The notes below the pieces were generated by a model that ran no database searches, was not told the DNA's origin, and saw only the letters and a program-made list of their open reading frames with translations. A program made the translations under genes and the position numbers. A stretch of DNA of 64,000 bases from Escherichia virus TH38, in the sequence record MT446410.1. One strand, 5' to 3'. Below are positions 1 to 64,000 of this stretch, piece by piece; positions within the stretch are counted from its first letter, which is position 1; every line of letters starts with the position of its first letter.

Positions 1-172
1 CCTAAGCCCCAAAATATTTAAAGTATATATTATATGGTATATTCATATGAATAGGGTGACACTGGCGCCATTATTGTGCAACCAAAAAAGACTACTCTGA
101 AAACGAGGAAAAGATTTTTTCCTGCCTGAATTAGATACGGAGTTAGCGATATGAAAACCGAACAACGTCATG
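1..172. repeat. Direct repeat copy A (171 bp, one indel near the end versus copy B); plasmid divergent-promoter region
   Basis: 1-166 identical to 3174-3339, then tcatg shared after a 1-nt indel; offset 3173 bp. Confidence 0.9.
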
Positions 173-321
173 ATCTTGTTAAAGATATTGAGGTTTTTGG
201 CGTATCCTTGTCTCTGTTGATTTCCAGAGCGAATGAGAAGTCTGTTACAATGCCATCTGGTCTAAGTCGGGAGCAGAGAAGAGCATGGGCAGCGGAGCAG
301 GCGCGCAAAATCCACAATTGA
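151..321 (+). CDS. Small ORF (56 aa) overlapping the start of the next ORF; possible antitoxin-like partner
   Basis: ATG at 151 with GGAG 8 nt upstream; 37-nt overlap with the 285-713 ORF in another frame; not in ORF track (<60 aa). Confidence 0.25.
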   Translation: MKTEQRHDLVKDIEVFGVSLSLLISRANEKSVTMPSGLSREQRRAWAAEQARKIHN

Positions 322-713
322 ATATTGTCTCATTCTCTGAGACCTTCAACCTTTATTACACATCCAGATATTCTGCAAAAACACTCGATAAAATCGATGA
401 TTTCATTGAGCATTTTGAAAAATACAATCTCTTTGGCGATCCTTTAAAAGGATATCCAGCTTGGACTGGCAAAGTATCGCCATCGTGGAAAGTGCCTGAT
501 CATTACGAAAACAAAGAAGCTATTGAGAAGTATGCTAGAGCTAACAAATTATGGCATGCTCATTTAGGCGATCCGGTTTTTAAAGATACGTTTCATGGGA
601 AATACAAGGTTTCTGACTGGGTTATTCATTTCCAGCGGCTGACACCGAACCATATAAAGCTTTTAGAGCTTGGATACCATGACCCAATGAAGCTACCTCA
701 AAACTTTGAATGA
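285..713 (+). CDS. Hypothetical protein, possibly a toxin-like (YafO-type?) plasmid protein; true start may be internal
   Basis: 142-aa ORF with a WHAHLGDP motif; operon-like overlap with the upstream small ORF; family assignment is a weak recollection. Confidence 0.3.
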   Translation: MGSGAGAQNPQLNIVSFSETFNLYYTSRYSAKTLDKIDDFIEHFEKYNLFGDPLKGYPAWTGKVSPSWKVPDHYENKEAIEKYARANKLWHAHLGDPVFKDTFHGKYKVSDWVIHFQRLTPNHIKLLELGYHDPMKLPQNFE

Positions 714-737
714 TCGAGCGGCAGGCTAAATGAAATC

Positions 738-766
738 TTGAGATTCATTCAGTCTCGTCGTAATCT
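738..766 (+). promoter_or_regulatory. RNA II (replication primer) promoter, -35 TTGAGA / 17 bp / -10 TAATCT
   Basis: Same architecture and near-identical sequence to the pMB1/ColE1 RNA II promoter. Confidence 0.6.
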
Positions 767-774
767 CACTATTG

Positions 775-1330
775 TAAAAACGAAAAAACCACCCTGGCAG
801 GTGGTTTTTCGAAGGTTAGTTAATCCTGGCAGATTCTCTAACCGTGGTAACAGTCTTGTGCGAGACATGTCACCAAATACTGTCCTTTCAGTGTAGCCTC
901 AGTTAGGCCGCCACTTCAAGAACTCTCGTTACATCTCTCGCACATCCTGCTTACCAGTGGCCGTTGCCAGTGGCGTTAAGTCGTGTCTTACCGGGTTGGA
1001 CTCAAGACGATAGTTACCGGATAAGGCGCAGCGGTCGGGCTGAACGGGGGGTTCGTGCACACAGCCCAGCTTGGAGCGAACGACCTACACCGAACCGAGA
1101 TACCAACAGCGTGAGCTATGAGAAAGCGCCACGCTTCCCGAAGGGAGAAAGGCGGACAGGTATCCGGTAAGCGGCAGGGTCGGAACAGGAGAGCGCACGA
1201 GGGAGCTTCCAGGGGGAAACGCCTGGTATCTTTATAGTCCTGTCGGGTTTCGCCACCTCTGACTTGAGCGTCGATTTTTGTGATGCTCGTCAGGGGGGCG
1301 GAGCCTATGGAAAAACGCCTCCCGCGCGCC
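775..1330 (+). ncRNA. RNA II pre-primer of ColE1-type origin; RNA-DNA switch expected near 1320-1330
   Basis: Long near-identical stretch to the pMB1/ColE1 ori (e.g. ccagtggcg...taagtcgtgtcttaccgggttggactcaagacgatagttaccggataaggcgcagcggtcgggctgaacggggggttcgtgcacacagcccagcttggagcgaacgacctacaccgaac). Confidence 0.8.
779..886 (-). ncRNA. RNA I antisense copy-number control RNA (approximate ends)
   Basis: Antisense to the RNA II 5' end; hairpin aaaaaaccaccctggcaggtggttttt corresponds to the RNA I terminator; loop sequences differ from pMB1. Confidence 0.6.
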
Positions 1331-1547
1331 CTTCTTCTGGGTCTTTGTCTTTTGCTCACATGTTCTTTCCGGTTTTATCCCCCGATTCTGTGGATAACCG
1401 TATTACCGCCTTTGAGTGAGCTGACACCGCTCGCCGCAGTCGAACGACCGAGCGTAGCGAGTCAGTGAGCGAGGAAGCGGAAGAGCGCCTTATGTGACAT
1501 TTTCTCCTTACGCTCCTCTATGCCGTTCTGCATCCTGTCCGGATGCG

Positions 1548-1742
1548 TTATATCCCGGTAAGATTTTCCGCTTCAAAGCGTGTCTGTATGCTGTTCTGGA
1601 GTTCTTCTGCGAGTTCGTGCAGTTTCTCACACATGGCGGCCTGTTCGTCGGCATTGAGTGCGTCCAGTTTTTCGAGCAGCGTCAGGCTCTGACTTTTTAT
1701 GAATCCCGCCATGTTGAGTACGGCTTGCTGCTGCTTATTCAT
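1548..1742 (-). CDS. rop: Rop/Rom RNA I-RNA II modulator protein
   Basis: 64 aa, MNKQQQAVLNMAGFIKSQSLTLLEKLDALNADEQ... closely matches ColE1 Rop; convergent with RNA II as in pBR322. Confidence 0.9.
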   Translation of the reverse strand: MNKQQQAVLNMAGFIKSQSLTLLEKLDALNADEQAAMCEKLHELAEELQNSIQTRFEAENLTGI

Positions 1743-2001
1743 CTTTTCGTTTTCTCCGTTCTGTCTGTCATCTGCGTTGTGTGATTATATCGCGTACCAC
1801 TTTTCGACTGTTTTGCTGCCGCTATTCTGCCGCTTGGCTTTTTGACGGGCATTTCTGTCAGACAACACTGTCACTGCCAAAAAACTGCCGTGCCTTTGTC
1901 GGTAATTCGAGCTTGCTGACAGGACAGGATGTGCAATTGTTATACCGCGCATACATGCACGCTATTACAATTGCCCTGGTCAGGGCTTTGCCCCGACACC
2001 C

Positions 2002-2349
2002 ATGTCAGATACGGAGCCATGTTTTATGACAAAACGAAGTGGAAGTAATACGCGCAGGCGGGCTATCAGTCGCCCTGTTCGTCTGACGGCAGAAGAAGAC
2101 CAGGAAATCAGAAAAAGGGCTGCTGAATGCGGCAAGACCGTTTCCGGTTTTTTACGGGCGGCAGCTCTCGGTAAGAAAGTTAACTCACTGACTGATGATC
2201 GGGTACTGAAAGAAGTTATGAGACTGGGGGCGTTACAGAAAAAACTCTTTATCGACGGCAAGCGTGTCGGGGACAGGGAGTATGCGGAGGTGCTGATCGC
2301 TATTACGGAGTATCACCGTGCCCTGTTATCCAGGCTTATGGCAGATTAG
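2002..2349 (+). CDS. MobC-like ribbon-helix-helix mobilization accessory protein (no relaxase gene seen)
   Basis: 115 aa; RLTAEEDQEIRKRAAECGKTVSGFLRAAALG resembles the MobC family motif. Confidence 0.45.
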   Translation: MSDTEPCFMTKRSGSNTRRRAISRPVRLTAEEDQEIRKRAAECGKTVSGFLRAAALGKKVNSLTDDRVLKEVMRLGALQKKLFIDGKRVGDREYAEVLIAITEYHRALLSRLMAD

Positions 2350-2569
2350 CTTCCCGGAGAGAAAACTGTCGAAAACTGACGGTATGAACACCGTAAGCTC
2401 CCAAAGTGATCACCATTCGCTTTCATGCATAGCTATGCAGCGAGCTGAAAACGATCCTGACGCATCCTTCCTGTTTTTCCGGGGTAAAACATCTCTTTTT
2501 GCGGTGTCTGCGTCAGAATCGCGTTCAGCGCGTTTCAGTGGTGCGTACAATTAAGGGATTATGGTAAAT
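2350..2569. promoter_or_regulatory. cer-like multimer resolution site; XerC/XerD core at 2540-2569
   Basis: Exact ColE1 cer core GGTGCGTACAA-TTAAGGGA-TTATGGTAAAT at 2540-2569; accessory region assumed upstream. Confidence 0.8.
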
Positions 2570-2737
2570 ATATGAGCTATGCGATAACTTTAACTGTGAA
2601 GCGATGAACCCATTACAGGCAAAGCCAATTACTCCTGACAGTGGTTTAGCCAGAAGCAGGGCTACCAAGACCAATGCAATAAGTAATATATCGTTTTGCT
2701 ATCGTGCATCGCTCGCGCTCAGTTCCATTGTGCTTTT

Positions 2738-3166
2738 TTAAGCTGTCGTTTTTCTTACGGTATATACCGGTTTTTTATGGCGTGGTTTCTTAACTTGTTC
2801 AGCTACTGATGGACCCATTGTATCTAGGTAGTCAACTAGCTTTGTTAGATCATAAATATTGCGACCACCATATCGGCGATCACTCTTCGATGTTGGTTTC
2901 TTGTCCAAGAGATTAGCTTTTTCAAGATCATTGATAGCTCTCTGAACAGTCCGTACAGAAACCCCCATACGTATGGCTAGACTTTCCATTGACGGATGCG
3001 GCCACTCTTGCAAACTCCACCAGTGAACGATCAGGTTAAGTAGTGTGTTAAAGGCCACTGAAGTTAGCTTTTTCTCGTTTTGTATAAAAAACAATACGGT
3101 AGGCACTGCTGTCCAGCCAAGAGACAAACCGCCAGCTTTCCATTTATTCTTAACGGAGTAAGTCAT
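2738..3166 (-). CDS. Winged-helix/HTH DNA-binding protein (plasmid-borne, function unknown)
   Basis: 142 aa; LAIRMGVSVRTVQRAINDLEKANLL HTH; start 8 bp from the repeat. Confidence 0.45.
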   Translation of the reverse strand: MTYSVKNKWKAGGLSLGWTAVPTVLFFIQNEKKLTSVAFNTLLNLIVHWWSLQEWPHPSMESLAIRMGVSVRTVQRAINDLEKANLLDKKPTSKSDRRYGGRNIYDLTKLVDYLDTMGPSVAEQVKKPRHKKPVYTVRKTTA

Positions 3167-3173
3167 TGATTTT

Positions 3174-3344
3174 CCTAAGCCCCAAAATATTTAAAGTATA
3201 TATTATATGGTATATTCATATGAATAGGGTGACACTGGCGCCATTATTGTGCAACCAAAAAAGACTACTCTGAAAACGAGGAAAAGATTTTTTCCTGCCT
3301 GAATTAGATACGGAGTTAGCGATATGAAAACCGAACAACTCATG
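3174..3344. repeat. Direct repeat copy B; plasmid/phage junction at about 3340-3345
   Basis: Identity with 1-172 ends at 3344, after which sequence is phage-like. Confidence 0.9.
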
Positions 3345-3557
3345 GTTGAGGTTCTGAAGACGCTCATTTCTGTCTTCAACTTGCATAATAAGATCATTAA
3401 GTGTTACTTTAACTTTCTCATTATACATCTCATCCACTCGGACTAGAGATTTATACATTCTCTCCCAGCTTGCTGCTTTGTTTCTGAGAACAATAAACCC
3501 TATAACGCTGATAGTTAAACAGCTTACAAAAAGGAATTTATATACCTCTAAAGTCAT
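3216..3557 (-). CDS. Junction-spanning chimeric ORF: about 71 N-terminal residues phage-encoded (TM helix + coiled coil), C-terminus read from the plasmid repeat
   Basis: ORF crosses the repeat boundary at about 3343; N-terminus FLFVSCLTISVIGFIVL is hydrophobic. Confidence 0.35.
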   Translation of the reverse strand: MTLEVYKFLFVSCLTISVIGFIVLRNKAASWERMYKSLVRVDEMYNEKVKVTLNDLIMQVEDRNERLQNLNHELFGFHIANSVSNSGRKKSFPRFQSSLFWLHNNGASVTLFI

Positions 3558-3756
3558 ATTATTTACCCTTTATCAGAGATTAAAAGTAATATTATTTAAG
3601 TAAGTTATATTTAGTAAACTTATTTTCTAAGAAATTTTCAAAGGGTCTATATACAGAGCATTACCCATAGTCCCAGAATACTACCATCTTTTTCAATAAA
3701 TTTACTAAGTGGTTGGTTTATAAAGGAATTTAGTTTGTCAAATCTGGCACTAGTGA

Positions 3757-4146
3757 TTATTCCCTAGAGCTATTATCGAACACTAAATCACCACAATACA
3801 TAGGATTGGCATACCATTTTGGCACCCCTTCGCTCTTACTCTGAAAGTAAGTCCCACTGTACAGCGGAACATAATTCTTCTTAAGGGCACGTTTAGCTAG
3901 CCGCTCGCTTTCTCCAATGGCTTTCTTAGTCATCGGATTTTTATCACGAATCAGCTTTACATAACGTTTATAAGGTTTCTCCTGTTTTAATAGTACCGGA
4001 ATCCACTCAAACTGGTTCTTTTGTCTTATCACCTGTTCAGCGGTCAGTTTTCGTTGGGCCATTCTATTTATTACGGTATCCGCAACTAGGGCTTTACATG
4101 CGGTTGGCTGATTCCCTGCCTCATAATAAATAGTCAATGTCAACAT
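3757..4146 (-). CDS. Cell wall hydrolase, SleB/CwlJ-like (Hydrolase_2 domain)
   Basis: YYEAGNQP...ALVADTVINR...QKNQFEW motif pattern. Confidence 0.5.
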   Translation of the reverse strand: MLTLTIYYEAGNQPTACKALVADTVINRMAQRKLTAEQVIRQKNQFEWIPVLLKQEKPYKRYVKLIRDKNPMTKKAIGESERLAKRALKKNYVPLYSGTYFQSKSEGVPKWYANPMYCGDLVFDNSSRE

Positions 4147-4193
4147 TAGCTGTGCCGTTGTTATCAGAACTTGATACCTCCTGTTTTACGGGC

Positions 4194-4221
4194 ATAAAAA
4201 AGCCCCAGCCGTAGCCGGGGC
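4194..4221 (-). terminator. Rho-independent terminator (minus strand)
   Basis: Hairpin gccccggctacggctggggc followed by a T-run on the minus strand. Confidence 0.55.
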
Positions 4222-4284
4222 AAACCTGAAAGCAACGCATGACCGTTGCTATAAATACACTCGCAAATGCACTTACAGCAACGC

Positions 4285-4306
4285 AAAAAGCCGCTCAAAG
4301 GCGGCT
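4285..4306 (-). terminator. Rho-independent terminator (minus strand)
   Basis: Hairpin agccgcctttgagcggct plus T5 on the minus strand. Confidence 0.55.
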
Positions 4307-4362
4307 ATGCGGAAGCTTCAAATGGGGAGAGGGCATGACACTACAGAAAGAGCGTCATAGTA

Positions 4363-4545
4363 CTAAAAGAGAGGGGTGCTATTCCATAATGATTTCCTAT
4401 CCCTTTCTCTACTTCTAGATTCTATCTCCTTCTTTAGCAAATCGTTTTCTTCTTGCAAGGATGCTACCAGATGAACCAGAACATCAACTACTGCATCACC
4501 TTGCCGCATCTCTCTGACTTTATTTAGAATCTCTGAATAAATCAT
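4363..4545 (-). CDS. Hypothetical protein (60 aa)
   Basis: ORF; ATGA start/stop overlap with the upstream gene. Confidence 0.4.
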   Translation of the reverse strand: MIYSEILNKVREMRQGDAVVDVLVHLVASLQEENDLLKKEIESRSRERDRKSLWNSTPLF

Positions 4546-4985
4546 TTTACCCTCGCCTCTTTGATGGGGTCGATGTATTTCTCAACGCCCCACTTGTGTT
4601 TACTATCTGCGTAGAAAACATCAGGTGCACATTGGCTTGTTTTAGGGAAGGCTTGCGGGTCTTTCGTGCTCCCCTTAAACTTCTGTTTACCTCGAGTGCG
4701 ACCATTACAGAAGATTTCTAACTTCTTCTCTTCTTCTGTTTTAGCGCCCCCGCTCTGTAACAAAGAACGTTTATGATCGGCTAATAATAACGCATCAGCA
4801 CGATGGACACGATGGCCTACGCGCTTAGGTATACTAGAAGGAACATGAGATTCAGCCTCAGCCTTTGCAGCACGACGTTTTAAACTGCGCTTGCTGACGT
4901 GATTGGTTGCCTTCGGCTTCTCTTTCTCCAGTTCAGAGATAGAAAAACAACGCCCGCCCTTCATGCTGATTTTAGATTTAGCCAC
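4542..4985 (-). CDS. Hypothetical basic protein (147 aa)
   Basis: ORF with a Lys/Arg-rich sequence. Confidence 0.45.
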   Translation of the reverse strand: MAKSKISMKGGRCFSISELEKEKPKATNHVSKRSLKRRAAKAEAESHVPSSIPKRVGHRVHRADALLLADHKRSLLQSGGAKTEEEKKLEIFCNGRTRGKQKFKGSTKDPQAFPKTSQCAPDVFYADSKHKWGVEKYIDPIKEARVK

Positions 4986-5054
4986 AATCTTATTCCTTCC
5001 AGTGATAAGTTATATCGGGCAAGCCCATCAAGTCGATAGGCTTGAACAAATAAC

Positions 5055-5264
5055 TTAATCAAGTAAACTAAACGATTTCCAACTGCGTAGCAGGATTGTA
5101 CCGTCATCCATAGCTACGCATAACTTTAACAGTTTCTTGTTAGCACTACTCACCGTTGTAATTCGTCCAGTTGTACATTTACCTTTGTTGCTATAAAGAT
5201 ATATAACACGACGGCCTAACAGACGAGAAGGTGCTTTCTTAAATTCTGAAATGTTAGTGATCAT
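5055..5264 (-). CDS. Hypothetical protein (69 aa)
   Basis: ORF; ATGA overlap with the upstream gene. Confidence 0.4.
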   Translation of the reverse strand: MITNISEFKKAPSRLLGRRVIYLYSNKGKCTTGRITTVSSANKKLLKLCVAMDDGTILLRSWKSFSLLD

Positions 5265-5485
5265 AATGCTTGATACCTTTGAATGTGTTCAATACGGGTG
5301 GATTGAGCAAATGACGCTTTAACAGCCATTTTCCTAACTTCTTCTTTACGCTGGTTAGTGTGTACAGTATCCCAATGATTGTTATCACGTTGGCGCTGTA
5401 ATATCTTACTGCATTTGCGATGGTTTCCCGTGCTGCGATGTTTCTCACAAATAGGACACTTGCCAAAATTATTACTGAATATCAT
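5261..5485 (-). CDS. Hypothetical small protein with CPIC...H...H putative zinc-binding motif
   Basis: ORF; coupled ATGA overlaps on both sides; preferred over the overlapping 5254-5466 frame. Confidence 0.4.
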   Translation of the reverse strand: MIFSNNFGKCPICEKHRSTGNHRKCSKILQRQRDNNHWDTVHTNQRKEEVRKMAVKASFAQSTRIEHIQRYQAL

Positions 5486-5709
5486 TTTCTCAATCCCAAC
5501 TTTCTTAAGATACGGCCTAACGTTGTTTCTTGCGTGATAATATAGCTGATCGCTTCACGTTCCAACGTTTCAATCTTCATTGGTGACGGATACCATTCAC
5601 CGGTAATAACACATTTACATTCAACGCCATACTTTTTAGATAGGCGGTAATGTTGACCATTGACAAGATTCCGATAAATCGTGGTATGTGTAATTAACAT
5701 GATCATCAC
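5482..5709 (-). CDS. Hypothetical protein (75 aa)
   Basis: ORF. Confidence 0.4.
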   Translation of the reverse strand: MMIMLITHTTIYRNLVNGQHYRLSKKYGVECKCVITGEWYPSPMKIETLEREAISYIITQETTLGRILRKLGLRK

Positions 5710-5753
5710 CTTTGATTAGATTCTTTGATTAATGCACTGAATCAATGCACTGA

Positions 5754-5787
5754 TAAAAGAAAAGGCGCTACCCGTTAAGATAGCGCC
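5754..5787 (-). terminator. Rho-independent terminator (minus strand)
   Basis: Hairpin ggcgctatcttaacgggtagcgcc plus T-rich tail on the minus strand. Confidence 0.55.
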
Positions 5788-5811
5788 TTATGTTTATTTA
5801 AATTGTCTTAC

Positions 5812-6720
5812 TTATGCCGCCTGACGTGCCGCCATAATTTCAGCCGCTTTACGCAATACCTCTTCCTCTTCTGCTTTCGCCGCTTGTTCGGTACGGGTAG
5901 CAACCGTTGAAGAGATACGACCGCGCAGACTCTCTAACTTCTCCTGCATAGCTGCAACAGTCTTTTCCATTTCATCAGCGTATGAATCGAGTGATTCTAA
6001 TTCCTTGCTTGATGCGTTCATCAGGTAGTTATCAGAGATCGCTACCGTTGAGGCCGTGACTTTCTTGATGAGTGAATCAAAAGATTTCTTAACCTTTCCT
6101 ACTTCTTCACTCAGGGCGATAGTGTTATCACTAGTTGCGCCGTTGCGCTCATCAGCCAGTAATTTGGCTTCAATACGGATTGCATTCAAGCGTTCAACCA
6201 AAGCGTAAATATCTTGGTTAAAGTCTTCCTTGTTTTTCGCCGGGATTTGCAGGTGTGCCGCCACATTGTCATTGCAACCCTTGTAAAAGTTAGGGTTATC
6301 GACTTCAATTTCACGGCCTAAAGCAAAGTTTTCGAAAGCGTTTGACCAGCGAGCGCGGTTTTGTTCCATTTTGGTTTTAATTTGCGCTTCTTTCGCGTCT
6401 TCTTTAGCTTTCGCCTCACCTTCCAGATTAATCCACTTTTTACGACCATTTGCCGCATCAGTGTTAAACTTGATAGGAGTTAAGAAAGTAATTGCAGTGG
6501 CAATCACATCCATATCACGAAAACGTTCAGTTAACAAGAAGTCAACCGCCGTCTGCAATACGTCCAGCTTTTTACCGTTACTGCGGAAGTGCTGTAAGTG
6601 CCCTAACAGGAAGTTAGAAACATCTTGTTTGATCGCCGCGTTATTGCTACGAATGTTGTTAGCCAGTGCATTAAAACCAGATTCGTTAACCAGAGTAAAA
6701 ACTTTAGCCATGATATTCAC
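5812..6720 (-). CDS. Hypothetical early protein (302 aa)
   Basis: Long ORF, first gene downstream of the promoter-rich AT region. Confidence 0.55.
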   Translation of the reverse strand: MNIMAKVFTLVNESGFNALANNIRSNNAAIKQDVSNFLLGHLQHFRSNGKKLDVLQTAVDFLLTERFRDMDVIATAITFLTPIKFNTDAANGRKKWINLEGEAKAKEDAKEAQIKTKMEQNRARWSNAFENFALGREIEVDNPNFYKGCNDNVAAHLQIPAKNKEDFNQDIYALVERLNAIRIEAKLLADERNGATSDNTIALSEEVGKVKKSFDSLIKKVTASTVAISDNYLMNASSKELESLDSYADEMEKTVAAMQEKLESLRGRISSTVATRTEQAAKAEEEEVLRKAAEIMAARQAA

Positions 6721-6780
6721 CTTTCAATTGTAAGGGCGCTATTGCCCCGCTCTCTATGAGCTTGTTTAAGTCACTATTAA

Positions 6781-6820
6781 CTTATCAATAACCACTCATT
6801 GTTAAGTAATTATTGATAAG
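6781..6820. promoter_or_regulatory. Perfect 11-bp inverted repeat CTTATCAATAA / TTATTGATAAG (18-bp spacer), with a third CTTATCA nearby; candidate operator
   Basis: Seen directly, about 60-100 bp upstream of the 5812-6720 gene start. Confidence 0.4.
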
Positions 6821-7627
6821 CGGGGCGGTCTTATCAGGAGTTAAACTTGCCGCCCCCTTATCCGTGATGTTTCATCTGGTATCTTTAATTAGTCGCTATA
6901 AACGAAGCCGACCTGATAGCGATGATCAATCATCACAATAAGGCAGTGCGTCCGACTCTAATTAGTTACATTTATTGTAACCGTCGGCAATATCGTCTAC
7001 TTTGCTTTCGCTCTCGCCTATCCTTTTGTATCAACTCTCAATCACTAGCCATCGCCCACAACGGGATGCTATTGTGAAAGAGTCATTGACCGTCTAATGT
7101 TCTGACGTTTTATATCTTTCGGCAAGTTTACTACATAAACTGACTATGTACGCCATCGATAGTGGCCTCAAATCATTCACATCGTAAACGTTCACACTAA
7201 ACCTTATTGTTAAATAGCAATTTGCCACTTTTTAACCACTCCCCGCCGCCCTCAATTGAGCGTTAATTCTTCGGGCTTGCCTACCCTGATTAACTTCTTT
7301 CACTGTAGCGCCTTGTTAGCGATGACCGCCGCTACCCTTAACCGTGGGCGATTAGCTTAAGTCTTTGCGTACACTCAATGAATCCGTTTATCAGTGGTGA
7401 CGTTTCCAGTAAGGGATTGTAAGATTGTTTACTCTGATAACTTAGAGAATCTTACACCGTTTTATCTGGTATGCTATCCGATGGTTATTATCATCTAGCA
7501 TATTCAACCGATATATGAGAATGTTTAAATTGTTAAAGAGCGGTAAATCTGTCAGTGTGCTTTCTCACACTACGCAACTGTTAGCCGTTGTTACGCTTTC
7601 CTTAAGCGATGATTTGCTTAAGTGTGC

Positions 7628-7656
7628 TCATTATGAATCATGTTGTTTTCGCTGTC
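7628..7656 (-). promoter_or_regulatory. Sigma70-consensus early promoter (TTGACA-17 bp-CATAAT), leftward
   Basis: Minus strand ttgacagcgaaaacaacatgattcataat; A/T-rich UP-like sequence upstream. Confidence 0.6.
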
Positions 7657-8118
7657 AACCACTTTTTTAATCTTTTTCGTCGTTCCCTTTATTGGGAGGA
7701 TATATCAATCAGCTATATTTGATTGAAGATTAAGCGGCAAGGCTTAAACTTATGATTCATATTTTTAAAGAGCGGTTACTACACTTTCAGCTTAACACAT
7801 CGTGTTAACTTGTCAAACTCTTTTTTATCATCTTCTTTTATTCCGTTCCCTTATCTCGCTTGAATCTATGCGAAAGGGCAAGATGATAAGTCTGATTTGT
7901 CTTTTAGGAATCTAGTGCGCTTTCAAGCATCGACCATTTGAAAGTATCGAACAAATGAGGCTTATTTTGTTGCTCATCGTCCGCCTGTTCACGTATGAAT
8001 CAGGAATCAATTCTAGTGGTCAACTAAGCGCCTTATAGTAATGACGTTCCCGCCACCTGTAAGACAAATCATATTTTTAAAGAGCGGGATTTTTTAAGTC
8101 ATCGCTGACTGAGTGCTT

Positions 8119-8147
8119 ATTATGAATCAGGCTGTTTTCGGTGTCAA
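8119..8147 (-). promoter_or_regulatory. Sigma70-consensus early promoter (TTGACA-17 bp-CATAAT), leftward
   Basis: Minus strand ttgacaccgaaaacagcctgattcataat; paralogous to the 7628-7656 promoter. Confidence 0.6.
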
Positions 8148-8557
8148 TACTCTTTTTAAGAATATTTTCACTTTCTAGCCTGATTTTTAAAGAGCGTAGC
8201 ACCTTCATTGTGCGTCTTACTGTCGGTATTCCTACCGCTCCCCGTTGAAGCCTTTTACCGTGATGCTAATCACCTATCGAGGAGTTTTTACTACTTGTTG
8301 TTACTTACTGCTTACTACGGGATTCATATTACTATAAAGGAAAATCATGTCAATACCCTTTTTTCAAATTATTTTTCATCTCACTGTTTTATAAAGGAAT
8401 TTATTTTATTGTCGGTAGGACACCGGAAGAAATCAGGAGGTAAAAGAGCGGGGGCGCGTGATACATCATAGAAAACGGCTTGTAAAGCAATAATAAGCGG
8501 CCTGAAACGCACTGTAGCGAGCTAAAAGGGAGTAAGCCATACAATCACCCTAGAAAT

Positions 8558-8580
8558 GAAAAAAGCCTCATAGCGAGGCT
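8558..8580 (-). terminator. Rho-independent terminator (minus strand)
   Basis: Hairpin agcctcgctatgaggct plus T6 on the minus strand. Confidence 0.6.
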
Positions 8581-8657
8581 TATAGGAAGGTTTTAAAGTA
8601 TCAGATAAATTATGACCATAGGCATGACCACGGCACAATAAAGCAGAAATAGTAACC

Positions 8658-9035
8658 CTATGGATTTACACATTGACCGTTACCGGATTCAATTTCATTC
8701 ATGGACTCATCAAAGAGCGTTAACGATGAGCGCATCAAGTGATCAATCATGACTTGTTTACCGGTTGTTTCATTTACCAGTTGAACAGTTTTATCATATG
8801 ATTGCACATGATCGAAATCATTTACATGCAAAATAATAACTTTAGGTGACTTTTTACCGGTTTCATAGTTTTCTACAAGATAAGTACATTGCAAGCCGTC
8901 AACCGTAGCAGGGGAGAATGTTGCAGCCTTAACGCTACCCATAGCCGATAGGAGCACACCCAGCAGGAGAACGACAAGGAAGAAGCCCACGAATACTTTT
9001 ACTACAAATTTGATAATACCCATGATAATAATCAC
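8658..9035 (-). CDS. Hypothetical membrane-anchored early protein
   Basis: ORF with an N-terminal hydrophobic segment. Confidence 0.45.
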   Translation of the reverse strand: MIIIMGIIKFVVKVFVGFFLVVLLLGVLLSAMGSVKAATFSPATVDGLQCTYLVENYETGKKSPKVIILHVNDFDHVQSYDKTVQLVNETTGKQVMIDHLMRSSLTLFDESMNEIESGNGQCVNP

Positions 9036-9127
9036 CTATAGTTAGAGAATATAAGAATAAAGCATATCAGCGACGAATAACGCCACTGTAACAACGAACA
9101 AGCAACGCCAAAAATAATCATGAATCA

Positions 9128-9382
9128 CTAGTTGCTATCCTCGCCAAAAAATGCTACGCTAACCTGTTCCACTTCTTCCAGCGACAGAAGAATCCCGCGT
9201 TGGGCTAAATACTTCCCAATAGTGAGATAATCCTGTACTAAATAGACCGCAGGAAAGCTAATAGTTTTTATTTCACCCTTAGTTAGAAAGGACAAATAAG
9301 TGTAGTCGATTGACTCATCAAAGGAGAGCGTAACGCCACCGTAATTGTGCGTGTCAATCAGTGCGATTGTTTCATTACCCAT
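9128..9382 (-). CDS. Hypothetical protein (start adjusted to internal ATG coupled to the upstream stop)
   Basis: GGAGGTGG RBS and ATG overlapping the stop of the 9375-9638 ORF. Confidence 0.4.
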   Translation of the reverse strand: MGNETIALIDTHNYGGVTLSFDESIDYTYLSFLTKGEIKTISFPAVYLVQDYLTIGKYLAQRGILLSLEEVEQVSVAFFGEDSN

Positions 9383-9638
9383 TAGTGCCACCTCCAACAA
9401 GGCCATGATTGAGCAGGTTAGCCAGTGACAAGCCACCGTCAAAATATATAGAACGAAAATCATCACGGTTAATTTCAACGCCGATAGCAGATAGCCAATT
9501 TTTAGCCTGTTTAAAATCCATAACGCAGAAAGTAACAACAGGCAACGTTAACTGACCATGACGCAGATTAAACGTGATAGCGGTATCGCCAACAAAAACA
9601 GAATAGCCATTAGATAATCTAACTTCTTTGATAGCCAT
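9375..9638 (-). CDS. Hypothetical protein (87 aa)
   Basis: ORF. Confidence 0.4.
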   Translation of the reverse strand: MAIKEVRLSNGYSVFVGDTAITFNLRHGQLTLPVVTFCVMDFKQAKNWLSAIGVEINRDDFRSIYFDGGLSLANLLNHGLVGGGTNG

Positions 9639-9663
9639 TTTTACACTCCTGAAAATAGGTTAT

Positions 9664-10536
9664 TTACTTACTAGCCTTAATACAGTTGGCTAAATTAACG
9701 TGAACGGTATAAACAGCGTTATCAGCGTTATTGTAAACAGTTGTAGCAATCATCGACTCATTGATCGGGCCATAGCTCACTAGGTTGGTTACAGCTTTAA
9801 CGTCTTCGTAACGTTGTACAGTGCCAAATGTCACCATATCCGCATCGTTATCAGTACGCTTGAGAACTAGATCACTGTTAGGCTGATTATCTAACGTTTT
9901 AGATTGAAAGAGAACGCCATCATTTGTTACGTTGCTAAATTTCATCTTTAGCACGATATTATTGCTGTCACTATCCGCACCGTTGCAAATCATCCAACCC
10001 TTATTGATGGAACTAGAGAAGACACTAGCCGCATCAGTTGCAGGAGCAGGACTAGCGATAGCCTTATCAGAAAGAGATGTGACCAGTGCACTAACACCGA
10101 TAGCTGCAACCAGTGCATAACTTGCCAGATTAACAGACTTCATAATCTTACTTGCAACAGTAGGCTTGATTGGCTGTTTCTTGTTTTTCTTGTTCCATGC
10201 TTCAACCATGACAGACAAGCGGGATAATTCAGCTTTCACATCACGGCATGACTCAGGCCAATCTTTCTGATTCCAGCTATCCAAATTCGCTTGAATGTAA
10301 CAATTGATAGCGTCCTGCATATCGGTAAAACCGTTCTCTTTGAACGTGCTTTCATCTTCACACTGTAAAGCGTTCGCAGTAGAATTAATGATCAAGCAAG
10401 CCAGCATTACAGAGTTTTTGAATCCTTTACGTGCGCTTTCGTTTTCCATCCACGCATCAGGACTACCAACAGTTAAGCCTAAAGAGGAAAGACTTTCGTT
10501 TGCTTTGTTCAAGTGGTTAATTGCTACTTTAGACAT
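9664..10536 (-). CDS. Hypothetical early protein (290 aa) with a central hydrophobic segment
   Basis: ORF with AAGGAA RBS; first gene leftward of the divergent region. Confidence 0.5.
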   Translation of the reverse strand: MSKVAINHLNKANESLSSLGLTVGSPDAWMENESARKGFKNSVMLACLIINSTANALQCEDESTFKENGFTDMQDAINCYIQANLDSWNQKDWPESCRDVKAELSRLSVMVEAWNKKNKKQPIKPTVASKIMKSVNLASYALVAAIGVSALVTSLSDKAIASPAPATDAASVFSSSINKGWMICNGADSDSNNIVLKMKFSNVTNDGVLFQSKTLDNQPNSDLVLKRTDNDADMVTFGTVQRYEDVKAVTNLVSYGPINESMIATTVYNNADNAVYTVHVNLANCIKASK

Positions 10537-10580
10537 TTGATATTCCTTATGGTTGATGAAAACTACAAATTACAATCGCA

Positions 10581-10608
10581 ACTATATAATAAAGGAAAAA
10601 CCTGTCAA
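10581..10608 (-). promoter_or_regulatory. Sigma70-like promoter (TTGACA-16 bp-TATAGT), leftward
   Basis: Minus strand ttgacaggtttttcctttattatatagt about 40 bp upstream of the 10536 start. Confidence 0.5.
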
Positions 10609-10719
10609 CCATTTATTTTCTAACTTTCTTATAACTCACTGAAAACTAAAGGAATTTAATTTACTAAACTTTCCATACTCAGAGAATCAGCTTACTAGCT
10701 ATTGTTACTTTATAACACT

Positions 10720-11190
10720 AATCCTACGGGTGTTACGCTGGTGCTACGGGTAGCAGACCAACAGACCAGGGCAAACGGGGAACACACAACCGCAGAACAG
10801 ACCACGGGGAAACATAGCAAGATAGTGCGGTAATAATATACCACTTAAATAATTGTATAACTCAAACATCAAAGACGTTCGCTACGCTCACAAAGGCACG
10901 CTGAAAAAGAAAAGAATAAAAGAAACACAATCATCCACTTAATTAATACATATATCATTATTGCACTCATAATCATTACTATTGAAACTATTATCAACGT
11001 AACTATGGGGGAATGGGGTAGTAACTAGGGGTATTATTAGACCTGTTATTATCACGCCTTAACAGACCGTTATCAGAGTATAGCCTTTCTCTCACTCTCT
11101 AAAGGGGAACTAAATAAACGGGTAGCTAATGTATTGGGTAGTATACACGGGGAAATAATTACGGGGAGTAGGCACGGGGAAAAGTGGAAC
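10720..11190. repeat. Iteron-like short direct repeats (ACGGGGAA about 7 copies; CAGACCA 3 copies) in the divergent intergenic region
   Basis: Seen directly, e.g. aaacggggaacac, ccacggggaaacat, acacggggaaataattacggggagtaggcacggggaaaag. Confidence 0.5.
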
Positions 11191-11589
11191 GTTGAAAAGG
11201 AAGGTAAAGGCATTGCCAATAACCCTTTTTTAAATGAGGACTCCCCCCTTTTAGGAAACGCGCGGGAAGCGGCTAGCCCCATTCGGTCAAATTGAAATTT
11301 TAAACTGTTATATATAAGGTTGAAAGAGAACTTATGTGGAAAATTAAGTTAATCATTAAGCAATTTAAATGTGATCATGAGTACTATCGGATTCGTAAAG
11401 CTTACGGGGATGAAAGAGTTCACACCCTTTATAAGTCCACTTGGAGATGTAGTAAGTGTGGTAAGCTTAAACACAGCACATGGATGGATAGGTCTTAATG
11501 GAATGGATATTCTGGTTAGTAATAGTCTTCTGTTTATTCATCTGCTTCTCTATAGCAAGATGTATCAAGTATGATTAAGGAACATTAGT

Positions 11590-11725
11590 GACTGACTAAG
11601 CCTTAACATGACATGGCCTTTATGTGAGGGTGCCTTAACATGAAGTCCCCTTTACATCAGCGTACACGGGTTGCTAGTATGAGGATGCCTTTACGGGTTG
11701 GATATGACTAGCCCTTTATACTTTT
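11590..11725. repeat. Array of about 6 GCCTT(T/A)A-type repeats just upstream of the first rightward gene
   Basis: gccttaacatga occurs twice, plus gcctttatgtga, cccctttacatc, gcctttacgggt, gccctttatac. Confidence 0.45.
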
Positions 11726-11743
11726 ATTCAGAGGAGAAGAATT

Positions 11744-11998
11744 ATGAATTTAGTATTAGACTTTTTATCAGAGATGGTGCCTCGGTTCAGAACGGAGACA
11801 TACGCTTTCGTAATCAACAGTGACTCTGAAGATGGGATGGAAGCTACGTGCTTAGGTCGACTTGTTGACTTAGATGATGATGACGATTTCGATATTACAA
11901 TTGACGTGAGTAGCTTAGGTTGGCTCTTCTTCAGAGCATTCCGCACTTACAAAGTAGAAACATACAAAGATTATAGCAAGGGAGATACAAATGAATAA
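11744..11998 (+). CDS. Hypothetical acidic protein (84 aa)
   Basis: ORF with RBS. Confidence 0.45.
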   Translation: MNLVLDFLSEMVPRFRTETYAFVINSDSEDGMEATCLGRLVDLDDDDDFDITIDVSSLGWLFFRAFRTYKVETYKDYSKGDTNE

Positions 11999-12623
11999 TC
12001 CAATAATCGCAGTTAATATGGAAGGTGTTTATGGAGGTAGCTTCCCTTCTGGTTCTCCTTTCCACATTAAAGCAATGGACATAGTTGATTACAATTCACA
12101 GCTATGTCGTTCTGGTTGTAGCTTACAGCATTTAGAAACTATGGGAAATATTTCAGGACTAGCTGTACAAGATTTATATAGTGGAAGTATTCTTAAACCA
12201 AATATTACGGAGAACAAAAACATGTTAGATTTGATTCATACTACTCGCCCTGATTCTAAAACTAAAACACAACCATCTACTCTGGAAGTAATTGAATACG
12301 AATCTACTAAACATGATCACCTCCCTGACTATGCTCGTGCAATGATTGAGATGATTGAAGAAGCTGAATATGAAATGCTCCATGATTACATTACCTCCAA
12401 AGATGAATGGCATCGTGATGTTCGAATTGAAGAAGATGGTACAGAAACAATTACGTGGATTCACAAGAGTGAGTTAGTAGACGACGCACTGCGAGACTAC
12501 GAAAAATTTTTGGTCGACGGCTCTATTCTTTTAGAGGAAGAGAAGGGTGCAGACCTTCCGTGGGAAGGTGAGACGATTGCTCTTGGTAAGACGTTTAACC
12601 TGTCCATTGGTGATTGTAAGTAA
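11991..12623 (+). CDS. Hypothetical protein (210 aa)
   Basis: ORF with AGGGAG RBS. Confidence 0.5.
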   Translation: MNNPIIAVNMEGVYGGSFPSGSPFHIKAMDIVDYNSQLCRSGCSLQHLETMGNISGLAVQDLYSGSILKPNITENKNMLDLIHTTRPDSKTKTQPSTLEVIEYESTKHDHLPDYARAMIEMIEEAEYEMLHDYITSKDEWHRDVRIEEDGTETITWIHKSELVDDALRDYEKFLVDGSILLEEEKGADLPWEGETIALGKTFNLSIGDCK

Positions 12624-12628
12624 TATTT

Positions 12629-12650
12629 GCCTCCGTTGGGAGGCTTTTTG
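12629..12650 (+). terminator. Rho-independent terminator
   Basis: gcctccgttgggaggc followed by ttttt. Confidence 0.6.
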
Positions 12651-12679
12651 TGTTGTTGATAATGTAGAAGGAGTATAAA

Positions 12680-13153
12680 ATGTTTGGAGAAAACGGAGAA
12701 CTCACGCCTGCACAGGTAGCTGAGATTACAGGAAGATTACCCGGAGTAACGGAAGAACTTGAAGGACGTGGTATGAACCCAAGCAATGGGAAGTTTCAAA
12801 AGGGAAATAAATTCGGACGACCCAGAGGTAGTAGAGGTAAACTGACACAATTAATGTTGGACCGTGTTGCTGCAAGTCATTTGTCTCCTGATGAAGTGTT
12901 AATTCAAATTTACGAAGATCCTAATATTCCACCTGATCTTAGATTCAAGGCTGCATCAAAAGTTGCAGATCTGGTATATCCTAAGGCGGCCTCTGTTGAA
13001 GTTAAGATTGAGGAAGAGAATGTAATCAACGAAGAATCATTGAATGCACAAATCAAGGACTTCTTGACTGGAGCACTTGGTATCGACGTTATGCCTCCAG
13101 AAGAAGACAACTCTGAAGAAAATGAAACGAACAGTCAAGATGAGCAGGTTTAA
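12680..13153 (+). CDS. Putative terminase small subunit (by position; N-terminal HTH-like, acidic C-terminus)
   Basis: Immediately upstream of the large terminase; GAAGGAG RBS. Confidence 0.4.
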   Translation: MFGENGELTPAQVAEITGRLPGVTEELEGRGMNPSNGKFQKGNKFGRPRGSRGKLTQLMLDRVAASHLSPDEVLIQIYEDPNIPPDLRFKAASKVADLVYPKAASVEVKIEEENVINEESLNAQIKDFLTGALGIDVMPPEEDNSEENETNSQDEQV

Positions 13154-13289
13154 GGAATCCTCTCGTTAAACTAACAAACCTTAGAAGTGATAGAGGAGAT
13201 TTCATTTATTCAAGAGTTAATTAAAGGAAAGAAGGGGAGGTTCTTTGACGAAGGGACTTTCCCTTTTCTATTTTTAAACTGGAGGAAGT

Positions 13290-14831
13290 ATGTCATTAGA
13301 TAAACAAATTTATGAAGCTCTAACTGGTAACAACCTTAGTGTAGAGGAAAAGAAAGCACTATTGAATATGTTGAAAGAGCGTGACCAATGGAGGAAGTAT
13401 AATAGGATTTTGTCTTTCAAGGCGTATGACTTCCAAAAGAAATTTTATGCAGCAGGATTGAAGCATCGCTTTAGATTCTTGTGTGCAGCGAACCGTGTTG
13501 GTAAATCTTATAGTGAGGCATACGAGTTTGCTTGTCATGTCACAGGTCGCTACCCAACTTGGTGGACAGGATATAAATTTAAAAGACCTATCTTAGCATG
13601 GGCAGTTGGTATTACAGGGGATTCCACAAGGAAAGTATTGCAAAAGGAATTGTTTGGTACACCTATCGGAAAGGATACAAATTTATTGGGGACAGGTGTC
13701 ATTCCTCGTGATGCTATCGTCATTGACACGATAGAACGAGATGGTAACAAACTTCAAATCGTACAAATCAAACATCAAAACGAAAGAGGAGAGTTTGACG
13801 GTTTAAGTACATTAGAATTCCGTTCAACCCAACAGGGTGAACACACATTGATGGGTGCAACAGTTGACTACATTTGGTTAGACGAAGAAGATCCATACGA
13901 GTCTATGGCTATATTCGCACAGTGCGTCACACGTACACTCACAACTAAAGGTCTAGTTACAATTACAGCTACACCAGAGAACGGTTTAACTGAACTGGTA
14001 GATAAATTTATGAAAGGTGAAGGGGATGAGAACACAGGTTCTCTATATTTCCAGAATGCTTCTTGGTGGGATGCTCATGCAGACCTAGGTGGACATATCA
14101 CTGACCAAGATATAAAAGATATGACTGAAGGTATTCCAGCGTGGCAGTTAGAGATGCGTTCGAAAGGTATGCCATTGTTAGGAAGTGGTTTGATTTATGA
14201 TGTATCGGATGACACAATTAAATGTGAACCATTCGAAATTCCTGATACGTGGAAACGTGTCTGTGCAATTGATATTGGTATTGATCACCCAACTGCTGCT
14301 GTTTGGACAGCTTACGACGCAAACACGGATACTATCTATGTTTACGACTCATATAAAGAAGGTGGCTTTACTCCAGTGTATCATGCCCCAGCTATTAATG
14401 GTCGTGGTCAGTGGATTCCTGTCATCCTACCGCACGATGCGGACAATATTGAGAAAGGTAGTGGCTCATCTGTTGCTCAATTCTATAAGAATGCAGGAGT
14501 TAACGTGCAGAGTGAGACCTTCTACAACAAAATTGGAATGGATGGTAAAAAGAACTTCTTTGTAGAACCGGGAATCACAGATATCCGAGAAAGAATGATG
14601 AGTGGACGCTTTAAAATCTTTAACACAGCCGCTAACGCTAAGCTATTCGAAGAGAAAGCTAGATATCACCGTAAGGTTGGTAAGATTATTAAAGAACATG
14701 ATGACTTAATGGATGCAATGCGCTATTCAGCGTGCTCTGTTACACATCGTGGTCGCTCTAAACATGACGTTAGCTACGGAAGTGCTTCTCTGTATGAGGC
14801 AAACGTAAGCAGATGGAATCAGAGTTACTAA
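13290..14831 (+). CDS. Terminase large subunit
   Basis: 513 aa; Walker A-like AANRVGKS, Walker B-like DYIWLDEED, C-terminal nuclease-like region. Confidence 0.75.
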   Translation: MSLDKQIYEALTGNNLSVEEKKALLNMLKERDQWRKYNRILSFKAYDFQKKFYAAGLKHRFRFLCAANRVGKSYSEAYEFACHVTGRYPTWWTGYKFKRPILAWAVGITGDSTRKVLQKELFGTPIGKDTNLLGTGVIPRDAIVIDTIERDGNKLQIVQIKHQNERGEFDGLSTLEFRSTQQGEHTLMGATVDYIWLDEEDPYESMAIFAQCVTRTLTTKGLVTITATPENGLTELVDKFMKGEGDENTGSLYFQNASWWDAHADLGGHITDQDIKDMTEGIPAWQLEMRSKGMPLLGSGLIYDVSDDTIKCEPFEIPDTWKRVCAIDIGIDHPTAAVWTAYDANTDTIYVYDSYKEGGFTPVYHAPAINGRGQWIPVILPHDADNIEKGSGSSVAQFYKNAGVNVQSETFYNKIGMDGKKNFFVEPGITDIRERMMSGRFKIFNTAANAKLFEEKARYHRKVGKIIKEHDDLMDAMRYSACSVTHRGRSKHDVSYGSASLYEANVSRWNQSY

Positions 14832-14835
14832 AGTA

Positions 14836-14866
14836 AGGGGGAGGTTTGTCCTCCCTTCTTTTATTT
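14836..14866 (+). terminator. Hairpin plus T-run (possible terminator or attenuator)
   Basis: gggaggtttgtcctccc then cttcttttatt. Confidence 0.45.
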
Positions 14867-14892
14867 AAGCTATCAACCGAGGGAGAGAATCG

Positions 14893-17136
14893 ATGGCTAA
14901 GCAAAAATATAGTGAAGAGGTGTTGGACGAGTTACGTGTTGACCTTCAACGTCGTTTTAATTATGCTCAAGGCTACGTGGACATGGCTGTTAAGGGCTAT
15001 GCTCGTGAAGCTTGGGAATATTTCTATGGTAACTTACCTGCACCAGTAACTGCTGGCAGCTCTAGTTGGGTAGATCGTACTGTTTGGGAATCTGTTAACG
15101 GTACATTGCAAGATATTATTAACGTATTCTGTTCTGGTGATGAAGCAGTTACTTTCGTAGCTGACAACCAACAGGATTCTGATGCTGCTGATGTAGCAAC
15201 TAAATTAGTTAACCAAATTCTTCTGCGTGATAATCCGGGATACAATATTATCTCTTCTGCTGCACAAGAATGTCTGGTTACTCGTAACTCTTTTATCAAG
15301 TATTATTGGGATGAGCAAACTTCTACTCAAACTGAAGAGGCTGAAGGTGTACCACCGGAAGCATTGGCTGCATATGTTCAGGGATTAGAAGCTGGTGGAC
15401 TCAAGAATCTGGAAATCTTCACTGAAGAAAATGAAGATGGTACAGTAGATGTTAAAGTTACTTACGAACAAACTGTTAAACGTGTGAAAGTTGAATATGT
15501 TCCTTCAGAGCAAATCTTTGTTGATGAACATGCTACCTCTTTCGCAGATGCACAATATTTCTGTCATCGTGTACGTCGCTCTAAAGAAGATCTGGTTGCT
15601 ATGGGCTTCCCTAAAGATGAGATTGAAGCATTCAACGACTGGACAGACACGATGGATACCACTCAATCTACAGTTGCTTGGTCTCGTACTGACTGGCGTC
15701 AGGATATTGATGCTGATATTGGTACAGATACCGAAGATATCGCTTCTATGGTTTGGGTTTATGAGCACTATATTCGTACTGGTGTTCTAGATAAGAATAA
15801 AGAGTCTAAACTCTATCAGGTTATTCAAGCTGGTGAGCATATCCTTCACACTGAAGAAGTAACTCACATTCCGTTTGTAACCTTCTGTCCGTATCCGATT
15901 CCGGGTTCCTTCTATGGTCAATCGGTCTATGACATTACGAAAGATATTCAAGATTTACGTACCGCGTTAGTTCGTGGTTATATTGATAACGTCAACAATG
16001 CTAACTATGGTCGATACAAAGCTCTTGTTGGTGCATACGACCGTCGCTCTCTGCTTGATAACCGTCCCGGTGGAGTGGTTGAAATGGAACGTCAGGACGC
16101 TATTGACCTGTTCCCATACCATAACCTACCTCAAGGTATTGACGGCCTTCTAGGCATGTCTGAGGAGCTTAAAGAGACACGTACCGGTGTAACCAAACTA
16201 GGCATGGGTATCAACCCTGATGTGTTTAAGAATGATAACGCTTATGCAACCGTAGGCTTGATGATGAATGCTGCACAGAACCGCCTCCGTATGGTATGTC
16301 GTAACATTGCTCACAACGGTATGGTTGAACTGATGCGTGGTATTTACAATCTTATCAGAGAAAATGGTGAAGTTCCTATTGAGGTACAAACCCCTCGTGG
16401 TATGATTCAGGTAAATCCAAAACAATTACCAGCTCGTCACAACCTCCAAGTTGTTGTAGCTATCTCTCCTAATGAGAAAGCAGAACGTGCACAGAAACTG
16501 ATTAGCTTGAAACAGCTGATTGCAGCAGATGCACAGTTAGCACCCCTCTTTGGTTTGGAGCAAGACCGTTACATGACTGCACAGATCTTTGAGTTGATGG
16601 GTATTAAAGATACACATAAATACCTTCTGCCTCTGGAACAGTATCAGCCTCCAGAACCTTCTCCGATGGAAATCCTCCAGCTCGAGATGACTAAAGCTCA
16701 GGTTGAGAACGTACAGGCTTCTTCTCAGAAGATGATTGCTGATGCATTCGACCAACGTGAACGTACTACATTCGAACAGCAGAAAGCTGCGGATGAATTA
16801 AGTCTGCGTCAGGAAGAGTTGCAGTTCAAGCAAGAAAATGCAGCAGATGCAATGACTCTGGAAAACCGTAAAGAAGATAACAATGCTACTCTGGAACAAG
16901 CTAAGCACAAGTTAGCTCTTATGCAACAGCAGGTCCGTCAGTATGAATCTGTACTGAAAGAATTGCAGATGGTTATGTCTCATCAGGTAGACCAAGAGAA
17001 GATTGTTCAGCAAGCTCGTGTTCAGGACAAAACTTTGGAACTCCAAAAGAAAGAAGCTAATGTAACTAAGAAAGAGCAACAAGCTTCTCTCAAAGATTCA
17101 CGGATTCCAGGCAAACGTCTTGGAAGTAAAAAGTAA
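14893..17136 (+). CDS. Portal (head-tail connector) protein with C-terminal coiled coil
   Basis: 747 aa, directly after the large terminase. Confidence 0.7.
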   Translation: MAKQKYSEEVLDELRVDLQRRFNYAQGYVDMAVKGYAREAWEYFYGNLPAPVTAGSSSWVDRTVWESVNGTLQDIINVFCSGDEAVTFVADNQQDSDAADVATKLVNQILLRDNPGYNIISSAAQECLVTRNSFIKYYWDEQTSTQTEEAEGVPPEALAAYVQGLEAGGLKNLEIFTEENEDGTVDVKVTYEQTVKRVKVEYVPSEQIFVDEHATSFADAQYFCHRVRRSKEDLVAMGFPKDEIEAFNDWTDTMDTTQSTVAWSRTDWRQDIDADIGTDTEDIASMVWVYEHYIRTGVLDKNKESKLYQVIQAGEHILHTEEVTHIPFVTFCPYPIPGSFYGQSVYDITKDIQDLRTALVRGYIDNVNNANYGRYKALVGAYDRRSLLDNRPGGVVEMERQDAIDLFPYHNLPQGIDGLLGMSEELKETRTGVTKLGMGINPDVFKNDNAYATVGLMMNAAQNRLRMVCRNIAHNGMVELMRGIYNLIRENGEVPIEVQTPRGMIQVNPKQLPARHNLQVVVAISPNEKAERAQKLISLKQLIAADAQLAPLFGLEQDRYMTAQIFELMGIKDTHKYLLPLEQYQPPEPSPMEILQLEMTKAQVENVQASSQKMIADAFDQRERTTFEQQKAADELSLRQEELQFKQENAADAMTLENRKEDNNATLEQAKHKLALMQQQVRQYESVLKELQMVMSHQVDQEKIVQQARVQDKTLELQKKEANVTKKEQQASLKDSRIPGKRLGSKK

Positions 17137-17145
17137 GGACGTCGA

Positions 17146-17382
17146 ATGAACATTAGGCATCAATTCAATAAAGAGCACGCCGCCGCTTTGGCGGCTCTCA
17201 ATCTTAACGGCAGTCTTGACGCAGCATTAGAGGCATTGAAAGAAAGACTCATGACAGAGATAGTTCAAACCGAACCTCATGAGAATAAGAAACGCGAAGA
17301 TTGTTATCAAAAGTATAAAATGGTGGGTAGCTTAAAAGAGGTCATAAAAGCTGCTATCAATAGTGCAGGAGATGTTTCATAA
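17146..17382 (+). CDS. Hypothetical protein (78 aa)
   Basis: ORF. Confidence 0.4.
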   Translation: MNIRHQFNKEHAAALAALNLNGSLDAALEALKERLMTEIVQTEPHENKKREDCYQKYKMVGSLKEVIKAAINSAGDVS

Positions 17383-18467
17383 TGCCACAAGATAATTATA
17401 TTGACCCGAACGATTTTAAATCTTTCCTCCAACTGGATGACCTGAAAGGTTCTTTCAAAGAAGAACTCGGTCGATTAGAATCTGAACAAGAACCAGAAGT
17501 GGACATTGACGATGAGTTCCCGGAAAAAGACGGTGACGATTTCGACTTTGATACCGACCTTCTCGGTGAAAGCGATGAGCTTAAGTTCGAAGATGAAGAT
17601 GGTTGGGAAGATCATGAAGAGGAAGGCGAAGTCGAAGAAGATGAGGAAGAATTTGATGAATCAGACGAAAGCTCTGAAGCAGATGAGGACGACTCAAGCG
17701 ATGCAGGATATGAAGATGATTCTGCTGACGGTGAAGGTGAAGTCTTTGATGTAGACTACGAAACCGTTATCACCCTTCCTGATGGACGTGAGATGACTAT
17801 TGAAGAACTTTCTAATGGCTATCTTACTGGTGCTGATATGACAGAACGAGAATCAACTCTTCAGCGTCATATGGAAGCATTCGAGGAACGTGTAGTAGGT
17901 TTGAAGGATGTATTAGAACTAGCGTCTTTAGAAGCAGACCGAGTAATTGAAGATTATAACGGTTTTGATTGGGACAAGCTTGCAGTAGAAGATCCTCAAG
18001 CGTATGTTGAAAACAAACGTTTCCTAGAGAAGTACACAGCTCGCCGTCAACAGCTTGAACAGGCTCAGATGCGTGTTAAGCAGGAAGCAGCAGCTAAAGA
18101 GCAGGAAGCTTTCCAAGCCAAGAGCATTGAATGTGTTAATATTCTGAAACGTGAGATTCCAAATTGGGATGAAAACTTATATCAAAACTTAATGCAATAC
18201 GCAATTGACTTAGGTGCTACTGAAGAAGAAGTATTGAAGGAAAACCGTCCGTCTATTTTCCTAGCTCTCCATAAAGCATACCAATTTGATAAAGGTAAGC
18301 AACAGGTGATGGCTAAGATTAAACGTCCCGGTGCTCCACGCAAGGTTGTGAAGTCTGATGCTGCAAAGTCTCGCACTTCCAATAAGCCCGACAACGCTAA
18401 GGTTGCCAAGGCATTCGCAGAGGGTCGCGTTAGTCACGAAGATGCATTCAAATTCCTCGTAGATTAA
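17382..18467 (+). CDS. Scaffolding protein
   Basis: 361 aa, very acidic N-terminal half, coiled-coil-like, between portal and capsid. Confidence 0.6.
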   Translation: MPQDNYIDPNDFKSFLQLDDLKGSFKEELGRLESEQEPEVDIDDEFPEKDGDDFDFDTDLLGESDELKFEDEDGWEDHEEEGEVEEDEEEFDESDESSEADEDDSSDAGYEDDSADGEGEVFDVDYETVITLPDGREMTIEELSNGYLTGADMTERESTLQRHMEAFEERVVGLKDVLELASLEADRVIEDYNGFDWDKLAVEDPQAYVENKRFLEKYTARRQQLEQAQMRVKQEAAAKEQEAFQAKSIECVNILKREIPNWDENLYQNLMQYAIDLGATEEEVLKENRPSIFLALHKAYQFDKGKQQVMAKIKRPGAPRKVVKSDAAKSRTSNKPDNAKVAKAFAEGRVSHEDAFKFLVD

Positions 18468-18507
18468 TCGACAAATTAATTATTAATAGTATAGGAGCTA
18501 ACATAAC

Positions 18508-19566
18508 ATGGCTAATCCAACTTTATTTGTATCGTATGACCAGAATGGTAAAAAACTTTCTTTTGCTAACTGGATTTCTGTTCTGTCCCCTCAGGATACC
18601 CCGTTCGTATCTATGACCGGTAAAGAGTCTATCAACCAGACTATCTTTAGCTGGCAGACCGATGCACTGGCAAGCGTTGACGGTAATAACGCACACGTCG
18701 AAGGCTCTCGTGCTGAAGACGGCGAAATGAAACCGACTGTTATCAAATCTAACGTTACTCAGATTCTGCGTAAGGTTGTTCGTGTTTCTGATACTGCTAA
18801 CACCACCGCTAACTACGGGCGTGGTCGTGAACTGATGTATCAGCTGGAGAAGAAAGGTAAAGAGATCAAGCGTGACCTCGAGAAAATCCTTCTGTCCGGT
18901 CAGGCTCGTACCGATGTTCTGGCTGACCAGTATCTGACTAACTCGGCAACTGATCCTGCTGTTGTTGGTCTGAATGACACCCATGCAGCTCGTAAGACTG
19001 GTGCATTCCAGTTCCTGTGTGCTCACGGTGGTCTGGCTGGTGGCGTTGTTGACAAGACCAAGAATGGTCCTGCTGACCCGGATACTGGTGCAGTAACTGT
19101 TAAAGTTGCACAGAATGCTTCTAACCCGACCACTAACATTGGTTTCGACGAAGCTGATATCTTTGATATGACTCTGCAACTGTATACCGCTGGTTCTGAA
19201 GCAGATATCATCATGATTAACCCGGCTCATGCTAAGATCTTCGCTGGTCTGCAAGAAAATACTCAGGGTTCACGTAAGCGTATCTTTGAGAACACCAAGC
19301 AGTTCATCTACGAAGTTAACAGCATCACTGACCCGCTGGGCCAGAGCTACAAAATCATCGTTAACCGTTGGATGCCTACTGATGCAGTTTACTTCTTCCG
19401 TAGCGCTGACTGGACTCAGATGGTTCTGCGTGCTCCGAAACGTACTGAACTGGCTAAAGACGGTTCTTACGAGAAGTGGATGATTGAAATGGAAGTTGGT
19501 CTGCGTCACCGCAACCCGTATGCTTCCGGAGTTCTGTTCACTGCTGCGGGAAAGGTGGTGGCGTAA
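18508..19566 (+). CDS. Major capsid protein
   Basis: 352 aa ORF with strong RBS, position after the scaffold. Confidence 0.7.
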   Translation: MANPTLFVSYDQNGKKLSFANWISVLSPQDTPFVSMTGKESINQTIFSWQTDALASVDGNNAHVEGSRAEDGEMKPTVIKSNVTQILRKVVRVSDTANTTANYGRGRELMYQLEKKGKEIKRDLEKILLSGQARTDVLADQYLTNSATDPAVVGLNDTHAARKTGAFQFLCAHGGLAGGVVDKTKNGPADPDTGAVTVKVAQNASNPTTNIGFDEADIFDMTLQLYTAGSEADIIMINPAHAKIFAGLQENTQGSRKRIFENTKQFIYEVNSITDPLGQSYKIIVNRWMPTDAVYFFRSADWTQMVLRAPKRTELAKDGSYEKWMIEMEVGLRHRNPYASGVLFTAAGKVVA

Positions 19567-20090
19567 CAGTAGACAGTGTGACTGTTAGCCCTGCGTCTTT
19601 AGCAAGCCTAGAGACAGGGGCTACTCGGCAGTTCACTGCAAGCGCGGAGAAAAGTGATGGTTCTACCGAAACAACTGGCTTTACTTGGTCAGTGACAGGA
19701 GGTGGTTCTATCACTCAGTCGGGTTTGTATACTGCTCCGAGTGCGTCTCAATCCACTGATGTATCCATTACTGCAACTTTAGAAGGTGTTTCTGGTACAG
19801 CAACAATTTCAGAAATTGTTGCTCCTGCTCCTACTATTGTAGCTAAGGGTCCTATTACGGGTAAAACTGGTGGTTCCTCCACTAATTTCACTACCATGTT
19901 TACTGTAACTAACTCTGCTGCTGCGGATTACACGTTTGTTGTAACTCCTAAAGAAGCCGGTACAGTAAGCGCCGCTGGTGCGTTAACCTTAGATGCTGCT
20001 GCAAGTGGCGAAGTTACTGTTCAAGCAAGTTTGACAGCTGACCCGTCCATCAATGCAACATGCACTTTTACTGGTGTAACACCTGCTTAA
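19548..20090 (+). CDS. Capsid C-terminal Ig-like (Big_2-type) extension reached by programmed -1 frameshift at G_GGA_AAG
   Basis: Slippery heptamer gggaaag at 19548-19554, 10 nt before the capsid stop; -1 frame open to 20090; no RBS for an independent start. Confidence 0.6.
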   Translation, partial: GKGGGVTVDSVTVSPASLASLETGATRQFTASAEKSDGSTETTGFTWSVTGGGSITQSGLYTAPSASQSTDVSITATLEGVSGTATISEIVAPAPTIVAKGPITGKTGGSSTNFTTMFTVTNSAAADYTFVVTPKEAGTVSAAGALTLDAAASGEVTVQASLTADPSINATCTFTGVTPA

Positions 20091-20095
20091 AACTA

Positions 20096-20122
20096 GACCC
20101 TGCCTTCGGGCGGGGTTTTTTC
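20096..20122 (+). terminator. Rho-independent terminator
   Basis: ccctgccttcgggcgggg followed by tttttt. Confidence 0.7.
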
Positions 20123-20149
20123 GTTTTAAGACCTATACAAGCCAGTGTG

Positions 20150-20158
20150 TAATGTATA
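20150..20158 (+). promoter_or_regulatory. TAATGTATA motif, candidate phage-sigma-dependent promoter element
   Basis: 34 nt upstream of the 20192 start; same 9-mer recurs upstream of other genes. Confidence 0.4.
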
Positions 20159-20191
20159 TTCTTTGTCTACATATAACAAGGAGGACAACCT

Positions 20192-20704
20192 ATGGCAATG
20201 CCAGATTTCAGAGGAGCTTTTACATATAACCCAAATACAGGGCATCTTTTCTGGTCTATGAGTAATATATTCAATAAACAGAAAGGGCAACGTGCTGGAT
20301 GTATTAATAATAAGGGATATCGTGTACTAACCTTCAAGAAGAAATCATACCTAGAGCACAGGGTCATAGCTGAACTCTTTCTTCCTAAAGTAGAAGGGAA
20401 GGACTATGTCAACCATAAGAATGGAATAAAAGATGACAACAGGATTGAGAATCTAGAGTGGTGTACTCAACAAGAAAACTGTGTACATGCTTATGAAACA
20501 AAACTCTCAACACCAAGGAATCTTGAGGATAACCCTAATTCCAAGCTTACTAAAGAACAAGTTCTTTTCTGTTTAGAGAACTATAAACCGAGGGACAGAC
20601 AGTTCGGAGCTAGAGCTTTAGCTAGGAAGTTTGGAGTCTCTTCAAGTACAATAAGCCTGATAATCAATGGCACAAACTGGAAGGAGGTATCCTATGTTGC
20701 CTGA
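20192..20704 (+). CDS. HNH homing endonuclease (free-standing)
   Basis: KNGIKDDNRIENLEW HNH-type motif. Confidence 0.65.
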   Translation: MAMPDFRGAFTYNPNTGHLFWSMSNIFNKQKGQRAGCINNKGYRVLTFKKKSYLEHRVIAELFLPKVEGKDYVNHKNGIKDDNRIENLEWCTQQENCVHAYETKLSTPRNLEDNPNSKLTKEQVLFCLENYKPRDRQFGARALARKFGVSSSTISLIINGTNWKEVSYVA

Positions 20705-21443
20705 CGTTCAATACCCCATCAATACCTATGGGTGGCTAAAGAAGGCCGTGGCCCTCTGGGCAGATAGGGACGATGACGAATTTGTTAATCAAATTCCAAA
20801 CTTTATTAACTTTGCAGAGAAAGAGATTTATCGTAACTTACGTATTCCTCCTCTGGAAAAAGAAGTGTATTTAGATATTAAAGATGGAGTAGCTTACATT
20901 CCTCCTGATTACTTAGAAGCTCAATGGATGATGAGAGCCAAAGATGGCACAATCTTCCAAGTAACCTCTCCTGAAGAGATTAGCTATCGTAGACAGCATG
21001 GAACAATTAACCCATCTCACTGGAATAACCAACCTGTCAACTTTGCTCGTTTCGGTAGTCGTTTCATTTTCTACCCTAGCATCGAAGCAGATACTCCGTA
21101 CTACCCTGATGATGGAAGCCCTTTGATTCCAGCAGAAAACTCAGTGATTCTTAGCTATTATGCAGACCCACCGGAATTCCATGAAGATACAGATACTAGT
21201 ACTATTCTTACTATAGCACCAGAACTTCTTCTGTACTTCACCCTACGTCATGCTTGTCTCTTTGTTCAAGATGATAATGGTGTTCAGAAATGGTCAGCAT
21301 TAGGAAAAGCTATCCTTGATGAAATGGTAGAACAGAATAAGAAACAAGAGTACTCAGGTTCACCTATCGCAATTCCGAATAACATGACTCGACTTCAGAG
21401 CAGCTTGCCTGATATTTATGGTATTCGTACTTCTCGTGTATAA
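20694..21443 (+). CDS. Virion structural protein (function unassigned), start adjusted
   Basis: GGAGG RBS before the ATG at 20694. Confidence 0.45.
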   Translation: MLPDVQYPINTYGWLKKAVALWADRDDDEFVNQIPNFINFAEKEIYRNLRIPPLEKEVYLDIKDGVAYIPPDYLEAQWMMRAKDGTIFQVTSPEEISYRRQHGTINPSHWNNQPVNFARFGSRFIFYPSIEADTPYYPDDGSPLIPAENSVILSYYADPPEFHEDTDTSTILTIAPELLLYFTLRHACLFVQDDNGVQKWSALGKAILDEMVEQNKKQEYSGSPIAIPNNMTRLQSSLPDIYGIRTSRV

Positions 21444-21452
21444 GGAGATAAT

Positions 21453-24233
21453 ATGATCGTTTATAATAACCAAGCACCTGATGCAGTGAATAACGTTGGG
21501 CAGTTTGGTGCTACTGAAGGCTCTATTGGAGCTTATAAGCAAGCCGCAGAATATGCAGCTGACTCCAAATATTGGGCACTGTTAGCAGAGTCTAAGTTTG
21601 GTACAATTGATGACCTGATCGCTGAAGTAGAACGTTTGTATCAGCAAGGTGTTCTGATGAAGCAGGATATCGAAGATCTTAAGCAGGACTTTAAAGATCA
21701 AGATGCTCGTCTGATGAGTTTGATTGCTCAAACTAACGCAGCGGTATCAGATGCGAATAATGCTGTAGCTCTAATTAATCAGAAACTTATTGAAGTCCAG
21801 AACCAGCTTGACGTTCTGTTAGGAATGTCCGTTGATGTAACCACACTTCCTCCGGGAACTCCGGCTACTGGCTCTTTTAATCCGAACACTGGTGTAATCT
21901 CTCTAGGTATCCCAGAAGGTGATCCCGGAAAGGATGGTTCTGTTAAGGATTTGGATACAGCACCTACCGGTGTTCCAGAGTTAGGTGACTTGGGTTTCTA
22001 TGTTGACAAAGATGATAATACTGTCCACAAGACTACTCTAGAGAACATTGCCAACTTAATCCCGTCTATTCGTTCTGTTTCTATTAACGGTGGTCCAGCT
22101 CTTGATGGAGAGGTTGCCTTAACAATCAACAAAGAGACGGTAGGTTTAGGGAATGTTCTGAACGTTGCTCAGTATAGCCGTCAAGAGATTAACGACAAGT
22201 TTGACAAAACTACCAAGACATACCAATCAAAAGCAGAAGCTGATGCTGACGCTCAGTATCGTCAAGTTGGTGAGAAAGTCTTAGTCTGGGAAGCTACTAA
22301 GTATGAGTTCTACACTGTTGCTGCTAACAAAACATTAACTCCTGTTAAAACTGAAGGTAGGATCCTTACTGTTAACTCCCGTTCTCCAGATTCCAGTGGT
22401 AACATTGACGTTACTATTCCAACAGGAAACCCTTCTCTGTATCTTGGTGAGATGGTGATGTTCCCTTATGACCCAACGAAGAATATCTCCTATCCGGGTG
22501 TTCTTCCAGCTGACGGTCGTCTAGTATCTAAAGAATCTGCTTCAGACTTAGGTCCATCTCTTGTCAGTGGACAACTTCCTGTTGTTTCTGAAACTGAATG
22601 GCAATCTGGTGCTCGTCAATATTTCTCTTGGGGTAAGCTGGCTGATGGTATAACTGATGCAGATTCTACTAACTTTATAAGTATCCGACTTCCTGACTGG
22701 ACTGGTGGTGAGGCTATCAGGTCTCCTGATTCAGATAAAGATGCTAATTACAAAGGTCGTGTTCAATCTCAGATTCCTTACATTGTAACCGTAAACGGAA
22801 AAGCCCCTGATGACGCTAATGGTAATGTAGTCCTCACAGCTGCTAATGTTGGGGCAGCATCTTCAGGCGCTAACTCTGATATCACATCCCTTAGTGGATT
22901 GACTACCCCTCTTTCTGTTGCTCAGGGTGGTACAGGTGTTACCGATATTGGCTCGCTTCGTAGGTCGGCGTTGGTCCAGGGGGTTTTATGTAATGATCAG
23001 GCTGATCCTCAATCTTATAACAGTTATAGATCTCCTAACGGGGAGTATGCTTTCAAAGTGGATAACTCGGGACTTGTTGCTTCTATTAATGCAGGGACGG
23101 AAGAAGTTGTACCTTTTGCTATAGAATCAGGTGGTACGGGAGCAACCACATTAAACGATGCTCGAATTAGCTTAAATTTGGAGAGATTTTTACAGCCTAG
23201 CAATGAAACCATAGTTATGGCTCCTAGTAAATCTTCATATTTAACAATTTCAGACACCTCTTGGGGGGCTTATAGTTCTGCTGACTCAGCATGGAGAGCT
23301 TTAGGGGTAGGACAAGGTGGTACAGGAGCGACCTCTGAGGCTGCTGCTCGTGTCAATCTGAAGGTGGATAAGCTTGTTCAAAGTTCAACAGACACAAAAC
23401 TGCTGGATGGTTCTGGAGAACATACCTTCTTTATTACAGATGCAGATTGGGGGTATTTCAATAACTCTGATTCTTCTAGAATAGCCTTGCCAGTAATAAG
23501 TGGTGGTACTGGAGGGAAAACACCAGCTGAAGGTTCTGAAAAATTAGGAGCCATGCATTGTCAGTATGGTCAATCAACTTTTTATGGCAGTGAAGATTTA
23601 CCAACAGGTATTGGGTTCTATAGTCAAGACGTTTCCCCTTTCCCCGGAGGTAATGGAGCGCCTTATTCTTATGCAGAGATTATGACTATATCAGAAGGAG
23701 GTCGCGGTGGTAACTGGTCTCAGATTGGTTTCTCTACTATTACCAACCAAGCTCCTCGGTATCGTCAAAGAACCAATGACCCAGCTTTGATTACTAACTG
23801 GAGAGATTTCTTAGTACGGGACTTGAACACCACTGTAGATGTTAATGGTTTTGTTAAAATTGCATCCCCTATAGTCAAACTAAAATCTGACGGGTCTTCT
23901 GAAGCTAATGACCAAGCCCAAGGAGTGACAACCGAAAGATTAGATGTTGGTGTCTATAAAATCTCAGGAGTCTTAGGGTTTAACTCAGATGCCTCTTGGG
24001 GTGGTAATGACGGTGGTTTTTCTATTCCTCAGAACTCTAACGGATTACCTCTTCTTTGGGTTGATTATGAAGTTGATGAAGAAGGTGATATTACTCTGAA
24101 AACTTACCATCGAACTCACGAGGGAGTTCCTTCTTTTGCAAGTAATGTAATAGAAGGTGTGGTGGATGGTGAACCAATTGATATCCCTTCTGGAAGATGG
24201 ATTGACCTTCGTGTTGAGATGCCTTCTAAATGA
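21453..24233 (+). CDS. Tail fiber protein with repeated GGTG-type fiber repeats
   Basis: 926 aa; repeats AQGGTGVTDIGS, ESGGTGATTLNDAR, GQGGTGATSEAAARVNLK, ISGGTGGKTPAEG. Confidence 0.6.
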   Translation: MIVYNNQAPDAVNNVGQFGATEGSIGAYKQAAEYAADSKYWALLAESKFGTIDDLIAEVERLYQQGVLMKQDIEDLKQDFKDQDARLMSLIAQTNAAVSDANNAVALINQKLIEVQNQLDVLLGMSVDVTTLPPGTPATGSFNPNTGVISLGIPEGDPGKDGSVKDLDTAPTGVPELGDLGFYVDKDDNTVHKTTLENIANLIPSIRSVSINGGPALDGEVALTINKETVGLGNVLNVAQYSRQEINDKFDKTTKTYQSKAEADADAQYRQVGEKVLVWEATKYEFYTVAANKTLTPVKTEGRILTVNSRSPDSSGNIDVTIPTGNPSLYLGEMVMFPYDPTKNISYPGVLPADGRLVSKESASDLGPSLVSGQLPVVSETEWQSGARQYFSWGKLADGITDADSTNFISIRLPDWTGGEAIRSPDSDKDANYKGRVQSQIPYIVTVNGKAPDDANGNVVLTAANVGAASSGANSDITSLSGLTTPLSVAQGGTGVTDIGSLRRSALVQGVLCNDQADPQSYNSYRSPNGEYAFKVDNSGLVASINAGTEEVVPFAIESGGTGATTLNDARISLNLERFLQPSNETIVMAPSKSSYLTISDTSWGAYSSADSAWRALGVGQGGTGATSEAAARVNLKVDKLVQSSTDTKLLDGSGEHTFFITDADWGYFNNSDSSRIALPVISGGTGGKTPAEGSEKLGAMHCQYGQSTFYGSEDLPTGIGFYSQDVSPFPGGNGAPYSYAEIMTISEGGRGGNWSQIGFSTITNQAPRYRQRTNDPALITNWRDFLVRDLNTTVDVNGFVKIASPIVKLKSDGSSEANDQAQGVTTERLDVGVYKISGVLGFNSDASWGGNDGGFSIPQNSNGLPLLWVDYEVDEEGDITLKTYHRTHEGVPSFASNVIEGVVDGEPIDIPSGRWIDLRVEMPSK

Positions 24234-24240
24234 AACAATA

Positions 24241-24262
24241 ATGCTCCCTTCGGGGAGCTTTA
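24241..24262 (+). terminator. Hairpin (weak terminator)
   Basis: gctcccttcggggagc followed by ttt. Confidence 0.45.
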
Positions 24263-24273
24263 AGGAGAAATAA

Positions 24274-26442
24274 ATGTCTAGAGAATTAATGCCCAAATCT
24301 GGCATAATGATGCCCCACGTAGTTGTGACCAGAGATGCGGCAGTTGTTGGTGTTTCTACAGTAGATGGTCAGGCAGGGGCTGTGAATCTGACTGATAAGT
24401 ACTTACAGAAAACCGATGCAGCTGCTACATACCAAACTAAAACAGAAGGTGCATCTAAGGACTACGTGTTAGATTCAATTCAACCTCTTATGTCTGGTGC
24501 TTTATTCAGAGCAGACCCTTGGGTTGTGAATGATACACCTTTCCGATCTACTGGTGCTAATGGTGTAGAGTCTGTGGATATGATGAAGGTTACTCCCGAT
24601 AACTCAATCAAGATTGGTAGCTATGCCTCTTCAGTTCAAGGTGTAGAGATTCATTCTGCTGGTCGTCTTCAAGTAGTAGACCAGAACGACTCTGGAGTAG
24701 AAACTAAATATCCGGTCTATTCTAAACGGTATCGTCCAGAGATTGAGGATTTGCCTTTTGCTGCAATTGGTTCTTATGTCAAAGATTCCAAAGGTCGGAC
24801 TATTGGTGTTACTCGTACAGGGATTAACTCTGATATCAAACAACTTACCCAGAAGGTAACCTTCACTCAACCCGTTACTGTTCCTGATGCAGTTGGAGAT
24901 TATGATGCGGTTACACTGAGACAGCTCCGAAATAGTGGTGGTGGTTCTGGTGGTCCTACCATGAGTGGTATTTCTAACTTTGGTATTGGTGATTTCCACT
25001 TACGTGATAGTCGAGCTTTCATCCCAGCTTTTGAGGTTGTGTCGGATGGGCAGCTTTTGAATCGTGCTGACTACCCAGATTTATGGGCTTATGCACAACT
25101 GCTATCCCCAATTGAAGACTCTCTTTGGTTGTCTAATATCTATCAGAGGGGTAGGTATTCTACCGGAAACGGTACAACAACTTTCCGTGTTCCTGACCGA
25201 AATGGCATCCAAGAGGGGTCACTGAGAGCTTTATATGGCCGTGGTGATGGTGGTAATTCTGCTGCAAACGGTCAAGTGTTTGATTCTGCTGCACCGAACA
25301 TCACATATGCGTCCCCTCACACAATGGTAACACTAGCCTCCGCTCCTGGGCAGGTGGCGACTGACGGGGCAATTCAATCAATCACCTCTACAGACGATGT
25401 GGCTCCAGTGGGGACTGGAGGTAAATACATATCCACAAACTTTGACGCATCGCGTTCCAGTCCTATTTATGGTCGCTCCACTGAGGAGATTCTGACCCGT
25501 AACTTTGTAGGTGTTTGGACTATTCGTGCGCATGGTGGTTTTACTGCTGCTAACACCTCTTGGTCAGTTATTAACAGTGATGCAAACCGTCCTGCTGGTG
25601 GAACTAGGGTAACTAGCGGTTCAGTTGTTTCTGAATATAAAATAGGTTCAGAAGTAGAAGCCTCTACTACGCTCCAAACTGATGCTTATATCGACGGAGC
25701 TTATTATGGGATTATCAATGTTTATAATAAAACCAAAGGAGTTACCAAGCAATTAGCTTTTGACGATTCTGGAACCCTGAACTCTGATAGATATGTTGCT
25801 CGGTCTAGAACATTGATGTCTTGGAGTGAAACAGGAAGTCGCAGAGGGACGTTTTCTATAGACAACCAAGGGGTTGGTGCTAACTACTCTTTTAACTCTA
25901 TACTGAGTGCTTCCCAAGCATCCCGAGGTGGATACAAAACTACTACCCATGTAGGGATGATTCACAATGATGCTGGATCTTTTGCTGATTCCTGTTGGCA
26001 TGTTTTGGGAGATGAAGACAACAAATATGGTTGTCGTTTAACTCTCCGACCAAACAGGAACGAGATTTACTACTACACTTGGCAGCCAAGTTCAACCGGA
26101 ACTTATACTCTTGCTATGAATCCTGTGTCAGATGAAAGGTTGAAACACAACATTCAAGATCTCTCGCCTGATGAAGCAATTCGTGCGATTAAAGGTTTGG
26201 ACTTCAAATCATTCGTGTACAACAATGACGAACAAGGAAGAACTCGTCGTGGTATTATCGCACAGCAAGCAGAAAAGGTAGAACCTCTTTATGTTAAGAC
26301 TCGTAAGTTCCATGACAACGACGGTGTAGAACAAGAACAGAAAGAGCTAGACTCAGCTCCAATGCTCCTCGACACCATGCAAGTTGTTCAAGACCTGTTG
26401 AAACGTATTGAAGTTCTAGAAGCTAAGTTAGCAGAGAAGTAA
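24274..26442 (+). CDS. Tail fiber/spike with C-terminal intramolecular chaperone (peptidase S74-like) domain
   Basis: C-terminal DERLKHNIQDLSPDEAIRAIKGLDFKSFVYNNDEQGRTRRGIIAQQAEKVEPLYV. Confidence 0.6.
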   Translation: MSRELMPKSGIMMPHVVVTRDAAVVGVSTVDGQAGAVNLTDKYLQKTDAAATYQTKTEGASKDYVLDSIQPLMSGALFRADPWVVNDTPFRSTGANGVESVDMMKVTPDNSIKIGSYASSVQGVEIHSAGRLQVVDQNDSGVETKYPVYSKRYRPEIEDLPFAAIGSYVKDSKGRTIGVTRTGINSDIKQLTQKVTFTQPVTVPDAVGDYDAVTLRQLRNSGGGSGGPTMSGISNFGIGDFHLRDSRAFIPAFEVVSDGQLLNRADYPDLWAYAQLLSPIEDSLWLSNIYQRGRYSTGNGTTTFRVPDRNGIQEGSLRALYGRGDGGNSAANGQVFDSAAPNITYASPHTMVTLASAPGQVATDGAIQSITSTDDVAPVGTGGKYISTNFDASRSSPIYGRSTEEILTRNFVGVWTIRAHGGFTAANTSWSVINSDANRPAGGTRVTSGSVVSEYKIGSEVEASTTLQTDAYIDGAYYGIINVYNKTKGVTKQLAFDDSGTLNSDRYVARSRTLMSWSETGSRRGTFSIDNQGVGANYSFNSILSASQASRGGYKTTTHVGMIHNDAGSFADSCWHVLGDEDNKYGCRLTLRPNRNEIYYYTWQPSSTGTYTLAMNPVSDERLKHNIQDLSPDEAIRAIKGLDFKSFVYNNDEQGRTRRGIIAQQAEKVEPLYVKTRKFHDNDGVEQEQKELDSAPMLLDTMQVVQDLLKRIEVLEAKLAEK

Positions 26443-26445
26443 GAT

Positions 26446-26466
26446 AAGCCCCTTCGGGGGCTTTAG
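26446..26466 (+). terminator. Rho-independent terminator (weak T-run)
   Basis: agcccccttcgggggct followed by tt. Confidence 0.45.
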
Positions 26467-26534
26467 TAGTAAGTACCCTTAGTAAGTAATGAAACTAATA
26501 TATCCCAAGAGGTTAATTTATAGGAGACACTCAA

Positions 26535-26753
26535 ATGAAAATGATGAAACAAGCTGTATATGGTTTAGTTTGTTTAGGTGCAGGAGTCGTGGTATCTACT
26601 GCAATCCCTGTAAGCGCAGTTCATCCATTAGTTACAGCACCTGCTCCAGTAGAGAAACTTAGTTCTCAATGTAAGCAGCGAACCATTCAAAATAATCTAG
26701 TTGTTATTTGTCCTGATGCTGAATCTAACGCTCTGAGAAAGATACTACCTTAA
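26535..26753 (+). CDS. Small membrane/secreted protein upstream of the lysozyme (holin candidate)
   Basis: 72 aa, one N-terminal hydrophobic helix, AGGAG RBS. Confidence 0.35.
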   Translation: MKMMKQAVYGLVCLGAGVVVSTAIPVSAVHPLVTAPAPVEKLSSQCKQRTIQNNLVVICPDAESNALRKILP

Positions 26754-26782
26754 TTTAAAGGGACCACAAAAGGAGGTTAGAA

Positions 26783-27274
26783 ATGGATAACGCCGCATTG
26801 CCACCTGTACAACTAAACTTAAGCCCAGCTGGAATGGAATTCATCATGAAGCATGAGGGTATGAGAACCAAGGCTTATAAAGATTCCGCAGGTATCTGGA
26901 CTATATGTGTAGGGGCTACGCGCGATATGAATGGTTATCCGGTTAGACAAGGATTAACGTATTCTATAGAGGATTGTCTAGCTCTGCTAGATAGAGACAC
27001 ACAAGACTCTGTTCGTGCTACTCAGAAGAACATAAAGGTTCCTTTACTAGTTCATGAGTTTGATGCACTCACTTCTTTCAACTTCAACGTTGGCAGTGGT
27101 GCTTTGAGCACATCTAAGTTAAGGAAAGTAATCAATGGAGATGTTAAGGGGGATGTTTATTCCGAATTTCTTCGTTGGGATAAAATAACGGTCAAGGGAG
27201 AGAAGCAGAGAAGTCAGGGTCTTCATAATAGAAGAGTTGCAGAAGCTAATCTTTACACCGAAGGTAAATATTAA
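26783..27274 (+). CDS. Endolysin, GH24 phage lysozyme
   Basis: E...D...T spacing in MKHEGMRTKAYKDSAGIWTICVGAT. Confidence 0.7.
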   Translation: MDNAALPPVQLNLSPAGMEFIMKHEGMRTKAYKDSAGIWTICVGATRDMNGYPVRQGLTYSIEDCLALLDRDTQDSVRATQKNIKVPLLVHEFDALTSFNFNVGSGALSTSKLRKVINGDVKGDVYSEFLRWDKITVKGEKQRSQGLHNRRVAEANLYTEGKY

Positions 27275-27286
27275 TGGAGGTGCCTT

Positions 27287-28090
27287 TTGGCTATCGAAAC
27301 TAATGCGGTAGTTATTACCGATTTAAACCCACTCTATCCTAGAGACAGGGATTACATCTACGAAGGGGCGGCTCAAATCCGCCTCATTAAACAAACACTA
27401 CAGAACACATTCCCCAATGTCACAGAGCCAGTTGATATTGATTCTGACACCTTTAAGATTATGTCAGAGAAGCTCAAGTTTACTGGTGATGCAATGGATG
27501 TTGGTGGTCTTATGATCAAGAACGTTACTCCGGGAACTGGTGACAAGGACGTTGTCACTAAAGGTCAGATGGAAGCGTTCATGAAGAACTGGATGGAGAA
27601 TAAGCTCTATCGAATTGGCTCTTACTACATCACTGAAGAAGATATTAACCCCGGTGATTCTATCTCCTTAGGGTTTGGTTCTTGGGCTAAAGTGACTGGT
27701 GTCATTATGGGTACTGGTGTAGTAAACCCTGATGGCTCTGTCCCTAATGCTCAGAGAGTTGAGTTCCAAGCAGGTGGTACTGGTGGTCGTGTCTTCAATA
27801 CCATTCGAACAGAGAACGTACCTTTGATGACAGTTAATGGCTCCAGCTTCTCCTTATCCAGTAACACCCACAGTCACAATATGGTATTTGGTCGTGGAGA
27901 TGCTAGTGGTCATAACAGCTCACCAAACTGGTATAGTCCGGGTGGTGGTTACAGTCAGAGAACTGATAACGACACGCATACTCATACAATCTCTGGTAGT
28001 GTAAGTCTTGGTCGTGATGATATCTCTCGTCAACCTATTAACACTTTGCCACCATTCAGAGCAGCTCACATTTGGAGACGTATTAGCTAA
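27287..28090 (+). CDS. Tail-associated structural protein (TTG start)
   Basis: 267 aa; GGAGGTG RBS; Gly/Ser/Thr-rich fiber-like sequence. Confidence 0.45.
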   Translation: MAIETNAVVITDLNPLYPRDRDYIYEGAAQIRLIKQTLQNTFPNVTEPVDIDSDTFKIMSEKLKFTGDAMDVGGLMIKNVTPGTGDKDVVTKGQMEAFMKNWMENKLYRIGSYYITEEDINPGDSISLGFGSWAKVTGVIMGTGVVNPDGSVPNAQRVEFQAGGTGGRVFNTIRTENVPLMTVNGSSFSLSSNTHSHNMVFGRGDASGHNSSPNWYSPGGGYSQRTDNDTHTHTISGSVSLGRDDISRQPINTLPPFRAAHIWRRIS

Positions 28091-28099
28091 GGAGGAATT

Positions 28100-31000
28100 A
28101 TGGCGCTGTATCCAATAAAGTCATTAGGTGCTGTAGGCGTTATCGCTGATCAGGCTCCGACAGACTTAGCTCCTAATGCTTTCTCTAATGCTATAAATGC
28201 TCGGTTTGTTGAGCAGAGAGTATTTAAGACGGGGGGCAATGCCCCTCTTTCTTATGTAGATGAAGATAAGGATTTAACCCCTCTGTCTTTCATTTCTATG
28301 CCTTTCGATTATTATAGCGCAGGTAATAGCTTTCTTGTTGTAGGTACGGATAAGAAGTTATATAAACTGACAGATGAAAGCTTGACTGATATTAGCCGTA
28401 AGGTTGCTACAGTCACTAAAAAGGCTTCTGCCTCAATTAAGATTTATCCGGTTGTTTCTCAGATTGTTCCTAAAGAATCAACCATCTCAATGAACTTCAA
28501 TCAGACCAAGAATCTAGAGGTTTCTCTTCTTCCTGCTGATGCCAACAATACTGATCTTGTTTGGGAGGTTAGTAACTCATCTTATGGAAGTATTACAGTA
28601 GACCCTAGTGACTCTAAACTTGCTACTCTAACATCTTTTGAGAAAGAGGGTAATCTTGTAGTAACTATCTCTACTGCCAATGAATCCGTAGTGGCTCAGA
28701 TTGCTGTTAATATCATAGATGGTGATTCAGGCATCTTCTTGAGTCAAGATACTGTTACAATTCGTAAGGGAGGGACTACTACTCTCACGGCTGTTACTGG
28801 CAAGACTCCTGTAACTTGGTCCAGCAGTAACGCTTCTATTGTATCCGTAACCCCTAACGCCAACTCTTTAACTGCTGTCATTACAGCGAATGGAGAAGGT
28901 AATGTAACAATCACTGCTGATAACGGGACTAAGACTGCTTCTTGTGAGATTGTTTCTATCCCTCAGATTGATAGTATCTCTTTAAGCCAGTCAGATGTTA
29001 CTGTGAGTAGAGGTTCTCAGTACATCTTAACTGCTACCCTTTCTCCTGCTAACGCCCCTAATCAAAATATTACTTGGACCTCTTCTAATCCAAATATTGC
29101 AACAGTATCAGGGACTAGTACACAAGGGACGATCAACGCTCTACTTGCTGGTTTTACTGAGATTACAGCTACCACTGAAGAAGGTAACAGAGTTGCTGTC
29201 TGTATTGTACGTGTGGATTTAGCTGGAAGGACAATGAGAACAAGTGCTATGGCATTTGCCGCTCCTGTGTCAGAGTCAGTAGAAACTCAAGAGGAAGAAG
29301 TAGTAACTCCTCCTGAAAGTGAAGAGACGGTTTATTTTGCTGAGCCTACATCCGGTATTGATACGTCAGGGATGTATGAAGGTAACAACTTCTACGACTA
29401 CTCTAACGTGAATGACATTGAAGGTTTTGCAAGAGCTTCTTTACTCGCAACTCCTTTGTCATCTGTCACCTTAGATATTGTCAGCGCTTCTCTTGATGTT
29501 GGTGAAGAGATTGTTGTTACAGCCACAGCTTCTCCGGAAGGTGAGTACTCCTATCAGTGGTCTGTTGATAAGACTGGTTATGTTTCTACAACCTCAGTTA
29601 CTGGTAAATCTATCAAACTGGTTGCTCTTCGTAAAGGAGAGATTAACGTAACTTGTACTGTTAGTCAGATGACTCAAAAAGATTACGATGCTTTTGATGA
29701 CTATCCTTGGTATCATGCTGTTATCTCTAACTGTGCAGTTGCTACAACTCACTATGAAACTCCTCAGGTAAAAGAATTCGAATCAGAATACTTTGTAGAT
29801 CTTCCGGGATGGGGTGAGCAAACAGTTGTGGATAATGATGGAAACCCTTCAGTCAAGAAGTTTAACTGGAAATGTGAGAGAGTGAGATCTTTTAACAACC
29901 GTCTTTTTGCTCTGAATATGAGAGAAGCTAATGCTTCTGGTGTTACCACTAACTATCCGCTTCGTCTTCGTTGGTCTAACTTTGCCAATGAGAACAAGGC
30001 TCCTACACTGTGGGATGACTTTGCCTATGATCGAGTTGTGTCTTCGGACTTAGCTTCTAACATCGTAGGTCAGACTCAGGCTCTAGAGAATGGGTATGCT
30101 GGTTATATTGATCTAGCAGATTCTAATGGTAGCTTGATTGATATCCTACCTCTTAAAGATTACTTGTTCGTTTATACAGAGTTTGAAACGTATATTGGTT
30201 CTCCGACTAATAACACGTACCAACCTCTAATGTTCAAGAAGCTCTTTAACGACTCTGGTATCCTTGCTCCTGAGTGCGTGGTTGAAGTAGAAGGTAGTCA
30301 TTTCGTAGTTACTCAGAATGATGTAATCTTGCATAATGGTGCAACCAAGAAGTCAATTGCATCTAACCGTGTCAAGAATATGCTGATTAACGAGGTGTGT
30401 CTGGTTAACCCTCTAGCAACTCGAGTGCACTTGCATCAGGATAAGAAAGAAGTTTGGGTTCTCTATGTAGGACCGGGGGAGCCAAAAGAAAGCTTCGCTT
30501 GTACTAAAGCTGCTGTATGGAACTACGAGTTTGATACTTGGTCTTTCCGTACTATACCATATGCTCAGTGTATTGGTCTGGTTGATCCTCCTGTTTTAGA
30601 AAGAGGTCCAATCTGGTCTGACTTCCAAGAAATCACTTGGGATGACCCATCTATTAAAGAACTCGTTTGGAGAAAGGATGCAACAAACTTTAGACAGAGG
30701 GTTACGATAGTAGGTTCATTCTTGAAGGGATTCTATCAAGTGGATGTAGGTGCTCTTGATTATTTCTATGACAGGCTAAATGATGTTGTTATAGAGAAGC
30801 CTCTGGAAATGAGGTTGGAGAGGACTGGTATAGATTTTGATAATGTGACTAATGAGTGGAATCAGAAGCATATTAACAGGTTCCGGCCTCAGACAACCGG
30901 TTCAGGTACTTACATATTTGAAGCTGGTGGTAGTCAATTCTCAAATGAATACGGACACCCACACACATCGAAGACTTATACAATTGGTGTTGACAGGCAT

Positions 31001-31117
31001 GTCTCGGTGAGACTGAACCATCCATACCTTTTCTATAATGTTATAGATAATGATGTTAACAGTAATGCTGCTATCAATGGTTTAACGATAGAGTTTGCTG
31101 TTGGCGGGCGGAGATAA
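28100..31117 (+). CDS. Large structural protein with tandem Ig-like (Big_2-type) domains
   Basis: 1005 aa with repeated Ig-like segments. Confidence 0.55.
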   Translation: MALYPIKSLGAVGVIADQAPTDLAPNAFSNAINARFVEQRVFKTGGNAPLSYVDEDKDLTPLSFISMPFDYYSAGNSFLVVGTDKKLYKLTDESLTDISRKVATVTKKASASIKIYPVVSQIVPKESTISMNFNQTKNLEVSLLPADANNTDLVWEVSNSSYGSITVDPSDSKLATLTSFEKEGNLVVTISTANESVVAQIAVNIIDGDSGIFLSQDTVTIRKGGTTTLTAVTGKTPVTWSSSNASIVSVTPNANSLTAVITANGEGNVTITADNGTKTASCEIVSIPQIDSISLSQSDVTVSRGSQYILTATLSPANAPNQNITWTSSNPNIATVSGTSTQGTINALLAGFTEITATTEEGNRVAVCIVRVDLAGRTMRTSAMAFAAPVSESVETQEEEVVTPPESEETVYFAEPTSGIDTSGMYEGNNFYDYSNVNDIEGFARASLLATPLSSVTLDIVSASLDVGEEIVVTATASPEGEYSYQWSVDKTGYVSTTSVTGKSIKLVALRKGEINVTCTVSQMTQKDYDAFDDYPWYHAVISNCAVATTHYETPQVKEFESEYFVDLPGWGEQTVVDNDGNPSVKKFNWKCERVRSFNNRLFALNMREANASGVTTNYPLRLRWSNFANENKAPTLWDDFAYDRVVSSDLASNIVGQTQALENGYAGYIDLADSNGSLIDILPLKDYLFVYTEFETYIGSPTNNTYQPLMFKKLFNDSGILAPECVVEVEGSHFVVTQNDVILHNGATKKSIASNRVKNMLINEVCLVNPLATRVHLHQDKKEVWVLYVGPGEPKESFACTKAAVWNYEFDTWSFRTIPYAQCIGLVDPPVLERGPIWSDFQEITWDDPSIKELVWRKDATNFRQRVTIVGSFLKGFYQVDVGALDYFYDRLNDVVIEKPLEMRLERTGIDFDNVTNEWNQKHINRFRPQTTGSGTYIFEAGGSQFSNEYGHPHTSKTYTIGVDRHVSVRLNHPYLFYNVIDNDVNSNAAINGLTIEFAVGGRR

Positions 31118-31121
31118 CAAC

Positions 31122-31144
31122 AAGGGGCTTCGTGCCCCTTTTAT
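31122..31144 (+). terminator. Rho-independent terminator
   Basis: aaggggcttcgtgcccctt followed by ttatt. Confidence 0.55.
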
Positions 31145-31160
31145 TGTTTTGGAGGAACTT

Positions 31161-32129
31161 ATGGGTGCAGGTGGTTTTCGTAAGAATACTGGTCGCAACA
31201 ACACCACACTCCCGTACAACGTTGGGTTTCTCAATAATGTACAGGACACAGAAACATATAACGTAGCCGTGTATGATGAATTACAAAAAGTTAGCACAGC
31301 TACTAACCAAATGTTCCAAGCTATAGATGAAATTCACGAAGAGATTGATGTTCGTATTAAAGCTCTTAATGCAATGAATCTACAATTTGATGAGCTTGAG
31401 AATAGAATTACTACAGAGATAGAAACAGCTATTGCAGATATCCAAACCCAGATGGGGAACCTGTCCACTGAGGACATTTGGGATAATTCTGTTCAACCCC
31501 CTGTGAAGCTAGAAAGCACTGTATCTGGTTTTAAGACCAGCATCGAAGGTAACACAACTAAAATTCAGACAGTAGAAGGTATTGTTAACGATCAAGGTCA
31601 AGAGATTGCTCTTGTTCAGACAGAACTACAAAATATCAACGGAAGCCTTTCTCAGTATATGAAACTCTCTGAGTATGAAGCTACGTGGGGTATTAACTCT
31701 ACAGTCAACGGAAGATATGCTGGGGTCAAGTTAACTAATAATGGTACAAACAGTCAATTCCAAGTAACAGCTAACAAATTTATTGTTGGTGATGGTAGCT
31801 CTGGGAATACTCCCTTCGTGTTTGAGGGTGGGCGAGCTAGGATGGAATTTGCTGATATAAAGAATGTCAATATCACAACAGCTCAGATTGCTAACGCTAG
31901 AATCCAATGGGCACAGATCGATAACGTATCCATCTCCAATGCTCAGATTCAGAACTTGTCAGCGGATAAGATTACTGCTGGCTCTATGTGGGGTTCTAAC
32001 TGGAGACTTACTGTTGGTGGGGACTTTGTTATGGGTGGCACAGGTGGGGCACAATTGTGGATGAATGGTAACAGAATAGACTTCTACGATGGAAGCGGTG
32101 CTCTGAGAATCAGGATAGGGAGTTGGTAA
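31161..32129 (+). CDS. Virion structural protein (start adjusted downstream of terminator, GGAGG RBS)
   Basis: ORF. Confidence 0.45.
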   Translation: MGAGGFRKNTGRNNTTLPYNVGFLNNVQDTETYNVAVYDELQKVSTATNQMFQAIDEIHEEIDVRIKALNAMNLQFDELENRITTEIETAIADIQTQMGNLSTEDIWDNSVQPPVKLESTVSGFKTSIEGNTTKIQTVEGIVNDQGQEIALVQTELQNINGSLSQYMKLSEYEATWGINSTVNGRYAGVKLTNNGTNSQFQVTANKFIVGDGSSGNTPFVFEGGRARMEFADIKNVNITTAQIANARIQWAQIDNVSISNAQIQNLSADKITAGSMWGSNWRLTVGGDFVMGGTGGAQLWMNGNRIDFYDGSGALRIRIGSW

Positions 32130-32130
32130 T

Positions 32131-33162
32131 ATGGCATACGGAATATGGACACAACCAGTAGGGCCGGGGCCAGCAACCCCCGCTCCCTTATTTATTGATA
32201 GCGGAAGCACTTTCCCTCAGTTCAAGAATAGTATAAGAGGGAGTTTTAACTTTAATGGGGCTGGGAGATCTTTCCCTATTAGTGGATGGGATGGCAGTGG
32301 TCAGATAGTTATTGTTCCTACCGGTTCTTTATGTTGGCAATGGGAAGTCCCTCCTAACCTAGTTCCTGATGTTTATTGTGTGAATAATATCTACGTAGAA
32401 AACAGTTCCTCTTTTAGAGTTACTCTGAATCAGAACCCCGGCAGTAACCCCTTATTTGACTGTGGGTTCAACGTATATCAAATATGGCCTAGAGCGGATA
32501 GGAATTACGGAATTACCTTTTCTAATACAGCAGACTACTTCTCGATATCTGATAGTGGGGTCGTCGGTCAATGTATTTGGGCTTGGCAGGGGACCATAAA
32601 CAATGCCCTTCAGATACCAAATATCGGTGGGTTCAATATGACCAATGCTGTTGTGTTTGCTAATTGGTCTGATGGAGGGATAGGACTATCTTATACCTCT
32701 GATGACAGGGTTATTCGTGTTTATCAGAACAGACCTTACATAAACGGCAACACTAATGAGGGTGGTTCTGTCTTTGCGAGGGTTGCCGTATTCTGTAACG
32801 GAGCTGGTGTTCCTGAGCATAATGGAGGTTTGAATATTTACTCTCCGGGTACCACGCAATGTGTCTTCTCTACTAACAGAACACCTTTCACTGTTGATAC
32901 TTTTATAGGCTCAGGAGGTGGTAACACAGGAATGGCATACCCCATGATACCTCTTACCTCTGGAATAGGTGCAATAAAAGGACAAGGCAGTGGATGGAGA
33001 TATCAGCAAATGAGATCTCACACCATGAGTGGTTCTACGATAGGAACTGGCTATGGAAGGTATCTGTTTCAGTGGGATCAAAATTACGACCTAGGAGCTG
33101 ACACTGTAGTTAATTTATCAGTTCCTGTAATAAATGCAGCTAAGGTTTTTGCTGGACTATAA
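32131..33162 (+). CDS. Virion structural protein (343 aa)
   Basis: ORF with RBS. Confidence 0.45.
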   Translation: MAYGIWTQPVGPGPATPAPLFIDSGSTFPQFKNSIRGSFNFNGAGRSFPISGWDGSGQIVIVPTGSLCWQWEVPPNLVPDVYCVNNIYVENSSSFRVTLNQNPGSNPLFDCGFNVYQIWPRADRNYGITFSNTADYFSISDSGVVGQCIWAWQGTINNALQIPNIGGFNMTNAVVFANWSDGGIGLSYTSDDRVIRVYQNRPYINGNTNEGGSVFARVAVFCNGAGVPEHNGGLNIYSPGTTQCVFSTNRTPFTVDTFIGSGGGNTGMAYPMIPLTSGIGAIKGQGSGWRYQQMRSHTMSGSTIGTGYGRYLFQWDQNYDLGADTVVNLSVPVINAAKVFAGL

Positions 33163-33174
33163 CAAGGAGATATT

Positions 33175-33957
33175 ATGGCAATTAAAATGGGTATTGAAGA
33201 ACTAGACCCAATGGTTCAACAGGCTTCAAAGAAGTATGGGATTCCTGCTGCTTTGATTCATGCTGTAATCCAAAGGGAGTCTAGTGGTCGTCCTACAGTG
33301 GCTTCTGGAACTGGTCCTGTAGGTTTAATGCAGATCAGTAAAGGGTTGGCTAAAGACTATGGTTATAAGCTGGAAGATAGACTTGACCCAGCAAAGAATA
33401 TCGATATGGGTGCTCGTTACATAAGAGATAACCTGAAAGCTTTCAATGGTGATGTTAAGAAGGCAATGGTAGGTTACTCAGAAGGAACCGGTGGTGCTAA
33501 ACAAATGTTCGCTGGTAAGAAAGGGTTTACTCCACAAGCTCTTGACTCCATGAACAATAAACACTTTCTTCCTTTCTACGGTGATGCAGCTTCTCAGATT
33601 GCTAACCCTATTGGAGCTTTGCAAGCTGTTCAACCAGTCAACCAATTTAGTCCTGATACTCTTGATAGAGAGAAGGCTGCTCAAGCTCCAACTCAGGCAG
33701 AAATTGCTGCTTCTAAGACTGGTGCTTTAGGTGGTAATCCAGTAGAGTTTTACTCTGATGAAGTGCAGGAAGGGGAAGATCAGAAGCCTCAGCAGAACTT
33801 TGGTAATGCAGTATTAGGAGTAGCTGCTATGCTTGCTGGTAAACCTCCTACTTCTCAAACAGTTCAGAGGGCAAGTGCACCACATGCAGCAGGTTCTCAG
33901 TACAGTCCACAAACACAAGCAGTGCTCAGGCGTTTGGCTAGCATTGGTATAAAGTAA
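33175..33957 (+). CDS. Virion-associated lytic transglycosylase (SLT domain) protein
   Basis: LIHAVIQRESSGRPTVASGTGPVGLMQI. Confidence 0.6.
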   Translation: MAIKMGIEELDPMVQQASKKYGIPAALIHAVIQRESSGRPTVASGTGPVGLMQISKGLAKDYGYKLEDRLDPAKNIDMGARYIRDNLKAFNGDVKKAMVGYSEGTGGAKQMFAGKKGFTPQALDSMNNKHFLPFYGDAASQIANPIGALQAVQPVNQFSPDTLDREKAAQAPTQAEIAASKTGALGGNPVEFYSDEVQEGEDQKPQQNFGNAVLGVAAMLAGKPPTSQTVQRASAPHAAGSQYSPQTQAVLRRLASIGIK

Positions 33958-33976
33958 TAATCTTTAAGGAGGACTT

Positions 33977-35029
33977 ATGTCTTTATTTGGAAAATCAGCT
34001 TCTAGCAAAACCACAGTGGCCCCTTCCTCTCAGGTTGATGCCCTGCTGAAGCAGATTGTTGCTAATGCTCAGAATATGCAGAACAACGATCCGGGATTCA
34101 TCTCCCAACAGCTGGCTGGGTTTAATGGCAATCAACAAGGTGCTCTGAACAACTTAGCAGCTTCTACTACTCAGAAGCAATTGGCTGATATGTACACGCC
34201 TCGTACACAGCAAGGGTTAGACCAATTAAACTCTCTTGCACAGCAGTATCAGAATATTGTCAACGGTGGTGGTTTAACTGCTGATGGTGTTAATAACTTC
34301 AGTAAAGGATTGAATAGCTCGGCTCTTGCTCAAGCGACCAGTAAGGCAGCTTCCAATGTATCTCTCGGAAATGGTTCTGATTCAGGCTCTCTCCGTAGAG
34401 CTGCTGCTCAAGGTGCTGCTCTGAACAGTGCTAATACAAACTTAGCTCGTACTATCAGTGGCAAGAATATGGGAATCAGTGCTCTTCAACAAGACCAAAA
34501 CTTCCAGAGAGGTTTACTTGGTGCTCAGTCAGGATTGGCTGGACAGAATCTCAACCTAGGTGCTCAAGGTGTTCAGGCAACTCAACAAGCTATCCAGAAT
34601 CAACTCATGGCTGGTAATCTACAACAGCAACAAGCCCAAGCTCAAGCTGATATTAATTGGCAGAACGCTATTGGCTCTCAGCAGTATGGGTGGAATCAGC
34701 TTAACAACCAACTTAATGTATTAAATAGTGTAAGCCCAATGGCTGGGTATACAATTAAGAATGCTGCTCCGGGTGTTAATACTGGACAACAGCTCCTAGG
34801 TGCTGGTATCACTGGTTTAGGTATTGCAGGTCGTATGGGTGCTTTCTCTCCTAATCAACAGACTCAGAATGCTTGGAGTTCCTATAACAACTCAGGTGGG
34901 CAATCTGGAATGGCTGGACCTATGATTGGAGGTTCTAATCTTTCTCAACAGAGAGGTCAGTCTAACTGGTTATCCACAGCAGGTAGTAATATCTTAGGTG
35001 GTGTCTTAGGGGCATTTGGAGCAAACTAA
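33977..35029 (+). CDS. Gln/Asn/Gly-rich internal virion protein (paralog 1)
   Basis: FNGNQQGALNNLAAST motif and Gly-rich hydrophobic C-terminus. Confidence 0.45.
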   Translation: MSLFGKSASSKTTVAPSSQVDALLKQIVANAQNMQNNDPGFISQQLAGFNGNQQGALNNLAASTTQKQLADMYTPRTQQGLDQLNSLAQQYQNIVNGGGLTADGVNNFSKGLNSSALAQATSKAASNVSLGNGSDSGSLRRAAAQGAALNSANTNLARTISGKNMGISALQQDQNFQRGLLGAQSGLAGQNLNLGAQGVQATQQAIQNQLMAGNLQQQQAQAQADINWQNAIGSQQYGWNQLNNQLNVLNSVSPMAGYTIKNAAPGVNTGQQLLGAGITGLGIAGRMGAFSPNQQTQNAWSSYNNSGGQSGMAGPMIGGSNLSQQRGQSNWLSTAGSNILGGVLGAFGAN

Positions 35030-35041
35030 AGGAGATTTGAT

Positions 35042-36010
35042 ATGGGACTTTTCGGAGGCGGGGGTAGTAAAACTACTTCCCAAATGATTCGCCCTGAATA
35101 CATTCAACAGTATATTGACCAGCTTAACCAGCAGATCGGTAATACTAGTTCAGGGGATTATGTTTATCGAGATAATGTAGGGTTTAATAATAATCAGACA
35201 GAGGCACTTAACAACCTAGCACAATCTGGCGCTTTGGGCACTCTCTCACAGCAATACATGGATGCAGCAGGTCAAGGCTTGGGTTATCTAGATAATGCCT
35301 ATAAAGGCTATCAGAGCCTCTCTGGACAAGGTGGGATTACTGGAGAACAGATTGGTGCTCTCGCTGGTCAACTGTATGATGATGACGCTGTGCAAGCAGC
35401 CATTACAGCTAATAATGAACAGGTTCAACAGAACTTGGCACGTAATGCTCTTCCTCAGTTAGCTCAACAGTTTGCTGGTCAACAAGGTTCAGGTGCTCGT
35501 ATGGCTAAATCTTTTGCCCAAGGTGATGCTCTGAATCAGATGCAAGGCCAAGCAACAGATATTACCAATAGTGCCTATAACTCGGCTATTAGCCAAGCTG
35601 AAAGCATCCTCTCTGGTAATCGACAGAATCAGGCAGCTGCTCTCTCTGGTCTTTCTAATATTGGTTCTAACCTTTCTAACCTAGGTCAGCAGGGTGCTAA
35701 TTTGTCTCAACAGCAAATAATGAATCAATGGAATGCAGGGTTGCAGCAACAACAGCAACAACAGAATGAATATGATAATGCCTACCAGAATGCTCAGAAC
35801 GCAGCTAATTGGGGATGGCAAGATATCAATAACCAACTCGGTGCAGCAGGTGTACTTAACGGTGCTCTCGGACAAACTACAACTACTAAAACATCTGGTG
35901 GCAAAGGTGGTTTCCTTGGTGGAGCTATGAGTGGTGCAGCAGCTGGCTCTTCCTTTGGGCCTTGGGGTGCATTAGCTGGGGGTGTAATCGGTGGGTTGGC
36001 TAGTACTTAA
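35042..36010 (+). CDS. Gln/Asn/Gly-rich internal virion protein (paralog 2)
   Basis: FNNNQTEALNNLAQSGA motif; C-terminus GGVIGGLAST. Confidence 0.45.
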   Translation: MGLFGGGGSKTTSQMIRPEYIQQYIDQLNQQIGNTSSGDYVYRDNVGFNNNQTEALNNLAQSGALGTLSQQYMDAAGQGLGYLDNAYKGYQSLSGQGGITGEQIGALAGQLYDDDAVQAAITANNEQVQQNLARNALPQLAQQFAGQQGSGARMAKSFAQGDALNQMQGQATDITNSAYNSAISQAESILSGNRQNQAAALSGLSNIGSNLSNLGQQGANLSQQQIMNQWNAGLQQQQQQQNEYDNAYQNAQNAANWGWQDINNQLGAAGVLNGALGQTTTTKTSGGKGGFLGGAMSGAAAGSSFGPWGALAGGVIGGLAST

Positions 36011-36023
36011 TTAGGAGATAAAT

Positions 36024-37673
36024 ATGCAACAGACAACTTACGCTCAGGTCAGAAGTCGTGACCCGAGAAATACTTTCTATGGTGTTAATCCGGGAGCGGC
36101 TTCGGCCTCTCCTTATATGGCTAGACCAACTCAGACAGCAGATATTTCTATGTATCAACGTCCTGCTATACCTGCTGGGCTTTCCTCTCTTGTAGGTCAA
36201 ACTTCAGTAGATTATCAGAATATGTTGAATCCTGTTCAGAGTAATGGTCTTCCTTCTGATATCCCAAATGATGTACAACCTCAAGCACAACAGGATGTAA
36301 CTCTTCCTGAGTTTGAGAATCAAGAAACCATGCAAGCTGCTGGACTTTCTCCTTCTTCTATTCCTCCAGAATCAGAACCTCTTCCGGTAACACCTCCTAC
36401 TAAACCGTTAGAAGCTGGTCCTATGGAGTTTACTCCTTCTCAGGTTGAACAGGCACAAGGTGTGATTAATACTCTTGCTCAAGGACAAGACGCTGGTGAT
36501 GGAATGACTGCTGCTACTCGTGCTAAAGATCAGGAACGTGTTAACAACGATATCTTGCAAGTTGCGAAAGCTAAAGACCCTTCGGAAGCTTGGAACAAAC
36601 TACAGAAAGAACCATTCTATCAGAACTCTAGTTTCTACACAGGTTTGATGGGTGTAGGTCTTTCCATTATGTCAGGTAAGTCTCCTATTGAAGCTTTCCA
36701 GATTGGTCAGGGAATGGCTAATCAAGATGAGACTAAGAAGCAACTTGAAGCTAACCGTGATGCTCTGATTGAACAAGGCTTCTCTCAAGACTCGATCGCA
36801 GCTGCTATTGCTAACGGAGACCCATCTCTACTGAAGATGAGAGCTGTAGACCCTGCTCAGAAAGAAGCACTGTATGCTGCTCGTGAAGAACGACAAAATG
36901 CTGAATGGGATAGACGTCAACAGATTCAAGAGCAAACTATGCGTGAGCGTGCTGATGAAACTCGTCGTGCCGCTGAAGAAAGGGCTAACATGAACTTTGA
37001 ACGTCAGAAAGAGTTGATTGGTTATCGTGATAAGGTTAAGGCTGAACGTGCTGAGCAAGCTGCTCAGAGTTTTAACTTTAACCCGAAAGAAGTTCGTCTT
37101 GCTCAGAACACAGCTGAAGGTACGGTTGCTAAGCAGTGGGCAGAGAAAGGTGGCCTGTTTAACCAGTCTAACAAAGACTTGGATTTGGCTGATAAGGCTG
37201 TTAAGGATAAAGACTATCAGACAGCTCGTTCTGCTTACATGCAGGCTATCATGAACTCCGCAAGGGCTGAAATCGGTGCTACTCGTTCTCTTACCGAAGA
37301 AGACTTAGGGCACTTTGCAGAAGACCCATCAATCTTCGTTCGTGTTGGCAACAAGTTTGCACTGAAATCTGGATGGCGTCCTACTGACTCTGCTCTTGCT
37401 TATGCTCGTAAGCAAGCTAACGTTGGTCACACCTCTGCAATGAAAGGTGTTGCTGATGCTAAGAGAGCTACGATTGAAGCTTACATCGGTTCTGGTATGG
37501 ATAAGAAGAGAGCTACTGCATTGGTTAACCGTGCAATCCCTTCTGGTGGTTTCTATGACCCTCTAGGTGTTTTCTCTGAACAAGCAGAAGAAGCAGTTGG
37601 TGGTGCAGCAACCAATCCTAAGCTTAATGGTGCTTTATCAGCTGTCGAAGACACTAGCTGGTTTACTCAATAA
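36024..37673 (+). CDS. Internal virion protein (549 aa)
   Basis: ORF with RBS. Confidence 0.45.
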   Translation: MQQTTYAQVRSRDPRNTFYGVNPGAASASPYMARPTQTADISMYQRPAIPAGLSSLVGQTSVDYQNMLNPVQSNGLPSDIPNDVQPQAQQDVTLPEFENQETMQAAGLSPSSIPPESEPLPVTPPTKPLEAGPMEFTPSQVEQAQGVINTLAQGQDAGDGMTAATRAKDQERVNNDILQVAKAKDPSEAWNKLQKEPFYQNSSFYTGLMGVGLSIMSGKSPIEAFQIGQGMANQDETKKQLEANRDALIEQGFSQDSIAAAIANGDPSLLKMRAVDPAQKEALYAAREERQNAEWDRRQQIQEQTMRERADETRRAAEERANMNFERQKELIGYRDKVKAERAEQAAQSFNFNPKEVRLAQNTAEGTVAKQWAEKGGLFNQSNKDLDLADKAVKDKDYQTARSAYMQAIMNSARAEIGATRSLTEEDLGHFAEDPSIFVRVGNKFALKSGWRPTDSALAYARKQANVGHTSAMKGVADAKRATIEAYIGSGMDKKRATALVNRAIPSGGFYDPLGVFSEQAEEAVGGAATNPKLNGALSAVEDTSWFTQ

Positions 37674-37680
37674 GACCTAA

Positions 37681-37715
37681 GTCCTGCCTTCTATAATGTA
37701 TATAGGGGGTAGGAC
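37681..37715 (+). promoter_or_regulatory. Hairpin gtcctgcc...gggtaggac enclosing TAATGTATA (37694-37702); terminator-promoter element
   Basis: 8-bp stem, T-rich tail, motif 39 nt before the 37741 ATG. Confidence 0.4.
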
Positions 37716-37740
37716 ATTTTTATTTATAAAAGGAGACGTT

Positions 37741-40700
37741 ATGGCTAACATTAAACCGTGGGAAGAAGCTTCCAAAGCTCCTGCGTATCTGAATGCCTCT
37801 CCGGAGCAACAAGCTCAAATGAGAGAACAATATAAGGCAGCAGGTGGCTCTATTCCTGAGGAACAACCAGTAGCACAACCACAACAAGAAGAACGTGGTG
37901 CTATAGGTGAGTTTGCTCAAGGTGTGTCAAATGCTCTTCAATCTGGTGGTGCAAATATTGCAGCTAGTGCTGCTAAAGGTATTGGTGGTTTAGTTGAGAT
38001 TGGTGAGAATCTAGCTGGAGCACAAACTAGTTATGGTAAGCGTATCCAAGAGAACTCTCAGAACCTTCTGAAAGAACGTATGGATAAGATTGAGGATGGG
38101 ATTGGTAAAACTGTCGGTCAGTATGCTGGCGTTGCTGGTGATATCGGTTTGACAGTTGCTAACCCATTGGCTGCTGCTGCTATCATCGCAGGTCGTGAGA
38201 CAGGTCGTGCATATGCAGACCAAACCCCTGAAGAGGGAGAAGATAAGTCTATTCTAGATGCAGCCTTAGTTGGTGGTGCTAACTATGCGGCTCAGAGAAT
38301 CCTTCCAGGTGCTGTCGGTACAGCTGAGTCCACACTTGGACGTATTGGTCAGAACGTTGCTAGTAACGCAGTGGCTGGTGCTAAAGGTGGTGCTCTTGTG
38401 GGTGCTGCTGAAGCTCAGAATAAGCACGGAGATGACACAACCTTTGCCAATGTATTAGAAGGTGCTATCGAAGAAGGTGCTATGGGTGCTGCATTCGGTG
38501 GTGCAGTTGGTGGGGTTCATGGTTTGATTAGCCGTCCGGATTCTGCTGTCTTCAAGAATACTCCAGAGTATGCGAAGACTGATATTGCTGCTGATGATGA
38601 ACTAATTCGTAGTGCTAAGAATATTGATGAACTGAAAGAAGCTTACTCTAAAGCTGAAACTGCTAACGCTGCTTCTGCTCTTAACCTTCTGGATGAGAAT
38701 GGATTCCGTATTACAGATGCTGTTGCTGTAGATTCTCCTGCTGCTCAGCGTATTCTTAATACTGACCAAGTTCGTGCTGAGAAAGCTGCTTCTGTTCAGA
38801 AAGAACATTCCAACATTCCGGGCCTTAATCCTTTAGCTTCTCCTGCTAAGACTCGTGGTAAAGCATTTGCTGATAATGAGCACAACCAGAAGCAGGCTGT
38901 TGCTATGAAGGATGCAATGGCTGACTACACCAAAGACAACACGAAAGCTCTTACAGATGTTCTAGATAACCTAGACCGTGAATTAACTTCTCTCCGAGCT
39001 TCTGGTGATTTTACTGGTAGTCCGATTGATATTAAGAATCGTACACAAGCTGACCGTGATTTCATTGATGCTTACAAGACTTTCTACAATGAAGCAAATC
39101 GATTCAAAGCTCGTGAAGGTGAAGATTTTAATAACTTTGTAGAGAAAGCTACTGAACTACAGAAGATGGCTGATAATGTTTCTCCAGAGATGAAGAAAGC
39201 TATCGGTGGGTTGAAGAAACTGAAAGGTATGCCTGAAGGTTTTAATCCTATTCAAGATGCTTACACTCTGAACAATACAGCTAAATTCATGAGCAACCAA
39301 GATCGTGGTTGGACTTCCTTGACTGATGATGGATTCCGTGAGGCTTCTTCTCCTAGTCTGGTGATGAACACTCTCGGTGCTGCTAAATATGCTCTGAATC
39401 GCTTCTCTTCTCAGCGTGCCCGTTCTCAACGTGTTAAGCAACAAGAGTCTAATAGTGAAGCTATCCGCTCTCTGGCTCGTGGTGATTTGGAAGTTGCTCG
39501 TGCTAAATCTACTGCTGATGAAGCTCGTGCTAAGATGGAAGAAGAACCAGTTGTTGATGACATTAAATTTAAGACGCAAAATGACGTGGAAACCGAACCG
39601 GTTCGGGAGCCTTCTTCTAGTACTGTGACGGAAGAAAATCTTCCTTCTTCTACTCCTCAAGAAACCCCTCTCACAGCTCGTGATTTAGTTGCGCAAAGAC
39701 GCGCTATCCGTCAGGCTGAACAGCGTCGCGCTGAAGAAGAGGCAGCAGCAGCTCAAGAAGCTCCGGTCGAACAAGCTCCACAGGCTGAACCTCTCCCTGC
39801 TCGTAACCCTCTAGAGGAGCGTCGTGCAATGGAACAGCAACGTGCTCAAGAAGAGGCCGCACAGGCTCCAGAACCAACCGTAGAGGAACCAACAGTCAAA
39901 GCTGAGCCATTACCTGCTCGTGCTCCTAAAGCTCCTAAGGAAGCTGTACAGGACGTTAAACCGGCAAGTGGTGTAGAACGTTTAGCTGCTATGTCTAGTG
40001 CTGCTCGTCAGGCTACTAAAGATCGTGCAGAACGCTTTGCTCGTTCTCTGTACTCTAAGGCTGCTAAAGCTAAAGCTACTGCTGAAAACTTCTTGGCTTA
40101 TAAAGGCGATCCTAAGGAACTGATGCGTCGTATTCGTCAGGAAGATAATGCTATCAACACTGAACGTCATGAAGAAATGGCTCGTAACCAGCTGGCCTCT
40201 CAGCAAGGTATTGCTACTGCTAAGAACAACACTGTACGAACTAATTTTGCTGAATGGGTTAAAGAACGTGGTCTGCCAGAAGACATTGCTACTAAGGCAT
40301 TACGTGCTGAAGAGAAAGGTTTAGGTGGGAACGTAACTAACTTGGATAGTCTGAAACGTCGTGCTGAAAGGTTGTATCAGAAGCAGCGTGAGGATGAGTT
40401 TGATAGACTGTACCAACAAGCTCTAGAAGAGAACAAAGCTTTCGATAAGAAAGATGCTCCTAAACTGGTTGATCAGAAGAAAGAGCTTCAGTCTGAGATT
40501 GATGCTTTGATTGATTCAGAACCTTTACGTCCTGCTCAGAAAGATGCTATGCGTAAGCTGATGAATGACTTTGTAGATGGGAAGTTTAAATCTTCAGAGA
40601 AGGCTGGTAGGGAAGAGGCTTTGGAAGTTGGTCAGATGAAGGATATTTGGGATGGGTTTATTAACACCTACAACAGAGAAGTGAATGCCTTCAACAAAGC

Positions 40701-42162
40701 TAACAAGAACTCTCAGTACGAAGCTGCTGCTAAGCACTTACAGGCTCGTGAAGAACGTCTTGCTACTCTGAAAAACAAAGCTCAGGCTCGTTCAGATGCT
40801 AAGGCTGCTGTTGAGAATGAACGTAAAACTCTAGAGGCTATTGCAGCTCAGAAGAGTGAGATTGAGAAGATGATGGAAGGTTTACCTAAACCTGTTCGTG
40901 AGGCTCAGGAATCTCGTACATTGAAACAGTTGGCTGCTCACCATGACAAGAACTCTCCAGTTCCTCCAGAGAAGTTCCGTAGTTACATTGAACGTATCCA
41001 CAACGCCGAGTCAGATTACCTTGATCGTCAGCGTCGTTTAACTGATGCAGAGGAAGATGCTCGTCAGGCCAAGTGGAACAAGATGTATGAGCAAGCGGAA
41101 GAAATGAACCGTAAGTTTGATGTGGACAAGAGAGTTAAGCGCAGTGAAGAGCTTAAAGCGGCCCAAGAGCGTGAGAATGACCTTATGGCAGTACAACGTC
41201 AACGTGATGACATTCATCGCCGCCTGATGCGTACTATGGAAGATAAGGGCATATCTAGAGAGGATGCTGAAGCATTTGCTGGTTCCTATATGGATAACCG
41301 TTATGCACTTCTTGAGAAGCCTATGACTCCTACTGAACATCAGAATGCTCGTTCTCGTATCGAAGCTGATGTTGAGAAGTTTGCTAAGAAGTATGAATCA
41401 ATGACCCCTATCGAGAAAGAGATTGTTAAGGTTACTGGAGATACTGAAGGTAAGCTTGATAACTTGGATGCGGATACCAGGAAGGCTATTGAGGAGGCTC
41501 AGAAGGTTGACTCTGATATTAAGAAACTGCAAGAGGAAGAGTTGGAGATGGAGAAGATTCGTTCTGCTCTGCCTGATGATGAAAGATCTCAAGCAAATTC
41601 TGATATCTTGGAAAGCATTAAACAACAGGAAGAGGTCTTTGCTGATAAAGTAGAGAAAGCTTTCTTGAGTGGGAAAAGCTTGGATGAGTTGGTTAGTGTG
41701 GCTGAAGTTTTAGACAGGGTTCATGGTGCAGATAAGGCTGGTAACAACCGTCGCTTTGTACGTGCATTGCAGACTGCTGCTGAAAACAAGAAGAAGTATG
41801 GTGATAATCCAGTAGCTTGGTTTAGTGCTGATGATTACTCTGCCATTGCTAAACTTGGTGCTTCTTCCGCAGGTGGTAACAAATCCAGAGCACTGGAGAA
41901 AATCTTTGGTTCTACAGCTGAACAGGCTAAGAGTAAGTTGCTTGGTAGGGATGATGTAGCGAAGATGAGACGTGTAATTGAAGAGAACCCTGATATTAAG
42001 ATTCCTTCTTACAAGACAACCAATCGTACTGAGTACTTGCAGTTCTTGGAGAAGTTTAATGACGAAGGGAAGCCGAAGATTAAACGTGGCTCATTGTCAG
42101 AGAAGCTTGAACGCAGTAAGCGTCAATCGAGACTCCGTGTAAGAGTTCGACCTAAGGAGTGA
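37741..42162 (+). CDS. Giant internal virion/ejection protein (start adjusted to ATG with AAGGAG RBS)
   Basis: About 1470 aa, Ala/Glu/Lys/Arg-rich coiled coil, last gene of the virion block. Confidence 0.55.
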   Translation: MANIKPWEEASKAPAYLNASPEQQAQMREQYKAAGGSIPEEQPVAQPQQEERGAIGEFAQGVSNALQSGGANIAASAAKGIGGLVEIGENLAGAQTSYGKRIQENSQNLLKERMDKIEDGIGKTVGQYAGVAGDIGLTVANPLAAAAIIAGRETGRAYADQTPEEGEDKSILDAALVGGANYAAQRILPGAVGTAESTLGRIGQNVASNAVAGAKGGALVGAAEAQNKHGDDTTFANVLEGAIEEGAMGAAFGGAVGGVHGLISRPDSAVFKNTPEYAKTDIAADDELIRSAKNIDELKEAYSKAETANAASALNLLDENGFRITDAVAVDSPAAQRILNTDQVRAEKAASVQKEHSNIPGLNPLASPAKTRGKAFADNEHNQKQAVAMKDAMADYTKDNTKALTDVLDNLDRELTSLRASGDFTGSPIDIKNRTQADRDFIDAYKTFYNEANRFKAREGEDFNNFVEKATELQKMADNVSPEMKKAIGGLKKLKGMPEGFNPIQDAYTLNNTAKFMSNQDRGWTSLTDDGFREASSPSLVMNTLGAAKYALNRFSSQRARSQRVKQQESNSEAIRSLARGDLEVARAKSTADEARAKMEEEPVVDDIKFKTQNDVETEPVREPSSSTVTEENLPSSTPQETPLTARDLVAQRRAIRQAEQRRAEEEAAAAQEAPVEQAPQAEPLPARNPLEERRAMEQQRAQEEAAQAPEPTVEEPTVKAEPLPARAPKAPKEAVQDVKPASGVERLAAMSSAARQATKDRAERFARSLYSKAAKAKATAENFLAYKGDPKELMRRIRQEDNAINTERHEEMARNQLASQQGIATAKNNTVRTNFAEWVKERGLPEDIATKALRAEEKGLGGNVTNLDSLKRRAERLYQKQREDEFDRLYQQALEENKAFDKKDAPKLVDQKKELQSEIDALIDSEPLRPAQKDAMRKLMNDFVDGKFKSSEKAGREEALEVGQMKDIWDGFINTYNREVNAFNKANKNSQYEAAAKHLQAREERLATLKNKAQARSDAKAAVENERKTLEAIAAQKSEIEKMMEGLPKPVREAQESRTLKQLAAHHDKNSPVPPEKFRSYIERIHNAESDYLDRQRRLTDAEEDARQAKWNKMYEQAEEMNRKFDVDKRVKRSEELKAAQERENDLMAVQRQRDDIHRRLMRTMEDKGISREDAEAFAGSYMDNRYALLEKPMTPTEHQNARSRIEADVEKFAKKYESMTPIEKEIVKVTGDTEGKLDNLDADTRKAIEEAQKVDSDIKKLQEEELEMEKIRSALPDDERSQANSDILESIKQQEEVFADKVEKAFLSGKSLDELVSVAEVLDRVHGADKAGNNRRFVRALQTAAENKKKYGDNPVAWFSADDYSAIAKLGASSAGGNKSRALEKIFGSTAEQAKSKLLGRDDVAKMRRVIEENPDIKIPSYKTTNRTEYLQFLEKFNDEGKPKIKRGSLSEKLERSKRQSRLRVRVRPKE

Positions 42163-42171
42163 TAAAAGAAA

Positions 42172-42210
42172 AGCCCTCAAGGAGAAATCCAAGAGGGCTT
42201 TATTTGTTTC
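42172..42210 (+). terminator. Terminator at the convergence point of the two blocks
   Basis: agccctc...gagggct hairpin followed by ttatttgtttc. Confidence 0.5.
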
Positions 42211-42527
42211 TAAGTTTTAAAAACCATCAAATTCGTCATACATCCCAATTCTCTTCAGAAGTCTGGATGTTCATCTTCAAAGCATCCTGAGATGCCTCCG
42301 TAGAACCAATCTGATTTACTTCCAAGAATAACAACTTCTTCATTCATATAACTCCCCCTAGATTGTGTTTATAAAATTAGTAAGTTTCTCTTCACTTTCA
42401 TCAAAAGCTTTTCCAGCTGCTTCCATCTCCCAAGTATCGGCATTGTCAATAAAGCTCTGAGCTTCTAGTAGGTCATGGATTAAGTCGAAGAGTTTATTTT
42501 TATCTGCTTGTGTGATCATGTCAGTTC

Positions 42528-42755
42528 CTAGATTAAATCATAATACTGAATAATGTCAGAGAGTTTGAATTCTCGAATCTCATCTTTCTCTACATCTATT
42601 GCTGTCATAATCCAACAAGGTTTGCCACCGTTATGAAAACGGGAGCTAGCAACGGAGGTTCGGAGTGGAATAACGGACCGGTCAGAAACCTCGCCTCTCC
42701 AATTGCGATAGCGAAAGCGAAGCACTTGTTGCGTAGATTTTTGATCATCACTCAT
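42528..42755 (-). CDS. Hypothetical protein (start adjusted to just after the HNH stop)
   Basis: ORF. Confidence 0.35.
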   Translation of the reverse strand: MSDDQKSTQQVLRFRYRNWRGEVSDRSVIPLRTSVASSRFHNGGKPCWIMTAIDVEKDEIREFKLSDIIQYYDLI

Positions 42756-43149
42756 TTCCTTTTTTGAATTGTTTTCTTGCATCATTCTCTTCTTTTGTTT
42801 TAATCTTATGACAAGGGTCTTTACACAGAACCTGAAAACCTTCTTTCTCACACAGAGCACGAGAGATGATCTCATCCCAAGTTGCTTCGTGGTCAAGAGG
42901 AACTATAGGTTCTATGTGGTCAATAGCCATATCCTTTACAGGGTGGTCAGAACCACACATGGCACACTTAAAGTGCATTGCCAGTCTACCTGTCTTTGGA
43001 TTAATCTTCTGCTCTGTCTTGGCGTCTGCTAGTGCATCGAACATGGGCTTCCACTTTCTAGTCAGAGAACGAATCCCTGACTTGATGAAAGAGTTGTAAC
43101 GAGCTTCAGTCCACATTCCACTACAGCGAGTCTTCTCAGACTTCGCCAT
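42748..43149 (-). CDS. Small HNH endonuclease
   Basis: CAMCG...HP...IDHIEPI...CHK. Confidence 0.55.
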   Translation of the reverse strand: MAKSEKTRCSGMWTEARYNSFIKSGIRSLTRKWKPMFDALADAKTEQKINPKTGRLAMHFKCAMCGSDHPVKDMAIDHIEPIVPLDHEATWDEIISRALCEKEGFQVLCKDPCHKIKTKEENDARKQFKKGNE

Positions 43150-43328
43150 AATCAGCTTCTTCCCAAACTCGTTTGTTTACACGATGGCTCACCTTACCCT
43201 CACGAGGAATACGACCAGTTCTCTGATCAAACAGTTGATGTTTAATCTTTTGGTCTTTACGAGATTCACGGTTGGAGTAGTTTTCATCATATGAACGATA
43301 ATCAAATTTACCCATTATAATATCCTTA

Positions 43329-44171
43329 TTACCAAGATTTATCTAACCATGTCCAGTCGAACAGGTCTTCAGGAGTCTGACCAACAAAGAGCAGCCGCGC
43401 ATTCTCAAGCATCTTCTCTTCATCTTCAGTATCGAACTTCTTATAATATTCCATTCGTACTATATGATACATGGTCCACTTATCTGTAACACCAGCTAGT
43501 AATTTAGCTGCTGCCTTCTTCCCTACTCCTTGACGTCGAAGCTGAAGCTTACCACCCCACATGACTTCTTCACGTTCCCCACATCCGGGAATATTATCCG
43601 TACCGTCTCCAATCAACATTTGATAGAAGAAGTTTTGCCATGAGACTAAATCAGATACATAGTGAGGAGGGACTTCTTTCTGCCTTTCTCCACAAGCCCA
43701 GCGATAATGCCATCCGGGAGTTATCAACAAATCCTTGTCTCTGGTACAGATGATAGTATTCTTATCCCTACGTTGCCTTTCAGCTAGTGCATCATCAGCT
43801 TCTCTCCCAAAGACCTCAATGTATTCGTACTTGGCTTTAATGTAATCACCAACGTTTTGCCAATGAAAAGGTCTTTCTCCGGGAGGTCTGTTTGCCTTGT
43901 AGTCTTGTTGCTTAGCAACATCGAAACGGAAGTTACCACCTTCGCTGAAGTAGAATACAACCTTACTGCAACCTGAGCGAGATATGATCGTATCAATCTT
44001 GTACTGAAGTCGTTCAATCATGAAATTGTAATCAACTGGAACACGTCCTGTGTCAAGAAAAGGATGCTCCTGAGTAAGAGCACCCACTTCATATCGAAGA
44101 ACGTCAGCATCCACTAGAGCAACTTCAGGGAGCTTAACTTCTTCCATAAATATCATCCCGAGCTTGATCAA
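43329..44171 (-). CDS. 5'-3' exonuclease / flap endonuclease (FEN)
   Basis: GREADD and GDGTDNIPG motifs. Confidence 0.6.
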   Translation of the reverse strand: MIKLGMIFMEEVKLPEVALVDADVLRYEVGALTQEHPFLDTGRVPVDYNFMIERLQYKIDTIISRSGCSKVVFYFSEGGNFRFDVAKQQDYKANRPPGERPFHWQNVGDYIKAKYEYIEVFGREADDALAERQRRDKNTIICTRDKDLLITPGWHYRWACGERQKEVPPHYVSDLVSWQNFFYQMLIGDGTDNIPGCGEREEVMWGGKLQLRRQGVGKKAAAKLLAGVTDKWTMYHIVRMEYYKKFDTEDEEKMLENARLLFVGQTPEDLFDWTWLDKSW

Positions 44172-44735
44172 TAATCCAATCTAGATCTAACACTGCTGAT
44201 TCAACAGTTGAGTCATTATACAGTAGATATGTTTTTCTCTGCTCACCTTCAATATATGAGCGAGAATCTCCCTCAAAAGAGCAACCATCTCTAAGAACTT
44301 GGACAACTTGGACATGGAAATTCTTTTCTAGTTCTCGTACCTCTGCATCAAAACCTCCGTCAGTAAACACGACAATATCATCCTGACCTAGCCCTTCTTG
44401 TTTGATGCTCTTTACAGCAAGAGTCCCCATATGATTATTGCCAAACATAGGTTTTAAGAAGTCTTCACTTGTAGAAATCATCAGATCTCTTACAGACTTC
44501 CCTCCCCATTCTGATCTAGGTTTTTCTTTCCATTCACGATCTTCATAGCGTGCTAGAAAGTTTTCTAGAGGTATGCCTAGTGCAGCAGCAGCTACCTTAT
44601 ACATTGGCTCCTTGAAGGATTTGGTTAAATAGCCATGATGGTAAGAGTGTGCATTTACCCAAGCACTAGCTATCGTATCTTTACCACAACCCGGAGGTCC
44701 ATTGAGAATTACTACTAAGGGTTTAGACTCACTAA

Positions 44736-44745
<10 letters not shown>
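44134..44745 (-). CDS. Deoxynucleoside monophosphate kinase-like P-loop kinase
   Basis: ILNGPPGCGKDT. Confidence 0.55.
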
Positions 44746-46231
<1,486 letters not shown>

Positions 46232-46232
<1 letters not shown>

Positions 46233-46492
46233 TATTTTATTCCACGCTCTTTCAGAGCTTCTAACAATCCATTGTGATTAGCAGCACATTCTGTGTACTG
46301 GTCCTGATACCACTCCAACGTAGTGGCTAGTGCCTTTCCTTGAGCACTCTCTAAAAGAGGTAGGTCAACCCTACATTCAGCTTTTAGGTTTGTTGGTAAG
46401 GGCATTGATTGCCTGCTGTTGTCGCTCATTGAACAAGCTGACATACTCATCACTAGCGCAGACATTATAAAAAACTGGTTTAGTTTTCTCAT
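46232..46492 (-). CDS. Putative lipoprotein-like small protein (o-spanin-like candidate), overlapping the upstream gene
   Basis: Internal start MRKLNQFFIMSALVMSMSAC (signal peptide + Cys); Pro-containing mature part. Confidence 0.3.
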
Positions 46493-46727
46493 AATGCATC
46501 TCTTTATAAACGGTTTCCGTGTTCTTCTTCCAGTTAGATATACCGGTAAGAACCCTCTGAGCAACTTCATCAGCTGCCCTACTTCTTTCAATCTCTAACT
46601 CTTGCTGGTGCTTCTCTTTGTCCAGATTACTGCTATCTGTTCTGTACTCATTAAACTTCATACCACCAAAGAATACAAGAGCTGAGAAGATAACAAATCC
46701 TAGATTATCACTTAAAGTGCTTTGCAT
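46377..46727 (-). CDS. N-terminal TM + coiled-coil protein (i-spanin-like candidate)
   Basis: Start adjusted to ATG with GGAG RBS; TM FVIFSALVFFGG then a charged helical region. Confidence 0.35.
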   Translation of the reverse strand: MQSTLSDNLGFVIFSALVFFGGMKFNEYRTDSSNLDKEKHQQELEIERSRAADEVAQRVLTGISNWKKNTETVYKEMHYEKTKPVFYNVCASDEYVSLFNERQQQAINALTNKPKS

Positions 46728-46740
46728 ATTGACTCCAACG

Positions 46741-46763
46741 AAAAAAGCCACCCGGAGGTGGCT
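46741..46763 (-). terminator. Rho-independent terminator (minus strand)
   Basis: agccacctccgggtggct plus T6 on the minus strand. Confidence 0.6.
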
Positions 46764-46784
46764 AAGCTATAACAAGGAGAGTTA

Positions 46785-47531
46785 TTAGAATGGGCTATCG
46801 TTGTCGTCTTCGTAAGTAGAAGCAGGCTCTTTATCAATCGTAGGGATTGAAGGAGTAGCTTCTTTCTGCTCTGTTTCAGAAGCACGAGTAATTTCACGAC
46901 CAGCCAGAGGCATGTTCTTAGCGTCATTAGCTTGAGTAAGCAGGTTGCGCTGGAACGGGAACATCAGTTGATAGGATGCTACGTTCTCATCGGTTTCAGC
47001 ATACGGTTCGAAGAATACCAGAGGACTACGAGCTTCACCAACTGCTGCACGATATTTGGTTGGGATTGGAGAAATGGTCTTGATGGAGTTTTTAACTTCA
47101 CCAGCTTTGTTAGTGTAAGAGTTAACCAGAATGTTAACAGGCTGACCTAACAGAACATCCTTGAACCAAGACAGATCACCTTTCAGTGCTTGAATACTTG
47201 GGTCAATCATCTTGCAAAGATCAAGAATACCAGAGTTCTTAGCTCGTGGGTTTACATCATAGCTCTTGAACTGGCAAGCCGGACGTGGTTCTAATGCCTT
47301 ACCATCGGAATCTTTACCAGTAGCATCAACACCAATCAGCTCGAAAGCTAAATCCATACGGAAAGCCGGATTCTTAGGAGTTACTGCTTTGGTCTTCGGG
47401 TCAATCCAAGGGTCACGATTGTGAACACCCAAACCTACCACACGAACGATACGTGCTTCGTATTCACCATCAGGGATTACATCGTAGTTGGATTTACGGG
47501 AAGCAGTTGCGATAGTTGGAATCATAGACAT
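46785..47531 (-). CDS. Putative single-stranded DNA-binding protein
   Basis: Acidic C-terminal tail ending YEDDNDSPF, as in SSB C-termini. Confidence 0.45.
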   Translation of the reverse strand: MSMIPTIATASRKSNYDVIPDGEYEARIVRVVGLGVHNRDPWIDPKTKAVTPKNPAFRMDLAFELIGVDATGKDSDGKALEPRPACQFKSYDVNPRAKNSGILDLCKMIDPSIQALKGDLSWFKDVLLGQPVNILVNSYTNKAGEVKNSIKTISPIPTKYRAAVGEARSPLVFFEPYAETDENVASYQLMFPFQRNLLTQANDAKNMPLAGREITRASETEQKEATPSIPTIDKEPASTYEDDNDSPF

Positions 47532-47590
47532 ATTTTAATTTCCTTATTTAATTTGAAAGATTGTTGCTCTCTTTGAGCGGTTATGTATAG

Positions 47591-47599
47591 TATACATTA
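47591..47599 (-). promoter_or_regulatory. TAATGTATA motif (minus strand) upstream of the SSB-like gene
   Basis: Within palindrome tatgtatagtatacatta, 60 nt upstream of the 47531 start. Confidence 0.4.
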
Positions 47600-47662
47600 C
47601 GCTTATACCGATAAGAGTACTATATAATATAAGTATCTTTGGTAGTAGATATAACACACTAG

Positions 47663-47671
47663 TAATGTATA
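47663..47671 (+). promoter_or_regulatory. TAATGTATA motif on the plus strand in the same intergenic region
   Basis: Seen directly; no annotated plus-strand target. Confidence 0.3.
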
Positions 47672-48077
47672 TATTGTATAGCTGATAAAGTTATTGCAGG
47701 CTTGTATATTGGGCAATTCACAGAATCCCTTGCAAGTACCGAAGGGCAGGAGCCACCTGCGAGATAAAAATAGAGAATTAAGGAATCCTTGATTTAGGTT
47801 GTAGGGACTCCTAGGGACTTTGATTCTCTATTTAAAAGAATATTAATTACTTATTACCTAAATAATTAACTAACTTACTTAAACCAAATTCAAGAATAAT
47901 AGATAAAAAGATTATTCCTAAGAAAGCTAAAAAGTAAAGGATATAAGTTACCATTCTAGTAAACCTTTAAAGTTAGTTTGTTCTACTATCCTCTGATAAC
48001 GAAGATTAGAATCAGCTTGTTTCTTTAACATCTCATTATATTGATCTCTGATAGAGTCTTTATGTACTACAGGTTCT

Positions 48078-48581
48078 TTAAATAATGAGATCTTGTTCTT
48101 TTCTTCTTTCATCAAAGACCTTCCTAATCTCTTGCAGAGAAACAGCTTTATAGTTAATTTGCTCCATTGATGTACAGAAATATCTCCAATCATCAATTAC
48201 ATGGTTATGAGTATGAGCATAAATATTAAACTTCCCTCTCATTTCATCAGTGTGAATAGGAATATGAGTTACCCAAAACTCTTTATATTTATAATCACCA
48301 GAGATTCTACGGAAGACTTTCATCATATCAGGGAGAAGTTCTAACCTGTCATGGTTCCCTAAGACTAGATGCTTCTCTCCTTTTACTTCAGCGATGATAT
48401 CAAGGGCATACTTTTCAAACACCCAATCACCGGTAAAGAAGATTTTGTCTCGCTTAGTTACATGATCAAATGCAGCTAGAATTGCTTTGTCATGTTCTTC
48501 GATGGTTTTAAATTGCTTACGAAAACTACAGATGTTGCGATGACCTAAGTGACCATCTCCTGCAAAATAAACTTCAGCCAT
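48078..48581 (-). CDS. Calcineurin-like metallophosphoesterase
   Basis: GDGHLGH, GDWVF and GNHD motifs. Confidence 0.6.
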   Translation of the reverse strand: MAEVYFAGDGHLGHRNICSFRKQFKTIEEHDKAILAAFDHVTKRDKIFFTGDWVFEKYALDIIAEVKGEKHLVLGNHDRLELLPDMMKVFRRISGDYKYKEFWVTHIPIHTDEMRGKFNIYAHTHNHVIDDWRYFCTSMEQINYKAVSLQEIRKVFDERRKEQDLII

Positions 48582-48590
48582 AAAGACCTC

Positions 48591-48806
48591 TTAGATAGTA
48601 CACCCATCACAAGTTAAGTCACCTAGCAGGGACAGGGAAAGTAATCTGGATTGCTCATCGCTGTATAGTTGATCAATCTCTTCTTTAAGTTTTGCCAACT
48701 CCATAAAGTTAATGAGCTGACCATGTTCGAGGCAGTCTGTTTTTAGTACGAACAAAACTTCAGCGTTGGTTGAGTCTTCGCTTGAGTATTTATCGATATA
48801 TTCCAT
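48591..48806 (-). CDS. Hypothetical protein (71 aa)
   Basis: ORF. Confidence 0.35.
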   Translation of the reverse strand: MEYIDKYSSEDSTNAEVLFVLKTDCLEHGQLINFMELAKLKEEIDQLYSDEQSRLLSLSLLGDLTCDGCTI

Positions 48807-48962
48807 TTTACACTCCCTATCATTATGACCAAGATTTAGCTTTTACTTCAACATATGTTTTAACTTCACCTTTCAATACTTCCTGAGAGGCATTTGCACT
48901 TTCTTCAGAGTGATGTACAACGGTGATCTCTTTCTTTCCAATCTTATAAGTGTGAATCCAAA

Positions 48963-49163
48963 TCATACCTCTTCCTCATATTCCCAATTTCTTTCATAAT
49001 ACCCAGAGTTGTAGTTTAGGGCGCACTTCTCGGCCTCTTCTATGTCGTCAGTGTTTAGGATATTTACCCATCCTCCAACTTCATCAAAACCTTCTTCTAC
49101 TTCGTTAAACCATACACTATACTTTTTCATCGAGAAGTTCTTCCCCAATCTTTTACATAGCAT
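48963..49163 (-). CDS. Hypothetical protein (66 aa)
   Basis: ORF. Confidence 0.35.
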   Translation of the reverse strand: MLCKRLGKNFSMKKYSVWFNEVEEGFDEVGGWVNILNTDDIEEAEKCALNYNSGYYERNWEYEEEV

Positions 49164-49299
49164 CGACCGTTAACCCACTTTGTCTCTGACTTAAATTCCT
49201 GAGACAATCTCACCTCACAGTCTTCTCTACTGGCATCTCCTCCGATATCAATCAGATACAGGAATAGAGCTATACCTAAAGCCCAAAGAATTATCTTCT

Positions 49300-49710
49300 T
49301 CATCGAATCACCAAAGGCTCTTCAGAGTACACAGGAGCGGCTATTTCTACAGGAGGTGCTGCCCTAAGGTCATTAAGTCTTACGCCCTTCAGCATACCGT
49401 CTAGGTGGTCCTTTTTGGGGATTCCAACAGGGAAGTCGTCAATCCAAACATCGACGAAGAAACCTAGCTGTCGACAGACCTCATCCTTCTGTACACCATT
49501 ACAAAAGATAATAGGAATCTGCAAACACTCTGCATCAATCTTAATGTCGTGGTTATCGTACCCATTAGGCTCTGCAAAGCGATAAGTTACAAAGCGTACA
49601 TCGTAGCCCTTTTCTTGCATTAATGCCACCACAGAGCGCCACAGCTTTTTATCTGAGGTGTAAGTGTCATCGTAATCTAAACCAATATTCATGTCAAATC
49701 CTTTAGACAA
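49300..49710 (-). CDS. HAD-like phosphatase (DxDxT), possibly a 5'(3')-deoxyribonucleotidase
   Basis: IGLDYDDT. Confidence 0.4.
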   Translation of the reverse strand: MSKGFDMNIGLDYDDTYTSDKKLWRSVVALMQEKGYDVRFVTYRFAEPNGYDNHDIKIDAECLQIPIIFCNGVQKDEVCRQLGFFVDVWIDDFPVGIPKKDHLDGMLKGVRLNDLRAAPPVEIAAPVYSEEPLVIR

Positions 49711-49738
49711 GAAAAGCCGCCCGAAGGCAGCTTCTTAT

Positions 49739-49915
49739 TTAACTGTTCACTTTAGCTTCAAGTGTTTCGTTTTCAATACTCAAGTCAATCACTACACCAG
49801 TAAGCTCAACGACTGCTTGGCGAAGGGCATCTTTACCCATAGAGTGTACTTGAGATAAGAAGAAAGCTTTACCTTCTTCAGTGGAGAGGGTTTCTTTTAA
49901 TTCAGAAGCAGTCAT
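49739..49915 (-). CDS. Small protein (58 aa) missing from the ORF track
   Basis: ATG with AAGGAA RBS; MTASELKETLSTEEGKAFFLSQVHSMGKDALRQAVVELTGVVIDLSIENETLEAKVNS; terminator-like hairpin follows. Confidence 0.4.
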   Translation of the reverse strand: MTASELKETLSTEEGKAFFLSQVHSMGKDALRQAVVELTGVVIDLSIENETLEAKVNS

Positions 49916-49924
49916 TGATATTCC

Positions 49925-50119
49925 TTATGCTATGTTATAAATTCGCATGATTGTACCACCATTGGCTTCAATAGCAGCAACCATTTGGTTTCGTTCTTCA
50001 TCCGTGTAAACTAACACACTTCTAAACTCGCCTGTTGCATCAGTATAAAGGATGTTATATTTTGGAGGCGGTTTACGGTAAATACCTTCCATCACTCTTT
50101 CTCCTCTCGTTCTTTCCAC
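49925..50119 (-). CDS. Hypothetical protein (64 aa)
   Basis: ORF. Confidence 0.35.
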   Translation of the reverse strand: MERTRGERVMEGIYRKPPPKYNILYTDATGEFRSVLVYTDEERNQMVAAIEANGGTIMRIYNIA

Positions 50120-50275
50120 AGTTCGGCTAGCTCTAGATAGAACTCAGCCTCATCAGGACGACCTTGTTCATTACAGATGGCGCTCTGACGATAACACCAA
50201 TCCGATGGCATCTCTTCCACTTCAATCTCCTTGTTACGAACCAATCAATAAGAATAGTTCATTCGTCTTATTTAT

Positions 50276-50470
50276 TCACTCTACCAATGCAGGTACTTCT
50301 ATCCTTTTAACTGTGAATGTCTTGTTTGGAAACTTTCGAACTAGCTCTGCTGCTTTGGTTATTGCTAAGTTCTCTGTCTCAAAGATACACAGTTGACCAT
50401 TTAATGCTACGAGAGTGGAGCCACCGCTGAAGACGGCCCAAGATTCATAATAACCACGAACACTCATCAC
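50276..50470 (-). CDS. Hypothetical protein (64 aa)
   Basis: ORF. Confidence 0.35.
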   Translation of the reverse strand: MMSVRGYYESWAVFSGGSTLVALNGQLCIFETENLAITKAAELVRKFPNKTFTVKRIEVPALVE

Positions 50471-50835
50471 TCAACCTCAATACTGTATAGAGTTTTCAGT
50501 GTATCTTTAATCCAAGCCCGTCGTTTTGGATTCTTATGATGTGCCCCGTTTTCCCTATCTCTAAAATATTGATCACATCCGAATGGGTATGTTGGGTCCA
50601 AAAACTTTTCTTGATTAAACATATTCTTCATGTCGTCAATATCTAAATGCTTTGTGAAATAGTAATACCTCTTATAACAGCGAAAGTTGAAGCATAATCC
50701 GTGATCTTCACTAAACCATTTTGGATAAATTCCAGTCTTAGTTATTTCATAATATTGGAGGAGGAAATCCTCCATCCCCCTCTCTTTAGCTAAACATCTC
50801 AATGTTCTGTAGATGATATTGGTTTCTTTCATCAC
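50467..50835 (-). CDS. Hypothetical protein (122 aa)
   Basis: ORF. Confidence 0.4.
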   Translation of the reverse strand: MMKETNIIYRTLRCLAKERGMEDFLLQYYEITKTGIYPKWFSEDHGLCFNFRCYKRYYYFTKHLDIDDMKNMFNQEKFLDPTYPFGCDQYFRDRENGAHHKNPKRRAWIKDTLKTLYSIEVE

Positions 50836-50840
50836 TCACC

Positions 50841-52685
50841 TTAGTGTGTATGCATCCAGTTAAGTCCAATCTGACAATCAGATGCCAGAGGACATTCCAT
50901 GTTCAGATACTCGCCAGCTTTCTTAACACAAAGCTCAGTGTGCTCTTTGAGTTTCTGTACATCATTACGGTTTACTGAGAATTGACCTTCATCGTGCATA
51001 TCAATTACCTTAGCACAACGAACCTTATCTTTCTCAATCCACTTGTTAAGGAACATCATAGCATATTTCATAACAACAGCACCAGCACATTGCAGGAGTG
51101 TGTTAAGGGCTTTATGAACCATAACCTTACCAGTGGCATCCCGTCTCATTGTAATCTTACGACCATCAACTCCAATCAAGTATCCTTGAGCAGCTTTCTC
51201 TGTCATACGATCAATGAGGATTGCAATACATGGGTTCTCTGCTAAGAAACGTGCTCGCATCACTGAACCTTCGTCAGCCCCACCACCTACAATTGAACCA
51301 AGCTTAGCATCGCCAGCACCGTAGTTGAATGCATAGATAAATGTCTTAGCGTTGTCACGAGTAGGAAGACCAGCAAGTTTCTGGTTGTGGGAGTGGATAT
51401 CACCTTCAAGGAGAATATCACGATACATAATAGCAGAAGCTAAACCACGTTCTGCCAGAGCTTTCTTAGCTGGGTTGTTCTCTTCAATTGCTTCAGCAAG
51501 CATATCCCTACACTCTTTAATGAGGTAGTGAGCGAGCATACGAAGTTCCAGTCCAGAACCATCATACCCTAAGAATACTTCTTTACCAGCGGGTATGTAA
51601 TATTTGTAAGCGCCTACAGGTTTGTCTTTCTTCCCCGGCTTACCTTTCTCGTAAATTACGTTAGTACCTTTTCGTATATAACAACCATCAGGAACAACGT
51701 TAGTAATAACGAAAGGACGAGAGTGATCACTGTCTGAGTTATAGTCAGACTCAAACAAACTGCGACACTCGTGACCAAACAGACCACGGGAGGGAATATT
51801 AACCACGATACGATGTTTGAATCGAAAAGTCGGCGTAGCGCAGCTGTTAGCTTCTGCCGAAAGTTTACCATCTTCGCGTTCCTTTGCTATGAGTCCACTG
51901 ATAAGACCTAGCCTGTGAGCCGCCACAACGCGTCTCTTAAGCAAACTTCCGACACTCCCTAGCTCACCCCCTAACCCTTCTTCAAGAGTCTCCTCGAGGT
52001 TTGTAGGAGCTGTAGGCCACTTGTTTGATGTGGCTAGTGCTTTCTTAATCTCATCAAACGTTACAGGATTACGGCGATTAGGGTTTAATCCCAAACCAAA
52101 TACGTAAGCCTTCATATAATTCTTAGTTTTAAACCTGAAATGCTTTTCTAAGAACTTCTTAATATCAGCGTCAACCATCTCGGCTGTCTGCTTCTGCTTA
52201 GCATTGCCTCGCATCCAAGCAGTATACCATGCTTGGTATGTTCCATACTTTCTCATATCTTTCTTAATTTCGAAAGTATTCCAAGGCTTCTTAGATACGT
52301 TAAACTCTGGAGGAAGAAAGCCCTCATCCATAAGAGCTTCTTTAACTCGTGCATCTTTCGATGGGTCAAAGTCTACGTATTCGACACAGGTGAAAGCTCC
52401 ACCAATATCTTCTCTCTTCAGCCCAACCCTATCACAATAGGATTGAGGCCACTTCTGTAAAGCTCCAGACTTCTTAAATGGCTTCATATAAGTAGAGCCA
52501 TCTAATCTCATCTTAGGTAAGAGAGGAATCAGTTCTTTGTCAATATTAACAATAATCTCTTTAAGGAGGTGAACATACCACCGAGCATTTCTTCGGTTGA
52601 AACTCACTCCGTGCTTCGCTTGCTTAGAGATTATATCAGCGACAGTCATCTCTGTCAAAAATGGGAGAGCGTCCGGGTTGCTCAC
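50841..52685 (-). CDS. DNA polymerase, family A polymerase domain only
   Basis: Motif A GYDGSGLELRMLAH, motif B KTFIYAFNYGAG, motif C MHDEGQ; no exonuclease motifs. Confidence 0.7.
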   Translation of the reverse strand: MSNPDALPFLTEMTVADIISKQAKHGVSFNRRNARWYVHLLKEIIVNIDKELIPLLPKMRLDGSTYMKPFKKSGALQKWPQSYCDRVGLKREDIGGAFTCVEYVDFDPSKDARVKEALMDEGFLPPEFNVSKKPWNTFEIKKDMRKYGTYQAWYTAWMRGNAKQKQTAEMVDADIKKFLEKHFRFKTKNYMKAYVFGLGLNPNRRNPVTFDEIKKALATSNKWPTAPTNLEETLEEGLGGELGSVGSLLKRRVVAAHRLGLISGLIAKEREDGKLSAEANSCATPTFRFKHRIVVNIPSRGLFGHECRSLFESDYNSDSDHSRPFVITNVVPDGCYIRKGTNVIYEKGKPGKKDKPVGAYKYYIPAGKEVFLGYDGSGLELRMLAHYLIKECRDMLAEAIEENNPAKKALAERGLASAIMYRDILLEGDIHSHNQKLAGLPTRDNAKTFIYAFNYGAGDAKLGSIVGGGADEGSVMRARFLAENPCIAILIDRMTEKAAQGYLIGVDGRKITMRRDATGKVMVHKALNTLLQCAGAVVMKYAMMFLNKWIEKDKVRCAKVIDMHDEGQFSVNRNDVQKLKEHTELCVKKAGEYLNMECPLASDCQIGLNWMHTH

Positions 52686-52701
52686 TTTATACTCCTTTAA
52701 A

Positions 52702-53124
52702 TTATTGGTAAAGTAAATCTGTAAATGCTTGGTTATCTTCTATCACATCTAACACGGTAGCTTCATAACTGTAAGCCCTAACCGCCCCGTTAACAACTAT
52801 CCGAGGAGTAGGTGGAGGTGGTGCATGATTAGCCCTAGCTTCACGAGGTTGCTCTCGTACTAAATGAGCCACAACCCTTTGGTTAGCGACTTCTTCTCTT
52901 TCTCGGATAGCTCTCTGGATATAAGCCAACTTCATACCCCAAGCTTCTTCAAACTCTTGAGGGTGCTTATCACTGATAACTACATACTGACGTTCAGAGA
53001 TACCAGATCGAATTTCTGATAAAAGTTCATGGAACAAGTCCAGTTCATGTTCAGTGAGATTCATTTCAATATCATCCCACTTTAGAACTAGGAAACGGTT
53101 TTGGTGTCTAGCTGGTAATGGCAT
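52702..53124 (-). CDS. Hypothetical protein (140 aa)
   Basis: ORF. Confidence 0.4.
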   Translation of the reverse strand: MPLPARHQNRFLVLKWDDIEMNLTEHELDLFHELLSEIRSGISERQYVVISDKHPQEFEEAWGMKLAYIQRAIREREEVANQRVVAHLVREQPREARANHAPPPPTPRIVVNGAVRAYSYEATVLDVIEDNQAFTDLLYQ

Positions 53125-53127
53125 AAC

Positions 53128-53412
53128 TCAACCTCTTGGGAATGGCATCAAAAATTCCACAGCAGATTTAATTTCATTATTGATTCTTGAATCACGATAA
53201 GAGATAAACTTACCTTTGCTATCACGTAACATCACATTAGTTCTGGCTGTTTTGTGAGGGAGTAATGTGACACTAGTTGGAATAGTATCAATCCCTACAG
53301 CGTATTTGTCAATAGTCTTACTTTCAGCCAACAGATAAGACCAAGTACGCGGTTTCTGCTCCGGGCGGTTAGGGTATGTGTCCCGAATTTGAACCATAGC
53401 TAACTTATTCAT
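53128..53412 (-). CDS. Small protein, tandem paralog 2 of 2 (TARTNV.LR...GKFISY...PFP.G family)
   Basis: Shared motifs with the 53414-53668 ORF. Confidence 0.5.
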   Translation of the reverse strand: MNKLAMVQIRDTYPNRPEQKPRTWSYLLAESKTIDKYAVGIDTIPTSVTLLPHKTARTNVMLRDSKGKFISYRDSRINNEIKSAVEFLMPFPRG

Positions 53413-53413
53413 A

Positions 53414-53668
53414 TTAAACTCCTTTAGGGAATGGGATGAGATTTTCTACTGCAACACGGAAAGATTTTTCTACGTTCTTATTCTTATAAGAGATAAATTT
53501 TCCATCAGCTCCGCGAAGGAGTACGTTAGTGCGAGCTGTATTTGGGTTTTGTTGAATCATAGAACGAATGATGTTCTCTGAACCTCTATGCTTATTGGTG
53601 AATTTCCAACTGATAGTTTTACCGGTACGAGTTACATCAATAATATTTACAATTTTTACAATAGACAT
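53414..53668 (-). CDS. Small protein, tandem paralog 1 of 2
   Basis: Shared motifs with the 53128-53412 ORF. Confidence 0.5.
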   Translation of the reverse strand: MSIVKIVNIIDVTRTGKTISWKFTNKHRGSENIIRSMIQQNPNTARTNVLLRGADGKFISYKNKNVEKSFRVAVENLIPFPKGV

Positions 53669-53701
53669 ATTTATTACCTAAGAAATTTAATTTGGTTTAT
53701 A

Positions 53702-53732
53702 TAAAAGAAAAGGCCACCCATTTGGGTAGCCT
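53702..53732 (-). terminator. Rho-independent terminator (minus strand)
   Basis: ggctacccaaatgggtggcc plus T-rich tail on the minus strand. Confidence 0.5.
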
Positions 53733-53736
53733 CATA

Positions 53737-54054
53737 TTACGATGAGCTTAAAGCTCCTTTGCGTGCTCCAGCTGCTTTTCCAGCTCGATCACCACTTTTG
53801 CCGCCGTTTGAACGGTTTGAGCTGACTGATTCAACACGTAAGTTGCTTGACGCATTAGAACCTCCAGACTTGACAGCTCGTTTGTGTCCAACGTCTTTAC
53901 CTCTGACAGCAGCTTTTCCATCGCGCTTTTCAACGATGCGACGTGCACGGTGGCGCTGAGCATCTCCGCTCTTGCTCCCAACGCCTGTCTCACCACGGGC
54001 AATTGCGGTACGTCTTTCTTGTGCATAATCTCTCTTTCCTACATGATCTGCCAT
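53737..54054 (-). CDS. Basic Gly/Lys/Arg-rich protein (KGG-repeat-like); an alternative frame, 53748-54026, is also open
   Basis: AAGGAG RBS 7 nt before the ATG at 54054. Confidence 0.4.
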   Translation of the reverse strand: MADHVGKRDYAQERRTAIARGETGVGSKSGDAQRHRARRIVEKRDGKAAVRGKDVGHKRAVKSGGSNASSNLRVESVSSNRSNGGKSGDRAGKAAGARKGALSSS

Positions 54055-54090
54055 TTAAAACTCCTTAATATATCAGTGTACACTAAGGAG

Positions 54091-54099
54091 TATACATTA
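54091..54099 (-). promoter_or_regulatory. TAATGTATA motif (minus strand) between PhoH stop and the next gene
   Basis: About 40 nt upstream of the 54054 start. Confidence 0.4.
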
Positions 54100-54110
54100 T
54101 AAGTTACTGT

Positions 54111-54848
54111 TTAAGCTTTCTTTTCCATTGCTTTAACAATCGCCTTACAGAAACCAGAACGAACAATATCATCTGATTCACCATCTACAATCTCAGCAAA
54201 CTCATACAGATCATGTTCATCAATAAAGTTAGTAGCCCAAGTAAGACCACTCTCACGACCACGCATATCATGCTGGTTAGTATCACCCATGCAGAACAGC
54301 TGAGAGGTTTCTCCCAATCGAGTCATGATCGAGAAGGCTTCATCTTTAGTGGTGTTCTGGAATTCATCAACAATAACAATAGCATCATTGAAAGAACGAC
54401 CACGGAGATATTCCAGAGGTACGAACTCAATGTTACTATTACCGAGCTGGCATTCATAGAACCCCTTACCATATCGCTGAGTAATAACATCAATTATAGG
54501 CATCAGGTAAGGTTCAAACTTCTCACGCATTCCTCCCGGAAGTAACCCAAGAGAATTGCCCATGCCAACTGAAGGGCGACTCAGAATGATCTTCTGAATC
54601 TTACCGCTCTTCAGTGCATCAATAACTGTGGAAGTGATTACAAAGGTCTTACCACAGCCCGCAGGAGCGTCTGTGAACACAACTTGTTTAGTCTTGATAG
54701 CATTGAGTAGCTCAGACTGAAACTGGTTCTGAGGGACTACAGGCTTTGCTAAAACCACCTCTTCATACTCTCGCTTACCCTTACGAGTAACAAGTGCTTC
54801 TCGACGAAGGTCTTTCCGTGATTCTTTCCGTGATTGACGACGACTCAT
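54111..54848 (-). CDS. phoH: PhoH-like ATPase
   Basis: Walker A DAPAGCGKTF; PhoH-like LPGG...PY...P..D pattern. Confidence 0.7.
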   Translation of the reverse strand: MSRRQSRKESRKDLRREALVTRKGKREYEEVVLAKPVVPQNQFQSELLNAIKTKQVVFTDAPAGCGKTFVITSTVIDALKSGKIQKIILSRPSVGMGNSLGLLPGGMREKFEPYLMPIIDVITQRYGKGFYECQLGNSNIEFVPLEYLRGRSFNDAIVIVDEFQNTTKDEAFSIMTRLGETSQLFCMGDTNQHDMRGRESGLTWATNFIDEHDLYEFAEIVDGESDDIVRSGFCKAIVKAMEKKA

Positions 54849-55030
54849 TTACGCTCTCCAATTTCTTCGTAATGACACTCAGTAGTTAAACAGTCTTTAC
54901 AGATTGCTGTATAAACCCTGACGTTAGTAAATCGTTTGTTCTTCCCTTTGGTTGGAGAGCCTTTGGCAAGCTCTCTGATAATCTTGTTACTTAAATGAAG
55001 GTTTGTTCCTTCACATTTAGAGCACTTCAT
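54845..55030 (-). CDS. Small zinc-ribbon protein
   Basis: CxxC...CxxC. Confidence 0.4.
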   Translation of the reverse strand: MKCSKCEGTNLHLSNKIIRELAKGSPTKGKNKRFTNVRVYTAICKDCLTTECHYEEIGERK

Positions 55031-55346
55031 GGTTCATATCTTTATGAATCCTGTAAACAGCTGTCGCCATACAAGCAACAGCCTCATTGTGTGGGAGATG
55101 CATTCCTGTAGAACCATCCCAATCTTTGAACTCATTGTCAAAGACTCCGGTAGGCTCTGGATACAGAGCTTGCAGCTCCACTAGATCATTAGCAACTTGT
55201 TGCCATTTATCATCAGACCAGATAGGGTCATCCAACCAGTAATACAAATAGGAATGGATGATCAATTGCCTTCTATGCCGATTGATTACTTCAGCGGGAC
55301 TTATTTCACTTCCATTTGAAGTCCTAAATGTATTACTGTCAATCAT
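55017..55346 (-). CDS. Small protein resembling the N-terminal Ia region of NAD-dependent DNA ligase
   Basis: HSYLYYWLDDPIWSDDKWQQVANDLVELQALYPE. Confidence 0.3.
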   Translation of the reverse strand: MIDSNTFRTSNGSEISPAEVINRHRRQLIIHSYLYYWLDDPIWSDDKWQQVANDLVELQALYPEPTGVFDNEFKDWDGSTGMHLPHNEAVACMATAVYRIHKDMNHEVL

Positions 55347-55591
55347 TTCACAACCTTAAATTTGAATGTTGTTGGGTGATAATAATGCAATCTATTGATA
55401 GTGTGTTTTGTTTCAAGATATATCCTGCAAGAGTGGCACATGACATGGGTCAGACCAGTTACAGGATTAGGTTTAAAGTTGGCGACAGTCTTCTCTTTAT
55501 TACAGAAGCTACAGACTTTCTTTTCCATCTTTTCTCCAGTGGTCAACGAATTGCTGAAACACTTTACGATCAAATGTGAAATTACGAGCAA
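55343..55591 (-). CDS. Small zinc-ribbon protein
   Basis: CSFCNKEK...CHSC. Confidence 0.4.
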   Translation of the reverse strand: MLVISHLIVKCFSNSLTTGEKMEKKVCSFCNKEKTVANFKPNPVTGLTHVMCHSCRIYLETKHTINRLHYYHPTTFKFKVVK

Positions 55592-55742
55592 TTCCGCATT
55601 CTCTAAAAGTGGCAGGCATATAATCTACATCACCTTCAGATGTATGACCATAGACTTGAATAAGCTTCTTAATCTTATCTTTCTCTCTTCGAGGAAGCAT
55701 TCTAAATGCCTCCTGAATATCTGTAATATGTTTTATCTTCAT
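55509..55742 (-). CDS. Hypothetical protein (77 aa)
   Basis: ORF. Confidence 0.35.
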   Translation of the reverse strand: MKIKHITDIQEAFRMLPRREKDKIKKLIQVYGHTSEGDVDYMPATFRECGIARNFTFDRKVFQQFVDHWRKDGKESL

Positions 55743-55888
55743 AAGGAATTCCTGCTAATCCTCTGAGTTGTGGGAACAGCAATATTCACATACTCCGCAA
55801 CATGGACAAATTTCTACACTTGGGTCATATGCATCATCAACTGTCATCCCACACTTGGTGCAGAACACATCGTCGTCTTCTTCCAACA

Positions 55889-56137
55889 TTAATTCTCCAA
55901 ACAAGAATCATTCATCAGTAGCTCCAAACTATCAAGTGTGTAGTAATAACCAAAGAATGGGGCTGTTGACTTGGAAACCTTTTTATCAAAAAGAGATTGA
56001 GAAAGATTTATTTCTACTCCAGCATCTTCAAGCTGTTGTTTTGTGGGGTATGTAATGAAAGAGCAAAGCACTTCTGTGTACTCCCCTCTGTCTGTCTCTT
56101 CAACACGACTCAGAATCCAAATACTTTTACTAGCCAT
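55889..56137 (-). CDS. Hypothetical protein (82 aa)
   Basis: ORF. Confidence 0.35.
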   Translation of the reverse strand: MASKSIWILSRVEETDRGEYTEVLCSFITYPTKQQLEDAGVEINLSQSLFDKKVSKSTAPFFGYYYTLDSLELLMNDSCLEN

Positions 56138-56138
56138 T

Positions 56139-56795
56139 TTAACTCTCCAAAGTTTTCTTCAGAGCTGCCCACGAGATTGGGTAGAGTTTAGCCATCTCTT
56201 CATCTAGAGATTTAGCAAACACTCGAACTTCATATTGAGCGTGAGAGGAGAGTCGCTGACGGCACAACTCAAACCAGCCATACAAAGAACCAGTCCACAC
56301 CCACTCAGTGATCATCCCCTGAGGAAGAACAAATCGAGCTTGCTCTGGTGCAATAAATTCAATCAACTTGTCATATGCTGCTAGAGAAGCTTCATATGCA
56401 TCATTAATCAACATTAATGCTTCAGCTCGCTCTCCGTCGAGGAGTTGAATCCCTGAACCTGCATGGAGGTCCGAAGGTCTCGCAAAAATCTCTTTAGGGA
56501 TGAAGACTTCAACTGCTCCATCTTTATACCGCCGGGACATTTCGTTCCACGAGAATCCAACCTGATGCTTGCCCAACTGTCTCGCAATTGCGATAGGTGC
56601 TTTGCATCGGAAACTGACTTGCGGGTGTCGGAATGGAGTACAGTGTTTTTCCCGTGCAAGGAAGTTGATAAGTTTTGTGTCTCTCTCATTTAAGTCGCCT
56701 TCTCGAACAACACCGAAAGATACTCTAGCTGCATTGACTACAGATTTGTCACTACCCATTGCTTCAATCAGTGTTGCTTGTAGTTGTTCGTTCAA
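56139..56795 (-). CDS. ThyX-like flavin-dependent thymidylate synthase (divergent motif)
   Basis: HCTPFRH and GKHQVGFSWNEMSRRY resemble the ThyX signatures, with KH in place of RHR. Confidence 0.5.
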   Translation of the reverse strand: MNEQLQATLIEAMGSDKSVVNAARVSFGVVREGDLNERDTKLINFLAREKHCTPFRHPQVSFRCKAPIAIARQLGKHQVGFSWNEMSRRYKDGAVEVFIPKEIFARPSDLHAGSGIQLLDGERAEALMLINDAYEASLAAYDKLIEFIAPEQARFVLPQGMITEWVWTGSLYGWFELCRQRLSSHAQYEVRVFAKSLDEEMAKLYPISWAALKKTLES

Positions 56796-57234
56796 TTAAA
56801 AGTTCCTTTTTTCGATTCATGTAAACTTGATGAGCTTCTTCGGCAGTTCCATACATACCTAGATGTATATCTACTTTATCAATACAAATAACAGCCCTAT
56901 ATCTGATAGTTCCTGATCTGTATTTGACAACCTTAACACCTTGAAGCCCTGTTTCCTTGTTTGATACTCTAGCCCCGAACTGGTTGTGGCAGTTTGTCGA
57001 GGTGTCCACCAATCTCAAGTTCTGTATTGAGTTGTTCTTCTTATTTCTATCGATATGATCTATCTGAGAAGAAGGCCATTCTCCATAATAAAAGAACCAT
57101 GCCACTTTATGAGCTTTGTGTACTTTCCCTTTAAACCGCAGGGTTATGTACTTACTTCGAGTTCCTCCTAATTTCTTACCTTTTCGAAAGAACTCTCCAG
57201 TCTCAGGGATATACTCTAAATCATCGATTACCAT
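56764..57234 (-). CDS. HNH homing endonuclease with AP2-like DNA-binding domain
   Basis: IDHIDRNKKNNSIQNLRL and GVKVVKYRSGTIRYRAVICI. Confidence 0.6.
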   Translation of the reverse strand: MVIDDLEYIPETGEFFRKGKKLGGTRSKYITLRFKGKVHKAHKVAWFFYYGEWPSSQIDHIDRNKKNNSIQNLRLVDTSTNCHNQFGARVSNKETGLQGVKVVKYRSGTIRYRAVICIDKVDIHLGMYGTAEEAHQVYMNRKKELLIERTTTSNTD

Positions 57235-57499
57235 TCAGAGCTGTATCTAAAAATGCTTTCAGGTTTGCTTCAGTCTGCATACCAGAGAGGCTGTAGTGTG
57301 TACCGCTGTTACGGTCAGGCACAACGAAAGCAGGGATACTTCGTACACCATACTTAACAGCTTGTTCACGACCATCACCTTCAAGGATGTTAATCTCTTC
57401 CACTTCTACATCAAACTCCTTAACAACCTTCTCAAAGGTAGGAGCCATTGCTTTACATGGAGCACACTGATCGCTATAAAACTTAATTACTTTAGACAT
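57221..57499 (-). CDS. Thioredoxin
   Basis: CAPC active site, 92 aa. Confidence 0.7.
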   Translation of the reverse strand: MSKVIKFYSDQCAPCKAMAPTFEKVVKEFDVEVEEINILEGDGREQAVKYGVRSIPAFVVPDRNSGTHYSLSGMQTEANLKAFLDTALNGNR

Positions 57500-57517
57500 G
57501 TAAATCCTTATGCAGTC

Positions 57518-57687
57518 AAGAGGTGAAGCAGGAACGGGATAACAACAGCTACGATAACCATGATAGTTGATGCTGTTTGAATCTCACCTTTCTTATCAGG
57601 AGTTTCTTCAATAAGCTTACCAGAAGCCCAATAAATACCACCACCAATAAAGATAGCCCAAATACCCCATACGATTGCTGATAACAT
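57518..57687 (-). CDS. Small two-TM membrane protein (56 aa) missing from the ORF track
   Basis: ATG with AAGGA RBS; MLSAIVWGIWAIFIGGGIYWASGKLIEETPDKKGEIQTASTIMVIVAVVIPFLLHLLTA. Confidence 0.4.
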
Positions 57688-57747
57688 ATATCTATATCCT
57701 TATAAATAAGTTCTCCCCACCTCGGGTTAGGAGACAGGGCGGAGGTT

Positions 57748-58359
57748 TTAGTAAGACACATCACCACTTGAATGGGACATGTTGCTCTTGACGAAGTAGC
57801 AATACTTGCCAAGACCTTCATTAATTTCTTGAAGCATACTCTGATCGACAGGGTAGGTGGCTAAATCACCATCAAACTCATCCATCTTCTCAATAATACA
57901 CATCAAGGTCATGCACATATCAGAGAGCATACCGTCCATGTCTAGATCAGCATTACCCTCTGAGAACCAAGCATGGGAGAGATAATTAGCTGCTGTAGCA
58001 TCCACTTTAACGCAGTGGTAACGCATACGTTCAGCAATACGATCTCCTACCTGTCGTGCGTAATCTTCCAGCTCATCAAACATACCATGAACACCCTGAA
58101 ATCCTGCACCAGAGACGTTCCAGTGGTAGTTTTTAGCTTTGATATGCAATAGTTCCATGTTAGCTTGTAAGCAGCTCAGGATGTGTTCTAGGCTGTTTCC
58201 ACTAATCATACCTTGCATTGTTTCAAGGCGAGAGATTGATAGGTCGGACCGGTCTAACATGCTATAACTATCACGACCAATCTCAGGTAAATCAAAAACA
58301 TTCTTATGCATTTGGGTTTTCTCCATCAAGTTCAACTGAGTTAGCAACGTTACGTGCAA
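57748..58359 (-). CDS. Dps-like ferritin (DNA-binding ferritin-like protein)
   Basis: NYHWNVSGAGFQGVHGMFDEL matches the Dps ferroxidase-site signature. Confidence 0.55.
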   Translation of the reverse strand: MHVTLLTQLNLMEKTQMHKNVFDLPEIGRDSYSMLDRSDLSISRLETMQGMISGNSLEHILSCLQANMELLHIKAKNYHWNVSGAGFQGVHGMFDELEDYARQVGDRIAERMRYHCVKVDATAANYLSHAWFSEGNADLDMDGMLSDMCMTLMCIIEKMDEFDGDLATYPVDQSMLQEINEGLGKYCYFVKSNMSHSSGDVSY

Positions 58360-58633
58360 TATTATCCATTACCTGCTGGGTAATTACGATGCAGTTCTGT
58401 GGGTCTACTGACTTAGAACGCCCCATTTCAGGGTCATACACCTTAACTCGCTTAGCAGTTGAGCCTGTAACCTGAAGAACCTTCAACAGATATCCCTGAT
58501 TACCAATAGACCAAGCAACAACATCACGATTCTTGATAAAGCGACCAAGCATATCACGATGATAAAACTGTTGCATCACCTTGGATTTTGTAATCTCTTC
58601 AGTGGGCGGGGCCACTTTACTCAAATCTAACAT
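58304..58633 (-). CDS. Hypothetical protein (109 aa)
   Basis: ORF. Confidence 0.4.
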   Translation of the reverse strand: MLDLSKVAPPTEEITKSKVMQQFYHRDMLGRFIKNRDVVAWSIGNQGYLLKVLQVTGSTAKRVKVYDPEMGRSKSVDPQNCIVITQQVMDNIARNVANSVELDGENPNA

Positions 58634-58705
58634 AACTCTCTCCTGTAAAATACAAATTCTTATTGTACTCTATATACATTTGAGAGTTATCATATCTACT
58701 ACCAA

Positions 58706-58915
58706 TCAGTAGTAAATTACTTTAGACATAAAAGAACCAGTGTTAGGGTCTTCATACCAGCGATGTATGTCAGCGCTTTTTACTATTGTGCCCAGAGTCT
58801 TCAACTGTTTCTTAGCAATACGAGCCTCTTTGCGAGTGTCAAACAATTTGATGTTATCTTTTCTCATGTGTTGCTCAAGATCCCAAACAACATGAATAGC
58901 CCACATCTTTTTCAT
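58706..58915 (-). CDS. Small basic protein, tandem paralog 3 of 3 (C-terminal ...KVIYY)
   Basis: Shares the TR..AR..KK ... SKV.YY pattern with its two neighbours. Confidence 0.5.
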   Translation of the reverse strand: MKKMWAIHVVWDLEQHMRKDNIKLFDTRKEARIAKKQLKTLGTIVKSADIHRWYEDPNTGSFMSKVIYY

Positions 58916-59124
58916 TAGTAATGTACCTTTCCGCTGATATAAACACGACCAGAAGAATACTCCTTGGCCTTATGAATACTGATGCTCTTAGTTAAGTCTA
59001 CATTGAACATAGACTTTTTAAAATCTCGAGCCTGTTGACGAGTGGGTAGTGCAGTCATAGTCATACCACCTGATGCCCACTTAATCTTTGCTAACCAAAA
59101 TTGTCTCATAGTGATCGGTCTCAT
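58915..59124 (-). CDS. Small basic protein, tandem paralog 2 of 3 (C-terminal ...KVHY)
   Basis: 1-nt start/stop overlaps with neighbours. Confidence 0.5.
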   Translation of the reverse strand: MRPITMRQFWLAKIKWASGGMTMTALPTRQQARDFKKSMFNVDLTKSISIHKAKEYSSGRVYISGKVHY

Positions 59125-59321
59125 TAATAATAAACCTTACTGTTAACACAAAAAGCACCTTCACTATTCACGATAGCTTTTCCTAGTGTAACCTTATTAA
59201 GTCTAAAAGTAGATTTGTATTGATTTTTGACCCTACGTGCGTGCTCTCGAGTCTTAACAAAATCTACAGCTACTAACTCTCCAGTCGTGTTATCATGTAC
59301 ACGAACAATCCACTTTTTCAT
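59124..59321 (-). CDS. Small basic protein, tandem paralog 1 of 3 (C-terminal ...KVYY)
   Basis: As above. Confidence 0.5.
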   Translation of the reverse strand: MKKWIVRVHDNTTGELVAVDFVKTREHARRVKNQYKSTFRLNKVTLGKAIVNSEGAFCVNSKVYY

Positions 59322-59855
59322 TTACACACCTTTAGATGCAACTACACCTTCAGAGTTATTATAACGACCCTTCACTGCATAGGAGTGCTCCCCTGCATGA
59401 GAGTGCTCAAACATAACCATCTGACCAACACGCATACCAGCACGAACTCGTAAGCTATGATGCTTGGTTACGTTATGGAATTCAAATGTCAGCTTACTGC
59501 TATTAAACCCTGCGTCTGCCCACCCAGCGTGGAGATGGTTCAAACCACAACGAGCCATAGATGAACGCAGAACAAACAGACTTGAGATGTTATCTGGAAG
59601 ATTAAACTCCTCCATAGAGTGAGCCAAGAAGAACTGACCCGGAGTGATAACCAAACCCTCTTCAGGAATCTTTACTTCCTTCCACTGAAGATTCTCTTTC
59701 GCATCAATATCAACGATGCCATCAGCCTGTTCTTCAACAAGGATAGTATCACCAATACGGATATCCACACTAGCAGCGTTAACATACTTATGCTCCGCAT
59801 CCAGATAGCCATTGTCAATTACATCGTGCAGTTCAACACTTCCTAGTAAACTCAT
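59322..59855 (-). CDS. dCTP deaminase / dUTPase-superfamily enzyme
   Basis: ASVDIRIGD, ITPGQFFLA and RSSMARCGL...HAGWADAGF motifs. Confidence 0.55.
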   Translation of the reverse strand: MSLLGSVELHDVIDNGYLDAEHKYVNAASVDIRIGDTILVEEQADGIVDIDAKENLQWKEVKIPEEGLVITPGQFFLAHSMEEFNLPDNISSLFVLRSSMARCGLNHLHAGWADAGFNSSKLTFEFHNVTKHHSLRVRAGMRVGQMVMFEHSHAGEHSYAVKGRYNNSEGVVASKGV

Positions 59856-59864
59856 TCTTATTCC

Positions 59865-61226
59865 TTAGTTGTTTGTTTCCATGTCAAAAGAGATTCCACG
59901 ACCCGCTTCATCGGCAAACCGAACTGTGCGGGTTTGAGGTTCTAATACTTCAGGGTTGTTAGCAACAAAGCGGTCAGCGAGATTTCGACTGATGGTCTCA
60001 GCAAGTTCCTCATGAGAAGGAACATCAAGACTACCTGCCACATCTTGGGCCACACCTTCATCAGTCCACACAGCCCTAACAGGTGCGTTGATATCACCAA
60101 CAGCAAAACCCTGACCAGAGAACTGACGTGCGCTAACAGTTAAACCATTTGGACGACCACGAGAAGGACTAGCCATCCATCTCTCCATAGAATCACTTGT
60201 AATACCAAGAGCTTCTTCAAAAGATGTTCTACGAGTAGGGCTTACTCTTCGTGACTCTTGTGCTCGGCGCATTGCAGGGGCTACAAACACCCCTTCAATT
60301 GCATTGTGCCGATTAGGTTCATCTTCTCGACCAAGGAGATCTCCTCCTGTATTAGTTGTTAAGTTTGTCAACCCTTCAGACCAATATGCACGAATCTGGC
60401 TAGAGCCATGAATGCTTGACATTAACTGAATCTCTTCATAAGGGATTCCAAAGAATCGACTCATGTCTCGGTTAACACAATATTGAGCACTTGTTGTATC
60501 CTCAATAAGAGAAACCTGACCTAATCCATTAACCAGATGACTAACCGGCTGGGGTGTGGGAAGATATCGAGTTTGGGCCATGTATTGATGTGCAACTGCT
60601 GGAGAGGAAAATCTCAATACTTGCGAGTTAGGCCACTTCTTGTGAACGTATCTGATTTCACGACTAGAAACAACCACTGGACAGGGGGCGGTCATAGCCA
60701 AATACCCATGAGAAGTCATGAATAAATTGTCAAGAGTCATCGCACCACGACACATCATAGGAAAATTATCCAATACCTCTTCAATAGAAGTAGGATAATT
60801 AAACATGAATTGGATACGAACCCCATTCCACTGAAACTCAATAATATCAGTGAATGTTAATTGAGAACCCCCAGCATAGGATTCGTTCGTAGCTTCAGCA
60901 AGAAGGGATGCATACTCGATATCTTGTGACTCTAGCCATTCCTTCACATTACTTTCAATCTCTCTTCCAAGAGCTTGCCAACGGTCAGTTGGGATGGATA
61001 TGTTTTGAGTTCTTGGTGTTTGTCCTCTGACAATAAAGATATCAATGTCATGTGGAGCTGTGTTATTAAGCACAGCATCTCGAACAGCCCCACCAGTAAT
61101 GATGGGACAGATACCGTCTGGAATTAAGTTGTTATTAATCAATTGCTCAATGAAGTGACGACCAACAGTGATATCAGGTTGTTGAGAAACCTTATCTTCA
61201 ATTTGGTTAATCGGGATAACAATCAT
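59865..61226 (-). CDS. Pol-beta superfamily nucleotidyltransferase (tRNA CCA-adding / poly(A) polymerase head-like) with about 330-aa extension
   Basis: ITGGAVRDAVLNNTAPHDIDIF; start taken at the ATG one nt after the exonuclease stop. Confidence 0.5.
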   Translation of the reverse strand: MIVIPINQIEDKVSQQPDITVGRHFIEQLINNNLIPDGICPIITGGAVRDAVLNNTAPHDIDIFIVRGQTPRTQNISIPTDRWQALGREIESNVKEWLESQDIEYASLLAEATNESYAGGSQLTFTDIIEFQWNGVRIQFMFNYPTSIEEVLDNFPMMCRGAMTLDNLFMTSHGYLAMTAPCPVVVSSREIRYVHKKWPNSQVLRFSSPAVAHQYMAQTRYLPTPQPVSHLVNGLGQVSLIEDTTSAQYCVNRDMSRFFGIPYEEIQLMSSIHGSSQIRAYWSEGLTNLTTNTGGDLLGREDEPNRHNAIEGVFVAPAMRRAQESRRVSPTRRTSFEEALGITSDSMERWMASPSRGRPNGLTVSARQFSGQGFAVGDINAPVRAVWTDEGVAQDVAGSLDVPSHEELAETISRNLADRFVANNPEVLEPQTRTVRFADEAGRGISFDMETNN

Positions 61227-61227
61227 T

Positions 61228-61785
61228 TTACATTTTCCAATATAATGAAGGTGGGTCGTAAGGGTCGAATCCTGTGAGTTCACACAAGTATTTATAAACC
61301 TTAACGGTTAAGTTAACGTCCTGTTCACAATAAGTAAACATATCTTCAGTGAAAGCATCCCATGCTTCCTCTTGCTCACCGTAATCTCCTTTAAGTTCCT
61401 CTAAGAACTCACCCCACTGCTTCAAGCCATGACCTCTTGGGCCATGTCTAGGGTCGCCTTTCGGATACTCAGGACTGTCACCAATACGGTCAGGTTTAAG
61501 ATATCGACTAAGACATAGAGTGTCAAAGACGTTAAAATGATATTTAATCAAAGAAGGATACATCTTCTTCAGAGCAGGTAAGTCGAAGTCAATAATGTTA
61601 TGACCAACGAGCACATCAGCTTCTGTAAGTTTACGAATCCCGTCTTCAATTTGGTGAGGCCGATAGCCCCACCTTTCACCAGTTTCAACATTGAAGATGT
61701 AAATACACCATACTTTAGTTATGTCATCGTACAGTGCATTACTCTCGATATCGAATGCAAACACTTTCTTCTTTTTCTTTACCAC
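61228..61785 (-). CDS. Stand-alone DEDDy 3'-5' exonuclease domain protein
   Basis: FDIES (Exo I), HNIIDFD (Exo II), YCEQD (Exo III). Confidence 0.6.
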
Positions 61786-63569
61786 GGTGAAGCTCCATCT
61801 GCTTGGTTGACGAGAGAAGCTGCATCCTCTCCGTTAGTTAAAACGAATGGATTATCTTCATCAACTTCAAAGTCTTCCCTTTCTACAAGTCTACCGGTTT
61901 CACTGATATACTTAGTATAGCAGACACCCGTCTGACCGTAGTTACGTTCTTTCAGTAATCGAATGACTGAGAGGTTCTTAGCTAAGCCATCAGCTTGCTT
62001 GTCGCGCTCAAAGCCAATGATACACTGACACCAACGCATAAGGGAACGAGAACCAGTGAACTGCACTTCACGTACCTGTCCACCTTCTTCATGAGGAGCA
62101 CCACCTGCCGGAGCATTAAGGTGAGATAGCACGAAAGCGGTAAAGTCTAACTCTTTACACATACCAGCAAGCTCGGAAGCAATCTTACTGATTTCAGTGT
62201 TAATCTCTGAAGGTGTTAAATGAGATACCAGAGCGGTAATGTTATCAAGGATGATAAACTTACACTGGTTTTCAACTACCCAGAAACGGATACACTGTTT
62301 AATGTCTTCCCATTCGTTCTGTCCGAAGTTGTCATACAAGAAGAATTTGTCTGCATAACGAAGTGCTTCATTACGCAAATCCTCCTCATCATATTCAACA
62401 TCAGGTCGGTGGAAAGGAATTGATGCTGACTTACCAGCAATGTTCTTAACAGACATGCCTACCTTCTCTTCCAAGAAGAAGCCACCTCCATTAAAACCAT
62501 GCTCTAAGCACAGATGGGCAACCAGCTCGTGAGCAATGAGTGTTTTACCACTCCCTACTCCACCACCAATTGCTACCACCTCTCCCCATCGAATACCGAA
62601 GGTCATCTCATTCAGAGTCTTCCACGGATATGGGATACCCCACTCCGCTTTCTTCAGAGCATCATCAAGACAATCAAAGATTGTTACAGCTCCAGCAGGA
62701 GATTCCCGCTTTGCTGAGTACTTGAGAATGTTGAATAACTCTTGACCACGACCAGACAGAAGCATGTCATTCGCATCCTTAATCTCTTTCTCCACACCGT
62801 TGTATGGGAAAGTTCCTTTAGGAATACGAGCAAACTTAACATGAGGGAATAAAGAACGACCTTTTGTTAAAGCTATCTCACCTGCATCATCGTTGTCCAT
62901 GCAGAGCACAACCTCCTCAAAACCATTTACGAAGTCTCGGTTACGAGACAACACAGAAGAGATTGAACCTGCACCGAACGGTAAAGAAACACATGCTGGT
63001 TTAATGTTTGTTGCATTTGTAAAAGCTGTAAGGACATGGAAACCTGACATACAGGATAGCGGGTCTTCAAAAATGAACAGCTTCTTGTTGTACACATCTC
63101 CACGTTGAGCTTGTGCCATACCGAACAAATCTGCTTCTTTCACACTGCCGACGTAATAGAACTTCTTACTATCTAGCAGCTTAACCTCATATCCGACAAT
63201 GTTTCCATCACGTTCACGAGGAAAGAAGTAACTGTCTGGTGTCTGACCATCAGTTTGACTGAGGCCAATACGACACTCAAAACGCTCTGATACAGCTTTT
63301 GGGATTAAACGGCGAGTAAGTTCACCCTGAGGAAGCTCTAAGCAATCATCTAAGACTTCTCTCAACTCTTCAGGGGATAACTCTTTCTTCTCGTTTGGAG
63401 TAGGTGTAGTGCCCTTTTCGAACACTTCGTAATTCCCACAACGGTTACAACTTCCCCACTCCTCACCAGTCTCTTCGTTACGGAAGAGAATCATGTGGTT
63501 GTGGGTTTTATCACGACCATGAGAGATACATTCCTTACAACCTGTGTCTCCCAAAATGATCTTTGACAT
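61779..63569 (-). CDS. T7 gp4-like primase-helicase
   Basis: N-terminal zinc finger CKEC...CNRCG; DnaB-like Walker [10 protein letters not shown]. Confidence 0.7.
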
Positions 63570-63595
63570 GCTCTTCCTCCTTGGAATCCTTGAGC

Positions 63596-63799
63596 TTAGT
63601 AGAACGAACGAATTTCATCCCACACTTGTTCCTGTTCTTTCCTATAAAAAGAAAGTTGGGTCTTGAACATCTCCACTGATGATTCAAAGTTTTTAGATTG
63701 TGCAGCTTCAACGAAACGTTCATGTCGATTGATTTTGCACCGTAGCATTAAATACTTGGCTTCAAGTCTCCGAAGAGCCTGTCTTTTCTCAAGATTCAC
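63596..63799 (-). CDS. Hypothetical protein (67 aa, non-ATG start)
   Basis: ORF; an overlapping alternative frame 63535-63723 also exists. Confidence 0.3.
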   Translation of the reverse strand: MNLEKRQALRRLEAKYLMLRCKINRHERFVEAAQSKNFESSVEMFKTQLSFYRKEQEQVWDEIRSFY

Positions 63800-64000
63800 T
63801 TTTCAGATACTCTGACCAGTCGCCAGATTCAACCAGAACATCTTGTTCTTCGTCGATATGATAAATCCAAGCGATAACAGTTTCACCTGAGTCCAGCTTA
63901 ACGGCAATCTGAGTACGCTGATAGAAGCTGTCTTCAGGGCTACGTTTATTGTAACCTTCCAGACGGTCATACGGACCTTCCAGACCTGCTTTGTCAGTAG
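63789..64000 (-). CDS. C-terminal fragment of a gene running off the window
   Basis: Open minus-strand frame to the window edge, ending ...IAWIYHIDEEQDVLVESGDWSEYLKSES. Confidence 0.4.
   Translation of the reverse strand, partial: TDKAGLEGPYDRLEGYNKRSPEDSFYQRTQIAVKLDSGETVIAWIYHIDEEQDVLVESGDWSEYLKSES

Follow-up and report, generated by a model that had tools for sequence, protein, structure and literature searches.

A KHQ-type flavin-dependent thymidylate synthase in the putative thymidylate-supply module of a phiEco32-like Kuravirus

The genes lying between positions 56,139 and 59,855 of the window, the 64,000-nucleotide stretch of Escherichia virus TH38 DNA analyzed here (MT446410.1), very probably (at roughly 85%, in our estimate) constitute a conserved module for thymidylate supply in a phiEco32-like Kuravirus, most likely leading from dCTP through dUMP to dTMP and supplying an AT-richer phage genome. 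The dCTP deaminase would convert dCTP either directly into dUMP, if it is bifunctional, or into dUTP that is then hydrolyzed by the host Dut, and the flavin-dependent thymidylate synthase (ThyX) would methylate dUMP to dTMP with methylene-tetrahydrofolate, FAD and NAD(P)H. A flux in this predicted direction would make the pool of nucleotides richer in T, serving a phage genome of 42% GC that replicates in a host of roughly 51% GC, while the thioredoxin may act as an accessory redox protein, possibly for the host ribonucleotide reductase or the phage DNA polymerase.

Gene content and conservation of the locus

The kuraviruses phiEco32, YW01, SU10 and others match the window at 95–98% nucleotide identity, by which its source is recognized as a phiEco32-like Kuravirus, and the genes of the module are already annotated in kuraviruses, as thymidylate synthase and dCTP deaminase. 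The dCTP deaminase-like, thioredoxin and ThyX-like genes that an initial annotation of this DNA had described as clustered are all present on the minus strand (coordinates in Table 1), and its reading of the region as a nucleotide-metabolism module is upheld. Gene order is identical to that of the gp64–gp73 locus of Kuravirus/Gordonclarkvirinae, and runs in the window as in phiEco32 through thyX, trx, the small membrane protein, the Dps-like gene, the unknowns, dcd, the nucleotidyltransferase, the DNA polymerase exonuclease and the primase/helicase. The phiEco32 ThyX (gp64) and that of the window are both 218 residues long and both carry Lys-His-Gln (KHQ).

Table 1. Features of the locus, in window coordinates.
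Feature	Positions	Strand	Evidence
thyX, flavin-dependent thymidylate synthase, 218 aa	56139..56795	-	Pfam Thy1, TIGR02170, PDB matches, AlphaFold model
K76-H77-Q78, where canonical ThyX has RHR	56562..56570	-	translation and residue map
Free-standing HNH homing endonuclease gene	56764..57234	-	Pfam HNH_3 1.6e-13; PHROG 99
Thioredoxin-fold protein, 92 aa, C-A-P-C active site	57221..57499	-	Pfam Thioredoxin 2.3e-13
Hydrophobic/membrane protein, 59 aa, function unknown	57508..57687	-	PHROG 9296 3.6e-34
Dps/ferritin-like DNA-binding protein	57748..58311	-	Pfam Ferritin 2.9e-07; PHROG 3636 3.1e-55
109-aa protein, function unknown	58304..58633	-	PHROG 10984 1.9e-64
Three small tandem paralogous genes, 69 / 69 / 65 aa	58706..59321	-	alignment
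dCTP deaminase, 177 aa	59322..59855	-	Pfam DCD 3.5e-34; TIGR02274 107.7 bits vs cutoff 92.8
Pol-beta-type nucleotidyltransferase (GGAVRD...DIDIF)	59865..61283	-	PHROG 12715 1.2e-260; weak Pfam PolyA_pol head match 0.0025

The interval also hosts genes absent from the initial annotation, namely those for the membrane protein, the Dps-like protein, the 109-residue protein and the three paralogs. The Dps-like gene probably starts at the ATG yielding 187 residues, following the annotation of phiEco32, whose gp67 is described as a 'member of the Dps family', and the tandem paralogs have W5, a TR..AR..K pattern and a C-terminal Tyr in common. The nucleotidyltransferase, lying just outside the interval, adjoins dcd and belongs to the same conserved locus, where it has been flagged previously (PMC11990801); a PDB sequence search with it gave no match.

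Concerning the deaminase, its catalytic blocks (R-S-S-x-x-R, D-x-G-F and L-x-F-E-x-x-N) are all aligned, with RSSMAR, WADAGF and LTFEFHN corresponding to RSSVGR, WVDPGF and ITLELFN of 4xjc. In the PDB it comes closest to 4xjc (6.2e-15) and 2qxx (6.6e-14), ahead of E. coli Dcd (7e-8) and of the bifunctional enzyme from M. jannaschii (3.6e-7), similarity scores that do not split bifunctional, dUMP-forming enzymes (DCD-DUT) from monofunctional deaminases. The PDB titles of 4xjc and 2qxx say only 'deoxycytidine triphosphate deaminase'; we take both to be bifunctional enzymes that form dUMP and so destroy dUTP. The thioredoxin scores under the NCBIfam equivalog cutoffs, and is thus a divergent member of its family.

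The HNH endonuclease had been described as overlapping the ThyX-like and thioredoxin genes, and does so over its last 32 nt with the start of thyX (56764–56795) and over its first 14 nt with the end of trx (57221–57234). At exactly this trx–thyX junction phiEco32 has no such gene, so that the window displays a clean insertion of 471 nt, which is found in only 5 of about 100 kuravirus records (YW01, FH3, myPSH2311 and ES17, the latter with two records). As far as its sequence tells, it is a sporadic, selfish homing endonuclease inserted in the trx–thyX spacer and standing outside the functional pathway, much as in the intronless homing of free-standing phage HNH endonucleases, where a small HNH_3 ORF likewise sits between two conserved genes in a minority of collinear genomes. 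Homing endonuclease insertions in this locus were also noted in the BASEL paper (PMC11990801). Through the insertion, the thyX start codon, which is ATG in phiEco32, became TTG here, with a Shine-Dalgarno AGGA 8 nt upstream.

ThyX active site and the [K/R]-H-x subfamily

ThyX enzymes are FAD-bound homotetramers that convert dUMP, CH2-THF and NAD(P)H into dTMP and THF, and in some of them Arg165 (T. maritima numbering) is a further FAD-phosphate ligand. The phage protein matches Pfam Thy1 (PF02511) over its full length (3.2e-43; 148.2 bits against a cutoff of 24.8; profile positions 1–190 of 191) and scores above the TIGR02170 equivalog cutoff (129.3 versus 87.9 bits), while a phmmer search of the PDB retrieves the T. 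thermophilus (4.7e-31) and T. maritima (4e-24) enzymes. Its AlphaFold model (pLDDT 93.6, pTM 0.87) finds ThyX structures in all of the top 50 Foldseek matches (TM 0.77–0.82, E about 1e-17), with TM values of 0.78–0.82 to those of T. maritima ThyX (TM0449; about 0.8 to 1o26), whose fold is thus shared at 31–33% identity.

The initial annotation had noted KH where RHR is expected, and the deviation is real. Translation and alignment place K76-H77-Q78 on R78-H79-R80 of T. maritima and on the RHR of T. thermophilus ThyX, so both Arg of the textbook RHRX7-8S pattern are replaced and its literal form fails, whereas the His and the Ser are kept (K76-H77-Q78-X8-S87). Ahead of the S83 equivalent of T. 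maritima the phage protein has one residue more, which brings the spacing to the conserved Ser to 8, still inside the X7-8 range. The active-site alignment called for by the initial annotation therefore departs from the canonical enzyme at the motif, but retains all nine other substrate-binding and catalytic residues, with H51, Q73, E85, S87, R89, Y90, E151, R154 and R181 of the phage protein corresponding to H53, Q75, E86, S88, R90, Y91, E144, R147 and R174 of T. maritima. Equivalents of R74, N85 and Q180 are present as well, and N163 and R165 are changed to Ser and Tyr, the latter being a His in T. thermophilus.

KHQ occurs in 119 of the 120 closest ThyX homologues, and RHR in only one of 150 diverse representatives clustered at 50%, so the literal motif does not define the ThyX family as sampled. 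Across 124 representatives of the subfamily, position 78 is a Lys in 99 and an Arg in 24, and position 80 a Gln in 69, Lys or Thr in 14 each, His in 7, Val in 5 and Arg in 4; judged by these sequences, the first position stays positively charged and the third is free to vary, followed by a loop one residue longer. The equivalents of the nine residues aligned above and of Q180 are each conserved in at least 120 of the 124; less conserved are those of R74 (109 of 124) and N85 (Asn in 87, Ser in 37). We regard [K/R]-H-x as the normal signature of a very large, widespread and mostly viral ThyX subfamily, which spans hundreds of diverse phage lineages as well as cellular thyX genes. In a Spirochaetia chromosome locus and a second, syntenic one, a KHQ thyX lies beside genes for dihydroorotate dehydrogenase (pyrD), OMP decarboxylase/PRTase (pyrF/E), aspartate carbamoyltransferase (pyrB) and citrate synthase, the first three belonging to pyrimidine biosynthesis; in SAR202 it adjoins pyruvate dehydrogenase E1/E2, and in Nitrospinota ispH. 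Such cellular housekeeping neighbourhoods lend indirect support to the predicted dTMP-forming activity. The suggestion that the KH motif may mean an altered substrate or chemistry is left without support, given the 119 of 120 homologues with KHQ, the housekeeping members and the invariant or nearly invariant dUMP-binding and catalytic residues.

According to one review, the RHR residues mainly hold the phosphates and ribityl chain of FAD, the first Arg also touching the isoalloxazine ring (PMC6514825); another lists Arg78 and Arg80 of T. maritima among the residues hydrogen-bonding dUMP (PMC3498832), hence their replacement could also affect nucleotide binding. It is conceivable, although we would not bet on it, that the subfamily still makes dTMP but handles flavin or reductant differently, with a looser or differently anchored FAD or another electron donor, which would fit with, and refine, the thymidylate-supply explanation. 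R78 to Lys, R80 to Gln, R165 to Tyr and the one-residue loop insertion cluster at the FAD phosphate/ribityl site (PMC6514825 and residue map), and position 80 is hypervariable in the subfamily; on the other hand, the canonical RHR enzyme of T. thermophilus also has no Arg at 165, so that part of this is normal family variation. The PDB copy searched contains no solved structure of the KHQ subfamily, its best matches being 31–33% identical and all RHR enzymes, and among the accessible papers none gave a biochemical characterization of a KHQ-type enzyme.

DNA modification and restriction

The Gordonclarkvirinae are reported to be remarkably resistant when challenged with various restriction-modification systems as a panel, and neither a modification nor an inhibitor pathway is known in them (PMC11990801). 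EcoRV, EcoKI and EcoP1 sites are many in the window, so absence of sites cannot account for this resistance in vivo, which may conceivably reflect some DNA modification in the group; nothing points to a link with ThyX. Several type II sites are strongly avoided in the window (6 CCWGG observed versus 81 expected, and no PstI, NcoI or SacI site), which suggests that the phage DNA is exposed to restriction, and the avoidance of those containing T speaks against a blanket protective T modification. In vitro, EcoRV cuts DNA of Kuravirus SR02 into a restriction pattern (PMC11997193), the ThyX of this phage being 96.8% identical to that of the window, and the phiEco32 termini were mapped through restriction profiling and subcloning of its DNA (PMC9965538). 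The base modification that the initial annotation had entertained on account of the motif thus finds no backing, KHQ being the subfamily norm and kuravirus DNA being cut by EcoRV.

We consider it improbable that the KHQ ThyX, the dCTP deaminase and the nucleotidyltransferase jointly feed a pyrimidine modification behind the restriction resistance, the ThyX product being not dTMP but, for example, 5-hydroxymethyl-dUMP. A neofunctionalized ThyX could be imagined in which water instead of flavin hydride quenches the exocyclic methylene intermediate through which ThyX chemistry proceeds (PMC8989533); both textbook Arg are replaced, the resistance would be accounted for, and EcoRV digestion of SR02 DNA is compatible with 5-hydroxymethyl-dU, since SP8 DNA, which contains this base, is EcoRV-cleavable too. 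Such a change of function is nevertheless hard to reconcile with a motif that is also found in housekeeping-context cellular genes and hundreds of phage lineages, and with the retention of all uracil-binding, phosphate-binding and catalytic residues, and is accordingly given little credence. Moreover, the known thymidine hypermodification pathways that PMC8989533 describes begin with a ThyA-family hydroxymethylase and not with ThyX, and no ThyA-family dUMP hydroxymethyltransferase, 5-hmdU kinase or transferase, or other hypermodification gene was found in the about 20 ORFs scanned, which comprise this locus and ten replication-module ORFs at 42.7–52.7 kb, the window being part of a roughly 77-kb genome. 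The ThyA-family dUMP/dCMP hydroxymethyltransferases of SPO1, T4, ViI and M6 resemble this ThyX in being encoded by phages and in transferring one carbon to C5 of pyrimidines in the nucleotide pool, but are unrelated to the flavin-dependent enzyme in fold and mechanism.

In PBS1-type phages with dU-containing DNA, dTMP synthesis is suppressed, no thymidylate synthase is present and dUTP accumulates, whereas the window phage and all relatives examined have a conserved, apparently intact thyX. That dU likewise replaces dT here, with dUTP coming from the deaminase and ThyX irrelevant or inactive, was the simplest possibility for the BASEL paper in view of the deaminase and the adjacent nucleotidyltransferase (PMC11990801), but is the least probable explanation considered, as thyX is conserved group-wide under strong purifying selection (119 homologues with identities as low as 53% show no change in the motif or the catalytic residues), a conservation that would work against a genome built with dU, the deaminase is closest in the PDB to the presumably dUMP-forming 4xjc and 2qxx, and no uracil-DNA glycosylase inhibitor was found among the ORFs scanned.

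Implications for the ThyX family and for kuraviruses

For genome annotation the consequences are small: the module is already known and annotated, and thyX should keep its name. The textbook RHRX7-8S is not a valid criterion for ThyX membership, and the [K/R]-H-x subfamily makes a sensible target for enzymology. Concerning the restriction resistance of the Gordonclarkvirinae, site avoidance, EcoRV cleavage in vitro and a canonical-looking dTMP pathway point away from thymidine modification and toward protein-based anti-restriction or some other feature.

Gene content of the thyX-deaminase locus

The interval 56139-59855 is part of a minus-strand gene block, whose features are collected in the table below together with others of the window. 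The initial annotation had proposed a nucleotide-metabolism module here, and this is supported. ThyX, thioredoxin and dCTP deaminase are all identified by profile searches, as is a PhoH-like protein that in gene order comes to the right of thyX. ThyX passes the NCBIfam equivalog TIGR02170 (129.3 bits vs 87.9) and the deaminase passes TIGR02274 (107.7 bits vs 92.8); the thioredoxin, with a CAPC site, falls below the NCBIfam equivalog cutoffs.

Features of the thyX-deaminase locus and of other parts of the window
Feature	Coordinates	Strand	Basis or remarks
Plasmid-like stretch	1-2700		100% identical to a 3173-bp cryptic plasmid of E. coli Nissle 1917
SLOG/YAcAr-like protein	44736-45128	-	below Pfam cutoff
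Macro-domain protein	45792-46232	-	
Small ORF, 94 aa	53128-53412	-	
Small ORF, 84 aa	53414-53668	-	
ThyX, full length	56139-56795	-	Pfam Thy1 3.2e-43, profile positions 1-190 of 191
PHROG 28804 match	56139-56414		ThyX residues 128-218
K76-H77-Q78 codons	56562-56570	-	
HNH_3 endonuclease	56764-57234	-	profile search
Thioredoxin	57221-57499	-	profile search
Dps/ferritin-like protein	57748-58359	-	profile search
Three small tandem genes	58706-59321	-	69, 69 and 65 aa
dCTP deaminase	59322-59855	-	Pfam DCD 3.5e-34
Pol-beta-type nucleotidyltransferase, 472 aa	59865-61283	-	adjoins deaminase; GGAVRD...DIDIF; conserved

The window DNA is 95-98% identical to that of phiEco32-like phages (Kuravirus, Gordonclarkvirinae; YW01, SU10, phiEco32), and the genes of the locus are already known and annotated: phiEco32 carries gp64 thymidylate synthase, gp65 thioredoxin, gp67 Dps-family protein, gp72 dCTP deaminase and gp73 nucleotidyltransferase. 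The nucleotidyltransferase, flagged by the authors of the BASEL phage study as a possible DNA-modification gene (PMC11990801), shows a weak PolyA_pol match at its head and a long C-terminal region with no family match, and a sequence search of the PDB returned no match to it. The three small tandem genes are distant paralogs (22-25% identity) with a common W5, a TR..AR..K block and a C-terminal Tyr. PHROG 28804 ("thymidylate synthase", 91 aa) corresponds to the C-terminal part of ThyX only, which suggests a split or mis-called thyX in some phage genomes.

Concerning the deaminase, alignment with solved dCTP deaminases shows that the R-S-S-x-x-R, D-x-G-F and E-containing blocks are kept. Among solved structures, 4xjc and 2qxx are closest to it (about 1e-14); both are bifunctional dUMP-forming enzymes. 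The scores do not separate monofunctional from bifunctional types. The deaminase product would pass to ThyX, either directly or via host Dut. At about 41-42%, the GC content of the window's phage part is lower than that of E. coli, so a module converting dC to dT would make sense.

The overlap of an HNH endonuclease with its two neighbours is borne out, the HNH ORF sharing 32 nt with thyX and 14 nt with trx. Alignment with phiEco32, where a 15-nt spacer separates the two genes and thyX starts with ATG, shows that DNA has been cleanly inserted after the trx stop, ahead of the thyX start. The 3' end of the HNH ORF reads into thyX, which here starts with TTG at 56795, preceded by AGGA 8 nt upstream. 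Among about 100 kuravirus records matching the locus overall, only five contain the HNH DNA (YW01, FH3, myPSH2311 and two records of ES17); the BASEL paper likewise notes that homing endonucleases have inserted into the locus, which is syntenic otherwise (PMC11990801). By this pattern, the HNH gene is a putative free-standing homing endonuclease and not a component of the pathway.

Elsewhere in the window, the plasmid-like stretch encodes MobA, Rop and an HTH protein, the plasmid being pMUT1. Kuravirus similarity starts only near 3335, placing the junction somewhere before about that position, and the window is thus either plasmid and phage DNA joined in a concatenation or a chimera of the assembly. 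The two adjacent small ORFs of 94 and 84 aa have a TARTNV(M/L)LR...GKFISY...PFP(R/K)G block in common and look like another tandem duplication. The SLOG/YAcAr-like and Macro-domain proteins lie near each other in the replication module and are possible counter-defence genes related to nucleotides or ADP-ribose.

The KHQ motif within the ThyX family

ThyX had been described as having KH where RHR is expected, and this is correct: phmmer alignment with the T. maritima (Tm) and T. thermophilus enzymes sets K76-H77-Q78 on R78-H79-R80 (Tm numbering), with one extra residue in the next loop. The active-site alignment that had been suggested as a check therefore gives a non-RHR motif with all the other checked dUMP-binding and catalytic residues in place, namely H51 (Tm H53), R72/Q73 (R74/Q75), N84/E85 (N85/E86), S87 (S88), R89/Y90 (R90/Y91), E151 (E144), R154 (R147), R181 (R174) and Q187 (Q180). 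An AlphaFold model built from 28 homologues is confident (pLDDT 93.6), and its best 50 PDB matches are all ThyX structures (TM 0.77-0.82); the PDB copy searched holds no structural representative of the KHQ-type subfamily. A Tyr at R165, considered as a second lost FAD ligand, deserves little weight, as T. thermophilus ThyX has His there.

The motif proves to be common. KHQxGFxWNExS[RM]RY is found in 119 of the 120 closest homologues (53-90% identity), and this subfamily-wide conservation rules out a pseudogene or decaying thyX. In a library clustered at 50% identity, 344 representatives score below 1e-30, and the best 150 of them (38-62% identity to the query) show KHQ 68 times, KHK 15, RHT 9, RHQ 6, KHT 5 and RHR once. 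A joint alignment of 243 sequences gives K (99) or R (24) at Tm position 78 among 124 representatives and Q, K, T, H, V or R at position 80, with H53, Q75, E86, S88, R90, Y91, E144, R147, R174 and Q180 each kept in 120-124 of the 124. According to one review, RHR forms hydrogen bonds with the phosphates and the ribityl chain of FAD, the first Arg contacting the isoalloxazine ring (PMC6514825), and another lists Arg78 and Arg80 among the dUMP contacts (PMC3498832). The K/R alternation at 78 and free variation at 80 fit a conserved charge at the former and a dispensable side chain at the latter.

Several representatives, of 350-640 aa (P0122, P0134, P0197 and P0258), carry intein-like insertions exactly within the motif loop, ending in VHN|S or VHN|C; such a position is typical of functionally critical sites.

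When one genome of each prokaryotic species was scanned, KHQ-type thyX was found in about 50 assemblies. In a Spirochaetia chromosome of 1.79 Mb, OZ251568.1, and a syntenic MAG it is flanked by genes for citrate synthase, dihydroorotate dehydrogenase, OMP decarboxylase/phosphoribosyltransferase and aspartate carbamoyltransferase; in a SAR202 Chloroflexota locus it comes after the genes for E1 and E2 of pyruvate dehydrogenase, and in a Nitrospinota locus it adjoins ispH and an AcrB pump. With the spirochaete ThyX as query, a second homologue search found closest relatives 60-66% identical. Two loci with prophage-like contexts (L027 and L030) were set aside as cellular examples, as was a Prochlorococcus sp. 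AG-402-I21 single-cell contig (L046), where a T4 gp32-like ORF adjoins thyX and which is probably a T4-like cyanophage fragment. That thyX can lie inside a cluster for pyrimidine biosynthesis argues for a role of the KHQ-type enzymes as ordinary thymidylate synthases.

Restriction and DNA modification

[quoted passage not shown] A thymidine modification made by ThyX would be one explanation, and the initial annotation had raised both an altered substrate or chemistry and a modified phage base. Neither is supported, given a motif common in the subfamily, conserved key residues and cellular members in housekeeping contexts, and the same observations speak against a ThyX-made modification. Besides, the thymidine hypermodification pathways covered in PMC8989533 begin with a ThyA-family hydroxymethylase, and no gene for one was found among the ORFs scanned. 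Kuravirus DNA is also cut in vitro: phiEco32 termini were mapped via restriction profiling and subcloning (PMC9965538), and DNA of SR02, whose ThyX is 96.8% identical to that of the window, gives EcoRV fragment patterns (PMC11997193). Since fully 5hmdU-substituted SP8 DNA is still cut by EcoRV (PMC7653180), the SR02 digest alone is compatible with 5hmdU.

Several type II sites are strongly avoided in the phage sequence, implying historical exposure to restriction, a further point against a ThyX-made thymidine modification. Against a first-order Markov expectation over 2601-64000, CCWGG occurs 6 times (81 expected), GATC 114 (238), BamHI sites once (10) and EcoRI sites 9 times (21), and PstI, NcoI and SacI sites are all absent (10-17 expected). 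EcoRV sites are enriched (34 observed, 16 expected), and the enrichment of CAGCAG is strong (82 vs 34). The combination of EcoRV resistance in vivo and cleavage in vitro suggests a cause other than a modified base. ThyX-dependent DNA modification in this phage is very improbable. The dU-DNA on which the BASEL authors speculated in view of the deaminase and nucleotidyltransferase (PMC11990801) is argued against by the conserved thyX.

KHQ is thus unusual with respect to the textbook motif, but not with respect to the ThyX family as now sampled, and the one mildly new finding is that a large subfamily of ThyX departs from the textbook RHR motif.

Follow-up and report, generated by a model that had tools for sequence, protein, structure and literature searches.

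A predicted Dps-family mini-ferritin in the P68 operon of a phiEco32-like Kuravirus

We identify a minus-strand gene in the window (the whole 64,000-nucleotide stretch of DNA analysed here) as encoding a predicted Dps-family mini-ferritin. The protein is made during infection, and its best explanation, which we hold with moderate confidence, is an iron-detoxifying Dps cage that would replace a silenced host peroxide response. The Dps identification is correct but already known, being present in the RefSeq annotation of phiEco32 and in at least two later genome papers. As a discovery it carries little weight; the timing conferred by the P68 promoter, during silencing of sigma70 and sigmaS, supplies a concrete reason for the phage to possess its own peroxide and iron defence.

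The gene, its predicted fold and its ferroxidase site

Comparison of the 7-kb stretch around the Dps gene with phage records gave 98 matches at 80-99% nucleotide identity, nearly all of them phiEco32-type Escherichia or Shigella phages (SU10, EC.W2-6, BASEL Bas86-94). Judged from its sequence, the window belongs to a virulent podophage of E. coli, a Kuravirus of the phiEco32 type; phiEco32 itself is classified in Caudoviricetes, Gordonclarkvirinae, Kuravirus. Window and phiEco32 are collinear apart from a circular permutation, positions 13213-64000 corresponding to phiEco32 2163-52141.

The first-pass annotation placed the gene at 57748-58359. The minus-strand open reading frame over 57748..58359 is real and unbroken, but it is the maximal mechanical frame, with a TTG start inside the upstream gene 68, and the likely start is the ATG at 58311, which gives a protein of 187 aa. 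This start is favoured because a GGAG lies 9 nt upstream, because it overlaps the stop of gene 68 (58304-58306) by 8 nt and because it agrees exactly with phi32_67, annotated at 564 nt and 187 aa. The MH(K/N)N position is the start in all homologues aligned, and the extension 58312..58359 is probably untranslated. Read from the ATG, the translation is 100% identical over 187 aa to phiEco32 gp67 (YP_001671812.1, phi32_67), labelled in RefSeq as "DNA binding protein, member of the Dps family". The features of the gene are as follows.

57748..58311, minus strand: Dps-family gene, 187 aa plus stop, equivalent to phiEco32 gp67 (100% amino acid identity, PF00210, PDB Dps matches, AF2/Foldseek, ligand alignment)
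58123-58125, 58087-58089, 58042-58044 and 58030-58032, minus strand: codons of the ferroxidase residues H63, H75, D90 and E94, respectively (checked by eye)
58120-58122, minus strand: codon of W64, the Trp next to the first ferroxidase His
58312..58359, minus strand: in-frame extension from the TTG start, inside gene 68 (candidate starts and ribosome-binding sites compared; the phiEco32 annotation starts at the ATG)
58321..58324, minus strand: GGAG ribosome-binding site with a 9-nt spacer to ATG 58311 (read directly from the sequence)

Pfam PF00210 (Ferritin-like) matches the protein with E=2.6e-7 and 31.1 bits, against a gathering cut-off of 24.5; this general model matches residues 55-108 only, and the profile search against the PDB spans residues 40-172. 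The match to PHROG 3636 has E=2.6e-55. Nearly all phmmer matches in the PDB are Dps, the best being M. smegmatis Dps2 (2.7e-9), while a profile of 15 homologues gives B. anthracis Dlp-2 as its best PDB match (5.6e-15) with near full-length coverage, and hhalign pairs the homologue profile with E. coli Dps at a probability of 95.4% (E=1.9e-8).

An AlphaFold2 (AF2) monomer model of the gp67 homologue, with a mean pLDDT of 79.8 and a pTM of 0.72, has Dps topology: helices A (41-65), B (71-98), a short BC (107-112), C (125-150) and D (154-176), together with an extra N-terminal helix at 22-37 that is modelled with lower confidence. The predicted structure thus has the hallmarks of the Dps fold, namely a four-helix bundle, a short BC helix in a long B-C loop and no fifth E helix. 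All of the best 50 Foldseek matches in the PDB are Dps or Dps-like, with target-normalised TM-scores up to 0.92 and rmsd down to 1.1 A. The claim of the first-pass annotation that a lytic phage encodes a Dps-like ferritin is therefore borne out by the Pfam, PDB and PHROG profiles, by the AF2 topology and by these fold matches, and the ferritin-like fold prediction that it had proposed as a check returned the Dps four-helix arrangement.

Other identities were considered and rejected. A 24-mer ferritin or bacterioferritin is excluded because the model lacks an E helix and because Dps-type proteins make up the best 50 fold matches and all significant PDB sequence matches, save for one engineered Dps-bacterioferritin fusion chain. 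The protein scores 34.5 bits against the enterobacterial Dps model NCBIfam NF006975, whose curated cut-off is 114; it does not qualify as an orthologue of host Dps, and its function may have diverged. Recent capture of the host dps gene was rejected on an identity of ~19% and on the best relatives being Gram-positive or actinobacterial-type Dps.

H63, H75, D90 and E94 follow the canonical ferroxidase spacing H-x11-H-x14-D-x3-E. The signature written in the first-pass annotation as HWNV.G..F...VH.M.D is likewise there, but was given one wildcard too many: the protein reads HWNVSGAGFQGVHGMFD, the real spacing being F..VH. That annotation had also proposed aligning the ferroxidase residues in a profile comparison, and hhalign and the sequence alignment both pair the four with H51, H63, D78 and E82 of E. 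coli Dps, whose reference sequence agrees with PDB 1dps/1f30 over its full length. The four residues are invariant in 15 close homologues, and again in an 18-sequence alignment of Kuravirus, Privateer, 7-11, LAh_8, further library relatives and E. coli Dps, in which W64 is nearly invariant. By sequence, all four ligands of the inter-subunit ferroxidase centre are thus present, H63 and H75 predicted to come from one subunit and D90 and E94 from its two-fold partner. In the C-D loop region, where acidic residues line the ferritin-like three-fold pore of Dps, the protein has D144, E145, D147, D149 and D156, in columns that vary across the phage clade. Features conserved within that clade are the N-terminal extension, whose R28 is invariant among close homologues, a C-terminus of the form ...SNMSH..DVSY and an invariant Met/Cys-rich patch in helix C (M128/D131/M132/C133/M134).

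Relatives were detected by tblastn in 167 of 50,697 phage records. Full-length relatives number 97, at 81-100% identity, and all are Kuravirus-like, so that essentially every member carries the gene (97 of about 98 records). Homologues at 31-45% identity occur in other prolate C3 podophages (Salmonella 7-11 and SE131; Proteus Privateer; Cronobacter GAP52 and 009; Aeromonas LAh and BUCT695), and matches at ~30% identity in large Streptomyces phages. An exhaustive profile search of 1.84 billion representatives yielded 3,394 matches at E<=1e-3, only seven of which reached E<=1e-30; the phage clade therefore forms a small and divergent branch of a very large Dps family. A word-indexed protein search recovered close relatives only. 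Predicted viral structures contain Dps-fold proteins in Lactobacillus phages, Bacillus phage G and many uncultured phages.

Conservation of the gene in each of the five C3 phages with a genome sequence by 2014 has been described (PMC4281155), and Dps-like genes have been noted in Lactobacillus and gut phages with discussion of an oxidative-stress and iron rationale (PMC6669764, PMC8008677). The first-pass annotation called Dps homologues unusual in virulent phages; uncommon they are, as the tblastn count indicates, but the word overstates the case for a gene that was already annotated, is conserved in C3 phages and has been noted in others. The searchable literature yielded no biochemical or genetic study of any phage Dps. 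Among 60 records listed, at least 18 distinct Kuravirus genomes (including ES17, DE5, IME267, YW01 and EC.W2-6) label this Dps gene "integrase". This label is a propagated mis-annotation; it implies a temperate phage and could wrongly flag virulent phages in therapy-safety screens, in a group of therapeutic-candidate coliphages for which the phage Dps is a core gene throughout. We propose "Dps-family ferroxidase (predicted)" as a better label.

Genomic context and the P68 promoter

In all four lineages of prolate C3 podophages examined (Kuravirus, Privateervirus, Moazamivirus and Lahexavirus) the Dps gene lies in a replication and nucleotide-metabolism module, between DNA polymerase and primase/helicase and near thioredoxin, ThyX and dCTP deaminase. 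In the Aeromonas phage LAh_8 it is found between anaerobic ribonucleotide reductase (RNR) subunits and an ATP-cone regulator, and in Privateer it adjoins an NrdD-like fragment. The relevant features of the window are listed below.

45128..45769, minus strand: gene for gp36, the phage sigma factor that reads P68 (100% identical to phi32_36 by tblastn)
55017-55346, minus strand: protein of 109 aa with only an Nlig-Ia domain (Pfam Nlig-Ia, E=2.1e-35)
56139..56795, minus strand: ThyX, flavin-dependent thymidylate synthase (Pfam PF02511, E=3.2e-43)
56764-57234, minus strand: HNH_3 endonuclease, 156 aa, overlapping the thioredoxin and ThyX genes (Pfam E=1.6e-13)
57221..57499, minus strand: thioredoxin (gp65 homologue), same operon direction (Pfam PF00085, E=2.3e-13)
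57508..57687, minus strand: gene 66 homologue (gp66), 59 aa, between Dps and thioredoxin (PHROG 9296, phi32_66)
58304..58633, minus strand: gene 68 homologue (gp68), 109 aa (PHROG 10984)
58673..58681, minus strand: P68 middle-promoter element AAATGTATA (pattern search; intergenic sequence identical to phiEco32)
58706-59321, minus strand: three tandem small genes of 69, 69 and 65 aa, equivalent to phi32_69-71
59322..59855, minus strand: dCTP deaminase, upstream of Dps and in the same module (Pfam PF22769, E=3.5e-34)
59865-61283: nucleotidyltransferase

The thioredoxin, ThyX and dCTP deaminase neighbours recognised in the first-pass annotation are each confirmed by Pfam. The P68 element precedes gene 68 by 47 nt and fits the consensus tAATGTAtA, whose core AATGTA is recognised by the phage sigma factor gp36. 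Because P68 is matched and the spacer is identical to that of phiEco32, the Dps operon depends on the phage sigma factor, with Dps as the second gene transcribed from P68, after gp68. A gp36-dependent promoter before gene 68 is listed in an earlier study (PMC8948821). P68 has been used for in vitro transcription as a middle promoter dependent on gp36 and gp79, and a 2025 study determined by cryo-EM the gp79/gp36/RNAP open complex on this promoter and reported that gp79 inhibits the sigma70 and sigmaS holoenzymes (PMC12276001). The gp79 gene lies just beyond the window end. A scan near the Dps gene for a sigma70 promoter of its own found fewer promoter-like sites than in shuffled sequences, no intrinsic terminator adjoining the gene appeared in the scan, and the 60-nt spacer after the Dps stop folds like shuffled sequence (z=0.0).

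In three of the four lineages gene 68 immediately precedes Dps, and its product has homologues in Privateer, LAh_8 and 7-11 (E 5e-16 to 2e-18). A Pfam search with 14 gp68 homologues gave no match. Its AF2 model is poor (pLDDT 58) and predicts, with low confidence, a small SH3/Tudor-like barrel, for which Foldseek against the PDB returned nothing below E=0.01 and only generic SH3/Tudor/PWWP barrels. The protein has also been detected in the SU10 proteome. It is possible that gp68 is a functional partner of the phage Dps.

Several neighbours merit separate description. The translated gp66 homologue contains two hydrophobic stretches and is a putative small membrane protein in an otherwise cytoplasmic enzyme operon. 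The HNH_3 gene is absent at that position in phiEco32 and is probably a homing-endonuclease insertion. The Nlig-Ia protein comprises only the NAD+-binding Ia domain of LigA-type ligases, far too short for its phiEco32 label "DNA ligase", and may modulate host ligase or NAD+ metabolism. The phi32_69-71 homologues, which gave no Pfam match, are distant paralogues of one another that have W5, T27, R28, A31, R32, K35 and a C-terminal Tyr in common.

Proposed role and alternative readings

The first-pass annotation put forward DNA protection, iron sequestration or service to the nucleotide module as candidate functions. By homology to its family, gp67 would assemble into a 12-subunit hollow cage that oxidises Fe(II), preferentially with H2O2 (or O2), and stores Fe(III) inside, so that both Fenton reactants would be removed. 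Host dps is driven by sigmaS in stationary phase and by sigma70 with OxyR during growth. According to genomic context and published work on phiEco32, host RNA polymerase with the phage sigma gp36 reads P68 under activation by gp79, with Dps as a middle gene, and gp79 also shuts off host sigma70- and sigmaS-dependent transcription. In our proposal, since both routes to host dps are thereby blocked, the infected cell could not induce its own Dps or peroxide response. The phage Dps, together with the phage thioredoxin, would substitute for it and protect replicating phage DNA during DNA replication and nucleotide synthesis. ThyX, encoded in the same operon, uses reduced flavin, which is known to give rise to H2O2, and its chemistry is a plausible local source of peroxide.

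Some observations sit less easily with this proposal. Salmonella phage 7-11 has no gp79 and leaves host transcription on (PMC8948821), yet it retains its Dps gene, and the silenced-host argument is therefore not the whole reason for conservation of the gene. The score of 34.5 bits against the NCBIfam cut-off of 114 suggests that function may differ from that of host Dps. Moreover, the acidic pore residues D144, E145, D147 and D149 vary across the clade, and an iron cage does not account for the M128/D131/M132/C133/M134 patch or for the N- and C-terminal extensions.

An alternative is that the protein mainly binds or condenses DNA, coating replicating phage DNA or compacting the host nucleoid and shielding it from damage or nucleases, with ferroxidase activity secondary. 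Both RefSeq and PHROG 3636 carry the label "DNA binding protein", and some Dps do bind DNA, for example that of E. coli (PMC12802909). However, Listeria Dps and B. anthracis Dlp-1 and Dlp-2, which are among the closest structural matches, bind no DNA. The known determinants of DNA binding in Dps are the lysine-rich N-terminus of E. coli Dps and, more generally, a basic tail at either terminus or a surface rich in basic residues. The phage protein lacks the lysine/arginine-rich tail of E. coli-type DNA-binding Dps: it has a pI of 4.7 and a net charge of -15, its 44-residue N-terminal extension contains four K/R against seven D/E (net charge -3), and its C-terminal tail has no basic residue (net charge -1). 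Because the protein is so strongly acidic and without a basic tail, DNA binding of the E. coli type is improbable; on these calculated charges we consider the "DNA binding protein" label unsupported and think it probable that the protein does not engage DNA as E. coli Dps does. A small barrel protein such as gp68 might instead serve as a DNA adaptor, as its gene is translationally coupled to Dps and conserved and as its best, albeit weak, fold matches (E>0.01) are to PWWP/Tudor barrels, including one structure determined with ssDNA, but the gp68 model is of low confidence at pLDDT 58. Overall, we regard a primary role in DNA binding as unlikely.

The protein could also be a virion-associated component of prolate C3 podophages, either inside the head or attached to the particle, where it would shield the packed genome from iron or peroxide damage outside the cell, or enter the cell with the DNA. 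Mass spectrometry of CsCl-purified Privateer virions found the Dps homologue, whose function the authors called unverified, together with ten predicted virion-associated proteins (PMC7881722), and in SU10 preparations the protein gave the most peptides of any middle-gene product (PMC4281155). The SU10 sample had only been concentrated, however, and early proteins, DNA polymerase, thioredoxin, PhoH and the sigma factor were present in it as well; a 250-kDa cage loaded with iron could, if abundant, simply co-purify with particles. A cryo-EM and gel study of SU10 names gp20-24 as head-internal ejection proteins and makes no mention of gp67 (PMC9509320), and the gene lies in the middle replication module, outside the late structural genes. 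Dps-fold domains do occur fused within proteins of 333-763 aa named "prohead protease" from uncultured Caudovirales (BFVD A0A6J7XDU5, A0A6J7WPK9, A0A6J7WIS1), which makes capsid targeting possible in some phages and hints that these phages target a mini-ferritin into the procapsid, comparable to the ferritin cargo of encapsulins. If true, a place in the virion would explain the detections in two independent virion proteomes, the conservation in each C3 lineage examined regardless of shutoff strategy and the protease fusions. We nevertheless consider it quite improbable, and we give equally little credence to the specific version in which the Dps cage is an iron-detoxifying nanocage that travels with the genome as a virion or head component, perhaps recruited via the Kuravirus-specific N- or C-terminal extensions or via gp68.

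Iron storage for donation, rather than protection, would be the main role if the cage provided iron to enzymes that need it for making nucleotides, whether of the phage or of the host, ribonucleotide reductases for instance. The constant position of the gene inside a nucleotide-metabolism module is compatible with this, as are the anaerobic RNR subunits and ATP-cone regulator that flank it in LAh_8 and the NrdD-like fragment next to it in Privateer. In phiEco32, however, there is no annotated RNR or Fe-S enzyme, and no iron-dependent enzyme is annotated among its genes, about two thirds of which are hypothetical. ThyX is a flavoenzyme, dCTP deaminase needs no iron and, relative to ferritins, Dps proteins as a rule donate iron poorly, all of which count against donation, and we hold this role to be very doubtful. 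The iron-detoxifying cage is the reading we retain as most likely.

Comparison with known systems

The closest counterparts are phiEco32 gp67 and its Kuravirus orthologues (such as SU10 CDS67). The phiEco32 protein is identical in sequence, and its gene has the same neighbours, the same gene 68 overlap and the same promoter P68; the phage of the window has an extra HNH endonuclease gene, which lies downstream of Dps between thioredoxin and ThyX in the same direction.

Among cellular proteins, the Gram-positive and actinobacterial Dps (B. anthracis Dlp-2, 1jig; B. subtilis MrgA, 2chp; S. aureus Dps, 2d5k; M. smegmatis Dps2, 2z90/4m35) are the best sequence matches at 22-27% identity, and the predicted phage structure resembles them with target-normalised TM-scores of 0.80-0.91 and rmsd of 1.1-2.6 A, sharing the BC helix and the four ligands. 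Unlike these proteins, the phage Dps has an acidic N-terminal extension of ~44 residues with a predicted helix at 22-37, a C-terminal tail conserved as ...SNMSHSSGDVSY and, in helix C, a stretch rich in Met and Cys (DMCMTL). The Dps of E. coli (1dps) has the same fold, and its H51/H63/D78/E82 and W52 correspond to H63/H75/D90/E94 and W64, whereas identity is only ~19%, the lysine-rich N-terminal tail is absent from the phage protein and the pI is 4.7 in the phage protein against 5.7 in the host one. Regulation differs as well, since the phage gene has a phage-sigma promoter whereas host dps is controlled by sigmaS or OxyR.

Other phage Dps, in Lactobacillus plantarum myophages, gut "Gratiaviridae", Streptomyces phages and Bacillus phage G (gp346), are alike in having the Dps fold and, in some cases, in lying near DNA-metabolism genes. 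Their identity to the protein described here is nonetheless <=30%, or they are detectable by fold only, and these genes were probably acquired independently.

Follow-up and report, generated by a model that had tools for sequence, protein, structure and literature searches.

A tandem array of three small, basic paralogs follows the dCTP deaminase gene in a phiEco32-like phage

The window analysed here, the whole stretch of 64,000 nucleotides, was recognised by sequence comparison as a phiEco32-like Kuravirus (coliphage). Its region 57500–60500 shares 99.3% identity with Escherichia phage EC.W2-6 and 96% with phiEco32, and is matched by 98 Escherichia/Shigella phage records (genus Kuravirus and relatives). 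Within this region, three short genes stand in tandem between the dCTP deaminase gene (dcd; phi32_72 in phiEco32) upstream and gene 68 (phi32_68) downstream. Their phiEco32 orthologs are phi32_71, phi32_70 and phi32_69, each annotated "hypothetical protein", and the three are called gp71, gp70 and gp69 below. Beyond dcd, further upstream, are genes for a nucleotidyltransferase, a polymerase exonuclease and a primase/helicase; downstream of gene 68 are Dps-like, thioredoxin and ThyX genes. The features of the locus are listed here in the direction of the minus strand.

59322–59855, minus strand: dCTP deaminase gene (phi32_72 ortholog), the conserved upstream anchor of the array, abutting gp71
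59328–59332, minus strand: AAGGT, Shine-Dalgarno sequence of gp71, in the last codons of the dCTP deaminase gene (…SKGV-stop), 7 nt before the ATG
59124–59321, minus strand: gp71 (65 aa), the gp71-type paralog orthologous to phi32_71, which opens the array
59134–59138, minus strand: AAGGT, Shine-Dalgarno sequence of gp70, 10 nt ahead of its ATG, supplied by the Lys-Val codons at the gp71 C-terminus (SKVYY)
58915–59124, minus strand: gp70 (69 aa if counted from the overlapping ATG), the gp70-type paralog orthologous to phi32_70
58925–58929, minus strand: AAGGT, Shine-Dalgarno sequence of gp69, 10 nt ahead of its ATG, supplied by the Lys-Val codons at the gp70 C-terminus (GKVHY)
58706–58915, minus strand: gp69 (69 aa), the gp69-type paralog orthologous to phi32_69, which closes the array
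58304–58633, minus strand: gene 68 (PHROG 10984), the conserved downstream anchor of the array slot
57748–58359, minus strand: Dps/ferritin-like gene (phi32_67 ortholog)
57221–57499: thioredoxin gene
56764–57234, minus strand: HNH homing endonuclease gene (HNH-AP2; PF13392, E = 1.6e-13), between the thioredoxin gene and ThyX

The dCTP deaminase of related loci was found with PF22769 (DCD). Gene 68 is among the most conserved genes of the region (91–100% identity across three genera); its homologs in Grimontviridae and Lahexavirus are 31–37% identical, and the Dps-like gene always adjoins. In the GenBank records of EC.W2-6, IMEP8 and pEC-N1203-2Af.1, the phi32_67-type Dps/ferritin-like gene is labelled "integrase", which looks like a propagated mis-annotation.

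The initial annotation had described three adjacent, translationally coupled ORFs of 65–69 aa with single-nucleotide overlaps. The ORF coordinates agree with this description, as do the two junctions within the array: gp71/gp70 (59126–59122) and gp70/gp69 (58917–58913, both on the minus strand) each read TAATG, in which stop and start codons share one nucleotide. The dCTP deaminase stop codon stands directly against the gp71 start codon (TAA, then ATG). The same design recurs in related loci, where 18 of the 19 distinct intra-array junctions are TRATG overlaps and AGG occurs in [K/E]-V codons approximately 10 nt upstream at 16 of the 19. An overlap combined with a Shine-Dalgarno sequence in the preceding tail fits translation by termination-reinitiation, and the coupling proposed from the start is retained as a prediction. 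The locus is a clear example of C-terminal codons ([K/E]-V-x-Y-stop) that double as the ribosome-binding site of the next gene and overlap its start. The tail is constrained at the protein level too, since the last array gene keeps V-x-Y without the need for a Shine-Dalgarno sequence. We infer that the near-identical junctions may also drive the gain and loss of copies by unequal crossover. For gp70, a second in-frame ATG five codons in, at 59109, would give a 64-aa product, and the exact start is uncertain because 64-aa orthologs begin at this second ATG; the overlapping ATG has the AAGGT-10 nt-ATG geometry, as for gp69. Two 79-aa metagenomic variants of gp71 (P0074 and P0090) carry a frameshift near residue 57 and continue past the junction, reading the gp70 region out of frame (…PTVRFIINETDHHETILVSKD); they probably reflect sequencing or assembly mistakes or derive from pseudogenes.

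gp71, gp70 and gp69 are true paralogs that form one family. By BLASTP, gp71 matched gp70 with E = 1e-4, gp70 matched gp69 with E = 1e-3, and gp71 matched gp69 with E = 0.09. When separately built ortholog profiles were compared with hhalign, the paralogs aligned over their full length (60–65 columns), with P values of 9.5e-6 (gp71 and gp70), 2.4e-8 (gp71 and gp69) and 6.4e-10 (gp70 and gp69), so that an alignment of the three does detect significant similarity. All three also matched PHROG 4939 end to end (gp71, E = 1.2e-27; gp70, E = 1.8e-27; gp69, E = 1.7e-28), covering profile positions 1–67 or 2–67 of 67, with gp70 aligned from residue 6. The pattern that had first been read by eye, a Trp followed by a TR..AR..KK core and a similar tail, is borne out by these searches: a Trp in strand 1, T-R-x-x-A-R-x-x-K and a terminal Tyr are invariant in the three proteins, whose C-terminal tails are SKVYY, GKVHY and SKVIYY, respectively. 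The proteins are about 8 kDa and basic, with pI values of 10.1 (gp71), 10.6 (gp70) and 9.8 (gp69) and net charges of +8, +10 and +6. Paralogs within the array share just 27–43% identity, and the duplications are therefore old. There is no fourth paralog in the window (best other ORF, E = 0.5). A recent gene conversion between the gp70 and gp69 tails was considered on account of their likeness as proteins (…SGDRGSYISGDVYY versus …SSGRVYVSGKVHY) but found no support in the DNA, where the two tails are identical at 37 of 69 positions, versus 37 of 70 for unrelated tails of the window.

How far the family extends was examined by profile searches. A search of 5.8 billion proteins returned 92 clusters, all of 64–87 aa and on contigs of ~77 kb, and a second search of the same database with a wider profile added no further members. 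An exhaustive HMM search of 1.84 billion representatives gave only 22 hits, of which 21 were stand-alone proteins of 65–79 aa and one was a low-complexity false positive. With gp69 as the tblastn query, 101 phage records were retrieved; all but three weak chance matches were Escherichia/Shigella phages. Across these databases the family is confined to the phiEco32-like phage lineage, and the array ORFs are intact in about 100 phage records. Searches of Pfam (E ≤ 10), NCBIfam and PADLOC (E ≤ 1) returned no match for gp71, gp70 or gp69; PADLOC models omit anti-defence proteins, so the empty result there says little on an anti-defence role. A search of PDB sequences with two family profiles gave one chance match (E = 0.048) and no other, Rfam matched neither strand of 57500–60500, and a literature search found no publications on PHROG 4939 or phi32_69–71. 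Two candidate relationships were rejected. An AP2/integrase-type DNA-binding domain had been prompted by a W…T-x-E-A pattern and by the neighbouring HNH-AP2 gene, but hhalign gave a probability of 0.3% over 10 columns for the family profile against the HNH-AP2 protein (56764–57234). A GIY-YIG nuclease remnant had been prompted by a tblastn match at E = 0.3, which was judged to be chance, and the family was not placed in that group. PHROG 4939 was thus already catalogued, and its members are "hypothetical" in about 100 genomes; no earlier description of the paralogy, the array dynamics, the junction design or the predicted fold was found in the searchable literature.

AlphaFold2 models built with family alignments reached a pLDDT of 84 and a pTM of 0.68 for gp71, and a pLDDT of 87 and a pTM of 0.71 for gp69. 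The two models have a common β-β-α-β-β topology: a β-hairpin, a helix of 12–14 residues with the invariant T-R at its start, then a second, long hairpin and a C-terminal bridge. BFVD models of orthologs of the gp70 and gp69 types can be overlaid on that of gp71 at TM scores of 0.71–0.78. Structure prediction yielded a confident ββαββ fold; the structural search that accompanied it gave generic matches and no tie to a known nucleic-acid-binding domain. In strand 1 the side chains alternate in a way that would place the conserved Trp in the core, beneath the helix. In both models, residues 64 and 68 form a β-bridge; the aromatic YY/HY tail that had been pointed out is present as far as the terminal aromatic residues go, but it probably belongs to the fold's last β-strand instead of hanging free. 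Across the family, invariance or near-invariance is limited to W, T, R, (A), R, K and the terminal Y, and R, R and K on the helix are its only invariant polar residues. Positive charge is conserved as well: 28 diverse members (25–43% identity) have pI values of 9.56–11.03 and net charges of +5 to +12, versus a median pI of 8.7 (range 4.1–11.5) for the other small ORFs of the window. Sequence variation is concentrated in the β1-β2 loop, the post-helix loop and the second (β3-β4) hairpin, and discrete C-terminal modules are seen among members.

Wherever the array occurs in related phages, it occupies the same slot after dcd and before gene 68. The number of copies in this slot varies as follows.

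0 copies: L014 (a distant IMG/VR phage), Grimontviridae, Lahexavirus
1 copy: three 82–90-kb uncultivated phages, the copy being divergent (hhalign 2e-7 to the family)
2 copies: Suseptimavirus (SU7, EK010, ECBP2) and L028
3 copies: Kuravirus, Nieuwekanaalvirus EP335 and L005
5 copies: L026 (an 87-kb contig)

No family member was found beside the dcd or gene-68 homologs of L014, Grimontviridae and Lahexavirus, and the phages whose dcd homologs stand without an array are L014, GAP52, SE131 and P59. Some phages have one or two extra family members in a second slot, between the thioredoxin gene and ThyX (ECBP2, NJ01, KBNP1711, L006 and L022/L023), where the window has its HNH homing endonuclease gene. 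Unrelated ORFs lie between dcd and the array in NJ01, WFI101126, O18-011, IMEP8, ECBP2 and KBNP1711. Inserts placed between dcd and the first array gene, in Kuraviruses and Suseptimaviruses, include a 68-aa acidic, Cys-containing protein, MTEEEFQELK… (L007, 2110–2316; L015, L018 and L019, 992–1198), and proteins of 63–66 aa with a hydrophobic segment (MKEEKATYLAIGF…; L004, 2098–2289; L010, 2092–2292). The dcd–array slot is a general hot spot for accessory genes. In the uncultivated 82–90-kb relatives, a very acidic protein of 65–74 aa that ends in C-x-x-C-K/M-I (L011, 2195–2410; L012, 2193–2390; L013, 2177–2401) precedes the single divergent member and is absent from the window.

We then compared rates of change in the array with those of its flanks. 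Among 11 phages, dN of dcd and gene 68 was 0.00–0.07 at dS up to about 1 (0.00–0.06 among relatives for dcd alone), and dN of the array genes rose to 0.2–0.5, such that amino acids in the array change at about 5–10 times the rate seen in its two flanking genes. In close pairs, dN/dS was 0.2–0.8 for array genes versus about 0.03–0.1 for flanking genes, and the gene-wide value for array genes stayed below 1 in almost all pairs. From their dN/dS (0.1–0.7), together with their intactness in about 100 records, the array ORFs look like real coding genes. Identity to a given relative differs strongly from one array gene to the next: between the window and KBNP1711 it is 99% for gp69, 56% for gp70 and 52% for gp71, and between the window and EP335 it is 92% for gp71, 48% for gp70 and 60% for gp69. 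Judged from these alignments, allelic types reassort independently, and the array evolves by gene birth and death together with the independent exchange of allelic cassettes. Positive selection was sought in the variable segments by partitioned NG86 dN/dS; values were mostly 0.2–0.8 and exceeded 1 in only two of about 55 pairs, a result that looks like relaxed constraint and not demonstrated positive selection.

In the 72-nt spacer after gp69, one site fits tAATGTAtA, the promoter consensus of the phage sigma factor (gp36), and a motif scan found six exact WAATGTATA matches in the window versus 1.6 expected by chance.

58673–58681, minus strand: AAATGTATA, match to the gp36 promoter consensus, promoter of gene 68
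20150, 37694, 47591, 47663, 54091 and 58673: WAATGTATA matches in the window

In phiEco32, experimental mapping placed a gp36-dependent promoter before gene 68 (PMC8948821), one of six mapped gp36 promoters that lie upstream of genes 6, 13, 26, 40, 58 and 68. The six motif matches of the window and the six mapped phiEco32 promoters agree in number. Inside the array, no promoter or terminator scored above chance, and since the gene 68 promoter follows, the array is the tail of the upstream transcription unit. Primase/helicase, polymerase exonuclease, nucleotidyltransferase and dCTP deaminase are encoded in this operon as well. A sigma-70-like match (TTTACT-16-TATGAT, 9/12) at 58689–58716 on the minus strand lies across the gp69 3' end and immediately precedes the phage-sigma motif, and a sigma-70 promoter before CDS 68 was described in SU10 (PMC4281155); gene 68 may therefore have dual promoters. 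CDS 69–125 of SU10 were assigned to the early class and CDS 25–68 to the middle class (PMC4281155), and gene 79 has been called a middle gene (PMC8948821). As these secondary statements disagree, we describe the array as "early or early-middle". Mass spectrometry of concentrated (PEG) SU10 particles identified 34 proteins, among them gp65, gp67, gp68 and gp74, with CDS 69–72 absent (PMC4281155); this absence is weak evidence, as small K/R-rich proteins give few tryptic peptides.

What might these proteins do? The reading that we favour, tentatively and well short of conviction, is that the paralogs are independently acting accessory proteins that bind a polyanion, most likely nucleic acid. The T-R-x-x-A-R-x-x-K ridge on the N-terminal half of the single helix would contact the polyanion, most likely DNA or RNA, and the hypervariable β1-β2 loop, post-helix loop and β3-β4 hairpin would tune the recognition by each copy. 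Each paralog would act alone and not as a subunit of an obligate complex, coupling would hold the array proteins at roughly fixed ratios to dCTP deaminase, and the accessory role would consist in modulating or protecting nucleic-acid transactions during infection, outside core replication. Polyanion binding is favoured because of the conserved positive charge, the Arg/Arg/Lys ridge at the helix N-terminus, the RRM-like fold class and the replication context. Independent action is proposed because alleles reassort and the copy number is 0, 1, 2, 3 or 5, and accessory status because the dcd and gene-68 homologs of L014, Grimontviridae and Lahexavirus have no family member beside them. Several points count against nucleic-acid binding. 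There is no sequence or structure match to a known nucleic-acid-binding domain, the fold matches being generic, and the list of these matches also holds protein-binding miniproteins (Dmd, AcrIIC3 and de novo binders). Fast evolution, copy variation and an accessory hot spot are commoner for host-interaction genes than for DNA/RNA-binding helpers. The invariant arginines could be structural instead, for example by pairing with the positionally invariant C-terminal carboxylate.

The main competing explanation, possible but rather doubtful, is that the proteins inhibit host factors or anti-phage defence by binding to proteins: variable loops on a common scaffold would recognise different or variant host proteins, and changes of host would be followed by array expansion and allele exchange. 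This would account for the range of 0–5 copies and the use of a second slot that is common to homing endonucleases and unrelated ORFans, for an array dN of 0.2–0.5 against 0.00–0.07 in flanking genes, and for the placement of variation in loops, hairpin and discrete C-terminal modules. The early class in SU10 (PMC4281155), the T4 antitoxin Dmd and AcrIIC3 among the fold matches, and the unusual resistance of Gordonclarkvirinae to restriction-modification systems, for which no inhibitor is known (PMC11990801), point the same way. However, dN/dS in the variable segments is mostly 0.2–0.8, a uniformly high basicity is unexpected for proteins with differing targets and is the opposite of that of DNA-mimic anti-restriction proteins, and the early promoters are a long way upstream of the array, which is set within a replication/nucleotide-metabolism block and not at the ORFan-rich early start. 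The initial annotation had taken the tandem expansion as typical of a host take-over or anti-defence locus; copy variation from 0 to 5, fast change, reassortment, accessory slots and early class agree with that view, but the position in the replication block, dN/dS rarely above 1 and basicity count against it or are neutral. Polyanion binding and inhibition are not mutually exclusive. A further, unlikely reading is that the array represents a new class of modular, basic anti-defence miniproteins, jointly explaining the resistance of Gordonclarkvirinae to restriction-modification and to most other tested defences (PMC11990801). Such proteins could coat or mask phage nucleic acid, or could block the nucleic-acid-binding sites of defence enzymes.

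The tight coupling of the genes to dcd and to each other by junction design, and their constant place behind dcd in every locus with an array, would also suit a single obligate hetero-oligomer, or a regulatory partnership with the dCTP deaminase trimer or the nucleotide-metabolism complex, with the proteins made 1:1:1 by coupling. We consider this distinctly improbable, given that copies vary from 0 to 5, that a 99%-identical gp69 can stand beside gp70 and gp71 of about 50% identity, that unrelated ORFs separate dcd from the array in the six phages named above, that the dcd homologs of L014, GAP52, SE131 and P59 have no array, and that extra members occupy a second slot far from dcd. Relaxed constraint (dN/dS up to 0.6–0.8 in close pairs) and dispensability of the family in relatives are what functionless or nearly neutral filler ORFs, persisting by duplication at repetitive junctions, would show. 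That reading is very unlikely when set against ORFs intact in about 100 genomes, scaffold residues invariant at 25–40% identity, conserved charge, a fold predicted confidently and consistently, and dN/dS clearly below 1 in nearly all pairs. Least probable of all, and drawn from analogy, is that these small basic proteins could be packaged inside the virion and enter the cell along with the DNA, in the manner of T-even IPI–III; small size, basicity, polymorphism, tandem arrangement and a conserved N-terminal MKK-x-W would be in keeping with it. But CDS 69–72 are absent from the SU10 mass spectrometry (PMC4281155), which is weak evidence for small K/R-rich proteins, the genes belong to an early/middle operon and not to the late genes, and the conserved N-terminus is predicted to form the first β-strand, as opposed to a targeting peptide that is cleaved off.

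As it stands, the array is an ORFan family in an otherwise well-annotated phage. Should a function be found, the family would be a scaffold of ~65 aa diversified into at least a dozen deeply divergent types within one phage lineage, and a candidate for the restriction-modification resistance of Gordonclarkvirinae. These phages, some of them candidates for phage therapy, are often isolated with diverse E. coli strains as hosts; if the array were the class of anti-defence miniproteins described above, paralog number and allele type would set the host range for plating.

Compared with known systems, the array is of a familiar kind, that of phage accessory small-protein families, and gives no evidence of a new mechanism. 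PHROG 4939 is the same family, as all three proteins match it end to end, and carries no function. With the RRM/ferredoxin-like α+β sandwich (palm domains, bS6, PII, BMC and the PsaD core), the likeness is one of fold class only, the array proteins having one helix and no common motif; with de novo ββαββ miniproteins, too, it is a likeness of fold class with no homology signal. T4 Dmd and AcrIIC3 score no better in the fold list than many unrelated proteins, at 4–12% identity. T-even internal proteins are small, basic, encoded in tandem and polymorphic between close relatives; they share a conserved N-terminal segment with a cleavable capsid-targeting sequence, are made late and reside in the virion. 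The array proteins are likewise small, basic, tandem and strongly polymorphic, with a conserved N-terminal segment, and the T-even loci are an analogy only: by contrast, the array proteins were not detected in the concentrated SU10 particles, come from an early/middle operon and begin with a β-strand, and we do not count them among the internal proteins. DNA-mimic anti-restriction proteins such as Ocr and ArdA are strongly acidic. The array proteins have the opposite charge (pI 9.6–11.0) and a different fold, and their genes are not on the first DNA to enter or the first to be expressed. Ocr, ArdA and the array proteins are nevertheless all small phage proteins, and the array could likewise explain the restriction-modification resistance of Gordonclarkvirinae (PMC11990801).

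Follow-up and report, generated by a model that had tools for sequence, protein, structure and literature searches.

A minimal Pol-beta superfamily nucleotidyltransferase, apparently of class II descent, in the replication operon of phiEco32-like phages

Introduction

Gad2 was described as ORF159 of the phage SPbetaL7 together with its homologue from Brevibacillus (Yirmiya et al., bioRxiv 10.1101/2023.05.01.538930). In that study, SPbetaL7 became sensitive to the Gabija defence when Gad2 was absent, and the Brevibacillus homologue was able to block Gabija (bioRxiv 10.1101/2023.05.01.538930). Proteins of a related kind were the small nucleotidyltransferases of 170-290 aa (PHROG 1614) from podoviruses and other phages, such as LKD16 (Pseudomonas), phiAS7 (Aeromonas), PS3 (Providencia), and DU_PP_II (Pectobacterium). 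They have been called tRNA nucleotidyltransferases, from modelling alone, in a paper on Pectobacterium phages (PMC7693777), and we found no published functional test of them.

The gene considered here came from a Kuravirus (phiEco32-like) coliphage, Escherichia virus TH38, and was the orthologue of phiEco32 gp73 (phi32_73, YP_001671818.1). In 2014, the SU10 paper named this gene after a 'class II CCA-adding enzyme'-like domain (PMC4281155), one metagenome annotation also gave the name 'class II CCA-adding enzyme' to a family member, and the nucleotidyltransferase gene of the Gordonclarkvirinae was discussed in the BASEL paper as well (PMC11990801). The name 'nucleotidyltransferase' was already present in RefSeq and in PHROG 12715, so at the level of annotation the finding was not new. 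On the function of gp73, the HIDEN-SEQ essentiality preprint, the phage 7-11 transcription paper and the Kuravirus pangenome paper yielded nothing. Here, we analysed a window of 64,000 nucleotides (record MT446410.1) containing this gene and compared its product with Gad2, with the small phage nucleotidyltransferases and with the class II enzymes.

Results

The nucleotidyltransferase gene occupied positions 59865..61226 on the minus strand, with the ATG at 61226-61224 and the stop codon at 59867-59865, and encoded 453 aa. A longer GTG start at 61283 was rejected because it overlapped the upstream gene and was used in no annotated relative. The upstream gene (61228..61785, minus strand) encoded a DNA polymerase 3'-5' exonuclease subunit of 185 aa (PF01612, 1.8e-9; PHROG 38876/403), and the downstream gene (59322..59855, minus strand) encoded a dCTP deaminase of 177 aa, as assigned from PF22769 (3.5e-34) and synteny. 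The phage also encoded ThyX and thioredoxin, and close relatives encoded NrdD. Since the exonuclease gene ended with TAA at 61230-61228, a single nucleotide separated this stop from the next ATG, just as the initial annotation had stated. The further claim that the two genes were translationally coupled stood only in part. The 1-nt gap showed co-transcription, and coupling of the exonuclease and nucleotidyltransferase translation was possible, but the junction was nothing special since tight spacing was general in the operon: the helicase and exonuclease genes overlapped, and in relatives the exonuclease and nucleotidyltransferase genes overlapped by up to 4 nt or were up to 21 nt apart.

In loci L001-L007 and L009-L012, the exonuclease gene directly preceded the nucleotidyltransferase gene, and the dCTP deaminase gene followed on the 3' side in every relative with a readable downstream gene. 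L012 was a short contig with the downstream gene cut off, so that only the exonuclease-nucleotidyltransferase adjacency was visible there. The order primase/helicase, exonuclease, nucleotidyltransferase, dCTP deaminase was kept in phiEco32, ECBP2, EP335, and metagenomic relatives with 25-37% identity. The gp73 gene was a vertically inherited member of a replication operon. As a clue to function, this synteny was guilt by association only, because phage operons are dense regardless of function.

PHROG 12715 ('nucleotidyltransferase') matched residues 1-453 from end to end (E=1e-260). This full-length match, together with the position between the exonuclease subunit and the dCTP deaminase, fitted the Gordonclarkvirinae gp73 group of PHROG 12715 and RefSeq. 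An orthologue was present in 97 phage records, with an identity of 99.6% to the genes of TH06 and EC.W8-1 and 84% to the phiEco32 gene. Only 46 representatives of the family were found at E<=1e-3 among 1.84 billion proteins, and its distant members had 274-300 aa with short basic tails of pI 10-12. Conservation was assessed in 25 family representatives with identity down to about 25%.

The signature GGAVRD...DIDIF, on which the initial annotation was built, was confirmed in the 453-aa minus-strand reading frame. It formed motif A (GGAVRDAVLNNTAPHDIDIF, residues 45-64, positions 61035..61094, minus strand), in which GGAVRD (residues 45-50) was the predicted NTP-binding GG loop and DIDIF (residues 60-64) carried the two predicted metal-binding aspartates. 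Every representative had G45, G46, R49, D50, D60, D62, and F64, and the set of polar positions conserved throughout the family consisted of G45, G46, R49, D50, D60, D62, D/E127, Q139, D/E190, Y193, and K197. Since the protein matched PHROG 12715, had orthologues in 97 records, kept these residues without exception and had a low dN/dS in its folded core (0.07-0.17), the signature could not be attributed to chance.

Motif A was part of a region comprising N-terminal helices and a Pol-beta 'head' (residues 1-150, positions 60777..61226, minus strand) that AlphaFold2 modelled with pLDDT mostly 75-94. In the model, a beta-alpha-beta core with D60 and D62 was followed by a beta-hairpin with D127 and Q139. 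The third carboxylate was assigned to D127 by aligning sequences and profiles and from the predicted secondary structure, not from superposition; E130 was rejected for this position since it was conserved in 12 of 25 representatives, compared with D/E127 in 25 of 25. The predicted structure had the Pol-beta class II head-domain fold, and the top 37 matches of Foldseek against the PDB were all class II CCA/CC/A-adding enzymes and PAP I. In profile searches, the PolyA_pol head family PF01743 aligned to residues 43-119 with E=0.0024 at 18.7 bits, below its cut-off of 23, and NCBIfam had no match to the gp73-type protein. PF01743 matched 15 of 21 relatives, with a best E of 6e-4. Thus, the CCA-enzyme-like head of the initial annotation held for the fold and failed the family threshold.

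Similar to the class II tRNA nucleotidyltransferases and bacterial poly(A) polymerase I (for example, PDB 1miv, 3h37, 1ou5, and 3aql), the gp73 family had motif A in the form GGxVRD-x(9)-DxD and a conserved acidic position (D/E127) on the next beta-strand. Beyond this point the two groups diverged. The bona fide class II enzymes of our reference set had an invariant RRD (motif B, for recognition of the ribose 2'-OH; R90, R91, D92), whereas the gp73 family had x-x-[FM]-P-x-x-[CSA], in which the residues preceding F155 varied; this equivalence of the motif B region came from profile and motif alignment, not from superposition. D131 and R134 (EDxxR, motif D, the amino-acid template for C and A) as well as E175, R176, and E180 (ERxxxE, motif E), all invariant in class II, had no conserved counterpart in the gp73 family, where R-[DE]190-x-x-Y193-x-x-K-K197 was found in place of EDxxR, again judged from alignments and predicted secondary structure and not from superposition. 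A shifted equivalence, with D190 for D131 and Y193 for R134, was possible in the alignment, and the template would still differ. Instead of the class II helical body and tail that bind tRNA, gp73 had a subdomain of ~120 aa and a disordered tail of ~180 aa.

Sequence similarity to the solved class II enzymes was limited to about 20-60 residues, and motif A was the sole stretch with a sequence alignment to solved CCA-adding enzymes. In hhalign, the gp73 family aligned to a class II head+neck profile over only 60 columns (motif A) with 76% probability. Single-sequence and family-profile searches against solved structures recovered only the ~20-residue motif A (E 0.5-1.8), and the hhalign comparison with E. 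coli Cca alone covered 23 columns; none of these three matches was strong enough for locating motifs B to E. We also considered the acidity of the core (net charge -11, pI 4.9) as an argument against nucleic-acid binding and dropped it, because the head+neck of genuine CCA enzymes was just as acidic (-2 to -15).

With E. coli Cca as the query, tblastn detected canonical tRNA nucleotidyltransferases in a total of 475 phage records; the matches listed were from phages of 84 kb or more, and there was no member of the Gordonclarkvirinae among them. The single tRNA of the phage was tRNA-Arg(UCU), whose gene already encoded the CCA, and there was no tRNA gene within the 64-kb window. Taken together, gp73 had motif A and the fold, scored below the PF01743 threshold, and had neither motifs B, D, and E nor the body and tail. 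It was most likely not a tRNA CCA-adding enzyme.

The C-terminal extension of 330 aa that the initial annotation had treated as one region existed, but consisted of two different parts. Residues 151-272 (60411..60776, minus strand) formed a family-specific folded subdomain with pLDDT of 67-90 and dN/dS of 0.07-0.17. Its motifs were FPxxC (155-159) and R-[DE]-x-x-Y-x-x-K-K (189-197), with P156, Y193, and K197 invariant and D or E at position 190 in all 25 representatives, and the region aligned to the FDFTVC and LRxxKY regions of the Gad2-type nucleotidyltransferases. Together with the head, the subdomain made up a confidently modelled folded core of 272 residues, with pLDDT mostly 75-94. The second part, from about residue 273 to residue 453, was mostly predicted to be disordered, with AlphaFold2 pLDDT<50 at 273-276, 281-286, and 288-453. 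Judged by conservation and selection, this tail could be divided again. Its first half (residues 273-362, positions 60141..60410, minus strand) had a conservation of 0.82-0.92 among 42 Kuravirus orthologues and a dN/dS of 0.07-0.08, corresponding to strong purifying selection within Kuravirus, and contained an Arg-rich patch at 318-362 with a net charge of +4. The tail end (residues 363-453 and the stop, positions 59865..60140, minus strand) was acidic and variable, with a dN/dS of 0.4-1.1 at an unusually low dS (0.06-0.12), and was missing from the distant family members of 274-300 aa. Residues 376-420 were prone to indels, as some orthologues had deletions of 16-22 aa, and the last ~35 residues were conserved.

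By profile comparison, the gp73 family belonged with other minimal nucleotidyltransferases in a phage-specific group, which included the Gad2 domain (PF26128). The hhalign probability of the core was 99.3% against one set of small phage nucleotidyltransferases (S1) and 98.9% against another (S2). PHROG 1614 matched the gp73-type protein at 1.4e-7, and the nearest viral folds in BFVD were podovirus nucleotidyltransferases of 170-230 aa (E 3e-8 to 7e-4). Against the N-terminal domain of Gad2 combined with three small PF26128 proteins, the core reached 97.1% (E=4.9e-11, 107 columns), a figure that depended on these three bridging sequences, themselves found with the family profile; against a Gad2-only profile the probability was 46% (E=2e-4). 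No Kuravirus protein matched a Gad2 HMM built from 25 Firmicutes homologues at E<10. Precomputed PF26128 matches existed for about 30 of 44 Kuravirus orthologues and were 'weak' (E 1e-5 to 1e-3) where graded; they were stronger in the small relatives, and there were no such records for the cluster nearest to the TH38 protein (P0001) or for the Nieuwekanaalvirus and Suseptimavirus orthologues. The link to Gad2 was, thus, remote, transitive, and profile-based only, extending over about 110 columns of the head, and on these comparisons we considered the relationship to be real.

Discussion

Judging from the sequence and the predicted structure, gp73 was apparently a minimal, catalytically competent descendant of the class II (CCA-adding/poly(A) polymerase) branch of the Pol-beta superfamily, and it probably was an active, template-independent 3'-end nucleotidyltransferase. 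The whole reading, in which such a catalytically competent class II descendant acted as a core 3'-end modifier of the replication module, seemed to us about evenly poised between right and wrong. In the proposed mechanism, the GG(A)VRD loop would bind a (d)NTP, and D60, D62, and D/E127 would hold two metal ions for an untemplated transfer of the nucleotide to the 3'-OH of a nucleic-acid end. As gp73 had neither the ribose sensor (RRD) nor the base template (EDxxR), CCA was not the expected product and the discrimination between NTP and dNTP may have been lost. Presumably, the acceptor would be bound through the subdomain, the basic stretch of the tail under selection, or a partner in the replisome. 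In this way, the nucleic-acid 3' ends arising from phage DNA replication might be modified or capped, which was the weakest step of the proposal, and this could either serve replication itself or shield the ends from host nucleases and end-sensing defences. As far as the present computations go, the acceptor may be RNA, DNA, a protein or a small molecule, with RNA favoured over DNA because the closest solved folds were RNA-specific enzymes.

A rival reading, put forward in the initial annotation, was the repair of tRNA 3' ends against host nucleases that damage the acceptor ends. Motif A was indeed a class II tRNA nucleotidyltransferase signature, the head fold matched CCA-adding enzymes, the SU10 authors and one metagenome annotation had used the corresponding name, and canonical CCA enzymes were common in phages. 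However, the absence of motifs B, D, and E and of the body and tail, the low PF01743 score, the lack of Gordonclarkvirinae among the matches listed for Cca, and a lone phage tRNA that already encoded its CCA all argued against it. Moreover, the host has its own Cca. A role in tRNA maturation was, thus, unlikely, and we rated CCA repair as quite improbable. The loss of the CCA-templating motif would be expected for a non-specific tailing enzyme, and all best solved matches from Foldseek acted on RNA 3' ends, so gp73 might resemble poly(A) polymerases and extend RNAs of the host or the phage by untemplated tails, which could mark host mRNA for decay and nucleotide recycling or process replication primers. 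The BFVD relatives were annotated as 'Poly A polymerase head domain' or 'Poly-A polymerase', but these names were based on the fold and not on experiments. Besides, the score of PAP I was not meaningfully above those of the CCA enzymes (10.0 vs 9.3-8.6), gp73 had neither an RNA-binding body like that of PAP I nor its C-terminal domain, and no RNA-metabolism gene was found in the neighbourhood. We considered RNA tailing, which the initial annotation had also mentioned, to be unlikely.

The kinship with Gad2 raised the possibility of a counter-defence function, in which gp73 would neutralise Gabija (GajAB) or another end- or nucleotide-sensing defence enzymatically and so help Kuravirus phages to plate on many wild E. 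coli strains. The PF26128 matches in most Kuravirus orthologues, the hhalign result for the extended Gad2-domain set and the shared motifs were in line with this idea, as were the neighbours of the small Gad2-domain nucleotidyltransferases, which adjoined Macro, Acb5, and T5-A2-like genes or NAMPT/NUDIX and Rnl2 genes. In addition, the Gordonclarkvirinae resisted almost all defence systems tested (PMC11990801). On the other hand, the homology was limited to the catalytic head, the gp73 family had kept the VRD signature that was missing in Gad2, and its gene belonged to the vertically inherited core of the replication operon, unlike the patchy genes of early anti-defence islands. The mechanism of Gad2 itself has not been established (PMC12904381), and we found no published Gabija test of Kuravirus phages. 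We considered this explanation improbable. A counter-defence role within the core genome, whereby gp73 would cap replication intermediates or the linear phage genome at their 3' ends by adding nucleotides and hide these ends from Gabija (GajAB), RecBCD-linked systems and perhaps the follow-up of restriction, appeared rather improbable.

Restriction itself suggested another function for the pair of nucleotidyltransferase and dCTP deaminase genes, namely a pathway to a non-canonical nucleotide or modified DNA. The BASEL authors found the Gordonclarkvirinae 'remarkably resistant' to restriction-modification with no known modification genes and suggested this gene pair (PMC11990801). Site avoidance could not explain the resistance since the 64-kb window contained 35 EcoRV, 10 EcoKI, 108 EcoP1, and 9 EcoRI sites, and the missing RRD ribose sensor would permit the use of dNTPs. 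However, we know of no phage DNA-modification pathway with a Pol-beta-fold nucleotidyltransferase, and we found no published DNA modification of Kuravirus phages. The presence of ThyX, thioredoxin, and, in relatives, NrdD meant that the dCTP deaminase could be explained by ordinary dTTP synthesis. DNA containing dU was considered unlikely, as ThyX was encoded in the same operon. Small early proteins could supply the anti-restriction activity instead, and we regarded the modification pathway as very doubtful. Finally, gp73 might have kept the fold only, as a catalytically dead structural or regulatory subunit of the replisome. The gene lay between replisome genes, a long disordered tail under selection was typical of interaction hubs, and one alternative alignment put the invariant Q139 at a carboxylate position. 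However, G45, G46, R49, D50, D60, D62, and D/E127 were kept in 25 of 25 representatives, which was a pattern typical of active enzymes and not of pseudoenzymes, making a dead scaffold highly improbable.

What was new in this analysis was that the protein failed the defining tests of a CCA-adding enzyme, that it belonged to a phage-only minimal group whose single studied member, Gad2, disables Gabija by an undefined enzymatic route, and that in phiEco32-like phages it was encoded by a vertically inherited replication-operon gene and had a disordered tail under selection. Phages of this type are frequent candidates for therapy and show an unusual resistance to restriction and other defences. Members infecting E. 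coli K-12 (Bas86-Bas94) are available and could help to assign a substrate to this group of enzymes and possibly to explain Gad2. If the counter-defence capping of 3' ends were true, it would show how the Gad2 family works and, in part, why the Gordonclarkvirinae withstand most defences tested. A dispensable RNA-tailing activity would be of modest interest.

Comparison with known systems

The canonical tRNA nucleotidyltransferases of the Vequintavirinae, of jumbo phages and of T4-like Vibrio and Aeromonas phages were phage-encoded and belonged to the same superfamily as gp73. However, they were 30-59% identical to E. coli Cca over the head and neck and had all class II motifs, whereas Kuravirus gp73 was not among the matches listed in a search with E. 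coli Cca. The nearest relatives of gp73 were the small phage nucleotidyltransferases (hhalign 98.9-99.3%, E 1e-17 to 3e-20, 133-166 columns). These consisted of a head and a short neck only, without the 200-272 region and the tail of gp73, and their contexts varied from anti-defence-like islands to positions beside an integrase or a GTP cyclohydrolase gene.

Similar to gp73, Gad2 had a minimal head derived from class II without RRD and EDxxR, and both proteins had [IV]Q[LF][MI], F-x-x-x-C, and P-[VI]-V...R-x-x-[KR]-Y. No alignment of Gad2 with gp73 extended past the head in either the hhalign or the HMM comparisons. Within the head, Gad2 had GGTITS where gp73 had GGAVRD. Outside of it, Gad2 had a C-terminal domain of ~220 aa (about residues 180-400) and no disordered tail, and gp73 had the tail and not this domain. 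Their genomic settings differed as well: Gad2 was encoded in an anti-Gabija locus of temperate SPbeta-like Bacillus phages, whereas gp73 was encoded in a replication operon.

Identity and genomic context of the gene

The nucleotidyltransferase ORF (453 codons, minus strand), as read in the window, ran from an ATG at 61226 to a stop codon at 59867-59865. Upstream, at 61228-61785 on the same strand, was a gene for a DnaQ-type 3'-5' exonuclease (PF01612, 1.8e-9; PHROG 'DNA polymerase exonuclease subunit'), whose TAA stop codon (61230-61228) was separated by 1 nt from this ATG. The downstream gene, at 59322-59855 (minus strand), encoded a dCTP deaminase (PF22769, 3.5e-34). Residues 45-50 of the nucleotidyltransferase were GGAVRD and residues 60-64 were DIDIF. 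The initial annotation had described the gene at 59865-61226, the GGAVRD...DIDIF signature and the 1-nt junction to the exonuclease gene, and all were exact in the window sequence. This observation was correct but not new, because the gene was already public at the annotation level. It was orthologous to phiEco32 gp73 (phi32_73), named 'nucleotidyltransferase' in RefSeq, and PHROG 12715, with the same name, matched the window protein end to end (E=1e-260); both names had been overlooked.

The 4.2-kb block with the gene shared 99.9% identity with Escherichia phages TH06, EC.W2-6, and EC.W8-1; SU10, SGF2, and the BASEL phages Bas90/Bas91 were 94-97% identical to it. All of these phages belonged to Kuravirus (Gordonclarkvirinae), the prolate-headed podoviruses that resemble phiEco32. 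The recurrent gene order was a GGCT-like gene, primase/helicase, exonuclease subunit, nucleotidyltransferase, dCTP deaminase, Dps-like and/or thioredoxin, and ThyX. It was kept in phiEco32, ECBP2 (Suseptimavirus), EP335 (Nieuwekanaalvirus), and metagenomic relatives whose nucleotidyltransferase was only 25-37% identical, while a short contig (L012) confirmed only the exonuclease-nucleotidyltransferase adjacency. The spacing of these two genes varied among relatives, from overlapping by 4 nt to lying 21 nt apart. Since the order was conserved across relatives, the gene is a vertically inherited core member of a replication and nucleotide-metabolism operon.

Several other features of this region were observed. 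Just downstream of the dCTP deaminase gene, three tandem ORFs of 69, 69, and 65 aa (58706-59321, minus strand) looked paralogous, with ends of the form ...V[IHY]Y(Y) and a common T/P-R-x-x-A-R-x-x-K stretch; they corresponded to phiEco32 gp69-71, annotated as hypothetical. Between the thioredoxin (57221-57499) and ThyX genes lay an ORF of 156 aa (56764-57234, minus strand) with an HNH-like motif (DHIDRNKKNNSIQNLRLV...N), and in another Kuravirus (L009 4862-5371) an HNH_3 gene directly followed the dCTP deaminase gene instead. These HNH genes look like mobile homing endonucleases moving about the replication operon, as the legend of the BASEL S3 figure likewise remarks. The T7 gp4-like primase/helicase (61779-63569, minus strand) had an acidic tail ending in an aromatic residue, reminiscent of the C-terminal tails with which T7 gp4 and gp2.5 bind the polymerase. 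A thioredoxin and a split polymerase were also phage-encoded, with the polymerase subunit at 50841-52685 and the exonuclease subunit at 61228-61785.

Predicted fold, catalytic residues and tail

With a 21-sequence family alignment as input, AlphaFold2 gave a confident model for residues 1-272 (pLDDT mostly 75-94), and residues 288-453 had pLDDT<50. The top 37 Foldseek matches in the PDB were class II CCA-, CC-, and A-adding enzymes and E. coli poly(A) polymerase I (E from 2.5e-5, probability 1.0). Other Pol-beta families ranked below class II by fold (7.6 for TENT5; 7.0 or less for TUTases, CD-NTases, Pol X, OAS, RelA/SpoT, and MenT). The family was small: among 1.84 billion representative proteins searched exhaustively with its profile, only 46 matched at E<=1e-3. 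Across 25 aligned representatives, with identities as low as ~25%, residues G45, G46, R49, D50, D60, D62, F64, Y117, I128, Q139, P156, Y193, and K197 were invariant, and positions 127 and 190 were D or E throughout. D127 was predicted to lie on the beta-strand after the DxD strand, at a place matching the third acidic residue of class II enzymes (E57 of E. coli Cca in the reference alignment). This conservation pattern indicates a probably active enzyme.

What had been annotated as a 330-aa C-terminal extension was, by the model and conservation, two things: a predicted folded subdomain (~151-272) conserved family-wide, and a tail (~273-453). The tail was not alignable between genera (~20% identity) and was absent from the most distant family members (274-300 aa). 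Within Kuravirus (42 orthologues compared) it was not drifting: conservation of residues 273-362 was 0.82-0.92, level with the catalytic core, and dN/dS was 0.07-0.08 against 0.07-0.17 for the core. This half contained an Arg-rich patch (residues 318-362, net charge +4). Residues 363-453 were acidic and indel-prone, with dN/dS of 0.4-1.1 and strikingly low dS. Over these last ~90 codons (59865-60140, minus strand), dS among Kuravirus genomes was 0.06-0.12 versus 0.4-0.7 elsewhere in the gene; possible causes are that the segment recombined recently or that it is under nucleotide-level constraint, for example signals for the downstream dCTP deaminase gene.

Comparison with CCA-adding enzymes

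The class II reference alignment comprised the head and neck of E. coli Cca and six canonical phage/viral class II enzymes. Its invariants were motif A, RRD (motif B), D and R of motif D (EDPLRxLRxxRF), and ERxxxE (motif E). In profile-profile alignment, our family matched this set over just 60 columns around motif A, at 69-76% probability, and no conserved equivalent of RRD, EDxxR, or ERxxxE was found among the 25 representatives. PF01743 gave the window protein 18.7 bits, under the threshold of 23, and its predicted structure had no body/tail domain. Bona fide tRNA nucleotidyltransferases were found in 475 phage records by tblastn with Cca residues 1-230; the 30 matches listed were from large genomes (84 kb or more), with no Gordonclarkvirinae among these 30. 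No tRNA gene was found in the 64-kb window, and the single tRNA-Arg(UCU) of phiEco32 (L024 8352-8428) had a genome-encoded 3' CCA. The protein thus has the catalytic head of class II, yet it fails most of the features that define CCA-adding enzymes.

Relationship to Gad2 and small phage nucleotidyltransferases

Precomputed Pfam records assigned PF26128 to ~30 of the 44 Kuravirus orthologues; the model is named 'Gad2' and the match was graded 'weak'. Gad2, from SPbeta-like Bacillus phages, is the second Gabija anti-defence protein; it has 400 aa and a predicted nucleotidyltransferase domain. SPbetaL7 without Gad2 becomes Gabija-sensitive, and Gabija no longer protects when a Brevibacillus homologue is present (bioRxiv 10.1101/2023.05.01.538930). 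As of February 2026, the mechanism of Gad2 was still given as unknown (PMC12904381). Our profile comparisons linked the family remotely to Gad2, a connection missed in the initial annotation.

The Gad2 family alignment matched the phage family with 46% probability (E=2e-4, 113 columns), pairing GG/DxD, IQFM with VQLIH, and FPMMC with FDFTVC. The Gad2 HMM did not match the Kuravirus proteins; it matched the small proteins P0117 and P0118 (~1e-16) and P0106 (8e-5), which were also matched by the Kuravirus family profile and, like other small matches, had PF26128 on record. In hhalign, the family core matched a Gad2-domain set including these small proteins at 97.1% (E=4.9e-11), a figure not independent of the family profile, since that profile had picked out the bridging sequences. 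Scores were 99.3% and 98.9% for two groups of phage nucleotidyltransferases of 200-290 aa and 76% for canonical class II; one small group linked onward to class II at 97.7%. The nearest viral folds in BFVD, after the orthologue, were 170-230-aa nucleotidyltransferases of phiKMV-like, T7-like, and other podoviruses, in agreement with this placement. Derived motifs common to the group were [IV]Q[LF][MI], F-x-x-x-C, and P-[VI]-V...R-x-x-[KR]-Y.

Some short PF26128 nucleotidyltransferase genes lay in neighbourhoods resembling counter-defence islands (loci L020 4971-7106 and L019 1-6651). One adjoined Macro domain, Acb5 (anti-CBASS), and T5 A2-like genes, and the other adjoined NAMPT and NUDIX/cytidylyltransferase genes (NAD-salvage-type) and a T4 Rnl2-type RNA ligase gene.

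Possible functions

Encoded in a replication operon, the protein is an apparently active, minimal nucleotidyltransferase that derives from class II, belongs to a phage-specific group, and has no CCA-specific machinery. It would perform two-metal, template-independent nucleotide transfer to a nucleic-acid 3'-OH, with its specificity coming from the family-specific subdomain, from the tail, or from a partner, and its role may be tied to processing or protection of replication-generated ends. We consider the chemistry alone probable, and give the whole composite, including the role at replication ends, about an even chance. The invariant catalytic residues leave a pseudoenzyme scaffold very improbable. 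The class II head, correctly recognized in the initial annotation, would also suit the tRNA CCA repair proposed there, but a tRNA role is unlikely with the CCA-specific features absent. RNA tailing, consistent with the fold match to poly(A) polymerase I, is a somewhat better candidate, though still a doubtful one. Equally low is the chance of a Gad2-like anti-Gabija or other counter-defence function, to which the PF26128 records point.

The BASEL authors described Gordonclarkvirinae as 'remarkably resistant' to restriction-modification systems and speculated that a DNA modification might be produced by the dCTP deaminase together with this nucleotidyltransferase (PMC11990801). The window (1-64000) had 35 EcoRV, 10 EcoKI, 108 EcoP1, and 9 EcoRI sites. 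Since EcoRV (35 versus 20 expected from a 2nd-order Markov model), EcoKI, and EcoP1 sites were not depleted, the reported resistance did not come from avoidance of these sites. A modification pathway is nevertheless improbable, about as much as CCA repair, because, with ThyX co-encoded, ordinary dTTP supply would account for the dCTP deaminase. Some other short palindromes were strongly depleted (observed versus expected: GATC 123 vs 283, CCWGG 13 vs 94, PstI 0 vs 21, BamHI 1 vs 11, KpnI 1 vs 13); avoidance of the Dam/Dcm sites has some other cause. Another candidate source of resistance is a gene cluster upstream of the primase/helicase gene in phiEco32 (51930-59136; L001 1-6438), just past the right end of the window, with amidoligase, COOH-NH2 ligase, RimK-like ATP-grasp, glutamine amidotransferase, and gamma-glutamyl cyclotransferase genes.

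Members that infect K-12 are now available, which makes the function readily testable. Similarity to Gad2 proper was remote and restricted to the head; the Kuravirus protein had no counterpart of the Gad2 C-terminal domain. Gad2 and the small Gad2-domain proteins were patchily distributed and placed in early regions, whereas the gp73-type gene belonged to the operon core. The protein is a divergent, already catalogued form of a known enzyme type.
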